A stretch of DNA of 64,000 nucleotides from Acidimicrobiia bacterium (GTDB lineage: Bacteria > Actinomycetota > Acidimicrobiia > Spongiisociales > UBA11373), in the NCBI GenBank assembly GCA_036478235.1, contig JAZGDZ010000040.1:12841-76840 (forward strand). The letters are read 5' to 3'. The notes below the pieces were generated by a model. It did no database searches. It had not been told where the DNA came from and was given only the letters and a program-made list of their open reading frames with translations. How positions within the stretch are numbered: the stretch's first letter is position 1; each line of letters begins with the position of its first letter. The translations under genes and the position numbers were made by a program. Positions 1-64,000 of the stretch are shown piece by piece.

Positions 1-937
1 GGATGGCGAAATTGTTGAAAACCGCCTTCTCGGCGAGAGATTCCCACTCGACATGGGACAATCGCCCATCGCTGAAGATCGACGGGTCGAACGACGGCAG
101 TGAGGCCATCGCGATCACGGACCCGTCCTGGGGATCGAGCACGACGACCGAGCCCCGCAGCACCGGCTCCCCGTCCTGACGGGCGAGCTTGATCGCCGAC
201 ACGAGCGTGTCTTCGACGAAGCGCTGAGTGTCGAGGTCGATCGTCGTGATGATCGAACCTCCCGGCTGCGGAGGAATCTCCTCGAGGATCCCGAGGATGT
301 CTCCATCGGCGTTCACCCGGTAGGTGACCCGCCCCGGGGTGCCTCGCAGCAGGCGGTCGTACCAGCCCTCGACGCCGAACTTGCCGACCTTGTCGTTGAT
401 GTTGATCTCGGGCCGTGCCAGGTCGGAGTCGTCGGGTGCGCCGATGTAGCCGACTATGTGGGCCGCCGTCTCCCCGAGCGGGTAGACCCGGAACGGAACC
501 GGCGCGACGGTCACACCCGGGAAGTCCTCGATGTTCTCGAGCACGAAGATCCCTGTGGACTGCGTTATCTGGTCACCGAGCGGGAACCGCCCTCCCGGGC
601 CCTGCCTCTCGAACTCCTGCCTGATCTCGGAGGCCGGCATGGCGAGCAGGGCAGAGAGGTTCTGAATGAGAAAATCCTCGTCCTCGACCTCGACGAGCTT
701 GCGATCCACCACAACCCGTAGCGTGGCGACGGTGCCGACCATCAGCTCCTTCCCGAAGCGATCAAAGACGTCCCCGCGGGGCGCCTCGATGGTGACGACG
801 CGTATGCGCTGATCGGCGGCAACCTGGAGCGACGATTCGATGTCGGTGACCTGGAGGAACCACATTCGAAGCACCAGAATCCCAAACAGAGCCGCTACGA
901 ACATCCCGACGACGACCAGCCGCCAACCGAACGTCAT
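1..937 (-). CDS. mrdA: Penicillin-binding protein 2 (peptidoglycan D,D-transpeptidase MrdA), N-terminal part; the gene runs past the window start
   Basis: Hand translation of the minus strand from ATG 937..935 gives MTFGWRLVVVGMFVAALFGILVLRMWFLQ...VTIEAPRGDVFDRFGKEL...VVVLDPQDGSVIAMASLPSFDP. That is a TM anchor followed by PBP dimer/transpeptidase motifs. No stop before position 1. ATGA start/stop overlap with mreD. Confidence 0.8.
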   Translation of the reverse strand, partial: MTFGWRLVVVGMFVAALFGILVLRMWFLQVTDIESSLQVAADQRIRVVTIEAPRGDVFDRFGKELMVGTVATLRVVVDRKLVEVEDEDFLIQNLSALLAMPASEIRQEFERQGPGGRFPLGDQITQSTGIFVLENIEDFPGVTVAPVPFRVYPLGETAAHIVGYIGAPDDSDLARPEININDKVGKFGVEGWYDRLLRGTPGRVTYRVNADGDILGILEEIPPQPGGSIITTIDLDTQRFVEDTLVSAIKLARQDGEPVLRGSVVVLDPQDGSVIAMASLPSFDPSIFSDGRLSHVEWESLAEKAVFNNFAI

Positions 938-1455
938 ACCTCGTAGGGGGACGCGCTCAAACGGCCGGCCCCAAGCGCCCGGGTGGCAAATGGGAGCACG
1001 ACTCCGGCGAGAACGAGGTTGTAGATGGAGGGCAAAAGGATCTTCCTCACGAGTCCCGCATCGGCCAGCGTCTTCTCACCGAAGATCGTACCGAGGACCA
1101 CAAACAGTGTGATACCGCCGACGGTGAGCCCGAAGGCGAAGGGAACCAGCAGGCTGAAATCCGCCTCCATCCGGGTCCTCGTGCGGACCACTACATAGGC
1201 GACCGCTGTGAGCGTCAACGCCCAGAGTCCGAGAGCGGATTGGGAGAGGAGGTCCTCCAACAGTCCGGCGGCGAAGCCCGTGAAGATGGCGAACTCGGCC
1301 GAAAGGTGGCGTGCCAGGGCCACGACCACCAGCAACACGAGAGCGGGCGCGGTGTCGAAGGGCCGCACCCTCACGAACAGCGTGGTCTGCAAGGCGGCGG
1401 CCGCGATGACGATGGCGGCCGTCACGGCGGCCCGCCGGTATTTGGCGAGGTTCAT
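934..1455 (-). CDS. mreD: Rod shape-determining protein MreD
   Basis: 173-aa polytopic membrane ORF immediately downstream of mreC. 4-nt overlaps on both sides. Confidence 0.7.
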   Translation of the reverse strand: MNLAKYRRAAVTAAIVIAAAALQTTLFVRVRPFDTAPALVLLVVVALARHLSAEFAIFTGFAAGLLEDLLSQSALGLWALTLTAVAYVVVRTRTRMEADFSLLVPFAFGLTVGGITLFVVLGTIFGEKTLADAGLVRKILLPSIYNLVLAGVVLPFATRALGAGRLSASPYEV

Positions 1456-2447
1456 CCTCCTCCCCCGCCTCCGCCGCCCCCGGTGACCCCTTCGCCCTCG
1501 CCCTCTCCGGTCGGGATGCTCGTCTCGGTGGGCGGGCCTTCGTCGGATTCGCCTTCGGCGGGCTCGGCATCGTCGGGGATGATGACCGGGGCCCGCTCGA
1601 ATTCCTCGAGGTCCTGGATGCCGGCTTGGTCCCGGGTGAACACGAGCACCCGTACGAAGTCGATACGGGTCAGCTCGGCAGTCGGCTCGGCGGTGGTCCG
1701 AAGCGAGAAGCCGACCTCGGACCGAGCCGGCTCGAGAACGCGGGCCACGGGAATGCCGGCCGGGAACCTCCCGTCGGCCGTGACGAGTCGGTCGCCCTCG
1801 ACGACGGCGGCATCAGTGTTGAACATCTCCAACACCATCGGCCCCGAACCGCGCCCGGTGAGAACTCCCGTCTCCCCGGTCCGTTCGACTCGCACGGCGA
1901 CCCGAACGGTCGGATCGGTGACGAGGCGGACCCGGGCCACCTCATCGGTGACGGCAACGACCCGACCCACCAGCCCGCCTTCGTCCACAACCGGCATGTC
2001 GACCGTGATGCCGTCACCGCGGCCCTTGTCGATCACCCTCGTGTGATCGAACTCGGAGACACCCACCGCGAGAACCTGGGCCGTGATCGAGTCGAGCTCC
2101 TCTGGAGGTTCGATGCCGAGAATTGCCTCGAGTTCGCCAACCCGGATCTCCAGGCCCTCGGCCTCGTTCAGTTGGCGCTCGAGCTCGGCGACCTGACCGC
2201 GCAGACGACGATTGTCACCACGAAGGCTGAAGATGTCCGACAGATCTTCGAAGAAGTCCGCCACCGGGCGTGTTGCCGACGACACAACCCTCTGCACGGG
2301 GGTGAACACCGACTGCACGCCCTCGCGCAGTGTGCCGCCGATCCCTGCTCCGCTGGCGCGCAAGTCCACGGTGATCAAGGCGAGGGCAACGATCACCAGA
2401 CCGATGAACACTCCCGTCGGCCGGTCGACGTTTGAGGGCCGCCACAC
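1452..2447 (-). CDS. mreC: Rod shape-determining protein MreC
   Basis: N-terminal TM, a coiled-coil (RRLRGQVAELERQLNEAEGLE) and a beta-rich C-domain. Position between mreB and mreD. Gly-rich C-terminus. Confidence 0.8.
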   Translation of the reverse strand: MWRPSNVDRPTGVFIGLVIVALALITVDLRASGAGIGGTLREGVQSVFTPVQRVVSSATRPVADFFEDLSDIFSLRGDNRRLRGQVAELERQLNEAEGLEIRVGELEAILGIEPPEELDSITAQVLAVGVSEFDHTRVIDKGRGDGITVDMPVVDEGGLVGRVVAVTDEVARVRLVTDPTVRVAVRVERTGETGVLTGRGSGPMVLEMFNTDAAVVEGDRLVTADGRFPAGIPVARVLEPARSEVGFSLRTTAEPTAELTRIDFVRVLVFTRDQAGIQDLEEFERAPVIIPDDAEPAEGESDEGPPTETSIPTGEGEGEGVTGGGGGGGGG

Positions 2448-2459
2448 TGCGGCCTCCCC

Positions 2460-3491
2460 TTAGAGGCGGCCCGCGGTCGTCGTCAGGATGTCCTGGAGCA
2501 TGTCGAACTCCTCCAGGCACCGACCCGAGCCGATCACCACCGAGTGCAGCGGCCGATCAGAGGTGACGACCGGGGTGCCGGTCTCGTTGGCGATCCGAAC
2601 ATCGAGGCCGCGCAGCAACGCGCCGCCACCGGTGAGGACGATCCCGCGTTCCATGGCATCCGCCGAGAGCTCCGGCGGGGTCTTGTCGAGGCAGTACTTG
2701 ACGGCGTCGACCATCCCCTGGACCGGCTCCTCGATCGCCTCGCGCACCTCGGCCGCCGTGATGATGACGGTCTTGGGGAGGCCGGTGACGAGGTCACGTC
2801 CCCGAATCTCCGCATTTGGCTCGTCACTGAAGGGCCAAGCCGAGCCGATGGCCATCTTGAGCTGCTCCGCTGTGCGGTCCCCCAGCAGGAGGTTGTACTC
2901 CTTCTTCACGAAGTCGACGATCGACTCGTCGATCTCGTCACCGGCGATGCGAGAAGTGCGGGCGACAACGATGCCCCCGAGGGAGATCACCGCCACCTCG
3001 GTCGTGCCTCCGCCGATATCGATTATGACGGAGCCGGCCGGCTCGTGGACCGGGAGGTCCACACCGATCGCCGCAGCCATCGGCTCCTCAATCGTGTAGG
3101 CGCGACGGGCGCCGGCGTGATAGGCCGCCTCCTCCACCGCGCGGCGCTCCACGCCGGTGATCCCGGACGGCACGCACACGATGATGCGGGGACGGGCCCA
3201 ACGACGCGGCTGCACCTTCTTGATGAAGTAGCGCAGCATCTTTTCGGTGATGTCGAAGTCGGCAATGACACCGTCGCGCAGCGGCCGAATCGCCTGGATG
3301 TGAGACGGAGTGCGACCGATCATCCGTTTGGCCTCGAGGCCCACCGCCAACGCGGAGTTGTCGCGCGTGTTGATGGCCACCACCGACGGTTCGTTGAGCA
3401 CGATGCCTTGTCCGCGGACGTAGACGAGCGTGTTCGCCGTTCCGAGGTCGATCGCCATGTCACGGGTCGCCAGCGACATCAATGAGGACAT
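2460..3491 (-). CDS. mreB: Rod shape-determining protein MreB (actin homologue)
   Basis: 343 aa with MSSLMSLATRDMAIDLGTANTLVYV...DIGGGTTEVAVISLGGIV, the actin/Hsp70 fold motifs of MreB. Confidence 0.92.
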   Translation of the reverse strand: MSSLMSLATRDMAIDLGTANTLVYVRGQGIVLNEPSVVAINTRDNSALAVGLEAKRMIGRTPSHIQAIRPLRDGVIADFDITEKMLRYFIKKVQPRRWARPRIIVCVPSGITGVERRAVEEAAYHAGARRAYTIEEPMAAAIGVDLPVHEPAGSVIIDIGGGTTEVAVISLGGIVVARTSRIAGDEIDESIVDFVKKEYNLLLGDRTAEQLKMAIGSAWPFSDEPNAEIRGRDLVTGLPKTVIITAAEVREAIEEPVQGMVDAVKYCLDKTPPELSADAMERGIVLTGGGALLRGLDVRIANETGTPVVTSDRPLHSVVIGSGRCLEEFDMLQDILTTTAGRL

Positions 3492-3538
3492 GAGGAAGAG
3501 CCCCTATAGAATCTGGGGAAGTGTAACCACTGCGGTGG

Positions 3539-3937
3539 CTATGCGAAGAAAAGCCGGATTTCGCGCTCCGCGCTGTCGAGCGAATCCGATCCGTGCACGA
3601 TGTTCTCCGTGATGACGGTGCCGAAGTCGCCGCGAATCGTTCCGGAAAGTGCCTCCCCGGGGTCGGTTGGACCCATCAGCGACCGGACCACGGACACGGC
3701 GTCCGGGCCGGACCATTCAATGGCCACGACCGGGCCGCTCGTGATGAAGGACACGAGGTCGGCGAAAAACGACTTGTCGGTGTGCTCGGCGTAGTGGCGC
3801 CCGGCGAGATCCTCATCGATGGTGAGCATCCGCATCCGCTCCAGGCGCAGGCCCTCGTTTTCGAAGCGGCCGATCACCTCGCCGACCAACCCGCGCCGAA
3901 CACCATCGGGCTTGACCATCACGAAGGTGTGTTCCAT
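3539..3937 (-). CDS. ndk: Nucleoside diphosphate kinase
   Basis: [26 protein letters not shown]...NIVHGSDS. The ORF track extends to 3985 (MTDDYSP...), but the conserved NDK N-terminus begins at MEHTF. Confidence 0.9.
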
Positions 3938-3980
3938 CGCTGTGCTCTCTTCGGTGGATCCGGCGGGAGAGTAGTCATCG

Positions 3981-4080
3981 GTCACCAGTCACCAGTCACC
4001 AGTCACCAGTCACCAGTCACCAGTCACCGAAGAGCCATAACGCGTTCTGGCTGGGGACTGGAAGCTGGAGACTGGAGACT
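3981..4080. repeat. Heptanucleotide tandem repeats: (GTCACCA/CAGTCAC)x~7 at 3981-4027, then GACTGGA-like x~4 at 4056-4080. Together they form an imperfect inverted pair
   Basis: Read directly: ggtcaccagtcaccagtcaccagtcaccagtcaccagtcaccagtcacc...ggactggaagctggagactggagact. Sits between the folC stop and the ndk start. Confidence 0.9.
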
Positions 4081-4082
4081 CT

Positions 4083-5363
4083 TCAGAGCCCCAGCGCGGT
4101 CCGCGCCTCCCCGGCCACGTAGAGCGAGCCGGTCACGAGCACAGGGGCCCCCGATTCCCGCGCCGCGGCGACGGCTTCGGCCACCGATCCGTGGGCCTCG
4201 GTCGGCAAGCCGAGGCTCCGTCCTGCCACGGCTGCGACTTCGCCGGCGTCCCGGGCTCGCCCGGACCGGGCCGCCGCCGCATGGACCCGTTCCACCAGGC
4301 CGTCGAGATGTTCGAGCATGCTCTCAACGTCCTTGTCGGCCATGACACCCAATACCAGGACCCACCGCTTGGAAGGGAACTCGAGCCGTAGCGAACCGGC
4401 CAACGCGGCCATCGCATCCGAATTGTGAGCACCATCGATCATCAGCAATGGGTCATCGTCCAGGATCTCCATCCGGCCGGGAGTCGTGATCGTTGCTGCC
4501 GCCTCGCGCACACCGGCCTCATCGAGGGAGCGGCCGAACAGGGCCTCCACCGACGCCACCGCGACCGCAAAGTTGTCTACCTGATGACGGCCCCGGACTC
4601 GCAGTTCGACGTCGCTGTACTCGTCGAAGGCCGACCGCAGATCAAAGGCCCAGCCTCTCGAAGCCCAGCGCAGGTCGGTGACCTCGAACTCGACACCTTG
4701 CCGAAACCACCGGCCGGCGCGTTCTGCGGCTATGTGTTCTGCCCTCTCCAGGGCCTCCGGGGGCAGATCCCCCGTTACCAGCGCAGCGCCCTCGTCGAGT
4801 ATCGCCAGCTTCTCCCCGGCGATTTCTCCCAGCGAGTCTCCGAGGTACTCGGTGTGCTCGAGCCCGATAGTCGTCACGACCGCCACCTCCGAGTCCGCTG
4901 CGTTGGTGGCATCGAGCCTTCCGCCGAGCCCGACCTCGATCACGGCCACATCGACCGACCTCTCGGCGAACCAGGAGTGGGCCATCGCCGCGGTCAGCTC
5001 GAAGTACGTGGCACCATCGCCGGTGCGCTCCGCGAGCATGTCGGCGATGGGGGCGATCTCGGAGATGACCGCGGCGAGCTCGTCGCCTGTCATGACCTGC
5101 AGCCCGTACTCGTATCGTTCTTCGACACGTTGCAGGTGGGGTGATGTAAACGTCCCCGGGGTCAAGCCGTGGCCCGATAGCAATTGGGCCGTCATCCTCA
5201 CCGCACTGGTCTTTCCGTTGGTCCCGGCGACATGGACGATCGGATAGCCGAGTTCGGGGTTCGCCAGCGCGTCGAGCAGCGCGGTGATCCTGTCCAGACC
5301 CGGCTTGAGGCCCCGGCCGATATGGCGATCGAGGAAGGCGATGGCTGCTGTGTAGTCCGTCGT
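4083..5363 (-). CDS. folC: Folylpolyglutamate synthase/dihydrofolate synthase
   Basis: Mur-ligase family. The ORF-track start (5201) is a GTG downstream of the P-loop. Hand translation upstream in frame gives ...YTAAIAFLDRHIGRGLKPGLDRITALLDALANPELGYPIVHVAGTNGKTS, open up to the valS TAG at 5364-5366 with no ATG/GTG/TTG. The 5' boundary is therefore uncertain. Confidence 0.75.
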   Translation of the reverse strand, partial: TTDYTAAIAFLDRHIGRGLKPGLDRITALLDALANPELGYPIVHVAGTNGKTSAVRMTAQLLSGHGLTPGTFTSPHLQRVEERYEYGLQVMTGDELAAVISEIAPIADMLAERTGDGATYFELTAAMAHSWFAERSVDVAVIEVGLGGRLDATNAADSEVAVVTTIGLEHTEYLGDSLGEIAGEKLAILDEGAALVTGDLPPEALERAEHIAAERAGRWFRQGVEFEVTDLRWASRGWAFDLRSAFDEYSDVELRVRGRHQVDNFAVAVASVEALFGRSLDEAGVREAAATITTPGRMEILDDDPLLMIDGAHNSDAMAALAGSLRLEFPSKRWVLVLGVMADKDVESMLEHLDGLVERVHAAAARSGRARDAGEVAAVAGRSLGLPTEAHGSVAEAVAAARESGAPVLVTGSLYVAGEARTALGL

Positions 5364-7955
<2,592 letters not shown>

Positions 7956-8215
7956 GCTCGTTCATCTGCAGTCGAAGATGATAGGCCGAGTCCCGGCACG
8001 GGTCGAAGATCGGAGCCTGCAGACCTGCGACCGCCGGACAGGCACGAGGCCGGCGCAGCTGCGCCGGCCTCGAGATCCCTTCCTCTGGTCCGGAGCGGAT
8101 GATTCCGGACCACGAATTAATGAGGAGATAGCCCGCTAAGACCATAAGCCGAACCGCGACGCGCTACAACGGCCATTTCCCGCGGTACCGACGGACTAGT
8201 CAAGCGGCGTGACCA

Positions 8216-8580
8216 AGAGCGTCCGCAAATAGGCGGACGCTCTTTCGCGATGTTGATGGCTCTTCGCCGTACGGCTCATCGCTGGTTTGGCTACGGCTTT
8301 CGGGATTTGGCTCCGTATTTGGCTGCGGCGTTCGGGTCCTATCCGGCCCCGAGACGCCTCCGCATGGATGAGCCGCCCTGCGGGCGGCGCTCCGTTCTAC
8401 GTTCGAGTCCTGCTCGGCCTGGAAACGCCTCCGCATGGTGGATCCGCCCTTCGGGCGGACAGCGTTCTACCTGTTCGGCCCCGAAGAGCCTCCGCATGGT
8501 TGTGCCGCCTTGTAGGCGACGCAGTGCTCTACTGCCCGAGGGCCCCAGCCCCAGGCCGCCGAGTCCGCGCCTATCGGCGC
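8216..8580. repeat. Array of modular intergenic repeats. A hairpin module (AGAGCGTCCGC-loop-GCGGACGCTCT, 8216-8243), then an ATGGCTCTTCGCCGTACGGCTCATCGCTGG module, then three tandem ~60-bp units (8338-8527) each with a GCCGCCC-TGC-GGGCGGC hairpin, then a GGCCGCCGAGTCCGCGCCT module
   Basis: Direct reading. The same modules recur at 12048-12179, 36378-36600, 40323-40670 (reverse complement), 50955-51085 and 51923-52092. Confidence 0.9.
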
Positions 8581-8585
8581 GCCCT

Positions 8586-9860
8586 CTAAGCGCTGCGCTC
8601 TTCGGGCAAATCCTTGCCGATGTCCTGCATCGGGATGAGCGTCGGATTGACGCGCTCGCGCACCACGTCGCCGTCGATCATCACCCGGGCCACGTCCTCG
8701 CGACCCGGCAGCTCGTACATCGTGTCGAGAAGGACCTCCTCGAGGATGGCCCTCAACCCTCGGGCCCCGATGGCACGCAGCATCGCCTGATCGGCCACGG
8801 CCTCGAGAGCGTCGTCGGAGAAGACGAGCTCCACGCCGTCCATCTCGAAGAACTTGGCGTACTGCTTGACCAGGGCGTTTTTCGGCTCGAGCAGCACCCT
8901 TATGAGCTGCTCGCGGTCCAGATCGTGCACCGTCGTGGTCACCGGGAGCCGGCCGATGAACTCGGGGATCAGGCCGAAGGTCATCAGATCCTCGGGAAGC
9001 ACGTCCGAGAGGGTGTCTGCGTCCCGGTCCCGGTCGCTGTGAACGTGAGCGTCGAAGCCGATGGCGCGCTTACCCACCCGACGCTCGATGATGTGCTCCA
9101 GCCCCGAGAAGGCCCCGCCGCAGATGAACAGCATGTTCGTGGTGTCGATCTGCAGGAACTCCTGGTGAGGATGCTTTCGCCCACCCTGGGGCGGGACGGA
9201 GGCGACGGTTCCCTCGAGGATCTTCAGGAGCGCCTGCTGAACGCCCTCGCCCGAGACGTCGCGGGTGATGGACGGGTTCTCCGCCTTGCGAGCGATCTTG
9301 TCGATCTCGTCGATGTAGATGATCCCCGTCTCGGCTCGCTTGATGTCGTAGTCCGCCGCCTGAATGATCTTCAGCAGAATGTTCTCGACGTCCTCACCGA
9401 CGTACCCGGCCTCGGTGAGCGCCGTGGCGTCGGCGATGGCGAACGGGACGTTCAGCGTCCGCGCCAGAGTCTGGGCGAGCAGGGTCTTGCCCGAACCCGT
9501 CGGCCCGATGAGCAGGATGTTGGACTTCTGCAGCTCGATGTCGTCCTTTGATCGCTGCCCGACCCGCACCCGCTTGTAGTGGTTGTAGACCGCCACCGAG
9601 AGGACCTTCTTGGCCAACTCCTGCCCCACCACGTAGTCCTCCAGGAAGGTGTAGATCGCCGCGGGCTTGGGAAGCTCGTCGAAGGGCGTCTCCTCGGTCG
9701 TGGCGAGTTCCTCCTCGATGATCTCGTTGCAGAGATCGATGCACTCGTCACAGATATAGACACCCGGACCGGCGATGAGCTTCTTGACCTGCTTCTGCGT
9801 CTTGCCGCAGAAGGAACACTTCAGAAGGTCACCGCCGCCGGTCTCACCGAATTTCGACAT
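8586..9860 (-). CDS. clpX: ATP-dependent Clp protease ATP-binding subunit ClpX
   Basis: N-terminal C4 zinc finger (CSFCGK...CDEC), Walker A GPTGSGKT, and ClpX motifs. Confidence 0.95.
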
Positions 9861-9877
9861 CCGAGTCTCCCTTCGGC

Positions 9878-10495
9878 TCAGCCGGCCACTGCCTTGAGTT
9901 CGCGACCTTCGAGCACCGTGTCGACCACTCCGTACTCCTTCGCCTCCGGGGCGGTCATCCAGAAGTCGCGGTCGGTATCGGTACTGATCCTCTCGAAATC
10001 CTGGCCCGTGTGGCTTGCCAGTATCTGGTTCATCTCCTCCCGCACTCGCAGGATCTCGCGGGCGTGGATCTCGATGTCTGTCGCCTGCCCCTCGAGACCA
10101 CCGATGTGGGGCTGATGGATCATCACCCTGGCGTGCGGCAACGCAAAGCGCTTCCCGGGAGCGCCGGCGGCGAGCAGCACCGCCGACGCCGAGGCGGCCT
10201 GCCCCATGCAGTAGGTGGCGACGTCGGGCTTGATGAAGTGCATCGTGTCGTAAATGGCCATGAGGGAAGTCATCACGCCACCGGGTGAGTTGATGTACAG
10301 CGCTATGTCCTTATCGGGCTCGTCACCCTCGAGATGGAGCAGCTGGGCCATTATGAGATTGGCCACGGTGTCGTCGATCGGAGTCCCGAGAAAGATGATC
10401 CGCTCGCTGAGCAGCCGGCTGTAGATGTCGAAGGCGCGTTCACCGCGACTCGTCTGCTCGACGACCGTGGGGACGAGATAGCTGTTGTTGATCAT
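9878..10495 (-). CDS. clpP: ATP-dependent Clp protease proteolytic subunit
   Basis: 205 aa with a ClpP Ser-His-Asp fold (GQAASMAS-like GQAASAS). ATGA overlap with tig. Confidence 0.93.
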
Positions 10496-11952
10496 TCGTC
10501 GACCTCCGCGGACACCCCCCCGTCAGTGGGGCGGTCCTTTTGATTGATTTGGTTGCTTGATTCGGCCGCGTCCCTCGCCTCGCCCGACCGCTCTCCGTCC
10601 CCGTCGGCCTCATCGGCCGCTCCCAGCGGTGCGGGCTCGTCGATTTCGATCTCCAGATCGATCTCGTTGCCGCCGACGTCGACCGGAACCGCCAGCTCGA
10701 GGACACGGTCGACAGCCTTGCGGCGTAGGATATCACCGGATAGAGCCTGTTCTCGATCACCTTCGGCGAGCGCGCTGCGATACTCCTCCACCTCCATCCC
10801 CGACACGCCGGCCAGCTGAGTGATCGCCTCTTCCACTTCTGCGTCATCGACCTCGATCTTCTCGAATTCAGCCACGGCTTCGAGCATGACCCGCGTCTTG
10901 AGGTTGAGTTCGGCCTGTGACCTGAGATCGGCGAGGAACGATTCTTGATCCTGCCCGGTGAGTGCCAGGTACTGGCCGAATTCGACCTCCTGTTGCTCGA
11001 GCCGGTGAGCGAAGCGATGAAAGACTGAGTCCATCTCCACCTGGAGCAGTGCCTCCGGAATGGTCAGATCGAGGTCGTCGAGCAACTCCTGGAGCAGCAG
11101 TCGCTCGTAGTCGGCGCGGAGACCGGAAGTGCGAATCCTGATCAGCTGCTCCTCCAACTCCCGCCTCATCTCGGTGGCGGTCTCGAACTCGGTCATGTCG
11201 TCGACCCACTCGTCGGTGAGCTCGGGAAGCCGCTTCGCCTTCACCTGTTTGACCAGCACGCGCACACTGACCTCGGTCCCGCCGTCGTCGCCGAACGACG
11301 GCGGAAGAGTCGTGACGAACTCCTCGATTTGCCCGGCGGCCTTGCCGCGAAGCGCGTCGTCCATGCCGTTCAGAAACATCCCCGATCCGACCTCGAACAG
11401 CATGTCGTTGGCCGATCCGGCGGCGAACTCCTCGCCGTCCTTGGAGGTCGCCACGTCGACGATGGCGAAGTCACCGTCGAACGCCTCACGGTCCACGTCT
11501 TCGAGCTCGGCGAACTGGTTGCGTATGCGCTCGATCTGATCCTCGACGGCGGCGTCGTCCACAGGAGGGGCGTTCAACTCCACCTTGCGCTTCCGGTACT
11601 TCGGAAGCTTCTTGACGGTCGGCCACAGGGTGACGAGAACATCGACCTCGACGCCCCCATCCCGATCCCTGATGTCTTCGAGCTTCGGCATGACCGCCGG
11701 GGCGAGTTCTGTCTCGGCAATGGCGTCCGTGAGCACGGCCGGAAGGGCATCGTCGATTGCCTCTCGCCGCAGGGTGTCCGCCCCCACCGCTGATTCGATC
11801 ACCTTGAGCGGCGCCCTGCCGGGGCGGAAGCCCTTGATCTTGACCTCACCGGCGAGCCGTCGCGCCGCCGTCTTCTTGGCGGCGTCGATCGCAGCCTCTT
11901 CGATGGTCAGCGTGAGGATCCGCTCGAACGGACCGGCCTTTCGCACCTTCAC
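10492..11952 (-). CDS. tig: Trigger factor
   Basis: PPIase chaperone architecture with an acidic C-terminal tail. Start assigned to GTG 11952, preceded by GGAGGAG. The ORF-track N-terminal extension covers a repeat element. Confidence 0.85.
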
Positions 11953-12047
11953 TTCTGCTCCTCCATCGAACACAACAGAGCGAGACGGCGCCCATGCCGC
12001 CTCGCCGAATCTCATCGCCCTTCACCATACGGCCCATCACCAGTCTG

Positions 12048-12179
12048 GCTCCGACGCTCGGGATCTGGCTCCGAGACGCCTCCGCACGGTGGTGCCGCCC
12101 CAAGAGGCGGCGCCATATTCTACGACCCGGGTCCCGGCCCAGGCCGCCGAGTCCACGCCTGTCGGCGTGTGCTCTTCGG
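12048..12179. repeat. Copy of the modular intergenic repeat (GGCTCCG...GAGACGCCTCCGCACGG...GCCGCCGAGTCCACGCCTGTCGGCG)
   Basis: Sequence similarity to 8280-8580. Confidence 0.8.
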
Positions 12180-12256
12180 GGTGACCGAGGGGATTTGAAC
12201 CCCCGACATCCGGGACCACAACCCGGCGCTCTAACCTGACTGAGCTACGGCCACCA
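12180..12256 (-). tRNA. tRNA-His (GTG)
   Basis: Reverse complement GGTGGCCGTAGCTCAGTCAGGTTAGAGCGCCGGGTTGTGGTCCCGG...GGTTCAAATCCCCTCGGTCACC. Anticodon loop TTGTGGT. Extra 5' G typical of tRNA-His. Confidence 0.85.
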
Positions 12257-12270
12257 TGACAGAGAGCCTG

Positions 12271-12343
12271 TGCCCCCGGAAGGATTCGAACCTCCGACCA
12301 AGAGCTTAGAAGGCTCCTGCTCTGTCCACTGAGCTACGGGGGC
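12271..12343 (-). tRNA. tRNA-Arg (TCT)
   Basis: Reverse complement GCCCCCGTAGCTCAGTGGACAGAGCAGGAGCCTTCTAAGCTCTTGGTCGGAGGTTCGAATCCTTCCGGGGGCA. Confidence 0.8.
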
Positions 12344-12371
12344 GATAGTCCGACCGTGCCGGTCTCTCTGG

Positions 12372-12442
12372 AGCGGGTGAGGGGAATCGAACCCCCGTAG
12401 CCAGCTTGGAAGGCTGGAGCTCTGCCGTTGAGCTACACCCGC
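12372..12442 (-). tRNA. tRNA-Gly (TCC)
   Basis: Reverse complement GCGGGTGTAGCTCAACGGCAGAGCTCCAGCCTTCCAAGCTGGCTACGGGGGTTCGATTCCCCTCACCCGC. Confidence 0.85.
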
Positions 12443-12521
12443 ACAGCGATCGGGAGATTAGCTCGGCACCTGCACGTACCAACTCAACGCCAGTCTCCAG
12501 CCTCCAATGCGGGGTTGGCCG

Positions 12522-13361
12522 CTATTTGGGTGGTCCGGCGGCGACTCGATCGAAGGCTTCGTCGTAACTGCCTCGTCCCCAGTCGATGAGTTCAACCCAC
12601 CAGGTCGCACCCGCCTGCCTGTAACTCTCGACCTTTTCTCCGTCGTCGGGTTGGGATACGTCGGCCCAGGCAATGTCGTAGGGCTGGTCAGTGTCTCTCT
12701 CGGTCTCGATGGTTCCACGGAAGGAGGCCAGGTCATTGGGGGTCCATTCTTTACCCCAAGGATCAGAAGGACCGATCCAACCATCCCAGCGTGCTGCCCG
12801 GCGGAGGGCTGCGGGGCTGTCTCCGCCAACCCATATCGGAACCCGAGGCTTCTGCACGAGGTTGAGATCGACTGCTACCCCAGCCACCTCGTAATGAGTG
12901 CCTTTGTGGTTGACCTCATCGCCGGACCACAGTCGGGTCACGACATCCAAACTTTCGTCGAGCATTTCGCCGCGAACGCGTGGGTTGCCGGATTCGCCGA
13001 ACACCTCGAACTCGTCGGCAAAGAAACCGATGCCGACTCCCAACGTCATCCTGCCCTCCGAAAGAACATCGAGACTCGACACGGTGGTTGCGAGAGTCTG
13101 CGGTTTGTAGCGAGGAACGATCGCTACGCACGTACCGATCCTGATGGTCTTCGTGGCAGCAGAGACCGCACTCAGAACGACCCAAGGGTCATAGACCGAC
13201 GGAACGCCGTCCCGCCAGAAAAACAAAGAGTCCCACGTGAAAAAGCCGTCCCAGCCGGTTTCCTCAGCGGTCCGCGCTAGGGAAGCAGCGTCGCGTGGAT
13301 GACCAAACCTCTCGGTGTTCGGACAACAAACAGCGAACTTCAATCGCGGTGCGTCAGACAT
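12522..13361 (-). CDS. LLM-class F420-dependent oxidoreductase (luciferase-like monooxygenase family)
   Basis: TIM-barrel LLM motifs (MSDAPRLKFAVCCP..., GIGFFADEFEVFG). The window also carries fbiA/cofE. Start taken at ATG 13361. Confidence 0.75.
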   Translation of the reverse strand: MSDAPRLKFAVCCPNTERFGHPRDAASLARTAEETGWDGFFTWDSLFFWRDGVPSVYDPWVVLSAVSAATKTIRIGTCVAIVPRYKPQTLATTVSSLDVLSEGRMTLGVGIGFFADEFEVFGESGNPRVRGEMLDESLDVVTRLWSGDEVNHKGTHYEVAGVAVDLNLVQKPRVPIWVGGDSPAALRRAARWDGWIGPSDPWGKEWTPNDLASFRGTIETERDTDQPYDIAWADVSQPDDGEKVESYRQAGATWWVELIDWGRGSYDEAFDRVAAGPPK

Positions 13362-13668
13362 CGCCGTGCCAATCTTATCCCCCGCCAGACACCCGATCGG
13401 GCTCGCCATGTGCCAGGAAGACAACCCTTCTCCGCGTCGGGCGTGACCCTTCTCCGCGACAGCCAACGCCTCGCGATGCTGCTCCACTACGAAGAACTAG
13501 CACGAGCCGCCAGATAGGAGGGAAGCAACCCGGAACCCGTAGCGTGACCGACCCGTTCGAGACCGAGCAGGCTCGAACGGGGTCGGACCCCCCAACCAAT
13601 CGAGCTCCGCTCGATTGACTCCCCTCGAGCGGTTCGAGACCGGGTAGGACTCGAACCCGCGAGATGAG

Positions 13669-13742
13669 TCGGGCTGGCCGGATTTGAACCGGCGACCCCC
13701 TGCTCCCAAAGCAGGTGCGCTGCCAAGCTGCGCCACAGCCCG
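13669..13742 (-). tRNA. tRNA-Pro (TGG)
   Basis: Reverse complement CGGGCTGTGGCGCAGCTTGGCAGCGCACCTGCTTTGGGAGCAGGGGGTCGCCGGTTCAAATCCGGCCAGCCCGA. Confidence 0.8.
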
Positions 13743-13764
13743 TTGAACGGCATTGTGCCAGCCA

Positions 13765-13835
13765 CTCGTGCGGGCGGTGGGATTCGAACCTTCTCCGCGC
13801 CACCGGCGAGCCGCGATGCTCGCTCCCTCAAGAGA
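13765..13835 (-). pseudogene. Degenerate duplicate of the tRNA-Leu 3' half (T-arm and acceptor 3' strand) fused to a shared GGAGCGAGCATCGCGG...CGCGGAGAAGG module
   Basis: Reverse complement ...GGGAGCGAGCATCGCGGCTCGCCGGTGGCGCGGAGAAGGTTCGAATCCCACCGCCCGCACGAG. The last 24 nt equal the 3' end of tRNA-Leu at 13937-13960. No 5' half. Confidence 0.6.
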
Positions 13836-13936
13836 GTGAGGACGAGAGTAGCTGGGGATGAGGGGAGTGGGGCGTTGTGGCGAGGGGAGCTTCGAGGCCG
13901 AGCAGGACTCGAAGTTCTCCGACCTCGTATGCGTCC

Positions 13937-14025
13937 TGGTGCGGGCGGTGGGATTCGAACCCACAGCGGGTCTGAGACCCACCGGATCCTAAGTCCGGCG
14001 CCTATGCCGGTTCGGCTACGCCCGC
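13937..14025 (-). tRNA. tRNA-Leu (TAG), class II with a long variable arm, CCA encoded
   Basis: Reverse complement GCGGGCGTAGCCGAACCGGCATAGGCGCCGGACTTAGGATCCGGTGGGTCTCAGACCCGCTGTGGGTTCGAATCCCACCGCCCGCACCA. Confidence 0.85.
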
Positions 14026-14084
14026 GCAGATCCCAGGGTATCGGCAGACGATCTCACCGTTTGCCAAAACGCTATTCTCGCCGC

Positions 14085-14157
14085 GGGTCGCTAGCTCAAC
14101 CTGGCAGAGCAACGGACTCTTAATCCGCAGGTTCGGGGTTCGAATCCCCGGCGACCC
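14085..14157 (+). tRNA. tRNA-Lys (CTT)
   Basis: GGGTCGCTAGCTCAACCTGGCAGAGCAACGGACTCTTAATCCGCAGGTTCGGGGTTCGAATCCCCGGCGACCCA. Confidence 0.8.
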
Positions 14158-14264
14158 ACCGGCTCGCGAACGAATCCCGCGGCACATCGCCGCCGACTGG
14201 CGGCGACGCTTGCTCCCCACCAATCGACGAGAACCTCATCCCCCGCGGCTCGCATCGGCGCCTC

Positions 14265-14331
14265 CGGACGGAGCGAGCATCGCGGATCGCGAGAACGCGG
14301 AGAAGGTTCGAATCCCCGGCGACCCACCGGC
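14265..14331 (+). pseudogene. Duplicate of the tRNA-Lys 3' half preceded by the same GGAGCGAGCATCGCGG...CGCGGAGAAGG module
   Basis: cggagcgagcatcgcggatcgcgagaacgcggagaaggttcgaatccccggcgacccaccggctcgcgaacgaat. About 65 nt are repeated directly from 14130-14198. Confidence 0.6.
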
Positions 14332-14363
14332 TCGCGAACGAATTCCGCGGCACATCGCCGCCG

Positions 14364-14389
14364 ACTGGAGACTGAGGACTGGTGACTCT
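14364..14389. repeat. Heptamer tandem repeat GACTGGA GACTGAG GACTGGT GACTC
   Basis: Direct reading. Adjacent to the USP gene stop. Confidence 0.8.
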
Positions 14390-14400
14390 TGCGGCCAGTC

Positions 14401-14844
14401 TTACGGCACGACCATCAGCGCACAGGGGGCGTGGTGGGCCAACCGATCGGCCACGCTACCGAGCACGAGGCGCTCGACCAAGCCGGCGCCGCGCCGACCG
14501 ACGACGAGCAGGCCTGCGCCCACCTGTTCGCAATAGGCCGACAGGGCGCTCGCCGGATCGCCGATCTCCTCGGTGACGACAACGTCGAGCCCCTCGGTGT
14601 CGATGGCGCTCATGGTCGTGTCGAGCACCGAGCGCTGGGCCCGCTCCATGGAAGCCGACAACGCATCAGCCGGCGGAGGGGATCCCACGACGCCCCACCA
14701 TCCCTCCGGAGGGCGGACCACGGTGATCACGTCGAGCTTCGATCCGTGCAGCCTCGCCATTCCGGCGGCGACCCGGGCGGCCCTGATGCTCTGCTCGGAC
14801 CCATCGACGCCGACGACGATTCGAACCGGATCCCAAACGGTCAT
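14401..14844 (-). CDS. Universal stress protein (UspA family)
   Basis: 147 aa. VRIVVGVDGSEQS ... GSVADRLAHHAPCALMVV is the USP fold signature. Confidence 0.85.
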   Translation of the reverse strand: MTVWDPVRIVVGVDGSEQSIRAARVAAGMARLHGSKLDVITVVRPPEGWWGVVGSPPPADALSASMERAQRSVLDTTMSAIDTEGLDVVVTEEIGDPASALSAYCEQVGAGLLVVGRRGAGLVERLVLGSVADRLAHHAPCALMVVP

Positions 14845-14895
14845 AAGGGACCTCCCCGTCTGTATCTCCAGGATACGCTCGGGGTGCCGCCACGG

Positions 14896-15495
14896 CTAGG
14901 GCAGATGGTCCTCCGAGAGCGCGGTGAGCGCCGCGGCCAGGGCCTCGAAGGCCCTCCTGCGATGGCTCATCTGATTCTTTCCTGTACCGCTGATATCGGC
15001 AAGCGTGTGCTCGTCGTCCACTTCGAAGACGGAGTCGTACCCGAAACCGCGCTCGCCGTGTTCGGCCAGGGCAATCCGCCCCTCGAGCACCCCCTGCACC
15101 ACGAGGCTGAAACCCGCGGGGGTGACGATGGCCACCGCGGTGCGAAAGCGGGCGGAGCGATCATCGACTTCGTCGAGCGCCCGCAGCAATGCGGACCGGT
15201 TCTCCGCATAGGTGGCGTCGGGCCCGGCAAATCGGGCCGTGTGGACACCAGGAGCCCCTTCCAGGGCGTCCACCTCCAGACCGGTGTCGTCGGCGATGGC
15301 GGGATAGCCGGTGGCCTCCATCACAGCCCGAGCCTTCAGGAGGGCGTTCTCCTCCAACGTTGCACCCGTCTCCTCTACATCGGGCCAGACGACGCCCTTC
15401 ACGATCGTGATGCCCGGCAAGACCTCGCCGAGAACGGCTTCCATCTCGACCACCTTGTCCGGATTCTTGGTGGCGATGACGACGTCGGCGATCAC
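14896..15495 (-). CDS. rdgB: Non-canonical purine NTP pyrophosphatase (dITP/XTP pyrophosphatase, Ham1/RdgB)
   Basis: [10 protein letters not shown]...FGYDSVF are Ham1 motifs. ATGA overlap with rph. Confidence 0.9.
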
Positions 15496-16190
15496 GCCAG
15501 GGCGGCCTTCTGGTACCCGACCAACTGCTCGATGCCGGAAGCGGCCAGATCGAGCAGCGCGGCGAGATCGGCGCGGCTGAACGGCTCCCCCTCCGCGGTT
15601 CCCTGGATCTCGACGAGTCCCCCCGAGCCGGTCATGACGACATTCATGTCCACCTCCGCGCCGGCATCCTGTTCGTACGCCAGGTCCAGGCAGGGCTCGC
15701 CGGCGACTATCCCCACGCTGACCGCGGCCAGGTGATCGCGCATGGGATCAGCAGCAATCATCCCCTCGGCGAGACCGTGATTGAAGGCGTCGCGCAGCGC
15801 CACCCACGCTCCGGTTATCGCCGCGGTCCGGGTGCCGCCGTCCGCCTGGAGGACATCGCAATCAAGCCTGACGGTCGTCTCTCCCATCGCCTCAAAGTCC
15901 ACAACTGCTCGAAGAGACCGGCCGATCAAGCGCTGAATCTCCTTCGTGCGGCCGCCGCTGATGGCGCCCCGGGGGACCCGCTCCGGGCTCGAACCCGGCA
16001 GCATCGAGTATTCGGCCGTGACCCAGCCCCGACCCTGATCGCGCAGCCAACGCGGGACTTCTTCGGTGATCGATGCGGTGCACAGCACCCTGGTACGGCC
16101 CACATCGATGAGGACCGATCCGGGCGTCATCTCGGTGTAGCCGCGGCTGATGTGAACCGGCCGCAACTCGTCTCGGCCTCGCTCGCTCAC
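15492..16190 (-). CDS. rph: Ribonuclease PH
   Basis: RNase PH motifs ([17 protein letters not shown]...[14 protein letters not shown]). GTG start overlapping the MBL stop (GTGA). Confidence 0.9.
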
Positions 16191-16927
16191 ACCTCGACCT
16201 CCATCCCCGGAATCGCATGCACCACCGGCCCTTCGAATCGACCGGCCGCCTCGGCCACCGAGACGCTCGGATCAAGAGTAGGGGCCACGTGCGTCACGAT
16301 CAGACGGCCGACGCCGGCACGCGCCGCCAACTCCCCCGCCTCCACCGCGTGGAGGTGAAATGGGAATCTGTCAGGCGGAGGCTCACCCTGGTGGGTCGCC
16401 TCGCACAGCAGGACATCGGCGTCGCCCGCCAGCGTGGCGAGGTCCCCGCCGGGACCGGTGTCGCCGCTGTAGACGAGCGCCTTGGTCCCGTCGGTGACGG
16501 CGACGCAGACCGCAGGAACGGGATGGGCCGCGGCTCCAAAGGTCAAAACCAGATCGCCGAATCGGATCGAATTCCCCGGGGCGACGACCTCGGGGGCGAA
16601 CACCTCGAAAAAGGCATGGTCCGGTCCCGCCCCGATGAAGGAGGCAAGACACTCGACTACACCCCTCGGTGCCAGCAGCGGGATCCGGCGCACATCGGGG
16701 CGGTCGAATCGCAGGTGATTGAAGAGCGGCAACAGGTCCAGGCAGTGGTCGCCGTGCCGGTGGCTCAGGACGATCGCATCCGGCGTCACCCCGCGCTCCA
16801 GCAGAACGGGGAAGGTTCCCGGACCCAGGTCGAGCACCAAGTCGACATCGGCCCGCACGAGATAACCCGATGCGGGCCGGCCTGCTGTTGGATAAGTCCC
16901 GCTCGAGCCGAGAACCGTCAGACGCAC
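16187..16927 (-). CDS. MBL-fold metallo-hydrolase
   Basis: HxHxDH motif ([10 protein letters not shown]). Conserved partner of rph/rdgB in actinobacteria. GTG start assumed 3 nt after the permease stop. Confidence 0.7.
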
Positions 16928-16929
16928 GG

Positions 16930-17700
16930 CTACGAGATGACCTTGCGAAATGCAGCGGTGGCTGCAGTGAAGGTGACGACGGCCAGCCCGGCGGTGACGC
17001 CTAGAGCCTTGCCGATGGCGCCCCAGTCCCACCCCACATTCACCAGTGCCCGAACCGCCTCGACGATGTAGGTGATCGGGTTGAACGTCGCCACCGTGTC
17101 CAGCCAGCCGGGGAGAAGGCTGCTGGGCATGAACGAGGTCGAGAGGAACAGCACGGGGAAGGTGATGAGAATGCCGATCATCATCGTGACCTCGCCGTTG
17201 CCAGTGAGAAGGGCAATCACGTTCGACAGCCCGGCCCAGGCGATTCCGAAGAACACCGCAAGCACGATCATCATGGCGACTCCGAGGACCCCGGTCTCGA
17301 ACCTGGCCCCCATTGCCAACGACACTCCGACGATGATCGTCGCTTGCAGGGCCATGCGGGTCGCATCGGCCATGACCTTCCCGAGGAGGATGCTCGAGCG
17401 GCGGATAGGAGCGATGAGGAACTTGTCGAGCAGTCCGTCCTCTATGTCCGTCACCATCCCGATCCCGGACTGGAAGGCCGAGTTGAGCGCGGTGAGAGCG
17501 ATGATGCTGGGCACGAGGAACTGCAGATACGAGTCGTAGGCAAATCCGGGCAGCTGGTCGAGCCGAGCGAATACCTGGCTGAACAGAAAGAGGAAGAGCA
17601 GCGGCTGGAACAGCGCGAAGAAGAGCAGGAGCCTCACCCGCACGATCTTCTTGAGCAGCCGACCCCACAGCACCGTGGACTCCTGCAGTGTCCTGATCAT
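16930..17700 (-). CDS. ABC-2 family transporter permease
   Basis: 256 aa with 6 TM segments, ABC-2 type. ATGA overlap with the upstream ATPase. Confidence 0.8.
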   Translation of the reverse strand: MIRTLQESTVLWGRLLKKIVRVRLLLFFALFQPLLFLFLFSQVFARLDQLPGFAYDSYLQFLVPSIIALTALNSAFQSGIGMVTDIEDGLLDKFLIAPIRRSSILLGKVMADATRMALQATIIVGVSLAMGARFETGVLGVAMMIVLAVFFGIAWAGLSNVIALLTGNGEVTMMIGILITFPVLFLSTSFMPSSLLPGWLDTVATFNPITYIVEAVRALVNVGWDWGAIGKALGVTAGLAVVTFTAATAAFRKVIS

Positions 17701-18693
17701 CGGCGGCTGAATCCCGGCATTCGGCTGCGCTGCTTGACCTCTTCCACCCGCATCTTCGCCCCCGTGTGGCGCAGGAACACGTCGTCGAGCGTCGGCTCGG
17801 AGACTTCCAGGCGGGCCACCGAGATCCCCTCACCGTCGAGGGCACGCACGACGTCGGCGAGACGCCCGGCCGCGTCGTGGGTGAACACCCGGACGGCGTG
17901 ATCGTAGGTCCGGGCGGTCCCGGCATCCGAAAAGCGGCTCAACAACCCCGAAATCCGCTCCACATCGCCCGGAGGGGTCTCGGCGCCGAGCGTCACGGTT
18001 ATGGCGTCGCCACCGAGGTCGTCTTTCAAGGCAGTCGGAGTCCCCTCGACTGCGATCTTGCCGTTGTCGATTATCGCCAGCCGGCGCGCCAGTGTGTCGG
18101 CCTCCTCCAGGTACTGGGTGGTGAGAAAGATCGTGACCCCGCGGTCGTTGAGCTCCCGTAGATAGGCCCAGAGCGCCCGGCGATTCTGTGGATCGAGCCC
18201 GATTGTCGGCTCGTCGAGGAACAGCACCCGCGGATCATGGGCCAGAGCCTGGCCGAGGTCGAGTCGACGGCGCATCCCCCCGCTGAAGGTCCCCGCGCGG
18301 CGATCTGCGGCGTCCGTGAGCTGGAGGATCTCGAGCAACTCATCACCTCGAGCCTTCGCCTGGGCCTTGGAGAGGCCGTGCAGCCGTCCCTGGAGAACCA
18401 GGTTCTCGCGGCCCGTCAGGTCGTCGTCGACACCGATGAACTGGGCCGCGTACCCGACCCGCTTGCGCACCTCCTCGGGGTCCTCGGCCACGTCGATGCC
18501 GTCCACCCGAGCCGTTCCCGACGTCGGGGTGAGGAGGGTCACGAGAATCCTGATCGTGGTCGTCTTTCCGGCCCCGTTGGGTCCGAGGAATCCGAAGATC
18601 TCCCCCTCGTCCACACCGAACGTGATGTCGTCGACCGCTCGGATATCCCCGGGATAAACCTTGACGAGGTCGATGACCTCGATGAGAGCCATG
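17697..18693 (-). CDS. ABC transporter ATP-binding protein (DrrA-like)
   Basis: Walker A GPNGAGKTTT, signature FSGGMRRRLDLG, Walker B VLFLDEPT. Start at ATG 18693 (MALIEVIDLVKVY). The longer ORF-track N-terminus is an artefact. Confidence 0.85.
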
Positions 18694-18915
18694 AGCAACG
18701 AGGTTAACCCGCGGCGAGGCGGGCGCCGACGCCGGCTTGATCGCGAGCAAGGCCACAACCGACCGCTGGGTCGAGCGGCGCCACTCCGCGGATTGGCGAG
18801 GATGGTCCCGAGGAGGCCGATCCACGGCAGGCCGTGACCGAGAGCGCGAGGATTGCGACGAACAGCCGCATCGGTTCGACGGTTCAGGTTTCCCGATGCA
18901 CACTTGACGCCCGCA

Positions 18916-20901
18916 ATGAGGAGAGCAGTGACGACCGACCCGACCCGGCCCCACCAGCAGGTCGCCGGACACGAGTGGTTCCGGGTCGATCCCGGTGACC
19001 TCGAGATCGGGGAGGTAACCACGGTCATAGCCGCCCAGCGAGCCGTCGCCATCACCCGGACCGAGGCCGGCTACGGAGCGCTCGACAACCGCTGCCCGCA
19101 CCAGGGCGGTCCGTTGGGTGACGGCCAGATCGAGGGGACCTGCCTGATCTGCCCCTGGCACGGCTACGAGTACGACCCGCTCACCGGCCGGCCCCCGGAC
19201 GACTACTCGGACGCCGCCACCCCCTATGACATCGAGGAGCGCGACGACGGGCTCTACGTGCGGCTCCCGGTGGTCGAGCGGATGCCGACCGTGATGGATC
19301 AGATGGTCGACACGATGACCGAATGGGGGGTGGACTCCGTGTTCGGCATGGTCGGGCACAGCAATCTCGGTCTCGCCGATGCATTGCGCTTGGCGCAGGA
19401 AGACGGCCGCCTCGAGTACTTCGGAATCCGCCACGAGGGGGCGGCAGCATTCGCAGCCAGCGCATACGGGAAACTCACCGGGAGACCGGCCGCCTGCTTC
19501 TCGATCGCCGGACCGGGTGCCACCAACCTCCTCACCGGCCTCTGGGACGCCAAGGTCGATCGCGCCCCCGTACTCGCCCTCACCGGCCAGGTGGACACCC
19601 AGGTGCTCGGCCCGGGTGCCTTCCAAGAGCTACCGCTCGCCGAGGCCTTTGCCGCCGTCGCCGAGTGGAGTCAGACGGTGCTGCGCCCCGAGAACGCCAC
19701 CGAGTTGATGGCGCTCGCCCTGAAGCACGCCATCGTCAATCGCGATGTCGCCCATCTGATCTTCCCCGATGAAGTGCAGAATCTGCCGGGACTAGCCGAT
19801 CCTCCGAGGCGACCGATGGAGGGCCGGCTGGCGACTACCCGGATCGCTCCCCCGCGCCATGAGCTCGAGGCCGCTGTCCGGCTGCTCGAAAGGGCAGAGC
19901 GCCCGGCAATCATCGCCGGCAACGGCGCACGCCAACACCGGGAGGCGGTCATCGCCCTGGCGGAGCACCTGGACGCCCCGATAATCACCACCTTCAAGGC
20001 CAAGGGCCTCGTGGCGGACAGCCACCCCTTGGCGGCGAGCGTCCTGGGACGCTCCGGGACCCCGGTCGGTTCCGCCGTGATGGGGCGAAGCGACGCATTG
20101 CTGGTGCTGGGGGCGTCGTTCTCCGATCACACCGGGATCTCTCGCAACAAGCCGACCATCCAGGTGGACTTCGATCGGATGACGCTCGGCAAGTTCCATC
20201 CGGTCGACATCCCCCTGTGGGGCGAGATCGAAAGAACCGTCGCCGAGCTGATGGCCGCCGTCCCCGGGGTCGACCGACCCGACGTCAGGAGAGATCTTGC
20301 GGCGCGGTGGGAGAGGTGGCGGAAAGAGAAGCGACGTCGTGCCGGTCTGACCGATGAGCGGGGCCGCCTCCATCCCGCAGCCGTGTTCGACGTGATGAGC
20401 GAGGTGGTACCGGGCGATGCAATCCTCCCGGTCGACGTCGGCAACAACACCTATGCCTTCGGCCACTACTTCGAGAGCGGGCCGGACCAGGACGTTCTCA
20501 TGTCGGGGTACCTCGGATCGATCGGGTTCGCCCTTCCGGCGGCGATCGGCGCCTGGGCCGCCACCCGAGGCAGCCGGCCGATCGTCTCGATCTCCGGCGA
20601 CGGCGGGTTGGGGCAGTATCTCGCCGAGATCACCACCCTCGTCAAGTACGACATGGACGTGACCCACGTCGTGCTCAACAACTCGGAGCTCGGCAAGATC
20701 AGCCGCGAGCAGGTGTCGGCGATCCGCCCGGTGTGGCAGACATCCCTCGTCAACCCCGACTTCGCCGCATTTGCACGGTCTGCCGGGGCGATGGGACATC
20801 GGGCCGAAACCGCCGAGAAATTTCGGTCGGCACTCGAGGAATCCCTGGCCCACCGGGGCCCGGCACTGGTCGAGGTGGTCACCTCGCCCATGGAGGTCTG
20901 A
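18916..20901 (+). CDS. Rieske [2Fe-2S] domain fused to a thiamine-diphosphate enzyme (pyruvate oxidase/acetolactate synthase-like)
   Basis: N-terminus has CPHQGGPLGDGQIEGTCLICPWHGYEY (CxH...CxxH Rieske). Then a TPP PYR domain (GIRHEGAAAFAASAYGKLTG...AGPGATNLLTGLWDAKVDRAPVLALTGQ), a middle domain, and a PP domain with GDGG...NNSELG. Confidence 0.8.
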   Translation: MRRAVTTDPTRPHQQVAGHEWFRVDPGDLEIGEVTTVIAAQRAVAITRTEAGYGALDNRCPHQGGPLGDGQIEGTCLICPWHGYEYDPLTGRPPDDYSDAATPYDIEERDDGLYVRLPVVERMPTVMDQMVDTMTEWGVDSVFGMVGHSNLGLADALRLAQEDGRLEYFGIRHEGAAAFAASAYGKLTGRPAACFSIAGPGATNLLTGLWDAKVDRAPVLALTGQVDTQVLGPGAFQELPLAEAFAAVAEWSQTVLRPENATELMALALKHAIVNRDVAHLIFPDEVQNLPGLADPPRRPMEGRLATTRIAPPRHELEAAVRLLERAERPAIIAGNGARQHREAVIALAEHLDAPIITTFKAKGLVADSHPLAASVLGRSGTPVGSAVMGRSDALLVLGASFSDHTGISRNKPTIQVDFDRMTLGKFHPVDIPLWGEIERTVAELMAAVPGVDRPDVRRDLAARWERWRKEKRRRAGLTDERGRLHPAAVFDVMSEVVPGDAILPVDVGNNTYAFGHYFESGPDQDVLMSGYLGSIGFALPAAIGAWAATRGSRPIVSISGDGGLGQYLAEITTLVKYDMDVTHVVLNNSELGKISREQVSAIRPVWQTSLVNPDFAAFARSAGAMGHRAETAEKFRSALEESLAHRGPALVEVVTSPMEV

Positions 20902-20905
20902 CCCT

Positions 20906-20960
20906 CAGTCTTCCTCTTCCTGCTCTTCTTTTTCTTCTTCTTCCTCCTTTCTTCTTGTCG
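20906..20960. repeat. 55-nt polypyrimidine (CTT/CTC-rich) tract, locally low GC
   Basis: cagtcttcctcttcctgctcttctttttcttcttcttcctcctttcttcttgtcg, with only 3 purines. Confidence 0.9.
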
Positions 20961-21481
20961 CTCAGGGACCCGAGAAGGACGCCCTGCTCGACGACGTCGA
21001 GCTGGTCGAGCGGGCCGTCGATCGCGTCATCTCCGATGCGCGTTCCCGCGGGTCCGACGCACCCCGCAGCGCCGATCTGAGGGCCATTGCCCGCGAGCGC
21101 GCCGCTTTCTGGAGCGCGCTCGCCGTCGATCAGCAGCGCAGGCTGAAGATCGACGTGCCGACCTCAGTGCTGAACGTCCACGCCACGAAGGACGACATCG
21201 GTCGCGTCCTCGACACCCTCATGGAGAACGTCTTCGCCCACACCGAGCCCGGTACCGAGATCTCGATCACCGTCACCTCGACTGGAGTGCTCCTCATCGA
21301 GGACGGCGGTGCCGGATTCGAGCCATCGGCGGCGGAGCGCGGTGCGAGCGGAGGCGGCTCCACCGGGCTCGGCCTCGACATCGTGCAGCGCATCACCGAT
21401 CGCAATGGAGGGACGTTGACGATCGATGCCTCGTCGCTGGGCGGCGCCCGGGTCAGCGTCGCCTTCCGGACCCGCCCGTAG
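20954..21481 (+). pseudogene. Histidine-kinase remnant: HATPase_c domain with the tail of the dimerisation region, no sensor, no H-box and no usable start
   Basis: ...LDTLMENVFAHTEPGTEISITV...IEDGGAGFEP...GGGSTGLGLDIVQRITDRNGGTLTIDAS are the N/G1/G2 boxes. The in-frame region upstream is the polypyrimidine tract and the end of the TPP gene. First in-frame ATG/GTG lie inside the ATPase domain. Confidence 0.6.
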
Positions 21482-21519
21482 CCCGAGTGCGGGGCCCGCA
21501 AGGGGCCCCCGCCCGATGA

Positions 21520-23223
21520 TCAGCCCTGCGGTCGCCTCTCGGCCCTAGCGACGCCACCCCGGACATGATCGCGCAGGACGTCGAGACCGACGGCCCCGAC
21601 CTCGAGCAGCCGCGAGTGGAAGGCCTTCTGGTCGTACCCGGCACCGAGCCGTGCCATCTCCTCGCTGCGCAGGTCGCGGATCGCCTGCTGCCCGACCTTG
21701 TAGGAGATCGCCTGCCCGGGCCAACCCAGGTAGCGATTCATCTCCGAGACGGACATGGCGTGATCCTGAGCGGCGTAGGCGTCGAGCATCTCGACTCCGC
21801 TCTCGAAGGTCCAGTGCTCGCCCGGGTGGAAGGGCTGCCCCTGAGGAATCTGCAGCTCGAGGTGGGAGCCGATGTCGATCACCACGCGGCACGCCCGCAG
21901 CATCTCCGATGCGAGCTTGCCCATCACGTAATCGGGCTTTTCGAGATAGCCGAGCTCTTCCATCAGGTCCTCGGCATACAGCGCCCAGCCCTCGCCCGAT
22001 CCCGAGTACCAGATCAAGAGCTTCTGCATACGAGAGACGCGGTCGCCGGCCGTCAGCTGCAGGCCGGTCTGCAGGTGGTGCCCGGGAAACCCCTCGTGGT
22101 ATGCGGTGCTGATCTCGTCGAACAGGGGAATCTGCTGCTGGTCCCCCTTCGACCAGTAGATGGTTCCGGGCCGCTTGAAGTCCTCGCTCGGCGAGTAGTA
22201 ATAGGCGCCGAGCGAGCCCCCCGGCGGCGTCATCTTGACGTCGATCGATTTGATCTCGTCCGGGACGTCGAAGTGCTCGCCGTCCAGCTCCCGCAACGCG
22301 ATCATCTGGCGTTGCAGCATGAGCTCGGAAAACTCGTCCTGGCTCTTCGCCGCCCTCCCCGGGTCCGTCAGCAGCAGCTCCAGGGCGGCCGCGAGACCGC
22401 CTCCGGGAAGGATCTCCTCGGCCAGATCGGCCATCCTCGCCCGGAGGCGCTCGACCTCTTCCCATCCCCACTCGTAGGTCGCGACGGGATCGATCTGCGC
22501 GCCGAGGAACCTGGCGGCCAGGTGGGCGTACCGTTCCGGCCCGACCGCGTCCCGCTCGGCGGCCGCCGGCAAGTACTCCTGCTCGAGATAATCGGCGATG
22601 CGGCCGAATCCGGAGCGGGCGAGTTCGACTCCGGCTGCCAGCCGCCGCAGCAGAGCGGCGTCTCCAAGGCCCGACTCGGTGAGCGAGGCGGGGTACGTGG
22701 TGAAGTGGGAGTCTGCTCCTGCGTGATTGCGCGCCTGTCTGACGACCTCCTCCACCTGACGCCGAGCCACGGTCGATCCGCGCCCCTTTCCCGCGTTCAT
22801 GCGAGAGACGTACTCCTCGGCAGCGGCCGGGAGCCGCTCCAGCCGCGAAGCAATGTTCTCCCAGCCCTCGGCGCTCGACTTGTCCATCTGATCGAACGTG
22901 TCGCGTAGATCCTGCGGCGTCGAGGCAATGCTGTTGAGGTCGAGATAGTGCTCACCGAGATCGTGATCGGCGAGATCGCGCTCCAACTCGGCGACCACGA
23001 CCTCCCCGGCAAGCTCGGCCCATTCGTCGTCCGCGTCGGGCAACGACCGCACCCGCCGAATCTGATCCCTCATCATCCCGGCGACGGCGTCGTATCCCTC
23101 GACCGAGAAGTCATTCCACAAGTGGTCGTATCCGGGAATGCCGAGATAGGTGGCGAGTATCGGGACGGCCGCCACGATCTCGTCGACGATGTCGCTGCTG
23201 AGGGAGTAGATGTCCTCGTTCAA
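21520..23223 (-). CDS. DUF885 family protein
   Basis: 567 aa with the DUF885 signature ...AYHEGFPGHHLQ.... Confidence 0.7.
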   Translation of the reverse strand: MNEDIYSLSSDIVDEIVAAVPILATYLGIPGYDHLWNDFSVEGYDAVAGMMRDQIRRVRSLPDADDEWAELAGEVVVAELERDLADHDLGEHYLDLNSIASTPQDLRDTFDQMDKSSAEGWENIASRLERLPAAAEEYVSRMNAGKGRGSTVARRQVEEVVRQARNHAGADSHFTTYPASLTESGLGDAALLRRLAAGVELARSGFGRIADYLEQEYLPAAAERDAVGPERYAHLAARFLGAQIDPVATYEWGWEEVERLRARMADLAEEILPGGGLAAALELLLTDPGRAAKSQDEFSELMLQRQMIALRELDGEHFDVPDEIKSIDVKMTPPGGSLGAYYYSPSEDFKRPGTIYWSKGDQQQIPLFDEISTAYHEGFPGHHLQTGLQLTAGDRVSRMQKLLIWYSGSGEGWALYAEDLMEELGYLEKPDYVMGKLASEMLRACRVVIDIGSHLELQIPQGQPFHPGEHWTFESGVEMLDAYAAQDHAMSVSEMNRYLGWPGQAISYKVGQQAIRDLRSEEMARLGAGYDQKAFHSRLLEVGAVGLDVLRDHVRGGVARAERRPQG

Positions 23224-23302
23224 GCTGCTCTGCTCCGGGGAAGGCCCGGAGCGACGATAGCCCCGAAGAGTGCAAGAGACGGGCCGTTATCGTCTCCGGT
23301 TC

Positions 23303-23992
23303 ATGTCACCGCGACCGCCGGCACGGCCATCCATTGCAGGGATCGTCGATATCGCCCCCATCCTCATCGGAGTGGTCCCGTTCGGGATCATCGCCGGCAT
23401 CGCTGCGGTGGAGGCCGGACTGGGAACGTTCCAGGCGTATGCCGTTTCGCCTCTGGTCTTCGCCGGCGCCGCCCAGTTGGCGATGACGGACCTGATCTCC
23501 CGCGACGCGGCCGCGATCGTCGTCGTCGCAACCGCCCTCGTGATCAACTCCCGTTTTGCGATGTACAGCGCGTCGCTGGCGCCGACATTCGGGCGGGTGG
23601 GCGCGATGCGCAAGGCGGTGGCGGCGTACCTATTGACCGATCAGGCTTTTGCGGTGAGCGTCGTCCGCTTCGACCGGGTCGACGAACCGATTTCAGCGCG
23701 CTACGCCTACTACCTCGGGGCGGGGATGGCCCTGTGGGTCACCTGGCTGGTCTCCTCGGCCGTCGGAGTGGTGGTGGGCGCGGGCGTTCCCGCTGAGTGG
23801 TCGCTCGATTTCGCCATTCCTCTGGTCTTCATCGCCTTGCTCTTCGCGGCGGTCAACGACCGGGGAACTGGGATCGCCGCCGTCGCAGGTTTTGTTGCCG
23901 CGGTGGCTTTCGCCGGACTCCCCCTGAACCTGGGACTGCTGGTGGCATCGGGTGTGGGTATCGCCGCCGGGGTCGTCGGACAGAGACGATGA
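23303..23992 (+). CDS. azlC: AzlC family branched-chain amino acid permease subunit
   Basis: Polytopic membrane protein, AzlC-like. Immediately followed by azlD with an ATGA overlap. The start could instead be GTG 23270. Confidence 0.7.
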   Translation: MSPRPPARPSIAGIVDIAPILIGVVPFGIIAGIAAVEAGLGTFQAYAVSPLVFAGAAQLAMTDLISRDAAAIVVVATALVINSRFAMYSASLAPTFGRVGAMRKAVAAYLLTDQAFAVSVVRFDRVDEPISARYAYYLGAGMALWVTWLVSSAVGVVVGAGVPAEWSLDFAIPLVFIALLFAAVNDRGTGIAAVAGFVAAVAFAGLPLNLGLLVASGVGIAAGVVGQRR

Positions 23993-24318
23993 CGACCCAC
24001 TCGACGGCGACGATATGGCTCCTCATCGGTGTGACCGCGGCGGGCACGTGGCTGATCCGCATCTCGTTCATCGCCCTGCTGGGGCGGGTATCGGTGTTCC
24101 CCGACCTGGCGATGCGGGTGCTGAGGATGATCCCTGCGGCGGTGCTCGCGGCACTCATCGGCCCGTCGCTTACGCAGGCCGAGGGTGCTTTCGACCTCGG
24201 AACCGAGCGATTCCTGGCCGGGCTGCTGGCGGGCCTGGTCGCATGGCGCACCAGGAACGTCCTGGCGACCATCGGGGTGGGAATGGGAGGGCTCTGGCTC
24301 TTGCAGGCGGTCGGCTAG
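23989..24318 (+). CDS. azlD: AzlD family branched-chain amino acid transport protein
   Basis: MTTHSTATIWLLIGVTAAGTWLIRISF... 109 aa, 3-4 TM. ATG 23989 overlaps the azlC TGA. Confidence 0.7.
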   Translation: MTTHSTATIWLLIGVTAAGTWLIRISFIALLGRVSVFPDLAMRVLRMIPAAVLAALIGPSLTQAEGAFDLGTERFLAGLLAGLVAWRTRNVLATIGVGMGGLWLLQAVG

Positions 24319-24430
24319 TCGATCCGAGAACGATGAGCAGCCGCTCTTGTTCCACGGTCCATACGCCCGAGATTGGGCCCCAAGCCCGGCACCGGCGTTA
24401 TCCTCGAAATCACCCTCCCCCGGAGTCCCG

Positions 24431-25579
24431 ATGCTGATCGCAGCACTGGATCCAGAGATCTACTTGAAGTCGCAGCGCACTCAGCGGCGAATGGTCGGCG
24501 CCCTCGTGTCGGCCATCACGGACTCGTTCGGAGGCGACGTTGAGCTCAGGCGTCTCGCCGGCCACCGGCTGGCGGTAGCCACCGAGCGCTCCGATGCAAT
24601 CGACCGGCTCGCTCACATCTTCGGTATCCGCGCCGTCGAGACCGTCGAACCGGTCCAGATCACCACGGTTCGGCAGCTTGCCGAGACCGTAGCCGAACGG
24701 TTCGCCGACCGGGTCGAGGGAAAGACCTTCGCCGTTCGCCCGACCCGCATGGGGTCGCACGACTGGTCGTCACAGGATCTGGCCGTGGCTGCCGGATCGC
24801 TGCTCGTCGAGGCGGGCGGGTCCGTCGACCTCAGCCGGCCCGAGTACACGGTTGTCGTCCGGGTGGTCGACGACGTGGCGTACCTGACCCTCGACGTTGC
24901 GCCCGGGGTCGGGGGGCTGCCCCCCGGGACCCAGGGCAAGGCCCTCATGCTCTTCTCCGGAGGCATCGACTCGCCGGTGGCCGCCTTCCTCATGGCGCGC
25001 CGCGGAGTCGCCCTCGACTACCTCCACTTCTCGCTCGGGTGCGGCCAGGCCGATCACGCCGCCGGTGTCGCTCACCTACTGACGGATCGCTACGGGGCGG
25101 GTACGGACCCGATGCTGCACGTCGTCGATCTGGAACCGGCAGTCGCCGAGATCCAGCACCGGGTCCCGGCGCGGGAACGGCAGATGGCTCTCAAGGGGGT
25201 CATGTACCGGGCATCCGCCGCCGTCGCCGGTGCCGACGGGACGGTCCGAGCACTGGTGAACGGCGAGTCGCTCGGACAGGTGTCGACACAGACGCTCGAC
25301 AACGTCGCCGCACTGGATCGACTGATCAGCATCCCGATGCTGCGCCCCCTCATCGGGCTCTCCAAGGAGACGATCATGACAAAAGCCCGCGAGATCGGGA
25401 CGTTCGAGGTCTCGTCCCGCACCAGGGAGCTGTGTGACATCGCCGGAGGCGCCAGGGTGTCTGTCTCGACGAGGCCGGCCAAGCTGGCAGTCATCACCGA
25501 AGGGCTCGGCGATCTCGTGGACCACGCAGTGATGACGACGAAGTCGATGCGCCTGACCGACTGGATGCCCGGAGGCTGA
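24431..25579 (+). CDS. thiI: tRNA 4-thiouridine synthase ThiI (THUMP + PP-loop ATPase)
   Basis: PP-loop LFSGGIDSPVAAFLM. The THUMP region is upstream. Start at ATG 24431 preceded by GGAG. Confidence 0.85.
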   Translation: MLIAALDPEIYLKSQRTQRRMVGALVSAITDSFGGDVELRRLAGHRLAVATERSDAIDRLAHIFGIRAVETVEPVQITTVRQLAETVAERFADRVEGKTFAVRPTRMGSHDWSSQDLAVAAGSLLVEAGGSVDLSRPEYTVVVRVVDDVAYLTLDVAPGVGGLPPGTQGKALMLFSGGIDSPVAAFLMARRGVALDYLHFSLGCGQADHAAGVAHLLTDRYGAGTDPMLHVVDLEPAVAEIQHRVPARERQMALKGVMYRASAAVAGADGTVRALVNGESLGQVSTQTLDNVAALDRLISIPMLRPLIGLSKETIMTKAREIGTFEVSSRTRELCDIAGGARVSVSTRPAKLAVITEGLGDLVDHAVMTTKSMRLTDWMPGG

Positions 25580-25706
25580 GATACCGGGGATGTGGACATC
25601 CCGAAAACCACCGAGCCGGACCCGTCGAAGTCGAACCTGCCCACGCTCTTAGAGGGGTATCGACCAGAAGCGTTCCATCACTTGGGGGCACTACCGTATC
25701 CGCCTC

Positions 25707-26633
25707 ATGGCCGAAGCACTGGTGCACGCCCGCGACCTCAAGAAGGAGTTCGGAGAGCTCGTCGCTGTGGACGGGATCGACTTCGAGGTGAGGGTCGGCG
25801 AGGCGTTCGGATTCCTCGGCCCCAACGGGGCGGGCAAGTCGTCGACGATGAAGATGATCGGCGCCGTATCCCCCAAGACCGCCGGGGAGCTGACGGTGCT
25901 CGGGATGGATCCGGGCGTGGACGGGCAGAAGATTCGGGCCCGGCTCGGAGTCATCCCCCAGGAGGACAACCTCGATCTCGAGTTGACCGTCTACGAGAAC
26001 CTCCTCATCTACGGCCGCTACTTCGGGATGAGCCGGAAGGTGATCAACGAACGCATCGACGACCTGTTGGCATTCACGCAGCTGGATGAGCGGCGCAACA
26101 GCCGGGTCGAGCCTCTGTCGGGCGGGATGAAGCGGCGGCTCACGATCGCCCGCGGGCTCATCAACACGCCCGAGCTCCTCATCCTCGACGAGCCGACCAC
26201 CGGACTCGACCCCCAGGCCCGCCATCTCCTCTGGGACCGCCTCTACCGCCTCAAGCAGGAGGGAGTGACGCTCATCATCACGACCCACTACATGGACGAA
26301 GCCGAACAGCTTTGCGACCGGCTCGTGATCATGGACAAGGGCAAGATCGTCGCCGAAGGGTCACCCGACGAGCTCATCGAAAAACACACCAAGCGGGAGG
26401 TCCTCGAACTTCGATTCCCGGTGGGAGCGCAGGAGAAGCATGTCGACGTGCTGAATGACCTGGCGGCGCGGGTCGAGGTGCTCCCCGACCGCGTGCTGCT
26501 CTACACCGACGACGCCGACAAGACGGGCGACGAGATCCACGAGCGAGGAATCTTCCCCGAGTCCACGGTCAGCCGCCGCTCAACGCTCGAGGACGTGTTC
26601 CTCAGGCTGACGGGCCGAACCCTGGTCGACTGA
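25707..26633 (+). CDS. ABC transporter ATP-binding protein (DrrA/NodI-like exporter)
   Basis: Walker A GPNGAGKSST, signature LSGGMKRRL, Walker B LILDEPTTGLD. Confidence 0.9.
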   Translation: MAEALVHARDLKKEFGELVAVDGIDFEVRVGEAFGFLGPNGAGKSSTMKMIGAVSPKTAGELTVLGMDPGVDGQKIRARLGVIPQEDNLDLELTVYENLLIYGRYFGMSRKVINERIDDLLAFTQLDERRNSRVEPLSGGMKRRLTIARGLINTPELLILDEPTTGLDPQARHLLWDRLYRLKQEGVTLIITTHYMDEAEQLCDRLVIMDKGKIVAEGSPDELIEKHTKREVLELRFPVGAQEKHVDVLNDLAARVEVLPDRVLLYTDDADKTGDEIHERGIFPESTVSRRSTLEDVFLRLTGRTLVD

Positions 26634-27409
26634 TGCTCCTCGCCCATCCCGGACGTGTCGTCGAAGCCTCCGCCCGGGTCTACCGCCGCACCTGGCGCGG
26701 CAGCGTGATCAGTACCTTCTTCAATCCGATCCTGTACCTGCTGGCGATGGGCGTCGGCCTGGGAAAGCTGGTGGACGAGGGCGCCGGTACCACATCTCTG
26801 GATCTGCCGTACCTGACGTTTCTGGCGCCGGGTCTCCTTGCGGCCACTGCGATGATGACCGGCGCTGGCGACGCCTCGTGGCCGGTGATGGCCGGGATCA
26901 AGTGGCGCAAGACCTACGAGGCGGTGCTAGCCACTCCCGTCGGGGTCGGCGACCTCGTCATCGGCCATCTGTCCTGGGTGGGAGTGCGCCTGGTCTTCGT
27001 GACCGTCGTGTACTCGGGTGTGATGACGGCCTTCGGGGCGACGACCGTGGCCGAGGGCCTGCTCTCGATCCCACCGGCCGTGCTCACCGGCCTGGGGTTC
27101 GCAGCCGTCATCACCGCCTACACCGCTCGGCTCAAGGACGAGCAGGGCTTGGCGGCCTTGTTCCGATTCGCCGTGATGCCGCTGTTCCTCTTCTCGGGCA
27201 CGTTCTTCCCCCTGGACCAGCTGCCGGCCTGGGCACAGCCGGTCGCCGCGGCCACACCGCTGTACCACGGCGTGTCGCTGTGTCGGGGCCTCGCCCTCGG
27301 AACCGGCTTCGAGGTTCACCCCGCCGTCAGCGTCGCCTATCTCGTCGCCATGGTCACGCTCGGGACGATCCTGGCGATCCGCCTGATGGCCAGGAGGCTG
27401 GTCACATGA
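26633..27409 (+). CDS. ABC-2 type transporter permease
   Basis: 258 aa, 6 TM. TGATG junction with the ATPase. Confidence 0.8.
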   Translation: MLLAHPGRVVEASARVYRRTWRGSVISTFFNPILYLLAMGVGLGKLVDEGAGTTSLDLPYLTFLAPGLLAATAMMTGAGDASWPVMAGIKWRKTYEAVLATPVGVGDLVIGHLSWVGVRLVFVTVVYSGVMTAFGATTVAEGLLSIPPAVLTGLGFAAVITAYTARLKDEQGLAALFRFAVMPLFLFSGTFFPLDQLPAWAQPVAAATPLYHGVSLCRGLALGTGFEVHPAVSVAYLVAMVTLGTILAIRLMARRLVT

Positions 27410-28221
27410 GGGATTCGGCCACGCTGAGCGCCCGGGTCATTCCGCCTCCCGTTCTCGCCGGAGGTGGGGCCACCAAGATTCTGGAGAGGAACTTCCTCGT
27501 CTACCGCAGGATCTGGCTGATCGTCTTCTCAGGCTTCTTCGAGCCGATCTTCTACCTGTTCTCGATAGGGATCGGTCTCGGCAAACTGATAGGAGACGTC
27601 GCCGGTCCCGGAGGGGAACCGATCGAGTACGCCGCCTTCGTCGCCCCGGCGCTCCTCGGGGCGTCGGCGATGAACGGCGCCATCTACGAGTCCACCTTCA
27701 ACATCTTCTTCAAGCTGCGATACGGCAAGGTGTACGACGCGATCCTGGCCACTCCGATGCTGCCTCGCCACATTGCGGTCGGCGAGATCTCCTGGTCGCT
27801 CGGCCGCGGCGCCCTCTACGCGAGCGCCTTCCTGGTCGTGATCACGGCCTTCGGCTACGTGCACTCGACCTGGGCTCTCATGGCGATCCCGGCCGCAGTC
27901 CTCATCGGATTCGCCTTCGGAGCCGTCGGGATGGCGACGACGACGTTCATGAAATCCTGGCAGGACTTCGATCTGGTCAACATGGTCGTGCTGCCGCTCT
28001 TCCTGTTCTCGGGAACCTTCTACCCCCTCGAGGTCTACCCGGACATCTTCCGGGTGCTCACCAGGTTCTCCCCGCTGTACCACGGTGTCGAGCTGATCCG
28101 AGCCCTCACCCTCGGCGTCTTCGACTGGAGCCTGGTCGGCCATATCGGGTTCCTTGTCGCAATGGGAGCGATCGGCGTGGCCATCGCCTCGCGCCGCCTC
28201 GACAAGCTGCTGCTGGCGTAG
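27406..28221 (+). CDS. ABC-2 type transporter permease (second subunit)
   Basis: MRDSATLSARV... 271 aa, 6 TM. ATGA overlap with the preceding permease. The ORF-track version is fused to an upstream frame. Confidence 0.8.
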   Translation: MRDSATLSARVIPPPVLAGGGATKILERNFLVYRRIWLIVFSGFFEPIFYLFSIGIGLGKLIGDVAGPGGEPIEYAAFVAPALLGASAMNGAIYESTFNIFFKLRYGKVYDAILATPMLPRHIAVGEISWSLGRGALYASAFLVVITAFGYVHSTWALMAIPAAVLIGFAFGAVGMATTTFMKSWQDFDLVNMVVLPLFLFSGTFYPLEVYPDIFRVLTRFSPLYHGVELIRALTLGVFDWSLVGHIGFLVAMGAIGVAIASRRLDKLLLA

Positions 28222-28290
28222 TTGGTGGGTCCCCAGGGACCCCCCTCCGGCAGCGGCGGCAAAGCCGCCTCCGCCCTCTCCCCCCTCAGG

Positions 28291-28325
28291 GAGGAGAGCA
28301 CACAAAGACCCGCCCATCGAGGGCG
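28291..28325. terminator. Bidirectional intrinsic terminator hairpin serving the ABC operon (+) and tmRNA (-)
   Basis: caaagacccgccc-tcgat-gggcgggtctttg, a perfect 13-bp stem with U/A-rich flanks. Confidence 0.8.
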
Positions 28326-28333
28326 GGTCTTTG

Positions 28334-28683
28334 TGGAGGTGCGGGGAGTCGAACCCCGGTCCTCTGAGGCTTCGGCGTCGGCATCTCCGAGCGCAGCCGA
28401 TAGCGAGCTTCGGAACGCGGGGCCCTATCGGCGGGTGGTCCTGCGCCCTAGCCGGAGTTGGTCTTGACCCGCCGGTCCCGGCATCCCGGCGGAGGCATCC
28501 CCTATTGCGACGCCCGGACCTGGTGAGAGGGGAACCCTCCAGACGGACGGACTGCGTTGTTAGGCAGCCAGTGCGAAGTTGTCTTCGGCACTTGGTTTGT
28601 TTCCCGGCTCTTTAACGAGGACTCCGGGGACCTCGGCTCGCTTCCGACGCTTCAACCCTCAAAGTCGAAACCATGTCACCCCC
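28334..28683 (-). ncRNA. ssrA: tmRNA (ssrA)
   Basis: Reverse complement starts GGGGGTGACATGGTTTCGACTTTGAGGGTTGAAGCGTCGG and ends GACCGGGGTTCGACTCCCCGCACCTCCA. Tag ORF ...GCCGAAGACAACTTCGCACTGGCTGCCTAA gives (A)EDNFALAA*. Adjacent to smpB. Confidence 0.9.
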
Positions 28684-28751
28684 GTGAGGGTGCGCAAAGC
28701 GCACTCGCAAGATACAACGATCGGCAGGCGAAGGTGGATTCCTGAAGGAGG

Positions 28752-28905
28752 GAAAGTCTCCAGTCTCCAGCCAGCGTCGCTGTCGATCGCCCGCCCCACG
28801 ATCGCCCGCAAAGCGATTGCCCGCCGAGCCCAGCGAGGCGATTGCCGGAGGCTCTCTGGGAGCCGACGCTTAGCAAGTTGCCAGCTGCCAGCTGCCAGTA
28901 GCTTC
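28752..28905. repeat. Cluster of short tandem repeats: (TCTCCAG)x2, CGATCGCCCGC/GCGATTGCCCGCC family x3-4, (GCCAGCT)x3
   Basis: gtctccagtctccag...cgatcgcccgccccacgatcgcccgcaaagcgattgcccgcc...gaggcgattgccgg...ttgccagctgccagctgccagtagc. Confidence 0.85.
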
Positions 28906-28919
28906 TCAGTCCACGCTCC

Positions 28920-29077
28920 TGTGCCGCATCGCCCGTTGCATCCCCATGCCCATGGCTCTTCGGCTCACACCTCATCGCAGTGTCGCCCGGGTCCCTGCCC
29001 GGGCGACCGAGATGCAACGATGTGCCACCGCTACATCACATCAATCGATGTCCTTGTGCCGCATCGCCCGTTGCATC
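28920..29077. mobile_element. 112-bp hairpin-containing insert (repeat-family module ATGGCTCTTCGGCTCACACCTCATCGCAG + GTCGCCCGGG-tccctg-CCCGGGCGAC hairpin) flanked by a 23-bp direct duplication (TGTGCCGCATCGCCCGTTGCATC) at the smpB 3' end
   Basis: Copies at 28920-28942 and 29055-29077. The second copy encodes MQRAMRH of SmpB, and the insert supplies the final KDID* codons. The outer copy would encode ...MQRAMRHRSVD*. Confidence 0.7.
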
Positions 29078-29499
29078 TCTCTGTCGGCCTGGCGGCGCCT
29101 GAGGGTCTCGCGCTTGTCACGATGCGCCTTGCCCTTGCCGAGGCCGAGCTCGATCTTGGCCTTGCCGTCCTTGAAATACAGCTTCGTCGGAATGAGGGTC
29201 AAGCCGCGTTCGGCGAGCTTCGACGCGATCTTGCTGATCTCGCGCTTGTGCAGCAGGAGCTTTCGCTCGCGCTCCGGCTCGTGCCCCCCGTCCCTGGCGA
29301 ACTCGTACGGCGCGATGCGCAGGCCGACAAGCCACAGCTCGCCGCCACGCACGACGCCATAGGAATCCTTGAGGTCGGCGCGACCCATCCGCAGACTCTT
29401 GACCTCGGAACCGAGAAGAACTATCCCGGCCTCGAAGGTCTCCGAGATCTCGTAGTTGAAGCGGGCTCTGCGGTTGGTGGCAATCGTCTTGACGCTCAT
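29041..29499 (-). CDS. smpB: SsrA-binding protein SmpB
   Basis: MSVKTIATNRRARFNYEI...GSEVKSLR...KLLLHKREI, a canonical SmpB. Start ATG 29499. Confidence 0.92.
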   Translation of the reverse strand: MSVKTIATNRRARFNYEISETFEAGIVLLGSEVKSLRMGRADLKDSYGVVRGGELWLVGLRIAPYEFARDGGHEPERERKLLLHKREISKIASKLAERGLTLIPTKLYFKDGKAKIELGLGKGKAHRDKRETLRRRQADREMQRAMRHKDID

Positions 29500-30680
29500 C
29501 ACAAGTACGGTGCCGGGTCGACCGGGGTCCCGCTGAGCCTCACTTCCCAGTGGAGATGGCACCCCGTCGACACCCCCGTAGTCCCGACAAGCCCGATCTG
29601 CTCGCCGGTGCCGACCATCTGCCCGTAGGAGACACCGAGCGATGATTGGTGGGCATACAGGGTCGCGAGTCCTCCGCCGTGGTCGATCATCGTGGCGAGT
29701 CCGTACCCGCCTTTCCATCCGGCGAAGATCACCCGGCCGGCACCGGCGGCCACGATCGGTGAGCCGCAGGAGCCGTGCATGTCCCAGCCGGTGTGGAGGA
29801 GCTGCGTGCCGTAGATGGGATGGATTCGGTAGCCGAACCCGCTCTCGACCGCCCCGGGCACCGGCCGGAGCAGGACTCCGGGAGCCACTCCGCCAATGCT
29901 CTGCTCCTGTGCGATCAGCAGACGGATCGCCTCCTCGTCCCGTGCCAGAGCGACCAGCTCGCCCTCGATCTCTCGAATACGGCGATCCATCTCATGCAGC
30001 AGGGCGTGCTGCTCGACCAGGCGAGCCTCGACCTCGGCCGCCCTCACAGCGACTGCGGCCGCGGCGGCCTTTCGCTCCTGCTCCTGCGCGGCCAGAGTGG
30101 TGCGATAGTCCTCGGCCCGGGCCCGATCAGCGGCGAGCCGATCGGCCTCCTGCTGCTCCTGATAGCGGTGGAGCTCGTACTCGGCGATCACCCGGTCCGC
30201 CACGTTCTGGACACGATTGGCGTACACGAGACCAACACCGGCATCGGGACTGTCCCCGCCGGCAAACACGACCGACACATCAGCGTGGGCGGACATGTAG
30301 ATGTCGACGGCTCGAGCCAACGCCGCTTCCCGTTCGACCCGGGCCCTGGCGCGGAGATCGATGATGATCCCTTGACGCTCTTCGATCCTCTCGACCAAGT
30401 CGCTCAACAGCGTCTCGGTGGCACCGATCTCCGCCTCGGTGGCGGCCAGTTGCTGCTCGGCCGCGGCCAGCTCGGCGACCACCGCTTTCAGCGCCCGGGC
30501 CGTCTCGAGTACTTCGGCAGCGAACTCGGTGCGTGCACCCTCCGCCGCTGCAATGGCAGCCTCGAGGTCCTCGATCTGCAATTCGACCTCGGCCAGGTCC
30601 GAGTCGAGGTCGGCAGCGGCCGGAGCCGCCAGCAACAACAGGACGACGGCGGCGACTGCCGGCGTCAGGAAACGCCGCAT
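29499..30680 (-). CDS. M23 family metallopeptidase with an N-terminal coiled-coil (EnvC/PcsB-like murein hydrolase regulator)
   Basis: Signal/[25 protein letters not shown], long coiled-coils, C-terminal LysM-less M23 domain (HTGWDMHGS...GLVGTTGVSTGCHLHWEV). Start ATG 30680 overlaps the ftsX stop. Downstream of ftsEX as in other Gram-positives. Confidence 0.85.
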   Translation of the reverse strand: MRRFLTPAVAAVVLLLLAAPAAADLDSDLAEVELQIEDLEAAIAAAEGARTEFAAEVLETARALKAVVAELAAAEQQLAATEAEIGATETLLSDLVERIEERQGIIIDLRARARVEREAALARAVDIYMSAHADVSVVFAGGDSPDAGVGLVYANRVQNVADRVIAEYELHRYQEQQEADRLAADRARAEDYRTTLAAQEQERKAAAAAVAVRAAEVEARLVEQHALLHEMDRRIREIEGELVALARDEEAIRLLIAQEQSIGGVAPGVLLRPVPGAVESGFGYRIHPIYGTQLLHTGWDMHGSCGSPIVAAGAGRVIFAGWKGGYGLATMIDHGGGLATLYAHQSSLGVSYGQMVGTGEQIGLVGTTGVSTGCHLHWEVRLSGTPVDPAPYL

Positions 30681-31567
30681 CAGTCCCGGAGGAATCCCCA
30701 CATCCCGAAGACGCTCCCTGCGAGACCGGTCGCCGCACCGAAGCCGAGGATGAGAAGGCCGTTGCGCACCAGGAAGTCGACCGGGACCGCGAGAGCACCC
30801 GGGCTGGTCGAAGTAGAGAACAGTTCCGCGATCGACCCGCTCACACCCCAGACGAGTGCCACCGAGAGAGCGGCGCCGACCAACCCCTCGACGATGCCCT
30901 CGAGAAAGAACGGTATCCGCACGAACCAGTTGCCGGCACCGACGAGTTTCATGATCCCGATCTCCTCGCGTCTGGCGAAGACCGCTATGCGAATCGTGTT
31001 GGCGATCAGGATCACCGCGGCTGCTCCGAGGACCACCACGATCCACACCGCGAACGTCCTGAGCCGGTCGGAACGAGCCACGAGGGCATCAATCGCCTCA
31101 TCGGCCGCCGACACCTCCCTGATACCCGGGATGACGACAAGCCGATCGGTGATCGCCGAGTAGTCCGCGGCCGCCGTCGGCCGGATCCTGAGGGAAGCCG
31201 GCAGGATCGACGGGTCCTCCTCCACTACATCGATCAAAGACTGCTGGTCCGCGAAGAGTTCCCTGAACTCGTCGAGCGCCTCGGCCTTGGAAAAGTACTC
31301 GACCCCTTCGACCTGCTCCCAAACCTGGAGGTCGCGCTGCAGCGAATCAATCTCTTCGAGGGTCAGCTCATCACTGAGAAAGGCGATCACGCGGACGTTG
31401 TCGTCCCACCTTCCGATATCCTGGTCGATCGACCACCTGAGCACGATCGTCCCAAACACCAGGGTGAGCATCACGAGAACCGCCACGACCGCGGAGAACA
31501 CGACCAAGACATTCCTGCGGAGATTGGCGGCCGCCTGCCCGAGCAGGTATTGGAACCTCATGCTCAA
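30680..31567 (-). CDS. ftsX: Cell division ABC transporter permease FtsX
   Basis: 295 aa, 4 TM with a large extracellular loop. Paired with ftsE. Confidence 0.88.
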
Positions 31568-32268
31568 GCCTCGACGATCGGCTGGTCCGAGGTCTCATAG
31601 GCACCGCGCGACTGGTCGCGCACAACTCGCCCGCGCTCCAGGGCTATCACCCTGCGCCTCATCGCATCGACAATCGCATGATCGTGAGTGGCCATGACGA
31701 CGGTGGTCCCCGTACGGTTGATCCGATCGAGCAAGCGCATGATCCCCACCGAAGTCGCCGGGTCGAGATTCCCGGTCGGCTCGTCGGCGAGGACGATCAG
31801 CGGCCGATTGACGAATGCACGCGCGATCGAAACACGCTGCTGCTCACCGCCCGACAGCTGGTTCGGCAGGCGGTCGGCCTTCGCCGCCAGGCCCACGAGC
31901 TTGAGTACCTGCGGCACCTGATTTCGGATCACGTGCCGGGGCCGGCCGATGACCTCCAGCGCAAAGGCGACGTTCTCGTAAACCGTCTTGCTCGGAAGGA
32001 GCTTGAAGTCCTGGAAGACCGTCCCCACCGAACGGCGCAACAGCGGCACCTTCCAGGACGGGAGCTTGGAAGTCTGCTTGCCGGCCACCCAAATCGCCCC
32101 ATCCGTCGGCAGCTCCTGGCGCAGAATGAGCCGGATGAGCGTCGACTTGCCGGAGCCCGACGGGCCAACGAAGAAGACGAACTCACCCTTCTGGATCTCG
32201 AGTGAGACGTCGCTGACCGCGACGGTGACACCGTCGTATACCTTGGTCACGTCTTGCAGGCGGATCAT
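31564..32268 (-). CDS. ftsE: Cell division ATP-binding protein FtsE
   Basis: [11 protein letters not shown]...[10 protein letters not shown]...[14 protein letters not shown]...ADEPTGNLD. Confidence 0.92.
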
Positions 32269-32380
32269 GAAGCCTCTCGGGCACCTTGCGGGAATCTCGG
32301 CGGCTCCCCCTCTAATCCGTCGACGCCCAGGCGAGATTACTAGGGGTCCCGTTTAGTTCCGCGTATCTCCGAAACGGCCG

Positions 32381-33488
32381 TCATGCCCCGGCCGCGGCCC
32401 TCCTCCATTGCAGATAGGCGTCGGAGAACCCCTCCAGGCTCCCGTCGAGCACGGCCTGCACGTTCCCCACCTCGAGGTCGGTGCGGAGGTCCTTCACCAT
32501 CTGGTAGGGCTGCAAGACGTATGACCGGATCTGGCGTCCCCAGGCGGCTTCACCCTGCTCCCCGCGTATCTCATCGATCTGCTCGATCTGCTCCTGCCGA
32601 GCCCGTTCCGCCAACCGAGCCGCGAGGAGGGCCATCGCCCGATTGCGATTCTGCAGCTGCGATCGCTCCGCCTGGCAGGCCACGACTATGCCTGTCGGCT
32701 CGTGAGTGATCCTGACGGCCGAATCGGTCACGTTGACGTGCTGGCCTCCCGAGCCCGACGAACGAAAGACATCGATGCGCAGATCGTCCGGATTGATCTC
32801 GACCTCCTCCACCTCCACTTCGGGTATCACGTCCACGCCGGCAAATGAGGTGTGACGCCGCGAGGCGGCATCGAATGGGCTGATTCGCACCAGACGGTGC
32901 ACGCCCCGCTCCGACTCGAGGACCCCGTAGGCGTGGTCACCGCGCACTGTCAACGTTGCCGATCGAATGCCGGCCTCCTCCGCTGGGAGTACCTCGTCGA
33001 CCTCCACCTGGAGCCCACGCCGATCCAGGTAGCGCAAGTACATCCGAAGCATCATCTCCGCCCAATCGGCGGCATCGACTCCCCCGGCGCCGGCGTGAAT
33101 GCTCAGAATCGCGGCTCGATCGTCGTACTCCCCGAAGAAGAGGCTCTCTCTCTCCAGTTCGCCGAGATCGGAGGCCACCGATTCCAGTTCCGCTGCCACA
33201 TCGACGGCGGCGGCCGCATCCTCCTCTTCTGCGGCCAAGTCGAGCAGGACCTCGGCGTCGTCGATGGCGCCCGCCAAACGCTCCACCCGATCGATGATGC
33301 CTTCGTACTTGGCGAGGGTGCGAGTCACCCGGAGCGCCCGCTGCTGGTCGTCCCACAGGTCGGGCGCGGCCGCCTGCTCGTTCAGGCTCTCGAGAGCCTC
33401 GAGCTTGCCCGGCACGTCAAAGGAACCTCCTGGCGTCGTCGAGGCGCGCTCGCAGGGATGAGATTGTGGCTCGGGGGTCCTGGTCCAT
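32381..33488 (-). CDS. prfB: Peptide chain release factor 2, expressed via programmed +1 frameshift (frame 0: 33488..33422, then 33420..32381)
   Basis: Frame-0 reading MDQDPRATISSLRARLDDARRFL then CTT TGA C, preceded by the AGGAGG SD-like element. The downstream frame carries DVPGKLEALES...SGSGGQHVNVTDSAVRITH (the GGQ motif). Confidence 0.9.
33418..33429 (-). promoter_or_regulatory. prfB autoregulatory +1 frameshift site (AGGAGG-TTC-CTT-TGA-C)
   Basis: Minus-strand sequence ...gccaggaggttcctttgacgtg.... A UGA stop in frame 0 after 23 codons. The shifty CUU U motif and the internal SD match the classical prfB site. Confidence 0.85.
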
Positions 33489-33523
33489 GGCGCGGCGGAG
33501 GATAACCAGTTGGCCATTGGCCA

Positions 33524-33596
33524 GGCATCAGGCATTAGGCACCAGTCACCAGTCACCAGAAGGATGACGCGCCCTGACTGGAAACTGGAGACTCGA
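33524..33596. repeat. Heptamer tandem repeats (AGGCATY)x3, (CACCAGT)x3, (GACTGGA-like)x3 in the prfB upstream/secA downstream spacer
   Basis: aggcatcaggcattaggcaccagtcaccagtcaccaga...gactggaaactggagactcga. Confidence 0.85.
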
Positions 33597-33703
33597 AGGG
33601 TGCAGGGGACCCGCCGGGAAAAGACAACACGGCCGCGGTGGGCCAACGGGCCCCACCATGCGGAGGAGGCGGGGTGCAGTGGACCCGCCGGGAAAAGACA
33701 CGG

Positions 33704-36331
33704 CTACGTGACTGCTCCATGACACTTCTTGTACTTCTTGCCGCTGCCGCAGTGGCACGGATCATTGCGGCCGATCTTGTCGCCGGCGTTTGCCTGACGC
33801 TTGAAGGCGGCCCCGCCGGTGCCGCCGAGCCTCACGACGGGGTCGGGACGGTTCTGCTGTTCGACCACCTGGCTGTGGAACAGGTACCGGACACTGTCGA
33901 CCTTGATGCTGTCCACCATGTCGGCGAACATGTCGTAGGCCTCCCGCTGATACTCGGTCAGAGGGTCGCGCTGCCCCATGGCGCGCAACCCGATGCCCGA
34001 CCGCAGGTAGTCCATCTCGGCGAGTTGCTCCCGCCACTTGGTATCGACGATCGACAGCACCACGGTTCGCTCCAGAGTGCGCAGCAGTTGGGCCCCGAGC
34101 TGCTCGCCTCGAGCCGTGTACACCTCCTGGGCATCCTCCGCCACCCGGTCCACGACGGCCTCACGGTCGTCGCCCGGCTTCACCAGGTCGCCGACCTCCA
34201 GCCGAATGGGATAGATGACCTCCAGCCTTCGATGCAGCTCCTCGGCTTCCCATTGCTCCGGAGCGATCTCATCCGAGATGGCGTTGCCGGTCTCGATGTC
34301 GATCACCTCGTCGACCCAATCGCGCACCAGCTGTTCGGTGTCGCGGCCGGTGAGAACCCGCTGCCGCCAGTCGTAGATCACCTCACGCTGACGGGTCATC
34401 ACCTCGTCGTACTTGAGGACGTTCTTGCGAATCTCGAGGTTCTGCGACTCCACCTGGCGCTGGGCCCTTTCGATGGCGTTGGTCACCATCTTGGCCTCGA
34501 TCGGGACGTCTTCGGGGATACGCAGCCGTTTCATGATCGATTGCACGCGATCGGTGGCGAAGCGACGCATGAGATCGTCCTCGAGCGAGAGGTAAAAGCG
34601 CGACTCGCCCGGATCGCCCTGGCGCCCCGACCTTCCCCGGAGCTGGTTGTCGATGCGACGCGCTTCGTGCCGCTCGGTGGCGAGCACGTAGAGCCCGCCG
34701 AGTTCGATCACCTTCGCCATCTCGGCGTCGGTCTCGGCCTTGAGAGTCTCGAAGGCCTCGGAATAGACCCCTTCGTACTCTTCGTCGTCGGGGGAGGTCC
34801 CGCGTTTGCTCATCTCCTGAACGGCCATCGCCTCCGGGTTGCCGCCGAGCCGGATATCGACGCCGCGTCCCGCCATGTTCGTGGCCACGGTGATCGCGCC
34901 CAAGCGACCAGCCTGGGCGATGATCGGACCCTCTCGTTCGTGTTGTTTGGCGTTGAGGACTTCGTGGGGAATCCCCTTCTTCTTGAGGACCGCGGACAGC
35001 CGCTCGGAGTTCTCGATGCTGATCGTGCCGACGAGCACCGGCTGCCCGCTGGCGTGACGCTCCACGAGGTCCTCGGTGAGAGCATTGAACTTGGCGTCCT
35101 CGGTCATGTAGACGAGATCGGGCTGGTCGAGGCGGACGATCGGCTCGTTGGTCGGAACCACCACGACGTCGAGACCGTAGATCTCGTTGAACTCACCGGC
35201 CTCTGTGATCGCCGTCCCGGTCATGCCCGCCAGCTTGTCGTACAACCGGAAGTAGTTCTGCAGCGTGATGGTCGCCAGCGTCTGGTTCTCCTCCTTGATC
35301 CGGACGCCCTCCTTGGCTTCGATCGCCTGATGAAGGCCCTCGCTGTAGCGCCTCCCTTCGAGGATCCTGCCGGTGAACTCGTCGACGATCTTCACCTCGC
35401 CGTTGGCTACCACGTAGTCGATGTCCCGCTGGTAGAGAGCCTTGGCTTTCAAGGCCACGTCGAGATGGTGGATGAAGTCCACGTTGGTGTGGTCGTACAT
35501 GTTCTCGATGCCCAGGAAGCGTTCGACCTGAGTGACTCCCCCCTCAGTCGTGATCACCTGCCGCTTCCCTTCGTCCACCTCGTAGTGGGTCTCGGCGTGG
35601 AGCCTTTGAGCCATGCGGGCGAAGTCGCGATACCACTTGGCAGTCTCGCCAACCCGGCCGCTGATGATGAGCGGAGTCCTCGCCTCGTCGATGAGGATGG
35701 AGTCCACCTCGTCGACGATCGCGTACTGGTGCCCCCTTTGCACCATGTACTTCGGGTCCATGGCCATGTTGTCCCGCAGGTAGTCGAAACCGAACTCGTT
35801 GTTGGTGCCGTAGGTCAGGTCGGCCGCATACGCCGGCCTGCGCTCCTCCGGCTGCATGTCGGCCTGGATGAGCCCGACGGTCAGCCCAAGGAACAGGTAC
35901 ACCCCGCCCATCCACTCGGCGTCCCGCTTGGCGAGATAGTCGTTGACCGTTACGACGTGTACGCCCTTGCCCTCCAAAGCGTTGAGGTAAACCGGCATGG
36001 TGGAAACGAGCGTCTTGCCCTCCCCGGTGCGCATCTCGGCGATCGCATGGCGGTGAAGGGCTGCCGCGCCGATGACCTGGACATCGAAGTGGCGCTGGCC
36101 GAGCACCCGCCGGGCGGCCTCGCGTACGACGGCAAACGCCTCGGCCTCGATGTCGTCCAGCGTCTCCCCGTCCGCCAGCCGCCTGCGAAACTCATCGGTC
36201 TTGGCCTTGAGAGCCTCGTCCCCGAGAGCCTCAATCTCGGGCTCGAACCCGTTGACGGCGTCGGCGACCCTCTCGAGCTCTTTGAGCTTCTTGCCCTCGC
36301 CCGCGCTCAGGATCTTCTTCAGCAGGGCCAT
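33704..36331 (-). CDS. secA: Preprotein translocase ATPase SecA
   Basis: [20 protein letters not shown]... DEAD motor and a C-terminal Zn finger [14 protein letters not shown]. The ORF-track N-terminal extension ([12 protein letters not shown]...) is encoded by an intergenic repeat module, so the start is set at ATG 36331. Confidence 0.93.
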
Positions 36332-36377
36332 GAGAACGCCATCATATCGGTGGGGTCGCGCTGCGGAATAGAGGGGT

Positions 36378-36600
36378 AAAGAGGGCGCACCGACAGGCGC
36401 GGACTCGGCGGCCTGGGGCTGGGGACCCCGGGCCGTACAGCGATGAGCCGTAAGGCGAAGAGCCATCGACAAAGAGGGCGCGCCGCTAGGCGCGGACTCG
36501 GCGGCCTGGAGCGAGCGCCGTAGCCAAACCAGCGATGAGCCGTAAGGCGAAGAGCCATCAGCATCGGTTGAGAGTCCGCTTCATAAGCGGACACTCAACG
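36378..36600. repeat. Two tandem ~94-bp copies of repeat module (AGAGGGCGCRCCG-AGGCGCGGACTCGGCGGCCTGG...CAGCGATGAGCCGTAAGGCGAAGAGCCATC) plus a terminal hairpin (TTGAGAGTCCGC-ttcataa-GCGGACACTCAA)
   Basis: Direct reading. Homologous to 50955-51085 and, in reverse complement, to 8216-8300. Confidence 0.85.
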
Positions 36601-37920
36601 CTCTATGCGCTCGCCGTGTTCCAGGGACTCGAGAAGCGATCCGGGATCCACTCCGGCCTCTTCCGCCATCATCTGCGACACCACCGTGACGCCGGTCAGA
36701 TCGATCGGTTCAGGCGTCTCCAGCACCTCACCCTCGGCCGAACGCACCACGAACCCGCGGCGCATTCCTTCGCCGACGGCGCTCACCAGCACCACCCGTC
36801 CCCCCGGGATCTGCAGCAGCGATCCCGGCGGGTATTCGCCGGTCATCTGGATGAAGAGCCTGAGCAGGTCCGGGTCGTAAGCGGTCCCGGCGCCCTCGAG
36901 GAGCACCCGCAGCGCCTCGTTGGGGGTGCGGGCCGAGCGATAGCTGCGGAAGGAGGTGATCGCATCGTATGAATCGGCGATGGCCACGATCCGGCTGAAG
37001 AGGTGCGGCCTCCTGCCGGCGAGGTCCGGATAGCCCGTGCCATCGATTCGAGCATGATGCTCGAGCGCGATAATCGCAGCTTTCTCCTGTCCGCTGCCGG
37101 CCGCGGCCATGATGGTCGCCGCGCCCTCCTGCGGGTGCAGCCGGACCTGGGCCCAGTCCTCGTTCGACAGCCGGCCCGGGTTGCGCAGAGCGGCCTCGTC
37201 GACGATGACCCGGCCGATGTCGTGAAGCAGCGCCCCGAGGCCGAGCTGCCTCACGTCCTCGCGCTGGAAGCCGGCGAACCGGCCCAGAGCCATCGAAAGA
37301 AGGCACACATTCACCGAGTGGTAGTAGGTGACCTCGTCGTGGTTCTGCACAGTTGCCAGGAGCATGGATGAGCCGGCGTCAGCAGCTCCTCCATCGATGA
37401 ATTCGTCCACCGCCTCCATCACCCCGTCGAGGTGGAGAGACTCACCGCGCGAAACACCCCGCAGCGTGTCGAGGGAGAAGGCGTACGACCGGCGGAGGCC
37501 GTGCAGCGGCCGAATCTCGAGGTCAGACGGGCGTAGCGACCGTTCGTTGAGCCGAACGGTCCCCTCGGCCGGAAGGTCCTCCGAAACCCCCGCCACCAGC
37601 GCTGCCAGATCGGCGAGGTCGTTGCTGCTCGTGCCCCGCAACATGGTGATCGAGTCAATCTTGAGATCCTTGAGGTCGGCCAGCATGGAATCGAACTCGG
37701 TGCTCGCATGGGCCAGCATCTTGCGACCGAGATAGAAGGCGTCCCCGACTATGGACAGCACCGCCTCGTCGGGACCCGCCACGAGGACTTCGGCTGAGCC
37801 ACTCAAGGCGGCGACGGCATCCTGAACGGCGGATTCCGAGTCGCCACGGGCCATCCGCTGGGAAGCGTTGGACAACGCCCTCAGGAAGTTGCGCCCCAGA
37901 AGTTCACTCATTCCGGCCAC
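36595..37920 (-). CDS. HD-GYP domain c-di-GMP phosphodiesterase with an N-terminal uncharacterised sensor domain
   Basis: HD...ALLHDIGRV...ALEHHARIDGTGYPD are the HD-GYP signatures. 441 aa. Confidence 0.8.
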   Translation of the reverse strand: MAGMSELLGRNFLRALSNASQRMARGDSESAVQDAVAALSGSAEVLVAGPDEAVLSIVGDAFYLGRKMLAHASTEFDSMLADLKDLKIDSITMLRGTSSNDLADLAALVAGVSEDLPAEGTVRLNERSLRPSDLEIRPLHGLRRSYAFSLDTLRGVSRGESLHLDGVMEAVDEFIDGGAADAGSSMLLATVQNHDEVTYYHSVNVCLLSMALGRFAGFQREDVRQLGLGALLHDIGRVIVDEAALRNPGRLSNEDWAQVRLHPQEGAATIMAAAGSGQEKAAIIALEHHARIDGTGYPDLAGRRPHLFSRIVAIADSYDAITSFRSYRSARTPNEALRVLLEGAGTAYDPDLLRLFIQMTGEYPPGSLLQIPGGRVVLVSAVGEGMRRGFVVRSAEGEVLETPEPIDLTGVTVVSQMMAEEAGVDPGSLLESLEHGERIER

Positions 37921-38960
37921 CTCTCGAGTTCGGCCCGAGCCGCGTCGCGTACAGCCTTGGAGGCTCCGAGCGCAAACTTTCTCGAGGAAAGCCGCTCCAG
38001 GGCCTCACGCACCTGCGGGCCGCGCCGCTCGGCGATGATGTCCACCAGTCGGCGGGCGTCGTCGGCCGAACCGGTCCCTGCCTCGAGTGCCTCGACGATT
38101 CCGGGCACCACCGAGTCTGCCGCGCTCGCCCTGAGGAGGGAGGCCGCCGCCTGGCGGACCCGGGGACTCGAGTCGCTCAGGAATCGCAGCACCCCGGGCA
38201 CCGCACCGTCGCCCTTGAGAGCGGCAATGGCCCGGATCACCTCGACCCGCACACGATCGTCCTCGTGGTCGGCGATGGATTCGAGAGCCGGCAGCGCCGA
38301 GACCCGGCCAGCCTTTCCGATCGCGGTGGCGACGTTGCGAACGACAAACCAGCGCGAATCCGCCAACCGCGCAGTGAGATGGCGGGCATCACCCCTCCCT
38401 GCCATGCCGAGGAACTCGACGATGTGACGACGGTTGACGATCGATTCTTCGACAACGATCTGTCCGATCAGGTACTCGACCAGCGGCTCGCCCCAGGCAG
38501 CCAGTACCGGAGCCGCCGAAACGGGGCTGTCCGTCTCGACCAGGCCGGTGACGAGATCGGAGAACAGCTCGTCGCCGGAGAGATCGCGCCGCGCCTCGGC
38601 CACCAGGTGGGAGAACTCCTCGGCGAAGACCGGAGCCGAGGCGAGCGCTCGCATCCACATCCCCGCCTTCTCGTACTCACGGGCACGGACGGCGCCTGCC
38701 ACCTTGCCGGTCCAGATGCGCAACAGCCGTCGAAAGCGGTCGGCGCGATGCTCCACGCGGAGTAGATCCCGGAACACCCCGATGCTGGCCACGAGATCCT
38801 CCGGCCCATCGGGAAGCTGGGCGAGAACCTTGTCGCGTAGGTCGGCATCCGCGGCCGCGGTATCCACCGAGTCGAAGACCGCCCGAACGCGCTGCAGTTG
38901 TTCGTCGTGCCAGTCGACGCCGACAGTATCGAGTTCCGCCGAGCCGTTGCCGCCGGCCAT
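37908..38960 (-). CDS. HEAT-repeat domain protein
   Basis: 350 aa of repeated ~30-aa alpha-helical units (VRNVATAIGKAGRVSALPALESIADHEDDRVRVEVIRAIAAL...SPRVRQAAASLL). Overlaps the HD-GYP start by 13 nt. Confidence 0.6.
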   Translation of the reverse strand: MAGGNGSAELDTVGVDWHDEQLQRVRAVFDSVDTAAADADLRDKVLAQLPDGPEDLVASIGVFRDLLRVEHRADRFRRLLRIWTGKVAGAVRAREYEKAGMWMRALASAPVFAEEFSHLVAEARRDLSGDELFSDLVTGLVETDSPVSAAPVLAAWGEPLVEYLIGQIVVEESIVNRRHIVEFLGMAGRGDARHLTARLADSRWFVVRNVATAIGKAGRVSALPALESIADHEDDRVRVEVIRAIAALKGDGAVPGVLRFLSDSSPRVRQAAASLLRASAADSVVPGIVEALEAGTGSADDARRLVDIIAERRGPQVREALERLSSRKFALGASKAVRDAARAELERWPE

Positions 38961-38962
38961 GG

Positions 38963-39610
38963 CTACAGCTCGATCAGTTTCTCGCGGACGGCGTACAGAA
39001 CCGCTTCGTTGCGGGAATGCAATCCGAGCTTGTCGAGGATGTTTCGCACGTGGTTCTTCACGGTGTTCTCACTGATGAATAGCACGTGACCGACTTGCTT
39101 TGATGTCATTCCGCGGGCGACATGCTTGAGCACCTCGATCTCGCGACCGGTCAGAGTGGGCTTGCGCGGGGCCAGAAAGTCCTGGTGCCGGAGCAGCTGG
39201 TTGAGGACATCGAGCAGCTTGCCGGTCATCGTCGGCGAGATCGACGCTCCGCCGTCCGCCACATCATGGAGGTCGCGGGCGAGGTCGGAGAAGGGAACGT
39301 CCTTGACGAGGTAGCCGCGGGCACCTGCCTTGATGCACGCCAGGAGATCTTCCTCGGACTCGCTCGCCGTCAGCATCACGATCGCCGTTGCCGGAGCCAC
39401 GGCGAGGATCTTCTCGACCGCCTCGAGCCCGGAGACGCCCGGCATCAGGATGTCGAGCACGACTAGATCGGGCTGTTCGGCTTCGGCCAGCGACACGGCG
39501 TGCTCGGCGTCCGCCGCCTCACCGCACACCGTGAAGCCCGCCCCGGAGAGGGCGGCCGAGAGACCGGTCCGGAACAGGTCTACGTCGTCTACGACTATTA
39601 CACGGCTCAC
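38963..39610 (-). CDS. NarL/LuxR-family response regulator (REC + HTH), orphan
   Basis: MSRVIVVDDVDLFRTGL...DLVVLDILMPGVSG... then GREIEVLKHVARGMTSKQVGHVLFISENTVKNHVRNI. ATGA overlap with hpf. Confidence 0.88.
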   Translation of the reverse strand: MSRVIVVDDVDLFRTGLSAALSGAGFTVCGEAADAEHAVSLAEAEQPDLVVLDILMPGVSGLEAVEKILAVAPATAIVMLTASESEEDLLACIKAGARGYLVKDVPFSDLARDLHDVADGGASISPTMTGKLLDVLNQLLRHQDFLAPRKPTLTGREIEVLKHVARGMTSKQVGHVLFISENTVKNHVRNILDKLGLHSRNEAVLYAVREKLIEL

Positions 39611-40159
39611 TGTGGTTCGATCAGCCCGAGCGTGCCTCCGCGGCGCCGGTACAACACTCCGTACCGGTCTGTCTCCGCGTTGAGGAACAGATAGAAGCTG
39701 TGTCCAAGCGTCTCCATCTGAAGGGCTGCCTCCTCTGGCGTCATCGGCTTGACGGCGAACTGCTTGATCCGCTCGATGCGGAGTCCGCGGTCTTCATCGT
39801 TGGTTACTTCGACGCCAGAGGCGGGGCCATTGAGTCGTTTCTCACCGCGCCGGTGCCGGGAGATGAGCCGCTCCTTGAGCCGCCGCAAGGTTCGCTCGAA
39901 TTTGTCCACAGCCCTGTCGAGAGCGGCACGCTCGTCGAACTCGGCCGCTTCGACTCTCACCGTGTGACCTGCCGCCGCTGCGGTGATCTCGACGCGGAAT
40001 CGTTCCGAAGCGATTCTGGGGTTGTGCTCCTCGGAGAATTCGACGTCGGCGAACGCAGCATCGTCAAACACCCTGGACGCATGGATGACCTTCTCTTCGG
40101 CAAGGATCCTCAGGTCGTCGTCGAGGGACATGTGATTGCCGTGGATACGAACCTCCACC
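39607..40159 (-). CDS. hpf: Ribosome hibernation promoting factor, long form
   Basis: VEVRIHGNHMSLDDDLRILAEEKV... plus a C-terminal dimerisation domain. GTG start 40159 with AAGGAG 5 nt upstream. The ORF-track 5' extension was rejected. Confidence 0.8.
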
Positions 40160-40322
40160 GTGTCTCCTTTCGCAGACGCGTCAGAACACCGTTTGGGCGC
40201 GGTCGGTGTGGCGAGCGTTGGGCCGGTAACGATGCGGGGCTCTTGGCACCCGTCCTCCCGTAGCTCTCGGTCCCCGTCTCGGGGGCTCACTACATCCTAC
40301 GGATGATCCGGGAGTTGCGTTG

Positions 40323-40670
40323 GCCAGGAGTCTGCTGAGTGATGCCGTTGCTCAGATCGTGGAACACAGCGCCGCCCGCAGGGCGGCTCAATCATGCGGA
40401 GGCGCTTCGGGGCCGAGCAGGACCCGAACGCCGCAGCCAAACCGGGCCAGGCGCGCCAGTCGCCAGGATCTCGGGTTCGCCACTCCTCGCGCAGGAATGG
40501 CGGGACCGTGGACACCGCTAGTGGCGATGTAGATCACAGCGCCGCCCGCAGGGCGGCACGTCCATGCGGAGGTGCTTCGGGGTCGAGCAGGACTCGAACG
40601 CCGCAGCCAAATACGTAGCCAAATACGGAGCCAAATCTGGACGTCGAGATGAGTGACATGTATTGCTCAG
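40323..40670. mobile_element. MITE-like non-autonomous element (~350 bp) with ~17-bp imperfect terminal inverted repeats (GCCAGGAGTCTGCTGAGT ... TGCTCAGCGGGCTCCCAG) and an internal tandem duplication of a ~130-bp hairpin unit
   Basis: Termini read directly. Interior is the reverse complement of the 8280-8420 modules. A shorter derivative lies at 51923-52092. Confidence 0.7.
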
Positions 40671-40681
40671 CGGGCTCCCAG

Positions 40682-41704
40682 TCAGCAGGGTCCCACCGCA
40701 CACGAGGGAGGCGGTACCGGGGCCCGGGCAACATGATCGACGAACCTCTTGATCGACGACACGAGGGATACGTCGATTTTCACCCGGTGACCCTGGGGCA
40801 GCCATATGTACCGGACGCTGGTACCCAGGTCACAACCGAACCAGAATCCCGCCTGGCCGCCCGTGTGCGTGGTCGTGATCGGATCCTCTGCGGAGCAGCC
40901 ATTCCGATCGACCCAGCGCCGGACGGTCTCTTCGGCAGACGGATATGGCGCCCACACCTCGTTCAAGACTGACAGGCTGCCGCCTCTGAAGGAGACGGCT
41001 CGATCGTAGATGCCGTGAACGTGCAGGACGCTCACGGGGTATGACGGGGTGCAAGCGGAGGGGTCCCAGGGTTCGACACCCGAGATGGCAACCACCGCGG
41101 TGACCAGATCAGAGATGTCGCAGGCGAGCCGGTAGGCCATGAAGGCGCCGTTGGAGAGCCCCACAACGATCACCCGGCTGGGGTCTACGGGGTAGCGCTC
41201 GATGGCCTCCGTGATGAATTGCCGAAGATAGGACACGTCGTCGTTGCCCCGCAGATAGCGATCGCAGCAGGTCGGAGTCGCGTTCCAGTACGGCCGCCCC
41301 AGAGCGTCGGTCAGACCGGCGGGGGCGACGATGATCCAGCCCGATGTCACCGCGACCTGCCCGATGGCAAAGTTGTTGACGACGTCCTCGACGCGTCCGG
41401 AATACGAATGCAGCAGCACGATGAGGGGCCGCTCCCGGTCTCCCAGATCCGGCGGCAGCAGCTTTCCAGGGATCCGCTCCTCGGAAGAGGCCTCCACGGG
41501 CGCGGCGCTCTCTGGTTCGCTCTCACCCCGCAGGATGACAGGATCCTGACGGCCACCCCGGTCCTCCTCTGCCCCGGCACTCTCGGGGATGGAGGCAGCA
41601 CCCGGACGCGGCGCCACCACCAGGCCGATCGTCGCGGCACAGACCGCCAAGACGAGTGCGGAGCGAACCTTGCGATGGTGAGAAAGAAATCGCATGGGTG
41701 TCAT
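40682..41704 (-). CDS. Secreted alpha/beta-hydrolase (PHB-depolymerase/LpqC-type esterase)
   Basis: Signal peptide, GLSNGAFM nucleophile elbow, and an esterase_phb-like fold. Confidence 0.75.
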   Translation of the reverse strand: MTPMRFLSHHRKVRSALVLAVCAATIGLVVAPRPGAASIPESAGAEEDRGGRQDPVILRGESEPESAAPVEASSEERIPGKLLPPDLGDRERPLIVLLHSYSGRVEDVVNNFAIGQVAVTSGWIIVAPAGLTDALGRPYWNATPTCCDRYLRGNDDVSYLRQFITEAIERYPVDPSRVIVVGLSNGAFMAYRLACDISDLVTAVVAISGVEPWDPSACTPSYPVSVLHVHGIYDRAVSFRGGSLSVLNEVWAPYPSAEETVRRWVDRNGCSAEDPITTTHTGGQAGFWFGCDLGTSVRYIWLPQGHRVKIDVSLVSSIKRFVDHVARAPVPPPSCAVGPC

Positions 41705-41713
41705 CCCACCCTA

Positions 41714-42286
41714 TTACACACCCGGATCACGGCCGAGCCGACGGCACGCGGCCGTCGCGGTCACCGCCCGGACAACCCCGGATACGGCTGTGGCCGCCCT
41801 GATGGTGGATCCGGTCGTGACGACATCGTCCACGAGCACCGATCCCGGAGGGATCGGCGCGGCCCGGGCGAACCCGGGCACACCGCGCCGCTGACCGCTT
41901 GCCGATCCGGCTCGTCGCCGGCGCCACAGGCCCGGCCGTAACGCCCGCACGACCGGGAGACCCGACAATGCAGCCACGGCCTCGGCCAATTCGACAGCCG
42001 AATCGACGCCGTAGCGGCGGCGGCGCACAGAGACCCGGGGAAGCGGGATCAGCGCCGTACAGTCCGGAGGAAGCAGCGGCACCATCGCCCGAGCGAGTCG
42101 TTCGGCGACACCTGACACCGCCTCGTATTTCAGTCGGTGAACGAGTCTCCTGGCCGCGCCCTCGTGCGCAAAGGCACTCCGCACCAAGACACGCCCGACG
42201 AGCCGGTCCGGAGCCGGCGCCAGAGTCGCCAAGCAATACCGACACAGGGAGTGCGCAGAAGCTCGGCGGCAGGCGACACACGTCAT
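41714..42286 (-). CDS. comF: ComF family protein (phosphoribosyltransferase-like)
   Basis: N-terminal Cys cluster (CVACRRASAHSLCRYC) and a C-terminal PRT motif VLVDDVVTTGST. Conserved upstream of hpf/secA in actinobacteria. Confidence 0.75.
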   Translation of the reverse strand: MTCVACRRASAHSLCRYCLATLAPAPDRLVGRVLVRSAFAHEGAARRLVHRLKYEAVSGVAERLARAMVPLLPPDCTALIPLPRVSVRRRRYGVDSAVELAEAVAALSGLPVVRALRPGLWRRRRAGSASGQRRGVPGFARAAPIPPGSVLVDDVVTTGSTIRAATAVSGVVRAVTATAACRRLGRDPGV

Positions 42287-42445
42287 GCGGCACCAGGTTG
42301 AGCTTCCGATGTGACATGCCTGCGCGATGACTAGTCACCTGCGCCGCGAGACAATGACCCGACTCCAAACGCGTAGCGCGTTGAGCGACCACGGAGCGTG
42401 ATCTAGGGTGGGCTCCCTGGAGGAGACAGGAGAAAGGGAGGGCGG

Positions 42446-44233
42446 ATGCCGCTCGACGTTCAGGTGACGCGGGAACGGCAGCGGCGACGCCGGCTGCGCC
42501 GAATCGCATGGCTTCTCGCCCCCTTGGTGACCTGGCTGTGGCTACGCCTGATCTTCGACACCCCGGTCTCGCCCGGATGGCCCGAACTCCCGCCGGAGGC
42601 CATGTTCTGGCTTCCCGGGGTCCTCATCATCCTGCTCCTCGGTGTGGTGCTGATTGCTCCGATGATCGGCAACGGACGGTCTCCGGAGGTCGTGTTCCTC
42701 CCGGAGCAGATCGACGTCTCGTTCGAGGACGTCAAGGGACTCGGGCCGGTGCTGACGGAGGTTCGTCACACGCTCGACGTCTTCTTGAACCATCAGCAGT
42801 TTCGCGATCAGATGGGCGGGCAGCCGCGTCGCGGCATCCTGTTCGAGGGCCCGCCGGGCACGGGCAAGACCCACACCGCCAAGGCGCTTGCCAGGGAAGC
42901 GGGGGTGCCGTTTCTCTTCGTCTCGTCGACGGCATTCCAGAGCATGTGGTACGGCGCCACCGCCCGCAAGATTCGGGCGTACTTCCGCCGCTTGCGCAAG
43001 GTCGCCCGGCAGGAGGGCGGAGCGATTGGGTTCATCGAGGAGTTCGACGCCATTGGAGGACGCCGCGGCAGCATGCAGCGGGCGCTACCGGCGGAGGACC
43101 GGCTGAATCGGGCTGCAATCTCCGAAGGTATCGGTGGAGTGGTCAACGAACTGCTCGTGCAGATGCAGTCGTTCGACGACCCTCCGCGTAGCGTCCGGTT
43201 CGGTAACGCCCTCAAGCGAACGGTAAACAAGTTGCTGCCGTCCCACCGCCACTTCAGGACGAGCAAGCCTCAGTTCGCCAACATCCTGCTCATCGGTGCG
43301 ACCAACCGGGCCGAGGCGCTCGATCCCGCCCTGCTGCGTCCCGGCCGATTCGATCGCGTGTTTCACTTCCCCCTCCCGGCCCGCAAGGAAAGGCGCGAGC
43401 TGATCGACTTCTTCCTGACGACCAAGGCCCACGACGACACGGTCGATGACACAGCCCGCGACGATCTCGCCGCGACCACGATGGGGTACTCGCCGGCTTC
43501 CCTGGAGCGGCTCTTCGACGAGGCACTCCTCTTCGCGTTACGGGAGGACCGCGACAGCCTGGGGGTGACCGATCTGCACAGGGCGCGCCTGGATGTGGAG
43601 ATCGGTCTGGCCGAGCCCACCGAGTACACCGAGGAGGAGCGGGAAAATATCGCCGTCCACGAAGCCGGGCACGCGGTAGTCGCCTATTTGGCGGGCAAGG
43701 GCCGGAAAATGAACTTCCTGTCGATCGTCAAGCGCAAGGATGCCCTCGGGCTGCTGGCTCACAGCGAGACCGAGGAGCGCTACACGAAGCGGCGAAGCGA
43801 GACTCTGGCACTGATGCAAATAGCGCTCGGCGGCATGGTGGCAGAGGAGCTCTTCTTTGGAGAGTCGGGAACCGGCCCGGTGAACGACTTGGCGACGGCG
43901 ACCAACATCGCGGTCGAAATGGTCGGATCCATGGGTCTCGGATCCTCTTTGATCTCCTTCCGAGCAGTCGATCAAGGCATGGTCGGCGGAAATCTCGTCG
44001 CCAAGGTTCTGGCCGACGACAAGGCCCGGGACGCGGTGGACGCGCTGCTACACGAACAGAAGGCAGTGGTTGTCGCCCTGCTGAGGGATAATCGGCATCT
44101 CATCGAGGCGTTGCGCGACGCCCTTGTCGACGGTGACGAACTCGCCGGACGCGAGATCGTCGAAGTCCTCGACGCGGCGCGCGATGGGCAGGAAGCAACG
44201 ATCGATCTGAGGGAGGAAGGTGTTAGGAGTTAG
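42446..44233 (+). CDS. Divergent FtsH-family AAA+ zinc metalloprotease (short periplasmic loop, insertion in the AAA module, M41 HEAGH site)
   Basis: 2 TM, Walker A GPPGTGKT, Walker B IGFIEEFD, SRH IGATNRAEALDPALLRPGRFDR, HEAGHAVVAY. Strong RBS GGAGGAGACAGGAGAAAGGGAGGG. Confidence 0.8.
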   Translation: MPLDVQVTRERQRRRRLRRIAWLLAPLVTWLWLRLIFDTPVSPGWPELPPEAMFWLPGVLIILLLGVVLIAPMIGNGRSPEVVFLPEQIDVSFEDVKGLGPVLTEVRHTLDVFLNHQQFRDQMGGQPRRGILFEGPPGTGKTHTAKALAREAGVPFLFVSSTAFQSMWYGATARKIRAYFRRLRKVARQEGGAIGFIEEFDAIGGRRGSMQRALPAEDRLNRAAISEGIGGVVNELLVQMQSFDDPPRSVRFGNALKRTVNKLLPSHRHFRTSKPQFANILLIGATNRAEALDPALLRPGRFDRVFHFPLPARKERRELIDFFLTTKAHDDTVDDTARDDLAATTMGYSPASLERLFDEALLFALREDRDSLGVTDLHRARLDVEIGLAEPTEYTEEERENIAVHEAGHAVVAYLAGKGRKMNFLSIVKRKDALGLLAHSETEERYTKRRSETLALMQIALGGMVAEELFFGESGTGPVNDLATATNIAVEMVGSMGLGSSLISFRAVDQGMVGGNLVAKVLADDKARDAVDALLHEQKAVVVALLRDNRHLIEALRDALVDGDELAGREIVEVLDAARDGQEATIDLREEGVRS

Positions 44234-44273
44234 GAGTCAGGTTTTCCTAATACCTAATACCTAATATCTAGGT
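44222..44273. terminator. Bidirectional terminator hairpin built from heptamer repeats (GTTAGGA x2-3 / CCTAATA x3) between the convergent ftsH-like gene and ahcY, with both stop codons inside it
   Basis: tgttaggagttaggagtcagg-ttttc-ctaatacctaatacctaatatctagg. The arms are near reverse complements. Locally AT-rich. Confidence 0.7.
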
Positions 44274-45515
44274 CCCTTGCTCCCAGCTCGCCAGATACTC
44301 CTCCTGCTCCGGCGTGAGCGTCTCGAGCCCTCCACCGATCGCTTCGAGGGCGATCGCAGCCACCTCGACATCGATGCTCTCGGGTAGCCGATGAACCCTG
44401 TTCTCAAGTGCGGCACCTTCGCTGATCAGCCACTCGGCCGCCAGCGCCTGATTGGCGAACGACATATCCATGACCTCGGCAGGATGTCCCTCGGCCGCAC
44501 CGAGGTTGACGAGGCGTCCTTCGGCGATCACGTGGAGTCGCCGGCCGTCGGGCATGGTCCACTCGTCGAGCTCGTGGCGCATCCGACGCTTTCCGGTCGC
44601 GGTGGCTTCGAGGTGGCCCAGATCGAGCTCCACGTCGAAGTGGCCGGCGTTGGCGAGAATCGCACCGTCCTTCATCAGATCGAAGTGCTCGCCCCGCAGC
44701 ACCCGTAAGTTCCCGGTGACGGTGATGAACACGTCGCCCGATCGGGCGGCCTCATCGGCCGTAGCAACGGTGTATCCCTCCATCGCGGCGGAGAGCGCCC
44801 GCACCGGATCAATCTCGACCACGACGACTTTCGCCCCCAGGCCCGCTGCTCGAGCAGCCACCCCGACCCCACAGTCACCGAACCCGACGACGACGACAGT
44901 CTTACCGGCAATGAGGAGGTTGGTGGCCCGGATGATCCCATCCATGGCGGACTGGCCGGTCCCGTGACGATTGTCGAACAGATGCTTGGTGGCCGAGTCG
45001 TTTACGGCGACGACCGGGAACCGGATGACCCCGTCCTGTTCCATAGCGCGCAAACGAATGACTCCGGTCGTGGTCTCCTCCGTGGATCCAATCGGTTGCT
45101 GATCGGGACGCTCCTTGAGCAGCATGGTCACAAGGTCAGCGCCGTCGTCCATAGTCACGTGAGGGCCTGCGTCCAGGACCGCCCGAAGATGTGAGTAGTA
45201 CGTTTCGTTGTCCTCGCCGCGGACGGCGAACACCGGAATCCCGTCGGCCACCAGCGCAGCGGCGACGTCATCCTGGGTCGAGAGTGGATTCGAGGCGCAC
45301 AGCATGACCTCCGCCCCTCCGGCGCGCAGCGTGGCCATCAGGTTGGCGGTCTCCGAGGTCACGTGGAGACAGGCCCCGATCCGCTTCCCGGCGAGCGGAG
45401 TCTCCTTTTCGAATCGCTCCCGGATGGAGGCCAGGACGGGCATCCTCCCCCGAGCCCACTCGATCCGGAGGGCACCCGCTTCGCCCAGGGACAGATCGGC
45501 TATGTCGTAGTTCAT
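44268..45515 (-). CDS. ahcY: Adenosylhomocysteinase
   Basis: 415 aa, NAD-binding GFGDCGVG, strong SAHH similarity throughout. Confidence 0.95.
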   Translation of the reverse strand: MNYDIADLSLGEAGALRIEWARGRMPVLASIRERFEKETPLAGKRIGACLHVTSETANLMATLRAGGAEVMLCASNPLSTQDDVAAALVADGIPVFAVRGEDNETYYSHLRAVLDAGPHVTMDDGADLVTMLLKERPDQQPIGSTEETTTGVIRLRAMEQDGVIRFPVVAVNDSATKHLFDNRHGTGQSAMDGIIRATNLLIAGKTVVVVGFGDCGVGVAARAAGLGAKVVVVEIDPVRALSAAMEGYTVATADEAARSGDVFITVTGNLRVLRGEHFDLMKDGAILANAGHFDVELDLGHLEATATGKRRMRHELDEWTMPDGRRLHVIAEGRLVNLGAAEGHPAEVMDMSFANQALAAEWLISEGAALENRVHRLPESIDVEVAAIALEAIGGGLETLTPEQEEYLASWEQGT

Positions 45516-46507
45516 TCGGACTCTCCTGCGAGACGGATCTTGAAGTCTTCGATGATGTCGACCGGCATCGGGTCGGACGCCGATCGCTCGGCGAGAGCGA
45601 GCGATACGAGGTCGCCCACGACGGTCAGCGAGAACAGGCGGGCAACAGTACTGATTCCGCGCGAAGCCACAACTTCCGCCCCATCGACCATTCCTTCCAT
45701 CAGCCTTCTGGTCAGCCGGCCGCGAAGCGAGACGCGGGGATGGTCACCGGAGTCGCTGAGGAACACCGCCCCGAACGAGCCGGCCGAGAAGTCGGGGTGG
45801 GCCGTCCATCCGACGATGTCGTTGTGATCGGCTTCGGGGAGCGGCACCCAGGCCGCCGGGGCCTTGGCGTTCTCGTTGATCTGGGTCTTCCACCGGTTGG
45901 CGGCTACCGATGCCGGGCCGCTTCCCCCGTATACCACCGTCATCCGGCCTGCCAGAGCCTCGGCCAGGCGGGCTGCAGTCTCCGGCCCCTCGCCGTCGAG
46001 GATCGCCCCTGTGACGTCTGCGGCCTCCCGCAAGTCTTCCGATTGCGGCCCGACTATCCCGGCAGATTCCAATACTCGGAGGGTGGCTCCGACCAAGTGA
46101 CCGAAGGCGGCGCGCGGCTGGGGGCAGGGAGGGACCACGACCGTCGAAAACCCCACTTCCGCGGCCCGCTCTGCCATCGCTCCTCCCGTCGTCACCCCCA
46201 CGAGCGCGAACCCTCCGGCGAGGGCGGCCGACACCGAAGTCGCCGTCTCTTCGGTATTGCCGCTGTGTGACACCGCGACGACCAGATCCTCCGATCCCAC
46301 CCAACGAGGCAGGTCATAGGACTTGTGAACGACGACCCGGCGACCGGCCTCCTCGGCGACGACCGCGGCGACATCGCCGGCGATCCCGGACCCACCCATG
46401 CCGGCGACTATCGCTGCCTCGGCCGAGGGCGTGTCAGGAATCTGGAGATCGGCCGCCCAGCGGAGCTGCTCGGGGAGCTGCTGCACGAGTTGCAGCATCG
46501 TCGTCAT
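45512..46507 (-). CDS. SIS-domain bifunctional phosphoglucose/phosphomannose isomerase
   Basis: Two SIS domains (GMGGSGIAGD, SHSGNTEET). Position is equivalent to manA next to manB. Start ATG 46507 (MTTMLQL). Confidence 0.75.
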   Translation of the reverse strand: MTTMLQLVQQLPEQLRWAADLQIPDTPSAEAAIVAGMGGSGIAGDVAAVVAEEAGRRVVVHKSYDLPRWVGSEDLVVAVSHSGNTEETATSVSAALAGGFALVGVTTGGAMAERAAEVGFSTVVVPPCPQPRAAFGHLVGATLRVLESAGIVGPQSEDLREAADVTGAILDGEGPETAARLAEALAGRMTVVYGGSGPASVAANRWKTQINENAKAPAAWVPLPEADHNDIVGWTAHPDFSAGSFGAVFLSDSGDHPRVSLRGRLTRRLMEGMVDGAEVVASRGISTVARLFSLTVVGDLVSLALAERSASDPMPVDIIEDFKIRLAGESE

Positions 46508-46673
46508 TCGGGGTCGGGGCGGTAGGCGGATTCGAGCAACATCACCGGGATCCCGTCCACGACCGGGAAGTGCAGTCCGCACCCGGTGCAAACGAGATCC
46601 CCCTCGCCCGCTTCGAGCGTGGAACGGCACTCGATGCATCGCAGGATCTCGAGCAACTCCTCAGGAACCGCCA
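46504..46673 (-). CDS. Trm112-like small zinc-ribbon protein (DUF343), 56 aa, not in the ORF track
   Basis: Hand translation (GTG 46673) gives MAVPEELLEILRCIECRSTLEAGEGDLVCTGCGLHFPVVDGIPVMLLESAYRPDPE*. ATGA overlap with the downstream gene. Confidence 0.7.
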
Positions 46674-48013
46674 CTCTCGACCTCCTCGATCAGGGACCGG
46701 ACCCGGGAGATCAGTTCGTCGAGGCCCTTGCGGTCTGCCGCCTCGACGTTCAGCCGGAGTACCGGCTCCGTGTTCGAAGGCCTCAGGTTGAACCACTTGT
46801 CGCCCAGATCGACCGTGATGCCGTCGAGCCTATCGCCACCCGAGAACACCTTGGCGACCCTTTCGATCTCGACTTCGGGGTCGGCAACTCTCATGTTGAT
46901 CTCTCCGGACTGGACATACGGTTCGAATCCCCGGCGCAGTTCCGAAAGTGGGGTCCCGGCCTCGGAGAGCAGGCGCATCATCACCAGCATGGTGAGCAGC
47001 CCGGAGTCTGCCCCATAGTTGTCCCGGTAGTAATAGTGGCCGCTGTGCTCACCGCCGAAGACCGCCCCCGTTTCCCGCATGATCGCCTTGATGTACGAGT
47101 GCCCGACCCGGGTCCGAACCGGCAAACCGCCGGCGGCCTTCACGGCCTCGGGCACTGCCCGCGAGCAGATCAGATTGTGGACGATGCTCTCCCCGGGGTG
47201 ATCCTTCAGGAACCAGTCGGCAACCATGGCGGTCACGGTGCTGCCGGGGAGGGCGACGCCCGTGTCGTCGATGAAGAACGCTCGATCGGCGTCGCCGTCG
47301 AAGGCGACCCCTAGGTCGGGTTTCTCGCGGCTCATGAGCGTCGAGAGATCGATGAGGTTCTCGGGCCGCATCGGATCCGGATGGTGATGCGGGAAGGTCC
47401 CGTCCGGCTCGAGGTAGAGGCCGATCAGGTCGGCGTCGATCAGGTCGAAGAGTGACGGCACCGCGACCCCGGCGACGCCGTTCCCGCCGTCTACCGCCAC
47501 GCGGAGACCGGCTATCGCCCCGGCTCCGGACACATCGATCAGGTGCTGCACATACGAATCGAGGAGCGAGACAGGAGCGGTTTCTCCACCGGAGAGGCGC
47601 GGGGGCTCGTCGGCGGCGAGCGCTCTGACCTCACCGAGGCCTGAATCTGCTCCGACGGGAGCGGCACCCGACAGACACAGCTTGATGCCGTTGTGACCCT
47701 TGGGGTTGTGAGAAGCCGTGATCATGGCGCCCGGCTCGTCCAGATGCCCGGCGGCGAAGTAGACCATGTCCGTCGTGATCATCCCGAGGTCGTCCACCGC
47801 TACCCCGGCGGCGTGGATTCCGTCGATGAGCGCCGTGGCCAGGATGGGCGATGACAGTCTGGCGTCGCGGCCGACGGCGATGCGTTCGGCCCCGGCGAAT
47901 CGGGCGAAGGCGTGGCCGATCCGGCGCGCCGCCGCCTCGTCGAGCTGGTCCGGTACGACACCGCGCACGTCGTACGCCTTGAAGATCGCGTCGAGGTCCA
48001 TGAATCGCGACAT
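46661..48013 (-). CDS. manB: Phosphomannomutase/phosphoglucomutase
   Basis: MSRFMDLDAIFKAYDVRG... with TASHNP active-site Ser and GGEHSGH. Confidence 0.92.
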   Translation of the reverse strand: MSRFMDLDAIFKAYDVRGVVPDQLDEAAARRIGHAFARFAGAERIAVGRDARLSSPILATALIDGIHAAGVAVDDLGMITTDMVYFAAGHLDEPGAMITASHNPKGHNGIKLCLSGAAPVGADSGLGEVRALAADEPPRLSGGETAPVSLLDSYVQHLIDVSGAGAIAGLRVAVDGGNGVAGVAVPSLFDLIDADLIGLYLEPDGTFPHHHPDPMRPENLIDLSTLMSREKPDLGVAFDGDADRAFFIDDTGVALPGSTVTAMVADWFLKDHPGESIVHNLICSRAVPEAVKAAGGLPVRTRVGHSYIKAIMRETGAVFGGEHSGHYYYRDNYGADSGLLTMLVMMRLLSEAGTPLSELRRGFEPYVQSGEINMRVADPEVEIERVAKVFSGGDRLDGITVDLGDKWFNLRPSNTEPVLRLNVEAADRKGLDELISRVRSLIEEVESGGS

Positions 48014-48052
48014 TCTACGGGTCGCAACCCCATCCCTAGACTTCACCGGCCG

Positions 48053-48775
48053 ATGCCCGATTCTCCCGCCATCAGTGCCGTGATCCCGGTCCACAACGAG
48101 GCGAGCTTCATCGGCGGCGCACTCCCCCGTCTCGTCGCAGCCCTCGAGAGCGTCGACCGGTCGTTCGAGGTCATCGTGGCCGAGAACGGGTCGAGCGACG
48201 ACACCGCCCGCATGGCGACCGAGGCGACGGCCGGTGACGACCGGATCAGCGTGATGCGCCTCGCCGAGGCAGATTACGGCGCCGCCATGCGGGCCGGGTT
48301 TCTCGCCGCGAGCGGAGACTGGGTGGTCAACTTCGACATTGACTACTTCTCGGCAGAGTTCCTCAGGGCGGGATTCGAAGTGGCGGATTCGGCGGACCTG
48401 ATCCTCGCCTCCAAGCGGGTGCACGGCGCCGACGATCGCAGATCGGCCTTGCGGCGGCTCGGCACATGGGGGTTCACCCTCATGGTTCGGCTGCTCCTCC
48501 GGTCGAAGGTGACGGACACCCACGGCATGAAGATGGTGCGGAGGTCGGTAGTGGATCGGGTGGTGCCTTCCGTGCGCTCGACCGAGGACCTGTTCGATAC
48601 CGAGCTCGTCGTGCGTGCCGAGCGTCAGGGCTTTCGCATCGCCGAGGTTCCTGCCGTTGTCGAAGAGATGCGGACGGCGCGCTCCTCACTCATCGGCCGG
48701 GTCCCGCGCACCGTTTGGGGACTGCTGCGAATCCGGAGGCAGCTGCGCAAGGAAGCGCGGTCAGGCGACCTCTAA
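48053..48775 (+). CDS. GT2 polyprenyl-phosphate glycosyltransferase (Ppm1/GtrB-like dolichyl-phosphate mannose synthase family)
   Basis: ISAVIPVHNEASFIG...IVAENGSSDDT...DIDY are GT-A DxD motifs. 240 aa soluble catalytic domain. Confidence 0.8.
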   Translation: MPDSPAISAVIPVHNEASFIGGALPRLVAALESVDRSFEVIVAENGSSDDTARMATEATAGDDRISVMRLAEADYGAAMRAGFLAASGDWVVNFDIDYFSAEFLRAGFEVADSADLILASKRVHGADDRRSALRRLGTWGFTLMVRLLLRSKVTDTHGMKMVRRSVVDRVVPSVRSTEDLFDTELVVRAERQGFRIAEVPAVVEEMRTARSSLIGRVPRTVWGLLRIRRQLRKEARSGDL

Positions 48776-50914
48776 TCCCACCCGGCGTTTGCGGCGAACG
48801 GCCCACACAGCCAGACCGACGATCGTGCCCAGCGACAGCAGCTTCCCGACGGTCTCAAAAATCCGATCCTTGAACTCGATGACCACATCCGGTTCAGTGG
48901 GCACGACGATCATGAGGGAAGGAGCCGCCCGATAGGGACCGCTCGCCCCTGTGGCCACCCAGTTGGGGAACCAGGAGACCTTCACCAGGTGGGGCACACC
49001 GATCGCCGTCGTCGTGAACGAGATTCGGTGGTCGTCGAGGACCACGTCGGTGACCGCCGTCGCGGCGGAGAGGCGCCGGCGGCTCAGCAGGGCGACGTCG
49101 TCGATGCGCCTCCACGCCTCGGGCCCCGACTCGACGATCCACCTGTCGAGCCCGTTGACGTTGTCGTACCACTCGAGGGCCGCATCGACGAACGACTCTT
49201 CGCCCGCCCACACCACAGGTTCGAACGCCCCGATCTCGACCAGAGGGGTCTCCGGCAACCGGAACACCGTGAAGGGCTTCGAGAGGGCCGCGACGTCGAG
49301 GCCGTACTCGTGAGCGGCTTGTGTGGCGGATTCGGTGAACGAAACGTAGTAAGCGACGTCATACACCGCCAGGTGCTTGACCGCCCGATCGAAGTCCATC
49401 CCCGAGTATGGAAGTCCCGGGATCGGGTTGGAGGGTCGCTGGCTCACCTCCGAAGCATTGACGAAGTGAAACGGTGTTGTGAGCGACGACTCGAAGAGCA
49501 GGCCTTCCATCGACGGATGCCCCTCCGACCAGTACCCGGTCAGCATGAGCGCCATCGGAGTGCCGTATCGGTTGAGATCGCTGTTGGCCTCCCACATGAC
49601 CCTCCCATCGGGGAGCCGGTCGAGCGTCGCCATCAGCCCGGAGTACTCGGACCAGCAGTCGCCCTGGATCTGCTCGCCGTCTTCGCCGCATTCGATGGCG
49701 GCCTTGTCCTCGTACCCGCTGAAGTTCCAGCCCGCCCACTTGGGCGCCTTGTTGATCCCGAGCCCGGCTGCCGTGAGGAAGAAGACCGCGCCGATCGCGG
49801 CTGCCACCCACCTCACCTCGGGGCCACCACGCAACCGCACCGCCATCGACCGCGCCGCCGCACCGACCGCCACCCCGGCGAGAACGAAGGCCGTGAAGTA
49901 CCAGAACGGGAGGAGACGAGCGTTGTATAACTTTCGGAAGTCGAGGTACTCGATGATGAAGTAGCCGGCGACCGGCAGCACCAGCAGGGCGATCGTCGGC
50001 CCGAGCGTGGCCCGCCGCCATATCGCGTAGATGACGCCGGCCGCAGCGAGGACCAGCACCGGCCACAACTCCCGCGGAAAGACGGCCTCGAAGCCCTTCA
50101 CCGGAAACCATTTCATGTCGGTCGTGTACGACAGCGTCGCCAACAGCGGAAGGGCCCAGAAAGCGGAGATGCCGAAACCGACCGCCCAGCCGCCGGCGAG
50201 CGTTGTGGGACCGCGACGCTTGAACAGGAGCGGGAGAGAAACCAGCACGATGACCGCGGTCGTGATCAAGTGACTGAGCGCGGTGAGGGCAAGAATGATG
50301 CCCGTTCCGACCGTAAACCCTCTCCCCTCCCTCAGGTTGCCCATCAGCATCCCCAGGTAGAGGAACGCGAAGGCAAACGACCAGGAGAACGAATACTCCC
50401 CGGCCAGCGTCGACAAGGTATTCCCGCCGAAGATCGAAAACGACTCCATGAAGACGAACGTTCCGCCGGCGACTCCGGCTACCACAGCCACCGATCGGGC
50501 GAATCCCATCCCCCTGGCGAACACGTAGGCGGCGAACGGGAGCGCCACCAGCCCGGCCACCGTCACGAGTTTGAAGGCGACTCCATAGGGCAGGAACACA
50601 TCGAGCAGCACGATGGTGAACGCCGGCAGCGGGAAGTAGAAGTAGAGGACCGGAAAGCCGGCGTACCAGTCGTTGCTCCACCCCAGAAGGCGCCCACCGG
50701 GGAGCAGGCTGTCGCGCACATAGGCCGGGACCAGAACGTGAGCCCCCATGTCGCCTCCGGCCGGAGTGTTGGCGAGGAAGATGCGATCTGGGCGCATGTA
50801 CCCGAATGCCATCGCCGCGCCGAGCGCCAGGATCGCAGGCACGACGAACCTCAGCCACGGCCTGGTCGAGTCGGGCCGGGTCAGACGCGGCGGAGCCTGA
50901 GTCGAGGCGGTCAC
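48761..50914 (-). CDS. Large polytopic membrane protein (717 aa), candidate GT-C fold glycosyltransferase using the lipid-linked sugar made by the adjacent GT2
   Basis: About 11 N-terminal TM helices, then a ~330-aa extracytoplasmic domain, then a C-terminal TM anchor. Convergent with the Ppm1-like GT2. No recognisable named family at sequence level. Confidence 0.5.
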   Translation of the reverse strand: MTASTQAPPRLTRPDSTRPWLRFVVPAILALGAAMAFGYMRPDRIFLANTPAGGDMGAHVLVPAYVRDSLLPGGRLLGWSNDWYAGFPVLYFYFPLPAFTIVLLDVFLPYGVAFKLVTVAGLVALPFAAYVFARGMGFARSVAVVAGVAGGTFVFMESFSIFGGNTLSTLAGEYSFSWSFAFAFLYLGMLMGNLREGRGFTVGTGIILALTALSHLITTAVIVLVSLPLLFKRRGPTTLAGGWAVGFGISAFWALPLLATLSYTTDMKWFPVKGFEAVFPRELWPVLVLAAAGVIYAIWRRATLGPTIALLVLPVAGYFIIEYLDFRKLYNARLLPFWYFTAFVLAGVAVGAAARSMAVRLRGGPEVRWVAAAIGAVFFLTAAGLGINKAPKWAGWNFSGYEDKAAIECGEDGEQIQGDCWSEYSGLMATLDRLPDGRVMWEANSDLNRYGTPMALMLTGYWSEGHPSMEGLLFESSLTTPFHFVNASEVSQRPSNPIPGLPYSGMDFDRAVKHLAVYDVAYYVSFTESATQAAHEYGLDVAALSKPFTVFRLPETPLVEIGAFEPVVWAGEESFVDAALEWYDNVNGLDRWIVESGPEAWRRIDDVALLSRRRLSAATAVTDVVLDDHRISFTTTAIGVPHLVKVSWFPNWVATGASGPYRAAPSLMIVVPTEPDVVIEFKDRIFETVGKLLSLGTIVGLAVWAVRRKRRVGLEVA

Positions 50915-50954
50915 GGTCTCAGCAGGCTAACGCCGCGGCCTGCCAAAGGGTTCA

Positions 50955-51085
50955 GAGAGGGCGCGCCGACAGGCGCGAACTCGGCGGCCTGGGGCTGGGG
51001 CCCCCGGGCCGCACAGCGATGAGCCGTATGGCGAAGAGCCATCGACAATGCTGAGAGCGTCCGCCTATTTGCGGACGCTCTCAGC
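50955..51085. repeat. Copy of repeat module (AGAGAGGGCGCGCCGACAGGCGCGAACTCGGCGGCCTGGGGCTGGGG...CAGCGATGAGCCGTATGGCGAAGAGCCATCGACAA) plus a 15-bp-stem hairpin GCTGAGAGCGTCCGC-ctattt-GCGGACGCTCTCAGC
   Basis: Direct reading. The hairpin abuts or overlaps the stop codon of the 51081-51278 gene, so it is a likely terminator. Confidence 0.85.
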
Positions 51086-51278
51086 GGCGTCGGGCCTTCT
51101 CCAGGACGGTCGTCAGGTCCAGGACCTTGGCGCCCGACTTCCACCAGCGATGCTCACACCGGTGGCAGGAGTTGAACGTCACATCAGACTCGTCCGGAAG
51201 AGTGATCTCGATCTGGATCGCATCGGTGGCCCCACACTCGGAGCACTCGATGGTCACGGGCTCGCTTCTCGGGCTCAT
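51081..51278 (-). CDS. Small 4-Cys zinc-ribbon protein (65 aa)
   Basis: MSPRSEPVTIECSECGATDAIQIEITLPDESDVTFNSCHRCEHRWW... CxxC-x22-CxxC. ATGA-coupled to the upstream gene. Confidence 0.55.
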   Translation of the reverse strand: MSPRSEPVTIECSECGATDAIQIEITLPDESDVTFNSCHRCEHRWWKSGAKVLDLTTVLEKARRR

Positions 51279-51604
51279 TCCCTTCCTCCTGTGTCTGCAA
51301 TCCGGGCAGGCTCGGCATCGAGAACCCGGTCATCGTCTCGCTCATCCTCCAGCTTCCCCACGTAGCGGGAATGCCGCCTTCCGCCTTCGCGCCAGAACGC
51401 GTACCAGTACGGACCGTGAGGACATTTTGTGCACGACTCCTTGCCGCACCGCACCCACTGTTGCCGCAAACGTACGCTCGGCCCTCCGGTTTCGAAGGCC
51501 ACCCCGTGGTTCTCGAGCCGCGCCTTGGCGAGGATGACGAGCCGGCGCAGATCGTGCTCATCCATCTCGCGGACGGCCTCGAGGACGTCACGATCGATCG
51601 GCAC
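51275..51604 (-). CDS. Hypothetical protein with a CGKESCTKCPHGPYWYAFWREGGR zinc-finger-like motif
   Basis: 109 aa. A conserved-looking C-x4-C-x2-C-x-HGPYWY segment. Confidence 0.55.
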   Translation of the reverse strand: MPIDRDVLEAVREMDEHDLRRLVILAKARLENHGVAFETGGPSVRLRQQWVRCGKESCTKCPHGPYWYAFWREGGRRHSRYVGKLEDERDDDRVLDAEPARIADTGGRE

Positions 51605-51607
51605 CGG

Positions 51608-51835
51608 TCAGGCGACTTCGAGCGAGACGAACAGCGGCCGTACCGCGGTCCGGCGATCGACCAGGGTCCATCCGACCGGCGGGGTCAGACGGCCGGCATG
51701 CTCCTCGCACATCGGATAGCCGGCTCCGGGCATGATCGGATCGGCCAGGTCGTCAAGCCACAACAGCCGATCGTCGTAGGCGAACGACATGACGATTCCG
51801 GCCGGGGCGGCGCAACGGACGCAGTGCTCGGTCAT
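51608..51835 (-). CDS. DUF3499 family protein
   Basis: MTEHCVRCAAPAGIVMSFAYDDRLLWLDDL...PMCEEHAGRLTPPVGWTLVDRR. Resembles the conserved actinobacterial small protein encoded near manB. Confidence 0.65.
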   Translation of the reverse strand: MTEHCVRCAAPAGIVMSFAYDDRLLWLDDLADPIMPGAGYPMCEEHAGRLTPPVGWTLVDRRTAVRPLFVSLEVA

Positions 51836-51922
51836 AGCCGGGAAGATTAATCACATAGATGTGATTAGCGGTGGAGGCAACCCGATCGCGGGCCCGCCCT
51901 CCGAGAGAATGTCGGTCAGCCC

Positions 51923-52092
51923 GCCAGGAGTCTGCTGAGTAATGCCGTTGCTCAGATCGGCGGCCAGACGCGCCACTCGCCAGGACCTCGGATTCGCCAC
52001 TCCTCGCGCAGGAATGGCGGGACCGAGGACACCGCGAGCGGTGATGGATGGTCGCCGAGATGAGTGACATGTATTGCTCAGCGGGCTCCTAG
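51923..52092. mobile_element. Short (~170 bp) derivative of the 40323-40670 MITE-like element with the same termini
   Basis: gccaggagtctgctgagtaatgccgttgctcag...gagatgagtgacatgtattgctcagcgggctcctag. Its right end supplies the last 5 codons and the TGA of the 52078-52458 gene. Confidence 0.7.
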
Positions 52093-52458
52093 CCTCACCG
52101 CGCTCCGCAGCCTGCGCCTTGAAACCTTCCCGGCGAGACGAGCCAGTTCGACGCCGTCCGCATCCCTCACCACGACCAGTGGTACCCCGATCACCCCAAC
52201 GCGGCGCTGCAGGTCGGGGGAATCCGAATAAGAGATCTCCCTGTAGTCGACACCGAGACGGTCGAGTTCGGCCCGCACCGCGTCGCATCTCGAACACACG
52301 GAGTCGCTGAAGAAGAGGATGCGCCCCTCGACACCGGTCAGATGAAGCGCCGTCCGCAGCACATTTCGCCGATCTCGGCTACGGGCGGCCGCGGCGACGA
52401 GCAGGGCGACACCAAGTGCCCCGCCCACCAGCGCCACCCGGGGAAGGAGCTCAATCAT
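52078..52458 (-). CDS. Membrane-anchored glutaredoxin/thioredoxin-like protein
   Basis: N-terminal TM (LLPRVALVGGALGVALLVAAAA), CxxC (FFSDSVCSRCDAV), glutaredoxin-like fold. Confidence 0.65.
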   Translation of the reverse strand: MIELLPRVALVGGALGVALLVAAAARSRDRRNVLRTALHLTGVEGRILFFSDSVCSRCDAVRAELDRLGVDYREISYSDSPDLQRRVGVIGVPLVVVRDADGVELARLAGKVSRRRLRSAVRLGAR

Positions 52459-53782
52459 CGACGACGGGGAGGCCCCCCGAGAAAGCGGCCCCCGACGGTC
52501 CTTGGATCGACCATGCCGCGGTGAAGGGATCCGAGGCCTCGACCAACACACCCAGGGCATCGGGCTCGACGATCTGGATGGCTACCTGCGTCCCGGGCTC
52601 GACGAGAATCTGGGTGTTGATTGCGGCGACGCCGGTCAGCTCACTGACCGTGACTGAAATCTGCTCGAAGCTCGAGTTGAGCAGCCACAGCGTCCCCTCG
52701 TTGAGGCCGAGGGTGCGCAGACCGGGCAAGAGCCAGGTCCGCGCGGTGACCGGGGCGCCGCCCGTCACGGCGGTCCCGGCTCCTCCCGCCGCCACCACAC
52801 CGGCAACGACCGGGGTGGAAGCCGCCACCCGGACGCCGACCACGTCGTCGGTCACTTCACCGAGGCCGATCCGCAGCGGGGCCTCCGGGGGCACGGTGAA
52901 CTCGAATGCAGCCCGCTGTGGTCCCTCGCTGGTGTACAGATCGACGGTGACGGTGACATCGACGAGATTGGGGTTTCCGACGACGATCGCAGCGTCTTCG
53001 AGACCAGCGACCCGAGCAACGGGAAATTCCCACTCTGTGGACAGGTCGGTTCCCAACCACCAGGCCTCGTCCTCTCCCGCGGTGTAAGACATGGCGGGCA
53101 CCACCAGCCCTTCGTCGACCCGTACCGAGATGATCAGAGCCTGGCGCTGACGCAGCATCTCCTCGAAGTCGATATCGCGCCACGACCGCGGGTTGATCGA
53201 GATCGACCGCAACTCGCCCAGTGCCTCGACCCCGATCTCACTGAATCCCGTCACCGTGACCTTCGCCGTCTCCGGGAACGGGTTGAAGAGGCGCAGCCTC
53301 ATCTTCTCCCCGACGAGTGTCGAACCGCCCGCAAAGAACCACTCGTCGGGCCCCTGGGCGACACAAGTGTCCGCCGTGACAACGTCGCCGATGACCGTTA
53401 CGCCGACCGCCGCAGGCCCATCGCTGAACTCCACGAAGCCCGGCGAATCCCCCCGCTGGGCGATGTCCGACAGGGTCACCACTGCTGCTCCCGGCCCCAA
53501 CGTCTCGACCGAGGCCTCGTCCGGTGGTTCACCCGGAATCGCCACCGGAAGTGTGAATTCGGCGTCGGCATCGGTCAGCGTCGCCACACCGAAGAACGAG
53601 TCTCGAGATGCGTTTGCTTGGGCCCACGGGCAATACCAGATGCTGGCGTCGACCGGTGACTCGATCCCGGGCCGGATGATCACCAGGCTGGCGAGAGGAT
53701 CGGGCGGTGCCTCAGGAGCCGGCAGGATCGCCGCGATCCCGCCGAGACCGAGGACTAGCCCGACAACGAGAAGGCGCCTCAC
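52451..53782 (-). CDS. Secreted or anchored hypothetical protein (443 aa)
   Basis: N-terminal signal-anchor MRRLLVVGLVLGLGGIAAIL, beta-rich. GTG start overlapping the stop of the upstream GT gene (GTGA). Confidence 0.5.
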   Translation of the reverse strand: MRRLLVVGLVLGLGGIAAILPAPEAPPDPLASLVIIRPGIESPVDASIWYCPWAQANASRDSFFGVATLTDADAEFTLPVAIPGEPPDEASVETLGPGAAVVTLSDIAQRGDSPGFVEFSDGPAAVGVTVIGDVVTADTCVAQGPDEWFFAGGSTLVGEKMRLRLFNPFPETAKVTVTGFSEIGVEALGELRSISINPRSWRDIDFEEMLRQRQALIISVRVDEGLVVPAMSYTAGEDEAWWLGTDLSTEWEFPVARVAGLEDAAIVVGNPNLVDVTVTVDLYTSEGPQRAAFEFTVPPEAPLRIGLGEVTDDVVGVRVAASTPVVAGVVAAGGAGTAVTGGAPVTARTWLLPGLRTLGLNEGTLWLLNSSFEQISVTVSELTGVAAINTQILVEPGTQVAIQIVEPDALGVLVEASDPFTAAWSIQGPSGAAFSGGLPVVDD

Positions 53783-56586
53783 ATCCTCCCCCTCGCCGTC
53801 CGTCGCACTGCAACCCCGGCCCCGATGAGGAACAGCCACACAAGCGCACCGATCGCGGCCGCTCGTCTCGGACGGTAACTCGCAAAGGACACTTCGTCGC
53901 CCGCATCCGACACCCGGTTGCCCCAGTCGGCCTGCGACCACTCCCCGGGCCCCCACCTGAAGTCGGCGTTGGCCGCCACAAATACCTCCCCACCCGACCT
54001 TCCCGACGGCGCGGCGAACCCTGAGCCGGACGGCGACCACACGTCCCCGTCGGGCGAGATCGCAATCGCCGCTACGACCTCGTTCCTGAACACGGGGAAG
54101 TCGAGGGACCGAAGCGTGACGAGATCGAGCTGGGATTCGAACACCTGCTCGAGCGGGCTGGGCTCGGTGAATGCGATCCACCCGATCCCGAAGCCGGCCA
54201 GTTCCGCTCCGGCGCGGCGCGAGCGGCCGTCGACGATGTCCTCGAGGGCGCCGTGCAGCGCCTCATCGCCGATCCGCTCCTGGTTGAGGTAGGCCTCCCA
54301 AGAAGCGGGGAAAGGGGGGACGAACACCCGGTAACCGATGCCGTCGAGGTCGCGGGCCGTGCCGGGCAGACCCTCGGCAGGGCCGAACAAGAGCACTCGG
54401 CTCGGTGGCACCCCCTCGGGGGCGGCGAAATTAAATTTTCCGGTGAGCTCGTCCTCCGGTAGGCCGGCGCGGCCGGGGCCGGCCAGCGCCAGAGTCCCCA
54501 GGATCAGGACCACCGCTCCAGCTCCGGCCACCACTGCGGCCACCGGGCGCAGACCCCCGAAGTCGCGCCTTCGCACCGCTGCCTCGAACGCCGCTCCGGC
54601 CGCGACCGCCACCCCGAGCCCGTTGAGAACGAGCCCCGCCAGCAGCGTGTCGACCCCGGCACCGAGTTCCCCGCTCCGCGCCACCAGCGCGCCGCTCACC
54701 GCCATCACCGCTCCCCACGAGCCCACGGCCGAGATCGTCCGGTCACCGGCCAGGACCGCACCGAGCGCTGCCGCCGCCACCGCCGCCACCGCCGGCCAGG
54801 CCGGCTCCCAGAAGGCGGGGGAGCCGGATTGCAGGAGCCGAGCCGGGTCCACGTAGAGCACCCAGGGCAGCAAGAAAGGAAGGGCAAGAGCGGTCGCCAC
54901 CGCGGCCCTCCCGACGGCGGCGAATCGGTCGCCGACGCCGAGCATTGCCCACAGTGTTACTGCAACCAGCGGAACGACGAGCGCGACCGGCGCGAACACG
55001 GCGACCACGCCTACGGCAAACGTCACTCCGGCGAGGGCTGCAATCCGATCTATCAGCGATTTCCGCGGCGGGGCGAGGGCCGCACGCACCGCCCAGGGTG
55101 CCGCCGCCATAGCCGGGATGATCGTCCAATGGCTGGCTCCGGTGGCCGCGATGATCGCCGGCCCTGCCATGAGGATCGTGCCGGCGAAGTAGCCCGAAGC
55201 CGAGCCGATTCCCCACGTACGCAGCAACCGCCCGACGCCAAACGCTCCAAAGAGAAAGGACGAGACGGTGACGACTGCCACCGCCAGCCCTCCGCTCCCG
55301 AAGGCGACGAGCTGCACGAGCGCCACGGCCCCGATCGCCGGGCGCATCGCCTCAGGCGAGCCGAGCCCGGCCGGGTTCCATCCCCCCGCATACGCCTGCA
55401 GGGTGTCGCCGGCAGAATCGGGCGGGGGGAGCGAGAAGCCGACCAGCGGAAGATGATCGGTCCAGACCTCTCGCGTGGCGACCAGAGCAAACAGCACCAC
55501 GAGAAACCCGACGAAGAACGCCGGGTGGCGGATCCGCTGCTGTCCCGCCTCGACCGCTTCGGCGAACCCGGAGAGGATTCCCTCCGGGAACCGATCCCGC
55601 ACCCGCGTCAGGGTCTCGTCCCAGAGCGCCCGCAACCGGGCAGAACCCGCCACCTGGTATCGAAACAGCTCCTCGTCACCGCACTCCCGTCCCCGACGCG
55701 CCTGGATGCGTTGCCGGACCGCGCTCGGCAGGCGGGGAATGTTCCAGAGCCACGCCGCGAGGACTCCGGGAAGGAGGAAGCGACCGAACAACACTCCAAC
55801 GGTCCCCTCGACCAACCCGACCAGCAACGTGAGCGGAAGGGCCCACAACAGAGTGATTGGGCTGTACGCCTTGATCATCGCCCTGATTTCGCCGGCGCGC
55901 TCCCTCCAGTCGTGAGCTTGGTCCGAGCCGGCGAAGCCGACCACCGCGCCGGGAACGACGACCACCCGAGCGCCCCGCAGCCGGGCCCGCTGGCAGAAGT
56001 CGATCGCCGCCGCCGTCGGAGCCATCGACTGGTCGATCCCCCCAAGACCGTGGTAGAGATCCCGCCTGATGAGCACCGATATTCCCGATACCGCGGCGAC
56101 GTCTCGAATTACGTCGTATTGGGCCTGATCCACCTCGTCGGGCTGCAGCCCGCTGTAGGGGGCATCGAAGACGTCGGTGGCGTAACCCACCGCCACCAGC
56201 CGCTCCGGCTCGTCGATGTCGACGATCTTGGAACCCGCCACGGATGCATCCACCCGGATCGAGTCCTGGACGAGCACCCGCAGCGCCTGCGGATCGGGGA
56301 CGGCCTGCTGCCGCAGCGCCCAGACGAAGGTGAACTCCGGCCCGACCGACGAAACGGCCGCACGAAGGTTCGGCCGCCACATCGCTTCGAACTCCCCCGC
56401 CACATGGCGAACGTCATCGTCGCCGCCAACGACGAAGACACGGGCGGCCCCGTACACTTGCTCGCCGATCGAGGTCAGGCAGCGCCGCAGGGCAACGGGG
56501 TCGGATGCGGAAACGACCGCAGCAACCTGAGGCGCGACGTGACGTTCAGCCGGCACGGTGGAGTCGTTGGACATTCGTCCCAGCAT
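53779..56586 (-). CDS. Fusion of an N-terminal GT2 glycosyltransferase domain with a large C-terminal polytopic membrane domain (935 aa)
   Basis: GT2 region AAVVSASDPVALRRCLTSIGEQ...DQAQYDVIRDVAAVSGISVLIRR, followed by more than 12 TM helices. Confidence 0.7.
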   Translation of the reverse strand: MLGRMSNDSTVPAERHVAPQVAAVVSASDPVALRRCLTSIGEQVYGAARVFVVGGDDDVRHVAGEFEAMWRPNLRAAVSSVGPEFTFVWALRQQAVPDPQALRVLVQDSIRVDASVAGSKIVDIDEPERLVAVGYATDVFDAPYSGLQPDEVDQAQYDVIRDVAAVSGISVLIRRDLYHGLGGIDQSMAPTAAAIDFCQRARLRGARVVVVPGAVVGFAGSDQAHDWRERAGEIRAMIKAYSPITLLWALPLTLLVGLVEGTVGVLFGRFLLPGVLAAWLWNIPRLPSAVRQRIQARRGRECGDEELFRYQVAGSARLRALWDETLTRVRDRFPEGILSGFAEAVEAGQQRIRHPAFFVGFLVVLFALVATREVWTDHLPLVGFSLPPPDSAGDTLQAYAGGWNPAGLGSPEAMRPAIGAVALVQLVAFGSGGLAVAVVTVSSFLFGAFGVGRLLRTWGIGSASGYFAGTILMAGPAIIAATGASHWTIIPAMAAAPWAVRAALAPPRKSLIDRIAALAGVTFAVGVVAVFAPVALVVPLVAVTLWAMLGVGDRFAAVGRAAVATALALPFLLPWVLYVDPARLLQSGSPAFWEPAWPAVAAVAAAALGAVLAGDRTISAVGSWGAVMAVSGALVARSGELGAGVDTLLAGLVLNGLGVAVAAGAAFEAAVRRRDFGGLRPVAAVVAGAGAVVLILGTLALAGPGRAGLPEDELTGKFNFAAPEGVPPSRVLLFGPAEGLPGTARDLDGIGYRVFVPPFPASWEAYLNQERIGDEALHGALEDIVDGRSRRAGAELAGFGIGWIAFTEPSPLEQVFESQLDLVTLRSLDFPVFRNEVVAAIAISPDGDVWSPSGSGFAAPSGRSGGEVFVAANADFRWGPGEWSQADWGNRVSDAGDEVSFASYRPRRAAAIGALVWLFLIGAGVAVRRTARGRM

Positions 56587-56603
56587 TCTATGGAGGGTCC
56601 CCG

Positions 56604-57524
56604 ATGAGCCGAACCACTCTCCTCGCCGGTGGAGTCGGAGGAGCGCGGCTCGCCAGGGGACTCGCTGCCGTTCTCGAACCGGCCGAACTCACAGTCATCG
56701 TCAACGTGGGCGACGACGACATGATCTACGGGACCTACGTCGCCACCGACCTCGATACCGTGACCTATACGCTCGCCGGCCGCCAGGGACCGCATGGCTG
56801 GGGACTGACCGACGACACGTTCACGGTGATGGCTGCGCTCGAGGCGCTCGGGCTGGACACCCGCTTCAGGTTGGGCGACAACGACCTCGCCACTTGCCTC
56901 TTGCGCACAGCCGCACTCGACGGAGGCGAGCCGTTGTCGAGAGTGACCGCAACGATCTGCGACGCCCTGGGAGTGCGTTCGCAGGTGCTCCCGGCGAGCG
57001 ACGATCCGATCCGCACCAAGCTGCTGTCGGCAAGCGGGGAATGGCTCGACTTCCAGGAGTACTTCGTGCGACGCGGCCACCAGGACGAGATAACTTCGAT
57101 CCGGTACGAGGGAGCCGCCACGGCGACCCCGGCTCCCGGCGTGCTCGAAGCCACCACGGACGCCGATCTAGTGATCATCGCTCCGTCGAATCCACCGCTC
57201 TCGATTCATCCCATCCTGGCCGTTGATGCCATCTCCGCAGCGGTGCGGGCCGCCGAGCGAGTCATCGCGGTGAGTCCCCTCTTTGGAGGTAAGGCGCTCA
57301 AAGGTCCGGCGGACCGCGTCATGGCCTCTCTCGGGCTGCCGGCGGGCAATGCCGGGGTGCTGGCCGCCTACGAGGGACTGCTCAGCGACCTCGTGGTCGA
57401 CATCGGTGACTCCGATGACGTCGACGAGCTGGGAGGAATGGTGGCCGTCCACGCCACAGACACCCGGTTCGCAGAAGCCGGGGCCGCGGCTCGGTTCGCA
57501 ACGTGGCTGCTGGGCCTGCCGTGA
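56604..57524 (+). CDS. fbiA: 2-phospho-L-lactate transferase (CofD/FbiA)
   Basis: MSRTTLLAGGVGGARLARGL...VIVNVGDDD...SNPPLSIHPIL. Confidence 0.88.
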   Translation: MSRTTLLAGGVGGARLARGLAAVLEPAELTVIVNVGDDDMIYGTYVATDLDTVTYTLAGRQGPHGWGLTDDTFTVMAALEALGLDTRFRLGDNDLATCLLRTAALDGGEPLSRVTATICDALGVRSQVLPASDDPIRTKLLSASGEWLDFQEYFVRRGHQDEITSIRYEGAATATPAPGVLEATTDADLVIIAPSNPPLSIHPILAVDAISAAVRAAERVIAVSPLFGGKALKGPADRVMASLGLPAGNAGVLAAYEGLLSDLVVDIGDSDDVDELGGMVAVHATDTRFAEAGAAARFATWLLGLP

Positions 57525-58225
57525 CGCTCTGCATCCACCCCCTGGAGGGCATCCCGGAGATCCAGCGGGGTGATGACCTGGCCACAGTGATTCTCGACTC
57601 CATCGAGCGGAGCGGGCTGCATCTTCAAGATGGAGACGTGCTGGTCGTCACGCACAAGATCGTGTCGAAGGCCGAGGGCGCGGTGGTCGCACTCGGGAAA
57701 GGGGATGACGACGCCTACCGCCGGATTGTCCTTGATGAGGCTGCTGAGATCCTGCGGCGCCGAGGGAATCTGGTGATCGCCCGAACCAGGCACGGGTTCA
57801 TCTGCGCCAATGCCGGGGTCGATCGATCCAACGCCGCCGACGGAACCGCGGTGCTGCTTCCCTCCGACCCGGACCGATCAGCCCACGCCATCCGGATGGC
57901 GCTCCAGGCGGTGACCGGAGCCCTCGTGGCCGTGATCGTCTCGGACACATTCGGGCGCCCATGGCGGCGCGGGCTGGTCGATGTCGCCATCGGCCTCTCC
58001 GGGATCGACGCCCTCCTCGACTTGAAGGGCACACCCGACGCCTCGGGCCGGGAGCTCCACGCCACCGAGATCGCCCTCATCGACGAGATCGCTGCGGCGG
58101 CGGACCTAGTGATGGGCAAGGCGGCGGCGATTCCCGCAGCCCTCCTCAGAGGGCTGGCGATTCCTCCCGGCGACGGCCGGGCGACAGACCTGGTGCGACC
58201 GGCCGAAGAGGACCTGTTCAGGTAG
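57521..58225 (+). CDS. cofE: Coenzyme F420-0:L-glutamate ligase (CofE domain only, no nitroreductase-like FbiB C-domain)
   Basis: GTG start in a GTGA overlap with fbiA. ...LVVTHKIVSKAEG...ICANAGVDRSN. Confidence 0.8.
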   Translation: MTLCIHPLEGIPEIQRGDDLATVILDSIERSGLHLQDGDVLVVTHKIVSKAEGAVVALGKGDDDAYRRIVLDEAAEILRRRGNLVIARTRHGFICANAGVDRSNAADGTAVLLPSDPDRSAHAIRMALQAVTGALVAVIVSDTFGRPWRRGLVDVAIGLSGIDALLDLKGTPDASGRELHATEIALIDEIAAAADLVMGKAAAIPAALLRGLAIPPGDGRATDLVRPAEEDLFR

Positions 58226-58230
58226 CGATT

Positions 58231-58305
58231 GGCAACTAAATTCCCGGCCGTGACGCCATTAGCCGTTAGGCGCTAACCATTAGCACTTGCAGCTTGCCTT
58301 CGAGA
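58231..58305. repeat. Heptamer-based repeats and a near-palindrome (CATTAGC/CGTTAGG/CGCTAAC/CATTAGC, ACTTGCA/GCTTGCC) in the fpg upstream region
   Basis: ggcaactaaattcccggccgtgacgccattagccgttaggcgctaaccattagcacttgcagcttgcc. Confidence 0.75.
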
Positions 58306-58325
58306 ATGGCGCCAGACTCAAGAGG

Positions 58326-59210
58326 ATGCCAGAACTCCCCGATGTCGCCGTCTACATCGAGCGGCTCGAAGCCCGGATCGTGGGCGAGCCTCTCGAGCGG
58401 ATCAGGCTGGCCAGCCCTTGGGTGCTGCGTACCTTTGACCCACCCGTGTCTGCCGTCGAGGGAAAGACGGTCACCGGACTGCGGCGCATCGGAAAGCGGA
58501 CCGTCCTGGAGCTGAACGACGATCTGTTCCTGGTGATCCATCTCATGGTCGCCGGCCGCCTCCGCTGGCGGGACCGGGGAGCCGCCGTACCGAAGAAGCG
58601 CGGGCTGGCCGCATTCGACTTCCCTTCCGGGACGGTCCTCTTCACAGAGGAGGGGACCAAGAAGCGGGCGAGCATCCATGTCGTCGCCGGCGAGGACGGG
58701 CTTGCCGAGCACGACCGCGGCGGGCTCGAACCGCTGGAAATGACCGTTGCCGATTTCACCGGTGCCCTGCGGCGAGAACGTCACACGCTCAAGCGCTCCC
58801 TAACCGACCCACGCCTCGTTTCAGGCATCGGTGGCGCCTACGCCGACGAGATCATGCACCGTGCCCGCCTGAGCCCGATCGTGATGACGGACCTGCTCTC
58901 CGACGCCGATCTCGAACGGCTGTACGGCTCGATCGGCGAAGTGCTGGTCGAATGGACGGATCGCCTGCGCGCCGAGGTCGGCGATGGATTCCCCGAAAAG
59001 GTGACCGCATTCCACGACGAGATGGCGGTGCACGGCAAGTTCGGGTCGGAGTGCCCGGTCTGCGAATCTCCGGTGCAGCGGATCGTCTATGCCTCGAACG
59101 AGACGAACTACTGCCCCGGATGTCAGACGGGCGGCAAGATCCTGGCCGACCGAGCCCTCAGCCGGCTGCTGAAGGACGACTTCCCGAGGACTCTCGAAGA
59201 CTTGGAGTGA
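58326..59210 (+). CDS. Formamidopyrimidine/endonuclease VIII family DNA glycosylase (Fpg/Nei)
   Basis: [10 protein letters not shown] (catalytic Pro2/Glu3), H2TH, and a C-terminal zinc finger CPVCESPV...CPGCQ. Confidence 0.85.
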
Positions 59211-59237
59211 GGGACGCGAAGACGGCCGCCGGCGGGG

Positions 59238-59441
59238 TTGGGGCCCCGCTCGGCGGAGGAGGGCCGACCATGTCTTCTCGAGGCGTCTCGACCCCACTCG
59301 GTCTCGAGCCGCCTCTCAATGGAGCCTCGCCAGGCTCGGCGCTCCCCGCTACGCCTGTTCGGCTCGAGCGAAGCGAGGGACGAAGTCGGCCCGGGTGAAG
59401 ACAAGGACGACTTTCCGCGGACACTAGAGGACCTCGAGTAG
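59238..59441 (+). other. In-frame downstream ORF (TTG start in the track) ending in a synonymously recoded copy of the last 12 Fpg codons ([12 protein letters not shown])
   Basis: 59405-59440 aaggacgactttccgcggacactagaggacctcgagtag versus 59172-59210 aaggacgacttcccgaggactctcgaagacttggagtga. Same frame as fpg. Confidence 0.3.
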
Positions 59442-59444
59442 CGA

Positions 59445-59660
59445 CTGGCCGTTGGCCGTTGGCGTCCGGCGATCCTCGCTTCGCTCGGGGCCACCGAAAC
59501 GGGCGATCCGAGCTTCGCTCGGAGCGATCCCCCGGCGAGCACAGCGAGGCGATTGCACGTATGCGATCGCCCGCCGAGCGCAGCGAGCCGATTGCACGTA
59601 TTCGATCGCCCGGCGAGCACAGCGAACCGATTGCCACGGCTCTTGGCTACTGGCTACTGG
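59445..59660. repeat. Repeat block: (GGCCGTT)x2, CGAGCGAAGCGAGG/TCGCTTCGCTCGG motifs, 2.5 tandem ~41-bp units (CGAGCRCAGCGARSCGATTGCACGTATKCGATCGCCCG), (GGCTACT)x2
   Basis: Direct reading. The (GGCTACT)2 repeat overlaps and supplies the stop of the galE-like gene (…SSQ*). Confidence 0.85.
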
Positions 59661-60591
59661 ACCGATACCACTCCACGGTACGCGCCAGCCCTTCGTCGAG
59701 CGAGGTCCACGCCTCCCAGCCGAGAACCGACTTCGCCTTGGAGGCGTCGATCACCGAGCGGGCCACGTCCCCGGGCTTGGGGTCGTCGAACTGGGGAGGG
59801 TCGGCGAAGCCGATGGCGGTGGCGATGGCACCGTAGAGGTCGAGGATCGAGGTCTCTTTCCCGCTGCCGGCGTTGAGCAGGGCTCCCGAGCCGGCGTCGG
59901 CAGCCCGGAGGAAGGCATCGCAGATGTCGGCAACGAAGACGAAATCCCGCGTCTGCGTCCCGTCACCGAAGATCGTCGGCCGTCGCCCCCGGAGCATCGC
60001 CTGCGAGAAGATGGCGACCACCCCGCCCTCGAGGCCCGGGTCCTGGCGCGGCCCGTATATGTTCGCCGGAGCGATGAGGGTGAAGTCCAATTCGTACATC
60101 TCCCGAAACCATCGGAAGTAATCCGAAACGATCTTCTTGGAGATCCCGTAGGGCGACTCCGGCTTCTTGGTCGCAGACTCCTTGACGGGGAGCTTGACGG
60201 CCCCGCCGTAGATCGCGCCCCCGGATGAGGCGAATACGACCTTGCGCACGTCGGCCGCCGCCGCCGCCGAAAGCACCCCGACGGTGCCCAGGACGTTCAC
60301 CTCGGCGTCGTGGAGGGGATCGTCCACCGACGGTCGGACCTTCGACTGGGCGGCGAGGTGGAAAACGACCTCGGGTCCGAACCGCCCGACGACATCGCCG
60401 ATCTCCGGGGCCACGATGTCCGTGATGTGAACGCCGATCTTGGCCCGCTGTCTCACCTCGGCGAGATGATCCATCTTGCCCGAGGAGAGGTCATCGAGCA
60501 CGAGAACGTTCCACCCCCGATCAACAAGCAGGTCGACCAGATGACTGCCGACGAATCCGGCCCCTCCGGTCACGATCGCCTTGCGTGTCAT
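59647..60591 (-). CDS. NAD-dependent epimerase/dehydratase (UDP-glucose 4-epimerase GalE-like)
   Basis: GGAGFVGSHL Rossmann, YxxxK (SPYGISKK), 314 aa. Confidence 0.85.
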   Translation of the reverse strand: MTRKAIVTGGAGFVGSHLVDLLVDRGWNVLVLDDLSSGKMDHLAEVRQRAKIGVHITDIVAPEIGDVVGRFGPEVVFHLAAQSKVRPSVDDPLHDAEVNVLGTVGVLSAAAAADVRKVVFASSGGAIYGGAVKLPVKESATKKPESPYGISKKIVSDYFRWFREMYELDFTLIAPANIYGPRQDPGLEGGVVAIFSQAMLRGRRPTIFGDGTQTRDFVFVADICDAFLRAADAGSGALLNAGSGKETSILDLYGAIATAIGFADPPQFDDPKPGDVARSVIDASKAKSVLGWEAWTSLDEGLARTVEWYRSSSQ

Positions 60592-60598
60592 GCCTTCC

Positions 60599-61639
60599 TC
60601 AGTTCGGGGGGAAGAAGGTTACGTCGCCCTCACCGAGCGTCGCACCGGGGCGGATCTTCATCCCATGATCCAACTCGCACCCGGCGCCCACGGTGGCCTT
60701 CGCCCCGATGACGGATGCCCCGCTCACGATGGTCCCCGGTCCTATCCGGGCACTCCAGCCGACCACCGCGTGCCTGACGACGGCGTCGGCGCCGATCTCC
60801 GCACCCGGAAGCACCACCGACTCCTCGACGACGGCACCGGCGGCCACCGACGCCTCCCGGCCCACCCAGGACCAGGCTCCGGAAACCGAACCCGAGACGT
60901 CGCCCTCGACCAGATGCGGTCCGGCCGGCCTGTGCAGGGCGGTCGCGCCCCTCAGCGTGGCCCCGGTACATTCGAGGTAGAGCTCGGGAGTTCCGATGTC
61001 GAGCCACCGGCCCTCGATCACGACGCCACCCAAGGCCGCGCGCTCCGCCAGATCGGGAAAGACGACTTGCTCGAAGGACAGCGGTCCGGGCGAGTACGGC
61101 TCGATGGCCGACCTGCTCATCACATACATCCCGGCGTTGACGGTTCGGGCCGGCGCTTCGTCCCGCGGTGGTTTTTCGACGAATCGCTCCACGATGCCCA
61201 TGTCGTCGACGACCACGACTCCGTACGCGCTCGGATCATCGACCTCCACGAGGCCGAGCGTCGCCTCGACTTCCTCTGAAGTCGCATCAAGGTATGCGGC
61301 CAGATCGGCCTCGACAACGACGTCGCCGTTGAGAACCATGAAGCGGTCTTCGAGGAGGTCCAACGCTTGGCGCACCGGGCCGGCGGTATCGAGAGGCTCA
61401 TCCTCAACCACCAGCCGGACTCCGTCACGGTTGGAGGAGAAGCCCTCCCAAGCGGCGAGATGGGTACGCCCCACGGCCAGCAGGACATCTGTGATTCCGG
61501 CCGCCGCCAGCTGCCGAAGCTGGAAGTCGAGGAAGGGCAGACCGGCGACCGGAATGAGTCCTTTGGGAACCTCGGCGGTCAACGGCCACATCCGGGTTCC
61601 CCGCCCGCCGACGAGCAGCACGGCCTGGTTCACCGTCAC
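60599..61639 (-). CDS. manC: Mannose-1-phosphate guanylyltransferase (nucleotidyltransferase + left-handed beta-helix)
   Basis: LLVGGRGTRMWPLTAEVPKGL and C-terminal hexapeptide repeats. Confidence 0.85.
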   Translation of the reverse strand: MTVNQAVLLVGGRGTRMWPLTAEVPKGLIPVAGLPFLDFQLRQLAAAGITDVLLAVGRTHLAAWEGFSSNRDGVRLVVEDEPLDTAGPVRQALDLLEDRFMVLNGDVVVEADLAAYLDATSEEVEATLGLVEVDDPSAYGVVVVDDMGIVERFVEKPPRDEAPARTVNAGMYVMSRSAIEPYSPGPLSFEQVVFPDLAERAALGGVVIEGRWLDIGTPELYLECTGATLRGATALHRPAGPHLVEGDVSGSVSGAWSWVGREASVAAGAVVEESVVLPGAEIGADAVVRHAVVGWSARIGPGTIVSGASVIGAKATVGAGCELDHGMKIRPGATLGEGDVTFFPPN

Positions 61640-61654
61640 GCGGGGCCTCCGCGG

Positions 61655-62974
61655 TCAAGGAAGTGGGGCATCGGACCCGACGATAACGACAAGCTCGGCA
61701 CCCGCCGGAATTCGCCCGGTGGTCGCTTGCCCATATCCGAGAAGGGCGACGACCCGGCGCGCCGCATCCAGCAGTGTGGGCCTGGTCACGACGAGGGTGA
61801 GCTGATAGTCGGACCTCCCTGAATTGATGGTCGACACCACGTCGTAGCCATCCGCCGCCAGGGCCTTCACGATCGATGCCGCCGCGCCCGCACGGCCGTT
61901 CCCGTTCTGGACCTCGATGCGCAACACGTTGCGTTCAAGGACCAGTGACTCCCCGGCTCGGAAGGCGTCGATCGTCGCGTTGGCCTCGGGCTGGCGCTCC
62001 ACGACGTAGGAGACACCGCCCTCGCTGACCACGTTCACCGGAAGCGTCACGGAGTCGAGATCGTCGGCATCAACGGAGCGCATCTCCCAGGCGAGCTGGA
62101 ATATGTCGTCGGGATCCAGAGCGTTGTCGGTGATCACGAACTCGCCGAGTGCGTCGAGCAGCTCGCGGTAGCCCGCCACGGTGCTCGGACGGTCGATCTG
62201 GGTGATCATCGCCATCAGGAGATCCTGCTGGCGACCGGTCCGACCTATGTCGTCGGCGTCGATGGACACCCAGCCCTCGCCGCGCAGTTCCTGGTAGCTG
62301 CGCGACCGAGCGAGGGCGAGCGCCATCTCGCCATCCAGCACTCGCGTCCCGGCGGCGACCTCGAAGCCCGACTTCAGGTCCCGCGCCGCGAACGGAAACG
62401 TCATCTGGACCCCGCCCACGGCGTCCACGATTCCGGCGAAACCACTGAAGTCGACCTGGATGTAGTGGTGGACGGGGAGACCGGTCTCGCTCTGCACGGC
62501 TGCGATGATCCCGGCGGCCCCGCCGAGCGAGAACGAGGCGTTGAGCTTCCGCGATTTCCCTTCCCAGACGATCTTGAGATCGCGCGGCAGGCTGAGAAGC
62601 TGGAGCCGGCCCTCCCCTGGATGAACCTGAACGAGGATGACCACGTCGGCGCGCTCACCGCCGGCATCCCCGAAGTGGTCCGTCAGGTCGCCGAGGTTCT
62701 CCCTGCTATCGCTCCCGATGAGCAGAAAGGTGCGAGGTTGCGACAGCTCGGGCTCACGAGCCAGGTCGAGAGTCTCGGCCGGGATCGTCGACACGGACGA
62801 AGCGACCTGCCTCGCCGCCAGCCATATGACCCCGAGCGCGCCGAACAAGACGACATTGGCCGCGACCAGGAACCCGACGAGCAGGCGACGCACGCGATTG
62901 CGCCTTCGGTCGCTCGGCGGTACTGGCGGAGTTGAGGGGGGCAGCGGCACACTGGCGCGCGATTGTGAATCCAT
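61655..62974 (-). CDS. LCP family (LytR-CpsA-Psr) cell-envelope glycopolymer transferase
   Basis: N-terminal TM, LCP domain (LLIGSDSRE...DVVILVQV...LPRDL), C-terminal LytR_C. Confidence 0.85.
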   Translation of the reverse strand: MDSQSRASVPLPPSTPPVPPSDRRRNRVRRLLVGFLVAANVVLFGALGVIWLAARQVASSVSTIPAETLDLAREPELSQPRTFLLIGSDSRENLGDLTDHFGDAGGERADVVILVQVHPGEGRLQLLSLPRDLKIVWEGKSRKLNASFSLGGAAGIIAAVQSETGLPVHHYIQVDFSGFAGIVDAVGGVQMTFPFAARDLKSGFEVAAGTRVLDGEMALALARSRSYQELRGEGWVSIDADDIGRTGRQQDLLMAMITQIDRPSTVAGYRELLDALGEFVITDNALDPDDIFQLAWEMRSVDADDLDSVTLPVNVVSEGGVSYVVERQPEANATIDAFRAGESLVLERNVLRIEVQNGNGRAGAAASIVKALAADGYDVVSTINSGRSDYQLTLVVTRPTLLDAARRVVALLGYGQATTGRIPAGAELVVIVGSDAPLP

Positions 62975-63047
62975 GAAAACCCGAAGCCGGGGGACGATAC
63001 AACAACTGGGGAGTTCCGCCGTCGCCGCCGGCTAGTGCCTCTCCGGC

Positions 63048-63728
63048 TTAAGCCGCGGCGACCGGGCGCAGAAGGTGGTCGAGGAAGCCGACGATGCGAC
63101 CGAGCCCGTCGGCAGCTGCCTGCGGATCGTGGTCCTCCGACCCGTCGTCGAAGAACCCGGCGCCAACGCCCCCGTACAGCACCCACTCCCCTCTTCCGAC
63201 GGCCTGCTGAGCGGCGCGGACCTCGTCGGCCGGTACCACTTCGTCGGCGGCCCCGTGAAGAACGAGCAGAGCCCCGGAGTAGGCACTCAGGATGTCGGGA
63301 TCCGGTGATGAGCCGACCAGGACCAGCCCGGCCACTGCCGCCTCGGCGGCGACCACCGAGGCGGCAACCCCACCGGCGCCCAGGCCGAGCAGCGCGATGC
63401 GGCGCCCCGACGCCCACTCCGTGCCCGGGATACGGGCGCTGTCGACGGCGTCGACCAGATCGGAGACGTCCCACTCGAAGCCGTCGGGGCCCGCGGCGGA
63501 GCCGCGCATCAGGTCGGGAACAAGCACGGCGTATCCGTGGCGGGCAAGATGTCGAGCGACCGCCTTGGAGGCGGGCGTGATGCCAGCGGCGTCGTGGGCG
63601 ATCACCGTCGTCGGGTGCTCCCCTTCGACGTCGGGCCGGGCGATGTACGCCGAGCGGTGGGGTGGCACCGCCAGGGCGAGCGACCCGAAGAGGATCGGAA
63701 CCCGCCCTTCACCCTTCAATACGCTCAC
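63048..63728 (-). CDS. Dienelactone hydrolase family alpha/beta hydrolase
   Basis: 226 aa, DLH fold (HGYAVLVPDL ... LGLGAGG nucleophile region ... LVLHGAADEVVP). Confidence 0.7.
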   Translation of the reverse strand: MSVLKGEGRVPILFGSLALAVPPHRSAYIARPDVEGEHPTTVIAHDAAGITPASKAVARHLARHGYAVLVPDLMRGSAAGPDGFEWDVSDLVDAVDSARIPGTEWASGRRIALLGLGAGGVAASVVAAEAAVAGLVLVGSSPDPDILSAYSGALLVLHGAADEVVPADEVRAAQQAVGRGEWVLYGGVGAGFFDDGSEDHDPQAAADGLGRIVGFLDHLLRPVAAA

Positions 63729-64000
63729 GCTTCTCCCGATCGGCTGCTGGCAGCGTACCGCTCCCTCTCGACCTCACCTCGGTGATCGCCCCCGAGTGCA
63801 GCCGCCGCCGGCCGGCACCCGTATCCACCAGCAGTGAACCGTCCTCGCCCACGCCCGTCGCCATTCCCGCACCCTCGGGAGCCCAGGTGATCGCCGTCCC
63901 GATGGTCACGCATCGCCTCAGGTATTCCTCGCGACCCCAGTCGTCGGGACCTCGAGCAACTCGTTCGAGGACTGCACCGGCCCAGTGTTCCGCAAGGCGT
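63709..64000 (-). CDS. C-terminal fragment of an unidentified gene running past the window end
   Basis: Minus-strand frame open from 64000 (…AEHWAGAVLERVARGPDDWGREEYLRRCVTIGTAITWAPEGAGMATGVGEDGSLLVDTGAG…) and stopping at 63709. Could equally be high-GC noise. Confidence 0.3.
   Translation of the reverse strand, partial: RLAEHWAGAVLERVARGPDDWGREEYLRRCVTIGTAITWAPEGAGMATGVGEDGSLLVDTGAGRRRLHSGAITEVRSRGSGTLPAADREKRERIEG

Follow-up and report, generated by a model that had tools for sequence, protein, structure and literature searches.

A widespread fusion of a Rieske ferredoxin-type domain to a pyruvate oxidase-like ThDP enzyme: a candidate 2-oxo-acid dehydrogenase with its own electron exit

The analysed window, a 64,000 nt stretch of DNA from an Acidimicrobiia bacterium, carries on its plus strand a single uninterrupted ORF (18853/18916/18928..20901) in which a Rieske domain (PF00355) is followed by the TPP_enzyme_N, TPP_enzyme_M and TPP_enzyme_C domains. 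Depending on the start codon, the product is 682 aa (TTG 18853), 661 aa (ATG 18916) or 657 aa (GTG 18928) in length. Because an SD-like AGGAGA (18919-18924) lies just upstream of the GTG codon, and because 657 aa is the length of the closest homologues, the gene probably starts at GTG 18928; one of these homologues, P0001, begins MTTDPTRP. A first-pass annotation of this DNA had begun the ORF at 18916, where the frame is indeed open, but the true start probably lies 12 nt further downstream. The same annotation described a Rieske domain fused N-terminally to a complete ThDP enzyme, and this description stands, as all four domains exceed their Pfam curated cut-offs within one ORF. The features of the locus are listed below.

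18693..18927, no strand assigned: intergenic stretch separating the start of the ABC ATPase from the divergently oriented fusion gene, holding the SD-like AGGAGA
18928..20901, plus strand: Rieske-ThDP fusion gene, stop codon included; likely start GTG 18928 (nearest homologues 657 aa, with an MT(T)DPTRP start)
18946..19278, plus strand: Rieske [2Fe-2S] ferredoxin-type domain, spanning aa 11-121 if judged from the beta-strands of the model, with the Pfam core at aa 27-92
19093..19161, plus strand: cluster-ligand boxes C60-P-H62 ... C79-P-W-H82, ligands conserved in 79/79 full-length sequences
19288..19632, plus strand: PYR (TPP_enzyme_N) domain, aa 125-239, with catalytic Glu174 (RHEGAAAFAA) and the FQE triad (236-238)
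19864..20250, plus strand: central (TPP_enzyme_M) domain, aa 317-445, with invariant AGNGAR, TTFKAKG, GRSGT, GASFS and VDFD
20434..20877, plus strand: PP (TPP_enzyme_C) domain, aa 507-654; the protein stops a few residues on, without a PoxB/POX-type C-terminal extension
20596..20682, plus strand: ThDP/Mg2+ motif GDG-X24-NN, aa 561-589, conserved in the family
20689..20712, plus strand: LGKISREQ signature loop of the family, aa 592-599, in which K594 corresponds to F465 and E598 to E469 of PoxB

Upstream of the gene lies an ABC-2 exporter in divergent orientation, whose ATPase has its ATG at 18692 (minus strand) and whose permease occupies 16930-17700; downstream lies an ORF (20771-21481) with HATPase_c as its sole domain. 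Both match the divergent ABC operon and decayed histidine-kinase fragment of the first-pass annotation. A simple consensus scan of positions 18500-21600, which is uninformative for a high-GC actinobacterium, detected no sigma-70-like promoter or intrinsic terminator. It should be noted that ThiI is encoded 3.3 kb downstream of the fusion in the window and immediately follows it at five Acidimicrobiia loci. The association is absent in other phyla, so we attributed it to lineage synteny and rejected a functional linkage.

The N-terminal domain passes the Rieske profile threshold, with PF00355 matching aa 27-92 at 46.3 bits (gathering cut-off 20.3) and Rieske_4 scoring 32.7 bits (cut-off 28.4). 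Its motif reads CPHQGG-x13-CLICPWH, with C60, H62, C79 and H82 as the ligands. The first-pass annotation had recognized the motif but given the spacer as x16; 13 residues follow CPHQGG, and 16 is the number that separates H62 from C79. The profile and the ligand boxes together predict a [2Fe-2S] centre. No second Cys pair flanking the boxes is conserved in the Rieske domains of the fusion family, which therefore lack the bc1-type disulfide, and the nearest matches are soluble ferredoxins, namely RFESD, T4moC, and the NDO, CarAc and BphF ferredoxins. On these sequence characters, the domain belongs to the soluble Rieske ferredoxin class, not to the bc1/b6f high-potential type, and has no membrane anchor. 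The catalytic domain of Rieske oxygenase alpha-subunits (mononuclear Fe, 2-His-1-carboxylate) gave no Pfam match; the ThDP enzyme follows the Rieske domain instead. In the AF2 model, which is confident overall (pLDDT 83.7, pTM 0.82), the linker between the two is only ~3-4 residues long and the Rieske fold passes straight into the PYR domain.

The remainder of the protein has the PYR-central-PP order that had been annotated. TPP_enzyme_N, TPP_enzyme_M and TPP_enzyme_C each match with E ~1e-32, and score 112.9, 111.3 and 110.7 bits against gathering cut-offs of 26.8, 30.4 and 21.9, respectively. Glu174 is aligned with the Glu of PoxB RHEE. The ThDP motif is likewise present as annotated, except that the reported GDGG-x24-NN was off by one residue, the correct form being GDG-X24-NN. 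Searches of Pfam and NCBIfam detected no POR/PFOR or [4Fe-4S] ferredoxin domain in the fusion protein. We also scored the whole protein against the NCBIfam equivalogs for pyruvate oxidase and pyruvate dehydrogenase (quinone), none of which reached its cut-off (PRK08611, 373 vs 742 bits; PRK09124, 312 vs 792; PRK06546, 310 vs 893; PRK06457, 314 vs 788; TIGR02720, 287 vs 638).

The fusion is not peculiar to this genome. At least 592 GTDB species-representative genomes from ~10 phyla encode it, and the carriers include Actinomycetota, Chloroflexota, Gemmatimonadota, Acidobacteriota, Bacteroidota, Cyanobacteria, Planctomycetota, Myxococcota and Gammaproteobacteria; orthologues occur, for example, in Actinospongicola halichondriae and Pseudotenacibaculum haliotis. 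This phylogenetic distribution was among the checks suggested with the first-pass annotation, which named resequencing that showed a frameshift or stop codon between two genes as a refutation; the Rieske/PYR junction is in frame, with neither, and the same one-ORF architecture recurs in those genomes and in 120 of 120 homologue clusters among the matches listed. Residue conservation was counted in 79 full-length family members. The four Rieske ligands, Glu174, F236/Q237, G561/D562/G564 and ten central-domain motif residues are conserved in all 79, and G563 (78/79), E238 (78/79) and N589 (77/79) are near-invariant. Across these members the central domain is conserved as strongly as the catalytic domains. 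The identity of the Rieske part tracks that of the ThDP part (r = 0.82), which argues that both parts are under joint purifying selection. Judged from these comparisons, the Rieske-ThDP architecture is real and evolutionarily fixed.

The closest characterised or solved relatives are FAD/ThDP enzymes, at 26-28% identity: PoxB of E. coli, POX of L. plantarum and of A. viridans (AvPOX), and PQO of C. glutamicum. PoxB (PDB 3ey9/3eya) and PQO (PDB 9ev3-9ev6) are the best matches (phmmer E 7e-65, Foldseek E ~1e-40, TM 0.87 on the target), and have in common with the fusion the PYR-central-PP fold, the catalytic Glu, the FQE triad, GDG-X24-NN and a Glu in the loop after NN. Unlike the fusion, they have no N-terminal Fe-S domain, whereas the fusion is without their C-terminal lipid/quinone-activation tail. 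The alignment reaches only as far as residue 530 of the 572 in PoxB, and the tail is absent from 79/79 full-length fusion members, so the usual quinone/membrane exit is missing. POX (PDB 1pow, 1v5e; ~26% identity) is the best match when the central domain of the fusion is searched alone, and R379 in the GRSGT loop aligns with the Arg of the POX 'ANR'. POX is phosphate-dependent and H2O2-forming, with O2 as acceptor; it has a C-terminal extension of ~50 residues and no Fe-S domain, and the fusion scores 287 bits against the spxB equivalog (cut-off 638).

The signature loop reads K-I-S-R-E-Q in the fusion against what we take to be F-I-K-D-E-Q in the post-NN loop of LpPOX, and Lys594 stands at the position of PoxB F465. 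In POX/PoxB, electrons pass between ThDP and FAD by way of a Phe (F479/F465); Lys takes its place in 78 of the 79 full-length members. The loop lies in a low-confidence region of the AF2 model (pLDDT < 50 for residues 593-609, disordered). We considered whether K594 marks every Rieske fusion and discarded the idea, because Met or Glu occupies this position in more remote representatives.

The central domain is the FAD-binding domain in POX, PoxB and AHAS. Searched alone, that of the fusion ranks FAD enzymes first (POX, AHAS I, CDH and PoxB), and its GxG, TT(F)KAKG, GASF and VDxD motifs are invariant. Those motifs that bind the ADP moiety are also common to the ADP-binding OXC/HACL, so they do not separate FAD from ADP binding. 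The yeast AHAS study (PMC5298238) yielded no usable residue-level list of FAD contacts. Taking the enzyme rankings and the motifs together, we consider that the central domain probably holds FAD, although the Lys at the relay position counts against it.

The next-nearest clades carry an N-terminal rubredoxin at the position of the Rieske domain (P0127, P0130, P0134, P0143 and P0150). These rubredoxin-ThDP fusions are the nearest non-Rieske relatives (38-49% identity) and, in a rough NJ tree, branch as the sister group of the Rieske clade. As in the Rieske fusion, the N-terminal module is a one-electron carrier, here a one-iron rubredoxin of ~45 aa in place of a Rieske domain of ~110 aa. P0127 and P0130 have an L-[GA]-K-I loop in common with the Rieske fusion, but the neighbourhood of P0127 differs, a periplasmic binding protein gene adjoining it. 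A further representative, P0122, stacks two CDGSH domains, Fer4_19 and a Rieske domain. The carriers are thus interchangeable at one position, which argues for an electron-transfer role. We found no link between the rubredoxin-ThDP fusions and any characterised enzyme.

The genomic context of the fusion was compared at 53 loci that had at least 2.5 kb of DNA on either side. At 29 of these (~55%) the fusion adjoins a Rieske + Glu_synthase-FMN (GltS-type) protein and/or an uncharacterised protein of ~270 aa, nearly always co-oriented. The GltS-type neighbour occurs in 20 loci from at least eight phyla, and its CxH..CxxH and C-x5-C-x4-C-P (3Fe-4S-type Cys) motifs are kept in 22/22 copies. The ~270-aa neighbour (18 loci) had no Pfam or NCBIfam match beyond a weak DUF5996 in 5/18, and the best hit of its profile search against the PDB had E 0.59. 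A membrane protein combining Ferric_reduct (cytochrome-b) and Rieske domains, with a Rieske box closely like that of the window gene, was found in 5 of 80 loci. The neighbourhoods suggest the Rieske + GltS-type FMN protein and, in a few loci, the membrane haem-b protein as the partner. A Crp/Fnr-type regulator adjoins one cluster. In the 64-kb window, tblastn with the neighbour families matched only the Rieske domain of the fusion itself, and its closest relatives in Acidimicrobiia likewise lack a redox partner in the vicinity. The earlier remark that the gene sits alone therefore holds for the window and these relatives; it does not hold across the wider family, which has redox neighbours elsewhere.

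These observations led us to favour, as the somewhat more probable reading, a POX/PQO-like 2-oxo-acid dehydrogenase that hands its electrons to a partner by way of its own Rieske centre; within this model we infer the FAD occupancy, the substrate, the electron direction and the acceptor. By analogy with POX chemistry, ThDP would decarboxylate a small 2-oxo acid to the hydroxyethyl-ThDP enamine. The substrate is most likely pyruvate, and could be another 2-oxo acid given the low identity to the pyruvate enzymes and the NCBIfam scores below the cut-offs. The enamine would lose two electrons to give acyl-ThDP, from which water or phosphate would release the acyl group. FAD in the central domain probably takes the electrons and splits the pair into single electrons, which would leave through the N-terminal Rieske-type [2Fe-2S] domain, neither to O2 in the manner of POX nor to a membrane quinone via a C-terminal lipid-binding tail in the manner of PoxB/PQO. 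The Rieske centre may then reduce a separate acceptor, in many lineages probably the adjacent Rieske + GltS-type FMN protein with its 3Fe-4S-type Cys motif; the membrane haem-b (Ferric_reduct) + Rieske protein may be an alternative or additional acceptor. In the window organism the acceptor would be encoded elsewhere in the genome. The first-pass annotation had proposed a different electron-transfer route, for example donation to a quinone or oxygenase partner. A different route remains the best-supported reading, consistent with the carrier swap, the missing PoxB tail and the Rieske neighbours, but quinone or oxygenase donation is not what the neighbourhoods suggest, and an oxygenase gene was not a conserved neighbour at the loci examined.

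Known systems offer parallels to this model. The oxygenase pairs BphA4/BphA3, T4moF/T4moC and CarAd/CarAc use Rieske ferredoxins of the same class, and their flavin-to-Rieske logic matches our proposal; their electrons come from NAD(P)H and the ferredoxin is separate, whereas in the fusion it is covalently attached and the proposed source is a ThDP-bound 2-oxo-acid intermediate. PFOR/OFOR are analogous to the proposed function, coupling ThDP-dependent oxidative decarboxylation to a built-in Fe-S exit towards a one-electron acceptor. Their fold and family are unrelated to the fusion, and PFOR has [4Fe-4S] clusters, uses CoA and lacks a flavin.

The PFOR parallel raises an alternative with a flavin-free central domain, which would bind ADP at most; the Rieske centre would then oxidize hydroxyethyl-ThDP directly, in two one-electron steps via a ThDP radical. 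The replacement of the relay Phe by Lys is consistent with such a mechanism, as are the central-domain motifs common to FAD and ADP binders and the general resemblance between a ThDP enzyme with an attached one-electron carrier and the ThDP-to-[4Fe-4S] logic of PFOR. We nevertheless consider it quite unlikely, since the central domain ranks FAD enzymes above ADP-binding or cofactor-free ones and is conserved to the same degree as the catalytic domains, the closest relatives overall are all flavoenzymes, and soluble Rieske ferredoxins normally take their electrons from flavins. Also unlikely, if slightly less so, is an AHAS-, GCL- or CDH-like ThDP enzyme that acts non-oxidatively, as carboligase, lyase or decarboxylase, and keeps its flavin as a vestige or a structural element, with the Rieske domain serving as a redox or O2/NO sensor or as a regulatory or structural module outside the catalytic electron path. 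The close relatives AHAS, GCL and CDH do retain FAD without net redox catalysis, as documented for AHAS (PMC5298238). The failure to reach any pyruvate oxidase or dehydrogenase equivalog cut-off, and the Crp/Fnr-type regulator beside one cluster, would fit this alternative. Sensing alone explains poorly the presence of three carrier types (Rieske, rubredoxin and CDGSH/4Fe-4S) at one fusion site and the repeated Rieske redox neighbours, and the top matches are oxidizing enzymes.

Electrons could instead flow inwards, from neighbouring Rieske proteins through the Rieske domain, either maintaining the flavin in its reduced state or powering reactions such as acyloin reduction or reductive carboxylation. 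The direction of transfer is not readable from sequence, and the GltS-type neighbour could in principle act as an electron-donating dehydrogenase. Soluble Rieske ferredoxins of the oxygenase-type class have potentials of about -150 mV, whereas couples for 2-oxo-acid synthesis lie near -500 mV or below; the Rieske potential is far too positive for such synthesis. We know of no reductive reaction of this kind in the POX/ALS family, and regard inward flow as very improbable. That the fusion is an artefact of the contig, through frameshift, mis-assembly or read-through of two genes, is refuted by its recurrence in the species genomes and homologue clusters counted above and by the in-frame junction; nothing speaks in its favour, and its probability is negligible.

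The textbook routes of ThDP-dependent pyruvate oxidation are the PDH complex (lipoamide/NAD+), PFOR (Fe-S/ferredoxin) and POX/PoxB (FAD to O2 or quinone). If the preferred reading is correct, a POX-type enzyme with a built-in Rieske or rubredoxin exit would be a hybrid of the PFOR and POX/PoxB solutions, and would allow cells to gain reduced one-electron carriers from 2-oxo acids. The first-pass annotation could not tie the architecture to a characterised enzyme, and neither could we: no NCBIfam cut-off was reached, no PDB entry covers both the Rieske and ThDP parts, and the full-text literature search was negative. A review of Fe-S flavoenzymes mentions no ThDP enzyme (PMC8097209). As the fusion is conserved in hundreds of species and no studied member was found, it probably represents an undescribed way to take electrons from 2-oxo-acid oxidation. 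Annotations such as 'thiamine pyrophosphate-binding protein' and 'pyruvate oxidase' probably misdescribe a widespread metabolic node, and the conserved pairing with the Rieske + GltS-type protein suggests an electron-transfer pathway that has yet to be described. The fusion also represents a compact one-polypeptide system for studies of ThDP-to-flavin-to-Fe-S transfer.

More tentatively, and with considerable doubt, we speculate that the family constitutes a third, oxygen-compatible class of 2-oxo-acid:acceptor oxidoreductase, with ThDP, FAD and [2Fe-2S] in one polypeptide, forming the input of a 'Rieske-to-Rieske' wire that drives a GltS-type FMN enzyme. If so, where the partners are co-encoded, reductive amination could run on 2-oxo acids with neither NAD(P)H nor ferredoxin required, and a transmembrane haem-b protein could likewise receive electrons and export them; the rubredoxin-fused sister enzymes might be the counterpart in other organisms. 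Most PFORs are O2-sensitive, whereas the fusion occurs mainly in aerobic lineages. Many of the lineages that carry it (among them Acidimicrobiia, Gemmatimonadota, Chloroflexota, marine Flavobacteriaceae and cyanobacteria) are abundant in marine, sediment, soil and sponge habitats.

The Rieske–ThDP fusion gene lies in a single plus-strand ORF extending from a TTG at 18853 to 20901, with its earliest ATG at 18916. The first-pass annotation was right about one ORF with fused domains, but its start at 18916 (from which residues are numbered here) probably has to give way to GTG 18928, since an AGGAGA at 18919-18924 followed by this GTG yields a 657 aa product identical in length and N-terminal sequence (MTTDPTRP) to the nearest homologues. 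Pfam searches recovered the Rieske and all three ThDP domains predicted from the sequence, each above its cut-off. Inspection of the Rieske/PYR junction revealed neither a stop codon nor a frame change that would separate two genes. The flanks were also as first described, with a divergent ABC operon on one side and a HATPase_c-only ORF on the other, followed by a DUF885 gene.

Features of the fusion gene, its product and its surroundings in the window
16930-17700, ABC-2 exporter permease, upstream
start 18692, minus strand, ABC-2 exporter ATPase, divergent, upstream
19093-19161, plus strand, cluster-ligand boxes C60-P-H62 and C79-P-W-H82, legible directly in the sequence
aa 27-92, Rieske (PF00355), 46.3 bits against a curated Pfam cut-off of 20.3
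same protein, Rieske_4 (Pfam), 32.7 bits against a cut-off of 28.4
aa 125-239, TPP_enzyme_N (PYR), above the curated Pfam cut-off
aa 317-445, TPP_enzyme_M (central), above the curated Pfam cut-off
aa 507-654, TPP_enzyme_C (PP), above the curated Pfam cut-off
aa 561-589, GDG-X24-NN motif, legible directly in the sequence
20771-21481, plus strand, HATPase_c-only ORF (HATPase_c at aa 141-233), downstream
24185-25579, plus strand, ThiI (THUMP + ThiI; thiamine/4-thiouridine sulfur transfer), 3.3 kb downstream

The HATPase_c ORF contains no HisKA, sensor or TM region, and is consistent with either a decayed histidine-kinase fragment, as originally read, or a mis-called start. Called from a TTG, its 5' end overlaps the final ~130 nt of the Rieske–ThDP gene.

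In a 5.8-billion-protein collection, the Rieske plus TPP_N/M/C architecture was present in all of the best 120 clusters (68-97% identity, 629-675 aa). The phylogenetic distribution, proposed earlier as a check, proved broad: with one genome scanned for each GTDB species, at least 592 species from about 10 phyla turned out to encode the fusion. Carriers include Acidimicrobiia, Thermoleophilia, Caldilineaceae/Anaerolineae, Gemmatimonadota, Acidobacteriota, Flavobacteriaceae (Poritiphilus, Pseudotenacibaculum, Aquimarina), cyanobacteria (Xenococcus PCC 7305, Leptothoe, Geitlerinema), Planctomycetota (Engelhardtia mirabilis), Myxococcota and Gammaproteobacteria; among the matches listed, the nearest named relative of the window protein (97% identity cluster) belongs to an Acidimicrobiia MAG. 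Residue conservation was counted over 79 full-length members. All 79 keep the four cluster ligands, Glu174, F236/Q237, G561/D562/G564 from the GDGG motif and ten motif residues of the central domain, while 78 keep G563 and E238 and 77 keep N589; no member is extended at the C-terminus. Across members, the identity of the Rieske part to that of the window protein is correlated with the identity of the ThDP part (r = 0.82), which indicates that the two evolve as a single unit. An artefactual fusion, whose probability we put at virtually nil, is refuted by the recurrence of the architecture across these clusters and species, together with the joint conservation and the uninterrupted junction.

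By profile and ligands, the N-terminal domain is assigned to the bona fide Rieske-ferredoxin class. It matches the soluble Rieske ferredoxins RFESD and T4moC and the ferredoxins of naphthalene, carbazole and biphenyl dioxygenases, and, unlike bc1/b6f Rieske proteins, has no disulfide Cys pair. In the AF2 model (pLDDT 83.7, pTM 0.82) the Rieske beta-sandwich (aa 11-121) stands merely 3-4 residues before the PYR domain, and with so short a linker the attachment looks rigid, not tethered.

The ThDP core best matches Escherichia coli PoxB (E 7e-65), the Lactobacillus plantarum and Aerococcus viridans pyruvate oxidases (LpPOX, AvPOX) and Corynebacterium glutamicum pyruvate:quinone oxidoreductase (PQO), and fold comparison of the model gave the same ranking (PoxB, POX and PQO first). 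At 26-28% identity, the fold matches span just some 545 columns, which means that no structure in the PDB includes the fusion. POX, PoxB and PQO are the likest in working, but equivalog membership failed on two counts: NCBIfam equivalog scores all lie at about half their cut-offs, and the PoxB alignment ends at residue 530 of 572, so that the lipid-binding tail coupling PoxB to membrane quinone is missing. On sequence grounds, the window protein is placed in the POX/PoxB neighbourhood, yet as an orthologue of no named enzyme.

When 1.84 billion representatives were searched exhaustively with phmmer, the Rieske-fused family resolved into a few 50%-identity clusters, beyond which identity falls to 38-49%. 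At this distance, the representative proteins P0127, P0130, P0134, P0143 and P0150 carry rubredoxin at the N-terminus, where the fusion has its Rieske domain, and P0122 (873 aa, ENA metagenome) has two zf-CDGSH domains, Fer4_19 and Rieske before TPP_N/M/C. In a rough, unbootstrapped NJ tree of ThDP cores, the Rieske fusions group in a single clade whose sister is the rubredoxin pair P0127/P0130, and a second rubredoxin group forms a separate clade mixed with unfused proteins. Because different one-electron carriers occupy one position, we read the N-terminal module as a probable electron-transfer element; this carrier swapping is the strongest in-silico argument for that role. The first-pass annotation could tie the architecture to no characterised enzyme, and indeed searches of the literature, NCBIfam and the PDB yielded no characterised member of either the Rieske-fused or the rubredoxin-fused clade. 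We rate the Rieske fusion as not categorically new, because public databases already contain the architecture, labelled generically (the best 120 clusters are all called 'thiamine pyrophosphate-binding protein', 'Rieske 2Fe-2S domain-containing protein' or 'pyruvate oxidase') and its components are of well-known kinds. The rubredoxin fusions constitute a second ThDP-enzyme family that has its own one-electron carrier built in.

The rubredoxin fusions at 38-49% identity also include P0193, and a Peripla_BP_6 gene adjoins P0127 in its contigs (loci L081-L083). P0122 has up to four Fe-S centres N-terminal to its ThDP core. Proteins of ~1000-1190 aa at 27-36% identity (P0145, P0156, P0157, P0163, P0167, P0173 and others) comprise a tandem pair of complete TPP_N/M/C modules within a single polypeptide.

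ORFs were clustered from 80 genome loci, and adjacency was counted in the 53 with at least 2.5 kb on each flank. A ~545 aa Rieske plus Glu_synthase (FMN) protein adjoins the fusion gene at 20 of the 53 loci, in at least eight phyla and in the same orientation at all but one; all 22 copies retain the Rieske ligands and a C-x5-C-x4-C-P motif, which we take to be the glutamate-synthase [3Fe-4S] motif. A ~270 aa protein without family assignment adjoins it at 18/53 loci, at least one of the two being present at 29 and both at nine. This second neighbour (~250-300 aa) has only a weak DUF5996 match and invariant WPxHFD, H6 and Y..Y, the His-rich motif hinting at a metal or cofactor site; in flavobacteria its gene is flanked by the Rieske-GltS-like gene on one side and the fusion gene on the other. 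Of the 80 loci, five encode a Ferric_reduct (di-haem b membrane, MsrQ-like) protein with a C-terminal Rieske domain, the Rieske box of which (C.HQ.GPLGEG...CPWHGY.Y) is very similar to the one in the window gene. Every time this protein is followed by one of ~264 aa that has a hydrophobic segment at its N-terminus (e.g. L071:11577-12371), with which it may form a transmembrane electron-export pair. The flavobacterial cluster also encodes a Crp/Fnr regulator, a YHS-domain protein, a DUF2721 membrane protein and an amino-acid permease.

Recurrent neighbours at genome loci of relatives (L handles)
L071:6687-7430, ~250-300 aa protein (also at 19 loci beyond the four given)
L075:6823-7569, ~250-300 aa protein
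L053:6778-7596, ~250-300 aa protein
L027:9847-10728, ~250-300 aa protein
L071:10538-11566, Ferric_reduct + Rieske
L055:10904-12016, Ferric_reduct + Rieske
L056:11085-12185, Ferric_reduct + Rieske
L039:3761-4819, minus strand, Ferric_reduct + Rieske
L067:4362-5405, minus strand, Ferric_reduct + Rieske

We propose that Glu174-activated ThDP would attack a small 2-oxo acid and, by established POX chemistry, decarboxylation would give an enamine, two-electron oxidation an acyl-ThDP, and water or phosphate would release the product. Judging from the anatomy of the protein, electrons would leave ThDP for FAD, which would hand them on singly to the [2Fe-2S] centre and thence to a partner protein, the most plausible route given the lack of an O2- or quinone-type exit apparatus and the rigid-looking, ferredoxin-class Rieske domain. 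The reductase-to-Rieske-ferredoxin step of multicomponent oxygenases is similar, with NADH there and, as proposed, a 2-oxo acid here. We hold this general model to be somewhat probable; within it, we infer that pyruvate is the substrate, that FAD is bound, which way the electrons flow and what accepts them. The recurrence of Rieske-bearing neighbours suggests an onward Rieske-to-Rieske relay, ending at a GltS-type FMN enzyme or a membrane cytochrome b. An oxygen-compatible ThDP/FAD/[2Fe-2S] 2-oxo-acid oxidoreductase driving a GltS-type reductase or transmembrane haem-b protein through such a relay is a bolder proposal, which we hold to be less likely than not.

A flavin-free enzyme would pass ThDP electrons straight to the cluster in the manner of pyruvate:ferredoxin oxidoreductase, which is analogous to the fusion and unrelated to it. 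We consider this improbable: the central domain alone matches AvPOX, LpPOX, AHAS I, CDH and PoxB ahead of the ADP-binding OXC/HACL, and its motifs are invariant within the fusion family, which favours FAD retention, though short of proof. As an oddity, Lys594 aligns with PoxB F465, the residue that relays electrons from ThDP to FAD and corresponds to LpPOX F479; the position is Lys in 78/79 members and Met or Glu in more distant representatives, and lies in a loop (aa 593-609) that is disordered in the AF2 model. A carboligase or lyase that works non-oxidatively and uses its Rieske domain as a sensor or structural element seems unlikely, the interchange of carriers at the N-terminus pointing to electron transfer, and a reversed flow of electrons into the enzyme is very improbable.

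The FMN, ~270 aa and Ferric_reduct proteins are all absent from the window and the closest Acidimicrobiia loci, where the fusion gene is surrounded by housekeeping synteny that includes RNase PH and ThiI. ThiI is directly 3' of the fusion gene at five Acidimicrobiia loci (L011, L016, L018, L031 and L041). A functional link between ThiI and the ThDP enzyme was set aside because this neighbourhood is absent in other phyla, and the proximity is probably lineage synteny. Elsewhere in the window, positions 54001-56000 have a local G+C of 0.707, against a background of about 0.65-0.67, and the maximum AT skew of the window (0.267).

Follow-up and report, generated by a model that had tools for sequence, protein, structure and literature searches.

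The question raised by this locus is how the gene for the SsrA-binding protein SmpB came to be followed, shortly beyond its stop codon, by a second copy of its own 3' end, and what lies between the two copies. The sequence analyzed, called the window in the following, is a stretch of 64,000 nucleotides from an Acidimicrobiia bacterium. Its smpB product is 100% identical to P0001 (SsrA-binding protein SmpB, PF01668), and the nearest SmpB sequences among species-representative genomes show 81-82% identity to it. The gap between the smpB stop codon and the tmRNA gene amounts to 357 nt, compared to 39-190 nt in most relatives (about 50 related genomes); three relatives with larger gaps (L003, L005, and L026) contain ordinary genes and no integrases in them. 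The 23-mer TGTGCCGCATCGCCCGTTGCATC occurs exactly twice in the window, at the end of smpB and again behind an intervening span of 112 nt (28943-29054), of which 98 nt lie between the inner stop codon and the outer copy. No further matches with up to three mismatches were found in the 64 kb, the expectation from 100 shuffles being 0. An earlier note on this DNA had interpreted the arrangement as a small element of a repeat family that had inserted into the end of smpB, duplicating 23 bp of its target and replacing the C-terminal residues and stop codon. The insertion itself is borne out, and so is a duplicated gene end on either side of it, the working tail and stop codon belonging to the proximal copy and an unused second gene end being left downstream. 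Both 23-mer copies and the 112-nt insert with its perfect hairpin and repeat module B (Table 1) are likewise confirmed, and the note proves to be right in substance, if imprecise on the mechanism.

Table 1. Features around the 3' end of smpB, given in window positions and listed in the direction of transcription.
Feature	Position	Strand	Remarks
smpB coding sequence	29041..29499	-	152 aa + TGA, ends ...EMQRAMRH-KDID*; from ORF and translation
Inner (proximal) exact 23-mer (core)	29055..29077	-	codes for (E)MQRAMRH + first base of tail
Working tail and stop, AAGGACATCGATTGA	29041..29055	-	K-D-I-D-TGA
Variable left region including anti-core	29009..29040	-	29009-29019 is the exact 11-nt reverse complement of 29069-29079 (GAGATGCAACG)
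Perfect 10-bp GC hairpin with 6-nt loop (stem P2 of X)	28982..29007	-	GTCGCCCGGG-tccctg-CCCGGGCGAC
Module B (..GCGATGAGGTGTGAGCCGAAGAGCCAT..)	28950..28981	-	portion common to the dispersed repeat family
Right junction of X, GGGCATGGG	28943..28951	-	abuts outer copy; conserved in L104 and L098
Outer (distal) exact 23-mer copy	28920..28942	-	
Displaced, untranslated tail and stop, AGGAGCGTGGACTGA	28906..28920	-	R-S-V-D-TGA
Heptamer array, CTGGCAG x ~3	28879..28898	-	directly 3' of outer stop
tmRNA gene (context)	28331/28333-28683	-	same strand as smpB

Read on the gene strand, the order of elements is ...GAGATGCAACGGGCGATGCGGCAC-AAGGACATCGATTGA - 98 nt - GATGCAACGGGCGATGCGGCAC-AGGAGCGTGGACTGA - (CTGGCAG)x3 ... 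tmRNA. The complete repeat extends beyond the 23-mer to 37 nt (28906-42 vs 29041-77), spanning the last 12 codons of smpB and an aligned TGA, with the TGA codons of both copies in register and 31 of the 37 positions identical. The outer copy reads ...MQRAMRHRSVD-TGA, the inner one, which is the end of smpB itself, ...MQRAMRHKDID-TGA. All six mismatches are located within the last 14 nt and none in the 23-nt core, a distribution with a probability of C(14,6)/C(37,6) ~0.0013 under uniform decay. Readthrough of the TGA into the outer copy was ruled out because of another in-frame TGA 22 codons further on, and a tandem duplication of a 135-bp segment because the second unit matches in the first 37 nt only. 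A scan for promoter and terminator consensus sequences over positions 28250-29150 returned 0 sites. Heptamer arrays are also found after smpB in relatives, composed of GCGATTA in L083, CAGTCGG in L100, and CAGCTGA in L098, and other genes of the window genome are followed by similar arrays at the matching position behind their stop codons.

The insert appears to harbor a structured, non-coding element of about 73 nt, designated X, which consists of a 5' anti-core, the GC hairpin, and module B. The complementarity of the anti-core to the core extends imperfectly to about position 29028, and the hairpin recurs identically in L098 and with compensatory changes in L001, two related lineages discussed below. 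X shows no plausible protein-coding ORF, as those of the insert are only short and overlap the repeat. The module B motif ATGGCTCTTCGGCTCAC (28952-28968) has four further near-copies in the window vs 0.2 expected, and an nhmmer profile of hairpin and module B detected X at 28950-29012 (E = 2.4e-17) together with distant family copies at 36403-68, 36497-560, 50979-51044, and 8255-84. These relatives of hairpin and module B at four other sites are about 70-80% identical to X, and no second copy of the whole insert is present within the 64-kb window. The dispersed family thus consists of short, imperfectly palindromic intergenic modules in mosaic combinations, which is the hallmark of REP/BIME repeats. 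Rfam has no family for the insert or the family copies; only the tmRNA and tRNAs pass the gathering score, and the best score over the hairpin of X is 20.9 bits compared to a threshold of 72.2. As a side observation, module B (28950-28981, 36438-36467, 36530-36559, and 51014-51043) reads GAUGA, followed by a 3-bp stem with tetraloop and then GAAGAGCC; the dispersed copies have GCC/GGC in this stem and those linked to smpB (window, L098, L001, and L104) GGY/GCC, a full compensatory swap. A hammerhead ribozyme was considered for module B, which does contain the GAUGA...GAA core, and rejected in view of the wrong positions 3-4 and the lack of an Rfam match. Support is weak for a longer inverted smpB copy within the insert (p = 0.016), and nothing is built on it.

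Both tails are typical of SmpB, as judged from the last four residues of the 120 closest SmpB proteins. Nearly all of these conform to a clade consensus of [KR][SD][IVL]D*, with RSLD in 56 cases, RSID in 23, RDID and KSID in 9 each, KSLD in 7, KDID in 4, and RSVD in 3. KDID-TGA, which the earlier note had taken for mere insert sequence, is therefore a genuine homologous SmpB gene end, and a plain 23-bp target-site duplication in which the tail was overwritten at random is excluded by its fit to the consensus. Moreover, the DNA of the inner tail matches that of L098 in 15 of 15 positions, which indicates that a homologous gene end either travelled with the unit or was swapped in. Which of the two tails is ancestral in the window appears ambiguous from these comparisons: the nearest relatives end in RDID, which differs by 2 nt (L104 tail) from the inner KDID and by 6 nt from the outer RSVD, and it is the outer copy, not the inner one, that sits in the heptamer context typical of gene ends.

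A view on the related genomes, which were examined over a few kb each, shows that X follows smpB in four other Acidimicrobiia lineages (L104-L107, L098, L001, and L099) and is missing from most of the approximately 85 relatives, among them L083 and L100 (p ~0.7). In L104-L107 (four contigs from different samples, SmpB 83% identical to that of the window), smpB ends with ...RDID-TGA and is followed by 19 nt, the 73-nt X, and a second copy of 58 nt, which comprises core, tail, stop codon, and the same 19 nt; the copies are identical in 55 of 58 positions. A sister population represented by five contigs (L109-L113) has a single smpB end and no X. The flanks of the two populations are 96-98% identical over 1.7 kb and 1.1 kb, and their sole structural difference is an indel of 131 bp, corresponding to the 73-nt X plus the 58-bp repeat. 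The 19 nt represent a lineage-specific non-coding flank which is present in the empty allele as well. This allele could equally have arisen by precise deletion between the 58-bp repeats. It was further observed that some empty alleles (L110, 1676-1690, compared to L109) read GTTG-CTGC-GCTCTGCC at the insertion point and share the CTGC with the 5' end of X (CTGCATCTC), which leaves the left junction ambiguous by 4 nt and may represent microhomology. The gene after smpB and X is rnd in the L104 lineage, and the position beside the tmRNA gene, to which the earlier note had pointed, is incidental.

The same element occupies the same site in another species, L098, which is related to the window by 79% identity in SmpB, 74% in smpB DNA (55% at third codon positions), and 86% in tmRNA. 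Its smpB end consists of the core, AAGGACATCGATTGA, X, another core, and the displaced tail CGGGATGTCGATTGA, which corresponds to RDVD-TGA, and its hairpin and module B are identical to those of the window in 61 of 64 positions. In L001, X follows an smpB ending in RDVD*, and in L099, the sister of L098, a degenerate X (33/49, p = 0.003) follows KDID*, both without a second copy. These one-copy states, which partly represent the contrary cases named in the earlier note, are best read as older insertions from which the outer copy has been lost. The clean 23-bp target duplication of the note did not hold up, as the duplications of the window (with diverged tails), L098, and L104 measure 37, about 41, and 58 nt, and their identity segments 23, about 26, and 58 bp, respectively. 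The right junction, CCATGGGCAYSG followed by (AG)AGATGCA, is identical in all three lineages with two copies (window, L104, and L098), and the end of X and the start of the repeat accordingly appear to travel together.

The structure of smpB, X, and second copy is present in three independent assemblies of the window species (window, L081/L092, and L082). Over 21 kb, the second assembly matches the window at 99.95% identity without any indels, and the third strain (L082) shows 99.6% identity over the shared smpB locus. L082 presents core, KDID*, X, a further core distinguished by a G-to-A SNP, KDID*, and X..., before the contig ends, i.e., at least two tandem units of 135 bp, compared to one in the window and L081, with the SNP marking the second core. 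Tandem copy number at the smpB end thus varies between strains as in MIRU/VNTR-type loci, and tandem units such as these would be the expected outcome of unequal exchange between the repeats. An empty site, which the earlier note had suggested looking for, was found in the neighboring lineage as the filled and empty pair of L104-107 and L109-113; there is none in the window species, all three assemblies of which are filled. A scan of JGI metagenomes with an exact 22-mer returned five chance matches in an unrelated gene, one different smpB, and no conspecific empty site. X is a discrete unit which is present, absent, or amplified among close relatives and located at the same junction in several species, and the tie of the repeat family to mobility proposed in the note is upheld by the filled and empty alleles of one lineage and by the same element and site in another species.

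With somewhat better than even chances, X is a non-autonomous mobile repeat associated with smpB, which uses the conserved gene end to spread, by recombination or copy-choice rather than with a target-site duplication of fixed length. The unit moved would be the smpB end plus X, with X itself being non-autonomous, and the conserved block coding for MQRAMRH would be where recombination or copy-choice brings this unit into a resident smpB end; Campbell-type integration, synthesis-dependent strand annealing, and template switching are candidate routes, and the core/anti-core stem possibly positions the entry. The duplication would then be as long as the stretch over which incoming and resident gene ends are homologous, predicting 58 bp within a lineage, and 23 exact bp plus a diverged tail between lineages. 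An incoming unit could also swap the SmpB tail, and the direct repeats, once formed, would permit unequal recombination, leading either to tandem units or to precise loss. In the window, the gene would now terminate in the proximal copy (KDID-TGA), with the distal RSVD-TGA as an untranslated leftover. Some points weigh against this model. Homology-driven spread leaves the origin of the first arrangement of gene end, X, and gene end unaccounted for, 23 bp is at the lower limit for RecA-type recombination, and a circle of 131-135 bp would be highly strained. A single recent donor does not fit either, since the window and L098 share only about 53% identity in the left region from tail to hairpin, compared to 95-100% in its flanks.

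The anti-core deserves separate consideration, as it pairs with the smpB codons for E-M-Q-R and fits the codon variant of each host: CAA/TTG in the window, CAG/CTG in L098 and L104, and GAG/CTC in L001. The perfect complements comprise 11, 8 (extended, -31 kcal/mol), 10, and 10 nt in the window, L098, L104, and L001, respectively; the cognate complement is the longest one for the cores of the window and L001, and L098 and L104 share the CAG type. Among 88 smpB loci examined, complements of at least 10 nt at the anti-core position are confined to those bearing X, and one other locus (L055) has such a complement at a different position. RNAalifold recovered the core/anti-core stem, the hairpin, and the 3-bp stem of module B from three lineages, with four pairs changed on both sides in these stems, 3-4 sequences being too few for statistics. 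The predicted core/anti-core stem encloses the tail and the stop codon, and may have a function in the 3'-UTR, result as a by-product from the copying of the unit, or act as a targeting device. The last option would turn X into a miniature mobile element guided by nucleic acid pairing, the anti-core of which pairs with the smpB core, fixes the start of the duplicated segment, and directs the insertion of the 73-nt structured RNA/DNA along with a surrogate gene end, neither terminal inverted repeats nor a recombinase site of its own being required. Such an element is regarded as unlikely. If it did exist, REP-like repeats would have a novel means of moving and of swapping C-terminal codons of an essential gene, and the duplicated ends of tRNA-Lys, tRNA-Leu, and fpg in the window (see below) would be further examples of one process. 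Base-pair targeting, if real, would also provide a testable model of repeat mobility in uncultured Actinomycetota, with a unit short enough to synthesize and a defined target.

X might instead resemble a MITE, mobilized in trans by a transposase which makes long and variable target-site duplications, so that both copies of the gene end would be derived from the host. Duplications of this kind have a precedent in IS1549 and IS1634, which generate long direct repeats varying from 8 to 514 bp (PMC2266710), and X shares with MITEs and these elements the small, non-autonomous insert and the unusually long, variable direct repeats. Further points in favor are that inner and outer cores are more alike within than between genomes, and that both 58-bp copies of L104 are of the host type, including the 19-nt flank also found in the empty allele. 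However, X has no terminal inverted repeats, as inverted repeats are limited to its internal hairpin and the core/anti-core pair and its two ends are unrelated; all full copies seen are located at one target, the end of smpB; and no cognate transposase was found. None of the Pfam-annotated genes of L081, L092, L094, and L095, which cover most of the window, nor 10 further window ORFs, encodes a recombinase, transposase, or integrase, and no RAYT (Y1 HUH) transposase was among the window genes checked; an ORF at 10492-12015 yielded no match in an exact-protein look-up. Instead of short duplications of fixed length, 23-58 bp are encountered. The tails differ in 6 of 14 positions and the core in 0 of 23, and the identical in-frame surrogate tails of the window and L098 are impossible to obtain from a host-derived duplication, the inner tail not being derived from the outer tail of the host. 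A MITE-like origin is therefore considered improbable. Casposons and mini-casposons are comparable to X in their preference for the 3' ends of genes or tRNAs, in the target duplication, and in tandem copies at the duplicated site. They are distinguished by 31-nt terminal inverted repeats, a fixed 14-nt duplication, and a Cas1 integrase (PMC10359463), all of which X lacks.

A slightly poorer case can be made for a site-specific integrase, with the repeats as attL and attR and the unit as a miniature derivative that lacks an integrase, similar to a CIME, the attP of which carried the replacement gene end. CIMEs are elements which have kept attL and attR and have lost the integrase (PMC5704250). 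As in such integrative elements, the direct repeats come from the 3' end of the target gene, a block of identity gives way to functional, allelic tails, sequence travelling with the unit restores the gene, the displaced native end remains, and the tandem units resemble accretion at att sites; in addition, the 3' ends of tRNA-Lys and tRNA-Leu show similar short duplications in the window. However, only 73-112 nt lie between the repeats, which makes the unit two to three orders of magnitude smaller than integrative elements and leaves it without genes, and no integrase was detected at the locus or close to it, elsewhere in the window, or in the 3 kb following smpB of the approximately 85 relatives. 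Core and X are absent from IMG/VR, where scans with the exact core, a degenerate core, module B, and the arm of the tRNA inserts gave nothing save one chance match to a phage gene. Instead of a fixed att site, the identity block ranges from 23 to 58 bp, including the host-specific non-coding flank in L104, and independent deletion remnants cannot account for four lineages sharing the three-part X. Altogether, an integrase-derived unit seems distinctly unlikely.

Another explanation would regard X as an old, vertically inherited terminator or stabilizer in the 3'-UTR of smpB, with the second gene end added by local slippage or tandem duplication, the cores kept alike by gene conversion, and the absences representing losses. 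This would agree with the conserved three-stem architecture, in which compensatory changes affect the core/anti-core pairing, the hairpin, and the stem of module B, with L001 and L099, which contain X without a second copy, and with the tandem amplification in L082, which demonstrates that local slippage or unequal exchange occurs. The distribution of X does not follow the relatedness of the hosts, however. By base count, any two of the X sequences from the window, L098, and L104 share about 94-95% of their positions, while the host genes show about 74% nucleotide identity; L001 is the closer organism, with a tmRNA 95.5% identical to that of the window, and yet its X shows only about 69% identity, compared to 95% for the distant L098. 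Between the window and L098, X is even better conserved than the tmRNA, and the tail is identical in 15 of 15 positions across species sharing 55% of their third codon positions. Since X similarity contradicts host relatedness, these values argue for horizontal spread between lineages rather than inheritance. X is also lacking in most of the approximately 85 relatives, and its presence differs between populations which are 96-98% identical. A purely vertical history is accordingly considered distinctly improbable. Finally, an artefact of metagenome assembly joining two strain alleles is hardly conceivable, even though MAG contigs break at repeats (L082, L093, and L096 end inside them), because the structure is present in three independent assemblies, including the junction between X end and core, and homologous ones in L098 and four L104-type contigs from different samples, whereas the two copies share only 23 nt, and a chimeric join would still need junction-spanning reads. 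A diversity-generating retroelement was ruled out, since the differences between the copies are not A-specific and there is no reverse transcriptase nearby.

REP/BIME and MIRU-type intergenic repeats are dispersed hairpin modules, and mycobacterial MIRU-VNTR units overlap stop codons. X agrees with them in consisting of short, non-coding, GC-rich intergenic hairpin modules with family copies at 8.2, 36.4 (two), and 51 kb, in overlapping the end of the upstream gene, and in a copy number that varies between strains. It is distinguished from them, as far as can be judged from their general features, by the target-complementary 5' segment, the gene-end duplication of 23-58 bp, and the unit of 131-135 bp, and also by its identity of about 95% between species with about 75% identical genes. 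X linked to smpB is best filed with the small REP/MITE-like elements, and is apparently specific for smpB. The spread of REP-like intergenic repeats is still poorly understood, and a member of such a family has been caught here with filled and empty alleles, long duplications of homology length, a segment complementary to the target, and a single preferred target, the end of an essential gene of trans-translation. Small non-coding elements can apparently swap the last codons and the stop codon of a conserved gene between lineages without disabling it, and the pseudo gene ends left behind may be misread by annotators.

Several gene ends other than that of smpB are duplicated in the window. A gene similar to fpg/mutM (58326-59210; PF01149, PF06831) has its last 12 codons and stop codon repeated 231 nt downstream (59172-59210 and 59403-59441, plus strand), the repeat coding for the same peptide and ending with TAG. 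All nine nucleotide differences between the copies are synonymous, suggesting that both evolved while coding for protein. Between them lies an insert of 192 nt, which is open in frame and includes repeat modules, an architecture matching that of the smpB end. For tRNA-Lys, the last 24 nt of the gene and the next 40 nt downstream occur twice, around a 104-nt insert, with 63 of 64 positions identical (14137-14200 and 14305-14368), and for tRNA-Leu, 26 nt of the 3' end occur twice around a 145-nt insert, with 25 of 26 identical (13936-13961 and 13765-13790). Homology between these two inserts extends over about 85 nt (79%), and each of them ends with ...GCGGAGAA directly before GGTTCGAATCC. A second strain shows the same structure of the tRNA-Lys duplication, and its contig ends inside tRNA-Leu. 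An independent duplication of an smpB end is present in L007, a distant member of the Acidimicrobiia with an SmpB of 71% identity, where ADREMQRAMRHRSID* is repeated as ADREMQRGMRYRSLDW with the stop codon lost (3409-3456 and 4541-4588); the copies flank an insert of 1.09 kb, which contains one gene for a 328-aa membrane protein on the opposite strand. In L083, the tmRNA gene contains NN and an internal partial duplication at about 3850-3870, which is most likely a scaffolding artefact of the MAG.

The intergenic regions of the window contain further repeats. Heptamer arrays are located at 3973-4028, 4051-4080, 28755-70, 28879-98, 33522-59, 44218-70, 59446-63, 59644-60, and ~14369-95, with units such as AGTCACC, CTGGAGA, TGCCAGC, CCTAATA, and others; they abut stop codons and bracket clusters of repeat modules. 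Additional intergenic repeat families occur at 8329-8519, 12051-12109, 40359-40611, and 51962-52046, at 59524-59634, and at 28784-28824. One of these families is made up of units of 59-85 nt containing CATGCGGAGGCG...GGACCCGAACG, and another of a 39-nt unit present 2.8 times with cores of the GCGATCGCC type, to which related 15-mers are found in the gap between smpB and the tmRNA gene.

Follow-up and report, generated by a model that had tools for sequence, protein, structure and literature searches.

A conserved four-gene cassette upstream of secA in uncultured Acidimicrobiia combines hpf and an orphan response regulator with a HEAT-repeat/HD-GYP gene pair

Gene content and junctions of the hpf locus

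The stretch of Acidimicrobiia DNA analysed here (64 kb, hereafter the window) carries on its minus strand hpf, a NarL-type response regulator gene, a HEAT-repeat gene and an HD-GYP gene, in this order and upstream of secA (Table 1). The initial annotation had proposed these families, their order, their tight packing and their place between comF/hpf and secA, and all four ORFs match the families named. The hpf product contains the S30AE/sigma-54 modulation domain (PF02482, 1.8e-15, residues 47-142 of the long ORF) and the C-terminal dimerisation domain (PF16321, 4.7e-22; 77.9 bits against a cut-off of 25), and it matches TIGR00741 (53.8 bits against a cut-off of 40.9); by domain content it is predicted to be a long-form hibernation-promoting factor (HPF), with a length in line with the 182-184 aa of its relatives. 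Its GTG start (40158-40156), first placed one nucleotide off at 40159, is preceded by a ribosome-binding site, AAAGGAG (40170-40164), and the longest hpf ORF, from 40290, opens inside the leader. The regulator combines a receiver (Response_reg, PF00072, 3.6e-26) with a GerE/LuxR helix-turn-helix (PF00196, 9.2e-20), and its closest solved proteins are NarL (1a04, full-length alignment, 7e-37) and DevR/DosR (3e-29). It has D8, D9, D53, T81 and K103, a set conserved with T or S at position 81 in 36-37 of 38 loci, and its recognition helix is almost invariant among the 38. We therefore class it, from these residues and profiles, as a NarL/FixJ-type regulator with a complete receiver pocket; a crude regular-expression search of the window found no histidine-kinase H-box motif.

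Table 1 Features of the hpf-secA region in the window.
Feature	Coordinates	Strand	Basis or remark
secA, 875 aa from ATG 36331; downstream neighbour outside the operon	33704..36331	-	SecA domains
-10 box TATGAT of secA	36341..36346	-	9 nt before ATG 36331; no Shine-Dalgarno
Two tandem dispersed-repeat copies, about 92 nt each	36378..36562	-	between HD-GYP stop and secA promoter region
Strong stem-loop over HD-GYP stop codon	36567..36602	-	-22.4 kcal/mol
HD-GYP protein, 438 aa	36595..37911	-	
HEAT-repeat protein, 350 aa, short form without ancestral N-terminal domain	37908..38960	-	
Orphan NarL/LuxR-type response regulator, 215 aa, GTG start	38963..39610	-	Response_reg, GerE
hpf, long-form hibernation-promoting factor, 183 aa, GTG start	39607..40158	-	PF02482, PF16321, TIGR00741
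5' leader, ~130-135 nt: hairpin, conserved block, AAAGGAG	40159..40287	-	upstream-region alignment
-10-like hexamer TAGGAT, putative promoter of the hpf operon	40294..40299	-	aligned upstream regions
Two 83-nt direct repeats (40359-40441, 40529-40611)	40359..40611	-	upstream of hpf promoter
PHB-depolymerase-like esterase gene	40682..41704	-	NF050058, Abhydrolase_2
comF-like phosphoribosyltransferase gene, conserved upstream neighbour	41714..42286	-	TIGR00201

The three junctions in the window measure -4, +2 and -4 nt, and all of them had been annotated as ATGA or 13-nt overlaps. The hpf/regulator junction does overlap, as GTGA (stop 39609-39607, regulator start 39610), whereas regulator and HEAT gene are parted by a 2-nt gap, TAG(38965-38963)-CC-ATG(38960). 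Between the HEAT and HD-GYP genes the overlap is either ATGA (ATG 37911, stop 37910-37908) or the annotated 13 nt from GTG 37920; ATG 37911 is most likely the start, since the resulting 438 aa equal the length of most of the closest full-length homologues. The HD-GYP gene stops at TGA 36597-36595. The secA product has a complete SecA domain set, and its gene most likely starts at ATG 36331, as judged by aligning relatives. The operon is upstream of secA, as annotated, but does not adjoin it immediately, the spacer from the HD-GYP stop being 263 nt and containing a strong hairpin and two repeat copies. In nearly all relatives the comF-like gene (TIGR00201, 1.8e-9, below cut-off) lies directly upstream of hpf. 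In the window, as annotated, an esterase gene (NF050058, 2e-33, below cut-off; also Abhydrolase_2) and repeats intervene; among the loci examined this esterase occupies the position only here and in the closest relative, L007, and it is a lineage-specific insertion.

Promoters, leader and repeats

When upstream regions are aligned, 19 lineages, the window among them, show a TANNNT hexamer in one and the same place, 132-189 nt before the hpf start; its variants are TAGGAT, TACCAT, TACGAT, TATAGT and TAGAAT. A generic sigma-70 scan of the window found no full consensus site. The leader holds a conserved ACGGGAGG..GGGTGCC block, and close to its 5' end (about 40286-40271) about 18 of the 19 lineages have a short G+C hairpin. 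We give this hairpin little weight, because its energy is only modestly lower than that of random windows (-9.7 vs -7.3 kcal/mol) and RNAalifold returned no consensus structure for the leader, which also matched no Rfam family. No lineage has a conserved promoter-sized gap between the regulator and HEAT genes. We infer that a dedicated promoter about 140 nt ahead of hpf serves the operon and that the four genes are co-transcribed; internal promoters within the coding regions are possible.

The stem-loop over the HD-GYP stop codon folds far better than expected (z = -5.5; none of 200 shuffles folded equally well) and would probably form the 3' end of the operon, or an insulator, in this genome. 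The same type of hairpin precedes repeat copies at 8208-8252 and 51040-51100; in L007, where the spacer is 45 nt, no such stem-loop is present over the stop codon. The tandem repeats of the spacer belong to a family with further copies at 8255-8284 and 51014-51043, and each ~92-nt copy terminates in a GC hairpin and CCCTCTTT. The two 83-nt direct repeats are 89% identical to each other, and at 8300-8394 a relative of theirs is joined to a repeat of the other type. Part of the sequence between comF and hpf had been annotated as a MITE, an identity that these repeats do not support: a search for inverted repeats of 14 nt or more found none in either intergenic region, no terminal inverted repeats were seen, and the repeats are direct copies of a dispersed family. 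In about 20 lineages CGATAnnATG recurs ahead of secA without a change in distance, even where the HD-GYP/secA spacer is just 28-58 nt. Because secA has this conserved -10 box of its own, we place it outside the unit, as a predicted separate and nearly leaderless transcription unit.

The HD-GYP protein and its HEAT-repeat partner

The HD-GYP protein matches HD_5/HD and has the HD-GYP fold. An N-terminal alpha/beta domain (residues 1-132, nt 37516-37911) is followed by a helical linker, the HD-GYP core (about 191-357) and a small C-terminal beta domain (about 362-414). The metal ligands H198, H230-D231, H259, H285-H286 and D313 align with those of PmGH and are invariant in 28 relatives, except that H230 is Ile in three proteins of one lineage (HD to ID; P0084, P0086, P0091). 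The GYP loop (HHExxDGxGYP) reads EHHARIDGTGYP, with D290 and G293-Y294-P295 invariant. Degenerate catalytic residues, which the initial annotation had named as the finding that would count against it, were not seen on profile alignment, where the motifs are intact. The protein most likely hydrolyses c-di-GMP or a related cyclic dinucleotide; with V-cGAP3 being one of the nearest sequences, cGAMP is another possible substrate. We compared it with the characterised HD-GYPs PmGH (4mcw), PA4781 (4r8z), RpfG, V-cGAP3 (5z7c), DvhD (9rbz) and Bd1817 (3tm8). It differs from them in its regulatory domain, which belongs to none of the REC, GAF and PAS families but is the ~130-aa domain common to the partner HEAT family; the small beta domain is additional. 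The residue that follows the HH pair is not conserved as Glu: it is Ala in the window protein and varies across the family. The Glu equivalent to PmGH E185 is shifted by one position. In the literature searched, no dedicated HEAT partner gene is described for any of the six.

The HEAT protein consists of HEAT_2 repeats and a family-specific conserved helical region (residues about 55-170). It shares its repeat type and solenoid fold with CpcE/F, NblB and YibA; however, it scores only 19-21 bits against the bilin-lyase (CpcE, CpeY) and NblB equivalogs, whose cut-offs are 300-600, and we rejected an identity as PBS-lyase or NblB, with which it has just the generic HEAT_2 repeat in common. It is further set apart from the PBS-lyase type by its HD-GYP partnership and its helical region, and the window organism is non-photosynthetic.

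Overlapping HEAT/HD-GYP pairs also occur in Nitrospirota, Desulfobacterota, Acidobacteriota and others. Outside Acidimicrobiia the HD-GYP gene lies directly downstream in 37 of 43 HEAT loci, three of the six exceptions being contig ends; among 26 such pairs with called ORFs most junctions are -4 to -20 nt. Beside the pairs there is no further conserved neighbour. Long HEAT proteins begin with ~130 aa that are homologous to the N-terminal domain of the partner HD-GYP (hhalign 98.8%, E 7e-17), and the profile of the HD-GYP domain independently finds the HEAT protein P0392; the domain has no match in Pfam. These comparisons indicate that the two proteins ancestrally shared an N-terminal domain, which the short-form HEAT protein of the window lacks. 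Therefore, complex formation via that domain cannot apply to the window protein. Two proteins, P0426 and P0440, each combine GGDEF, STAND ATPase, N-domain and HEAT; over 569 columns they align with the long-HEAT profile (99.6%, E 2e-24). In these fusions the HEAT module is joined to a GGDEF cyclase, which links it to c-di-GMP; the window itself yielded no GGDEF, EAL or kinase motif. The literature searched describes neither a HEAT/HD-GYP pair nor an hpf/HD-GYP operon, and the pair appears to be a previously undescribed one that spans many bacterial phyla.

Conservation and modularity in Acidimicrobiia

Comparison of synteny, as the initial annotation had suggested, placed the four genes in the same order in 33 species-representative Acidimicrobiia genomes; contig ends truncate the cassette in two others, and additional metagenomic contigs agree. 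The hpf/regulator junction is -4 in 39 of 39 evaluable loci, the regulator/HEAT junction -4 to +4 in all loci but one, and the HEAT/HD-GYP junction -4 in most. The order is kept while identity drops to ~41% (HD-GYP) and ~31% (HEAT), and such conservation goes, on these genomes, far beyond chance. The cassette is the standard state of an uncultured Acidimicrobiia clade and not a one-off insertion. Its gain and loss were modular. In L087, hpf and the regulator stand alone directly before secA, and as the SecA tree makes this lineage sister to the cassette-bearing L089, the HEAT and HD-GYP genes were lost together; in L028 the HD-GYP gene alone was lost. The three signalling genes that the initial annotation saw as interposed before secA are indeed present, but the comparison points to two modules, hpf with the orphan regulator and HEAT with HD-GYP, in place of a single insertion.

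Relation to known hpf loci

In Proteobacteria, the rpoN-hpf-ptsN operon places hpf with regulatory and signalling genes and not with ribosomal genes. Its hpf is of the short form, its partners are sigma-54 and PTS-Ntr, and it has no cyclic-dinucleotide enzyme. The mycobacterial Rv3241c/MSMEG_1878 (RafS) is, like the window protein, a canonical long HPF in a comF-hpf-secA neighbourhood, where Rv3241c adjoins secA1 (Rv3240c); mycobacteria are not known to carry genes for a regulator, a HEAT protein or an HD-GYP protein between the two. The NarL-family regulator DosR controls the S30AE-family hibernation factor RafH in mycobacteria (PMC3390679), but it is encoded elsewhere and its target is a paralogue.

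A further likeness is in Streptomyces, where an orphan NarL/LuxR-type regulator also adjoins long-form hpf, in one conserved actinobacterial region: in S. coelicolor, hpf (SCO3009) and OrrA (SCO3008) are consecutive and SecA is SCO3005. Actinomycetota were thus already known to place a regulator next to hpf. By gene position the window regulator is a candidate orthologue of OrrA: it overlaps hpf, and orrA lies three genes from secA with SCO3006 and SCO3007 between them, near mtrAB-lpqB. The best 120 homologues of the window regulator are all at least 74% identical to it, none with a Streptomyces name. The OrrA kinase, OhkA, is encoded distally. OrrA ChIP targets in Streptomyces are wblA, vnz_04640 and three others, with hpf not among them; its known targets are wblA and a DUF5999 gene.

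Proposed working of the operon

We consider it fairly probable that the operon unites two older modules such that a hibernation-induced regulator and a phosphodiesterase are produced together. A single promoter would drive the four genes, and in this genome transcription would end at the hairpin that directly follows the HD-GYP gene. Because the two genes always overlap by 4 nt, the regulator would probably be made along with every burst of HPF. A kinase encoded away from the operon would then switch the regulator, as OhkA does with OrrA, and the regulator would alter transcription; we presume this on account of its complete phospho-acceptor pocket. The HEAT scaffold and the HD-GYP protein most likely work in a complex whose substrate is c-di-GMP or a related cyclic dinucleotide, with hydrolysis controlled by the HEAT partner and the undescribed N-terminal domain. 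A condition that induces hibernation, i.e. growth arrest, would also raise the regulator and the phosphodiesterase, so that translation shut-down, a transcriptional programme and a second-messenger drop would be coordinated. A functional link between hibernation and second messenger, as the initial annotation had proposed, is plausible, the one argument for it being the predicted co-transcription; any direct effect on HPF or ribosomes would be a further supposition. The losses in L087 and L028, together with the ID variant, show that HPF and the regulator can do without the phosphodiesterase, and catalysis may not be its sole role.

The same order could instead reflect synteny without common function, hpf-regulator and HEAT/HD-GYP serving unrelated processes in a compact genome after the pair had landed in a permissive spot beside secA and stayed. 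About 7-8 of ~35 same-strand neighbour pairs in the window have tight junctions, some joining unrelated genes (for instance AdoHcyase, 44268-45515, with 45512-46639); overlap by itself therefore says little, and packing is not a functional link. The occurrence of the pair elsewhere without hpf or the regulator, its loss in L087 with hpf-regulator unchanged, and the ChIP result for OrrA agree with this reading. Nevertheless, the arrangement has endured through the sequence divergence described above with junctions of -4 to +4, no lineage opens a conserved gap of promoter size between regulator and HEAT genes, and long-term retention within one transcription unit typically signals co-regulation, so that we regard unrelated function as rather unlikely.

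That the HD-GYP protein is mainly a sensor or receptor, or acts on another nucleotide such as 3'3'-cGAMP, and is not a c-di-GMP hydrolase, seems to us quite improbable. It would then, with the HEAT protein, pass a signal on to a partner, perhaps the regulator that has no adjacent kinase gene. Catalysis is favoured by the metal ligands and the GYP loop, which are intact and strongly conserved in the window protein as well as in 25 of 28 relatives. An anti-phage defence or mobile accessory module within a housekeeping locus, as the patchy phyletic spread of the pair and the repeats flanking the operon might suggest, is scarcely credible, since PADLOC gave a weak generic HEAT-ARM match for the HEAT protein and none for HD-GYP and assigned neither to an anti-phage system, base composition is uniform over the region, the position of the pair is fixed across the clade and tracks the SecA tree, and the flanking repeats are missing in L007 and therefore arrived later.

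Gene organisation and conservation of the hpf cassette

Four consecutive ORFs on the minus strand (window 36595-40290) encode HPF, a NarL/LuxR-type response regulator (RR), a HEAT-repeat protein and an HD-GYP protein, in a region of uniform base composition. Family scans bore out the four identities proposed in the initial annotation, and reading of the DNA refined the gene boundaries. The hpf start, previously placed at 40159, is a GTG one nucleotide away (Table), and the longest hpf ORF begins at 40290, inside the leader. An overlap of hpf and the RR gene is present at 39610/39607 as described, although its sequence is GTGA and not ATGA, whereas the overlap claimed for the RR and HEAT genes at 38963/38960 is instead a 2-nt gap (TAG-CC-ATG). 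The HEAT and HD-GYP genes do overlap, most likely as an ATGA at ATG 37911 and not by the 13 nt expected from a start at GTG 37920; the former start is preferred because the resulting 438 aa is the length found in most of the closest full-length relatives. The secA gene lies downstream as claimed, but not directly so.

Table. Genes of the hpf cassette and its flanks (window coordinates)
Feature	Coordinates	Strand	Domains and context
hpf	start GTG 40158	-	preceded by AAAGGAG; PF02482 and PF16321; TIGR00741 above cut-off; long form
RR gene		-	NarL/LuxR-type response regulator; Response_reg and GerE domains
HEAT gene		-	HEAT_2 repeat protein (family scan)
HD-GYP gene		-	HD_5/HD (HD-GYP) protein (family scan)
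secA	likely start ATG 36331	-	263 nt past the HD-GYP stop
esterase gene	40682-41704		PHB-depolymerase-like; upstream of hpf, between comF and hpf
comF-like gene	41714-42286		upstream side of hpf
FtsH-like gene	42446-44233	+	AAA + M41 protease, 595 aa; divergent from the comF-hpf side

Overlap per se is weak evidence of a functional link, because tight junctions are found in approximately 7-8 of the ~35 same-strand neighbour pairs of the window (crude gene calls), one of them joining AdoHcyase with an unrelated neighbour. The case for a link rests on an order and on junctions that are kept over deep divergence. Scanning one genome per GTDB species with the HEAT-protein alignment gave 80 loci, which were annotated by comparison against the window proteins. 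The cassette put forward in the initial annotation recurs across this set, the order ftsH(-), comF, hpf, RR, HEAT, HD-GYP, secA, prfB being kept in 33 genomes, each from a different GTDB species, with two more ending at contig edges; metagenomic contigs agree with the same picture. Close homologues all come from uncultured Acidimicrobiia, the nearest species-representative genome being the MAG OFTM344 (L007; 76-87% amino-acid identity), and identities to the window fall as low as ~41% for the HD-GYP protein and ~31% for the HEAT protein. The hpf/RR junction is -4 nt in 39 of 39 evaluable loci, the RR/HEAT junction lies between -4 and +4 in every evaluable locus but one, and the HEAT/HD-GYP junction is mostly -4 in the cassette loci.

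The wider neighbourhood is strongly syntenic too, since an FtsH-like gene stands divergently at the comF-hpf side in nearly every relative, with AdoHcyase and then a PGI-like gene beyond. One contig (L008, CAXMOL010000101.1), labelled as part of a Kiloniellaceae (Alphaproteobacteria) MAG, nevertheless has the complete cassette of Acidimicrobiia, its proteins being 74-86% identical in amino-acid sequence to those of the window; the contig is probably a binning contaminant. Two apparent departures from the fixed organisation were rejected. The extra gene suspected between RR and HEAT in L031-L043 is a longer HEAT ORF of ~625-650 aa that fills the 'gap', and the RR-HEAT fusion P0326 (591 aa), a candidate for Rosetta-stone evidence, is most likely a frameshift artefact of an assembly prone to errors, because ftsH, HD-GYP and secA are also fragmented in its locus (L090, ENA contig_115440).

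The HEAT/HD-GYP pair as a separate module

Outside Acidimicrobiia, a same-strand HD-GYP gene lies directly downstream of HEAT in 37 of the 43 loci found via the HEAT protein, and three of the remaining six are contig ends. These loci belong to Nitrospirota, Desulfobacterota, Acidobacteriota, Ignavibacteria, Nitriliruptorales and others, with HEAT/HD-GYP junctions mostly of -4 to -20 nt (26 pairs with called ORFs), and no further neighbour of the pair is conserved across the phyla in the non-Acidimicrobiia loci. Recurrence across phyla in the company of no other fixed neighbour indicates that HEAT and HD-GYP form an old two-gene unit, which stands downstream of hpf-RR throughout the Acidimicrobiia clade.

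Losses within Acidimicrobiia separate the two modules further. In one genome (L087), hpf and RR overlap by 4 nt and are followed directly by secA; as this locus is sister to the cassette-bearing L089 in a SecA neighbour-joining tree, HEAT and HD-GYP were lost together. Another locus, L028, retains HEAT in the absence of HD-GYP (L028:7839-8939) and is, in the SecA tree, the sister of a lineage whose HD-GYP proteins have isoleucine in place of the HD histidine (LLIDIGR in P0084, P0086 and P0091, from L003, L022 and L025) with the other motifs intact, a pattern that resembles gradual decay of the enzyme while the scaffold is kept. HPF and the regulator are thus independent of the phosphodiesterase, and the same three cases leave room for two other views, namely that the linkage of hpf-RR with HEAT/HD-GYP is positional only, to be set against its retention over deep divergence, and that sensing is a possible role of the HD-GYP protein, to be set against the catalytic motifs that most relatives preserve.

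Two local associations of the pair were observed. In Nitrospirota (L064:2595-8753, L065, L069, L071, L079) it lies directly downstream of tatC, near ffh (SRP54), so that protein-export genes adjoin it there as well as in Acidimicrobiia, where it is upstream of secA; this may be coincidence, as only five related loci are concerned. In Desulfobacterota (L053:10077-10640, L056, L063, L072, L073) a second small HEAT_2 protein of 187-220 aa is encoded on the opposite strand just downstream of HD-GYP.

The HD-GYP protein, the HEAT protein and a common N-terminal domain

The HD-GYP protein aligns with the characterised proteins PmGH, PA4781 and V-cGAP3 and retains H198, H230-D231, H259, H285-H286, D313 and the GYP loop, residues that are invariant in 28 relatives with the exception of H230. 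The HD-GYP assignment, which degenerate residues would have undermined, thus stands. The protein differs from the characterised enzymes in having another residue in place of the Glu that follows the HH pair, and from PmGH in that the Glu matching E185 is one position off. In its AlphaFold model (pLDDT 79) the chain runs from an N-terminal alpha/beta domain through a helical linker into the HD-GYP core and on to a small beta domain at the C-terminus; Pfam matches neither of the two terminal domains. The HEAT protein is modelled as a plain solenoid (pLDDT 86), and its fold was discarded as a hint of function, structure matches being generic HEAT scaffolds and solenoids only.

The HEAT partner of basal Acidimicrobiia lineages and of other phyla is longer (516-820 aa), and over its first ~130 residues it shows homology to the N-terminal domain (N-domain) of the partner HD-GYP protein (hhalign probability 98.8%, E 7e-17). 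The 350-aa form of the window falls within a derived clade from which this domain has been lost. A search of 1.84 billion cluster representatives with a profile built on the HD-GYP N-domain retrieved only 115 proteins, most of them HD-GYP-sized; the others include the long HEAT protein P0392 and P0417, in which the N-domain is combined with a Ser/Thr protein kinase. Two further proteins of ~1,420 aa, P0426 and P0440, combine GGDEF, a STAND ATPase, the N-domain and HEAT repeats, and the long-HEAT family profile aligns to their C-terminal part over 569 columns (99.6%, E 2e-24). The relationship is visible by profile-profile comparison only, BLASTP of P0426 against a long HEAT protein not being significant. 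Through this match to GGDEF fusions, the HEAT-type module is linked to cyclic-di-GMP enzymes by evidence other than gene neighbourhood. P0426 and P0440 (the latter at L091:5732-9967) apparently carry two tandem N-domain copies. The L091 fusion gene shares a 4-nt overlap with the next gene, which was considered as an HD-GYP candidate and rejected, as it encodes a HEAT_2 + VWA protein.

Putative promoters, leader and 3' end

Upstream of hpf, a -10-like hexamer (TAGGAT, TACCAT, TACGAT, TATAGT, TAGAAT) occupies one column in an alignment of 17 lineages and maps 132-189 nt before the start codon in 19 lineages examined individually (window 40299-40294). The leader contains a conserved ACGGGAGG..GGGTGCC block and a strong ribosome-binding site. 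A short G+C hairpin follows the -10 box in ~18 of 19 lineages; we regard it as a weak observation, because its energy is just slightly better than that of random windows and RNAalifold, applied to a MAFFT alignment in search of covariation support, gave no consensus structure. A riboswitch or other known RNA in the leader or spacers was rejected, as no Rfam match was obtained at E <= 1.

A second -10 box (TATGAT in the window, 36346-36341) lies exactly 9 nt before the secA ATG in ~20 lineages (e.g. L007, L001, L039) and is kept even where HD-GYP and secA are spaced by 28-58 nt, and the secA start has no Shine-Dalgarno sequence in lineages with the conserved box. Given these features, secA is most likely transcribed separately, as a nearly leaderless unit, and the sequences suggest an almost leaderless secA mRNA clade-wide. 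At the other end of this spacer, the HD-GYP stop codon lies inside a strong hairpin (36602-36567, -22.4 kcal/mol, z -5.5) belonging to a dispersed repeat element. Behind it come two more repeat copies and then the original spacer of 45 nt, which has been retained together with the secA promoter that it contains. From this arrangement we infer a transcription unit made up of promoter, leader, hpf, RR, HEAT, HD-GYP and hairpin.

The regulator and its precedents

Throughout the clade the RR keeps its receiver pocket (D8, D9, D53, T/S81, K103) as well as its recognition helix, and identity is at least 74% throughout among the homologue matches listed. Of the solved proteins, NarL and DevR/DosR come closest. 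Within the 64-kb window, a crude scan for motifs turned up no genes for GGDEF proteins, EAL-domain proteins or histidine kinases. In Streptomyces coelicolor, HPF is SCO3009, the NarL/LuxR-type regulator OrrA is SCO3008 and SecA is SCO3005, with the OrrA kinase OhkA encoded elsewhere. OrrA resembles the window RR as an orphan regulator beside hpf, a likeness of gene position, and hpf is not among its ChIP-seq targets. The mycobacterial S30AE protein RafH is under the control of DosR, a regulator of the NarL family (PMC3390679), and the canonical long HPF of mycobacteria is Rv3241c. Having an orphan regulator next to hpf may be an ancient trait of actinobacteria, one that Mycobacterium lost.

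Proposed model and its novelty

We propose that the four genes form one operon in which HPF synthesis would be coupled to co-production of the orphan regulator and of a HEAT/HD-GYP cyclic-dinucleotide module, such that a single promoter could coordinate the shut-down of translation, a transcriptional response and turnover of the second messenger. The data establish the anatomy and the evolution of the locus; that the genes are co-transcribed, that the enzyme is active, that a complex forms and that ribosomes are affected in any way is inferred. A more far-reaching reading, which we consider improbable, is that HEAT and HD-GYP constitute a dedicated two-protein cyclic-dinucleotide unit built around the previously unrecognised N-domain, which is common to the partners and also occurs with GGDEF cyclases and a Ser/Thr kinase, and that in Acidimicrobiia this unit has a direct connection to ribosome hibernation, with the second messenger setting when or how strongly HPF-dependent dormancy starts or ends. 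Such a connection could, for instance, involve contacts of the HEAT scaffold with ribosomes or with HPF, or make use of the co-encoded regulator; if true, it would constitute a c-di-GMP-to-hibernation link, of which we found no published description. A defence or mobile-element reading was rejected, given the lack of PADLOC support, the even base composition and the SecA tree.

All four protein families are already known, as are a regulator beside hpf in Streptomyces and NarL-type control of a hibernation factor in mycobacteria, and nothing here contradicts current understanding. We found no paper on the four-gene operon, in line with the initial view that this module was undescribed, nor on the HEAT/HD-GYP pair as a conserved unit, on the common N-terminal domain or its GGDEF fusions, or on a mechanistic link between ribosome hibernation and cyclic-di-GMP signalling. 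As these are two major bacterial routes between growth and persistence, their putative placement under a single promoter throughout a whole clade of Actinomycetota, abundant but uncultured, provides a concrete hypothesis, and a specific link between two dormancy-related systems that can be tested. Apart from hpf, the new leads are a widespread HEAT-partner gene for one HD-GYP class, an unannotated domain common to both partners, and fusions tying the HEAT module to diguanylate cyclases. A new partner and a new domain for HD-GYP enzymes should be useful to the c-di-GMP field, where the regulatory inputs of most such enzymes are unknown.

Repeats and recent insertions

A dispersed family of modular intergenic repeats occurs at window 8208-8440, 36378-36602, 40359-40611 and 50920-51100, with copies on both sides of the operon. 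The family is built from a hairpin of high stability (GAGAGCGTCCGC..GCGGACGCTCTC, z -5.5 to -8), followed by a 30-mer that is conserved (GATGGCTCTTCGCCnTACGGCTCATCGCTG) and then by either of two bodies. At 8255-8394, the head of one type is joined to the body of the other. The repeats are recent additions, since none is present in the nearest relative, L007. The esterase gene, found only in the window and L007 (48% identity between them), is likewise a recent lineage-specific insertion into an otherwise fixed order.
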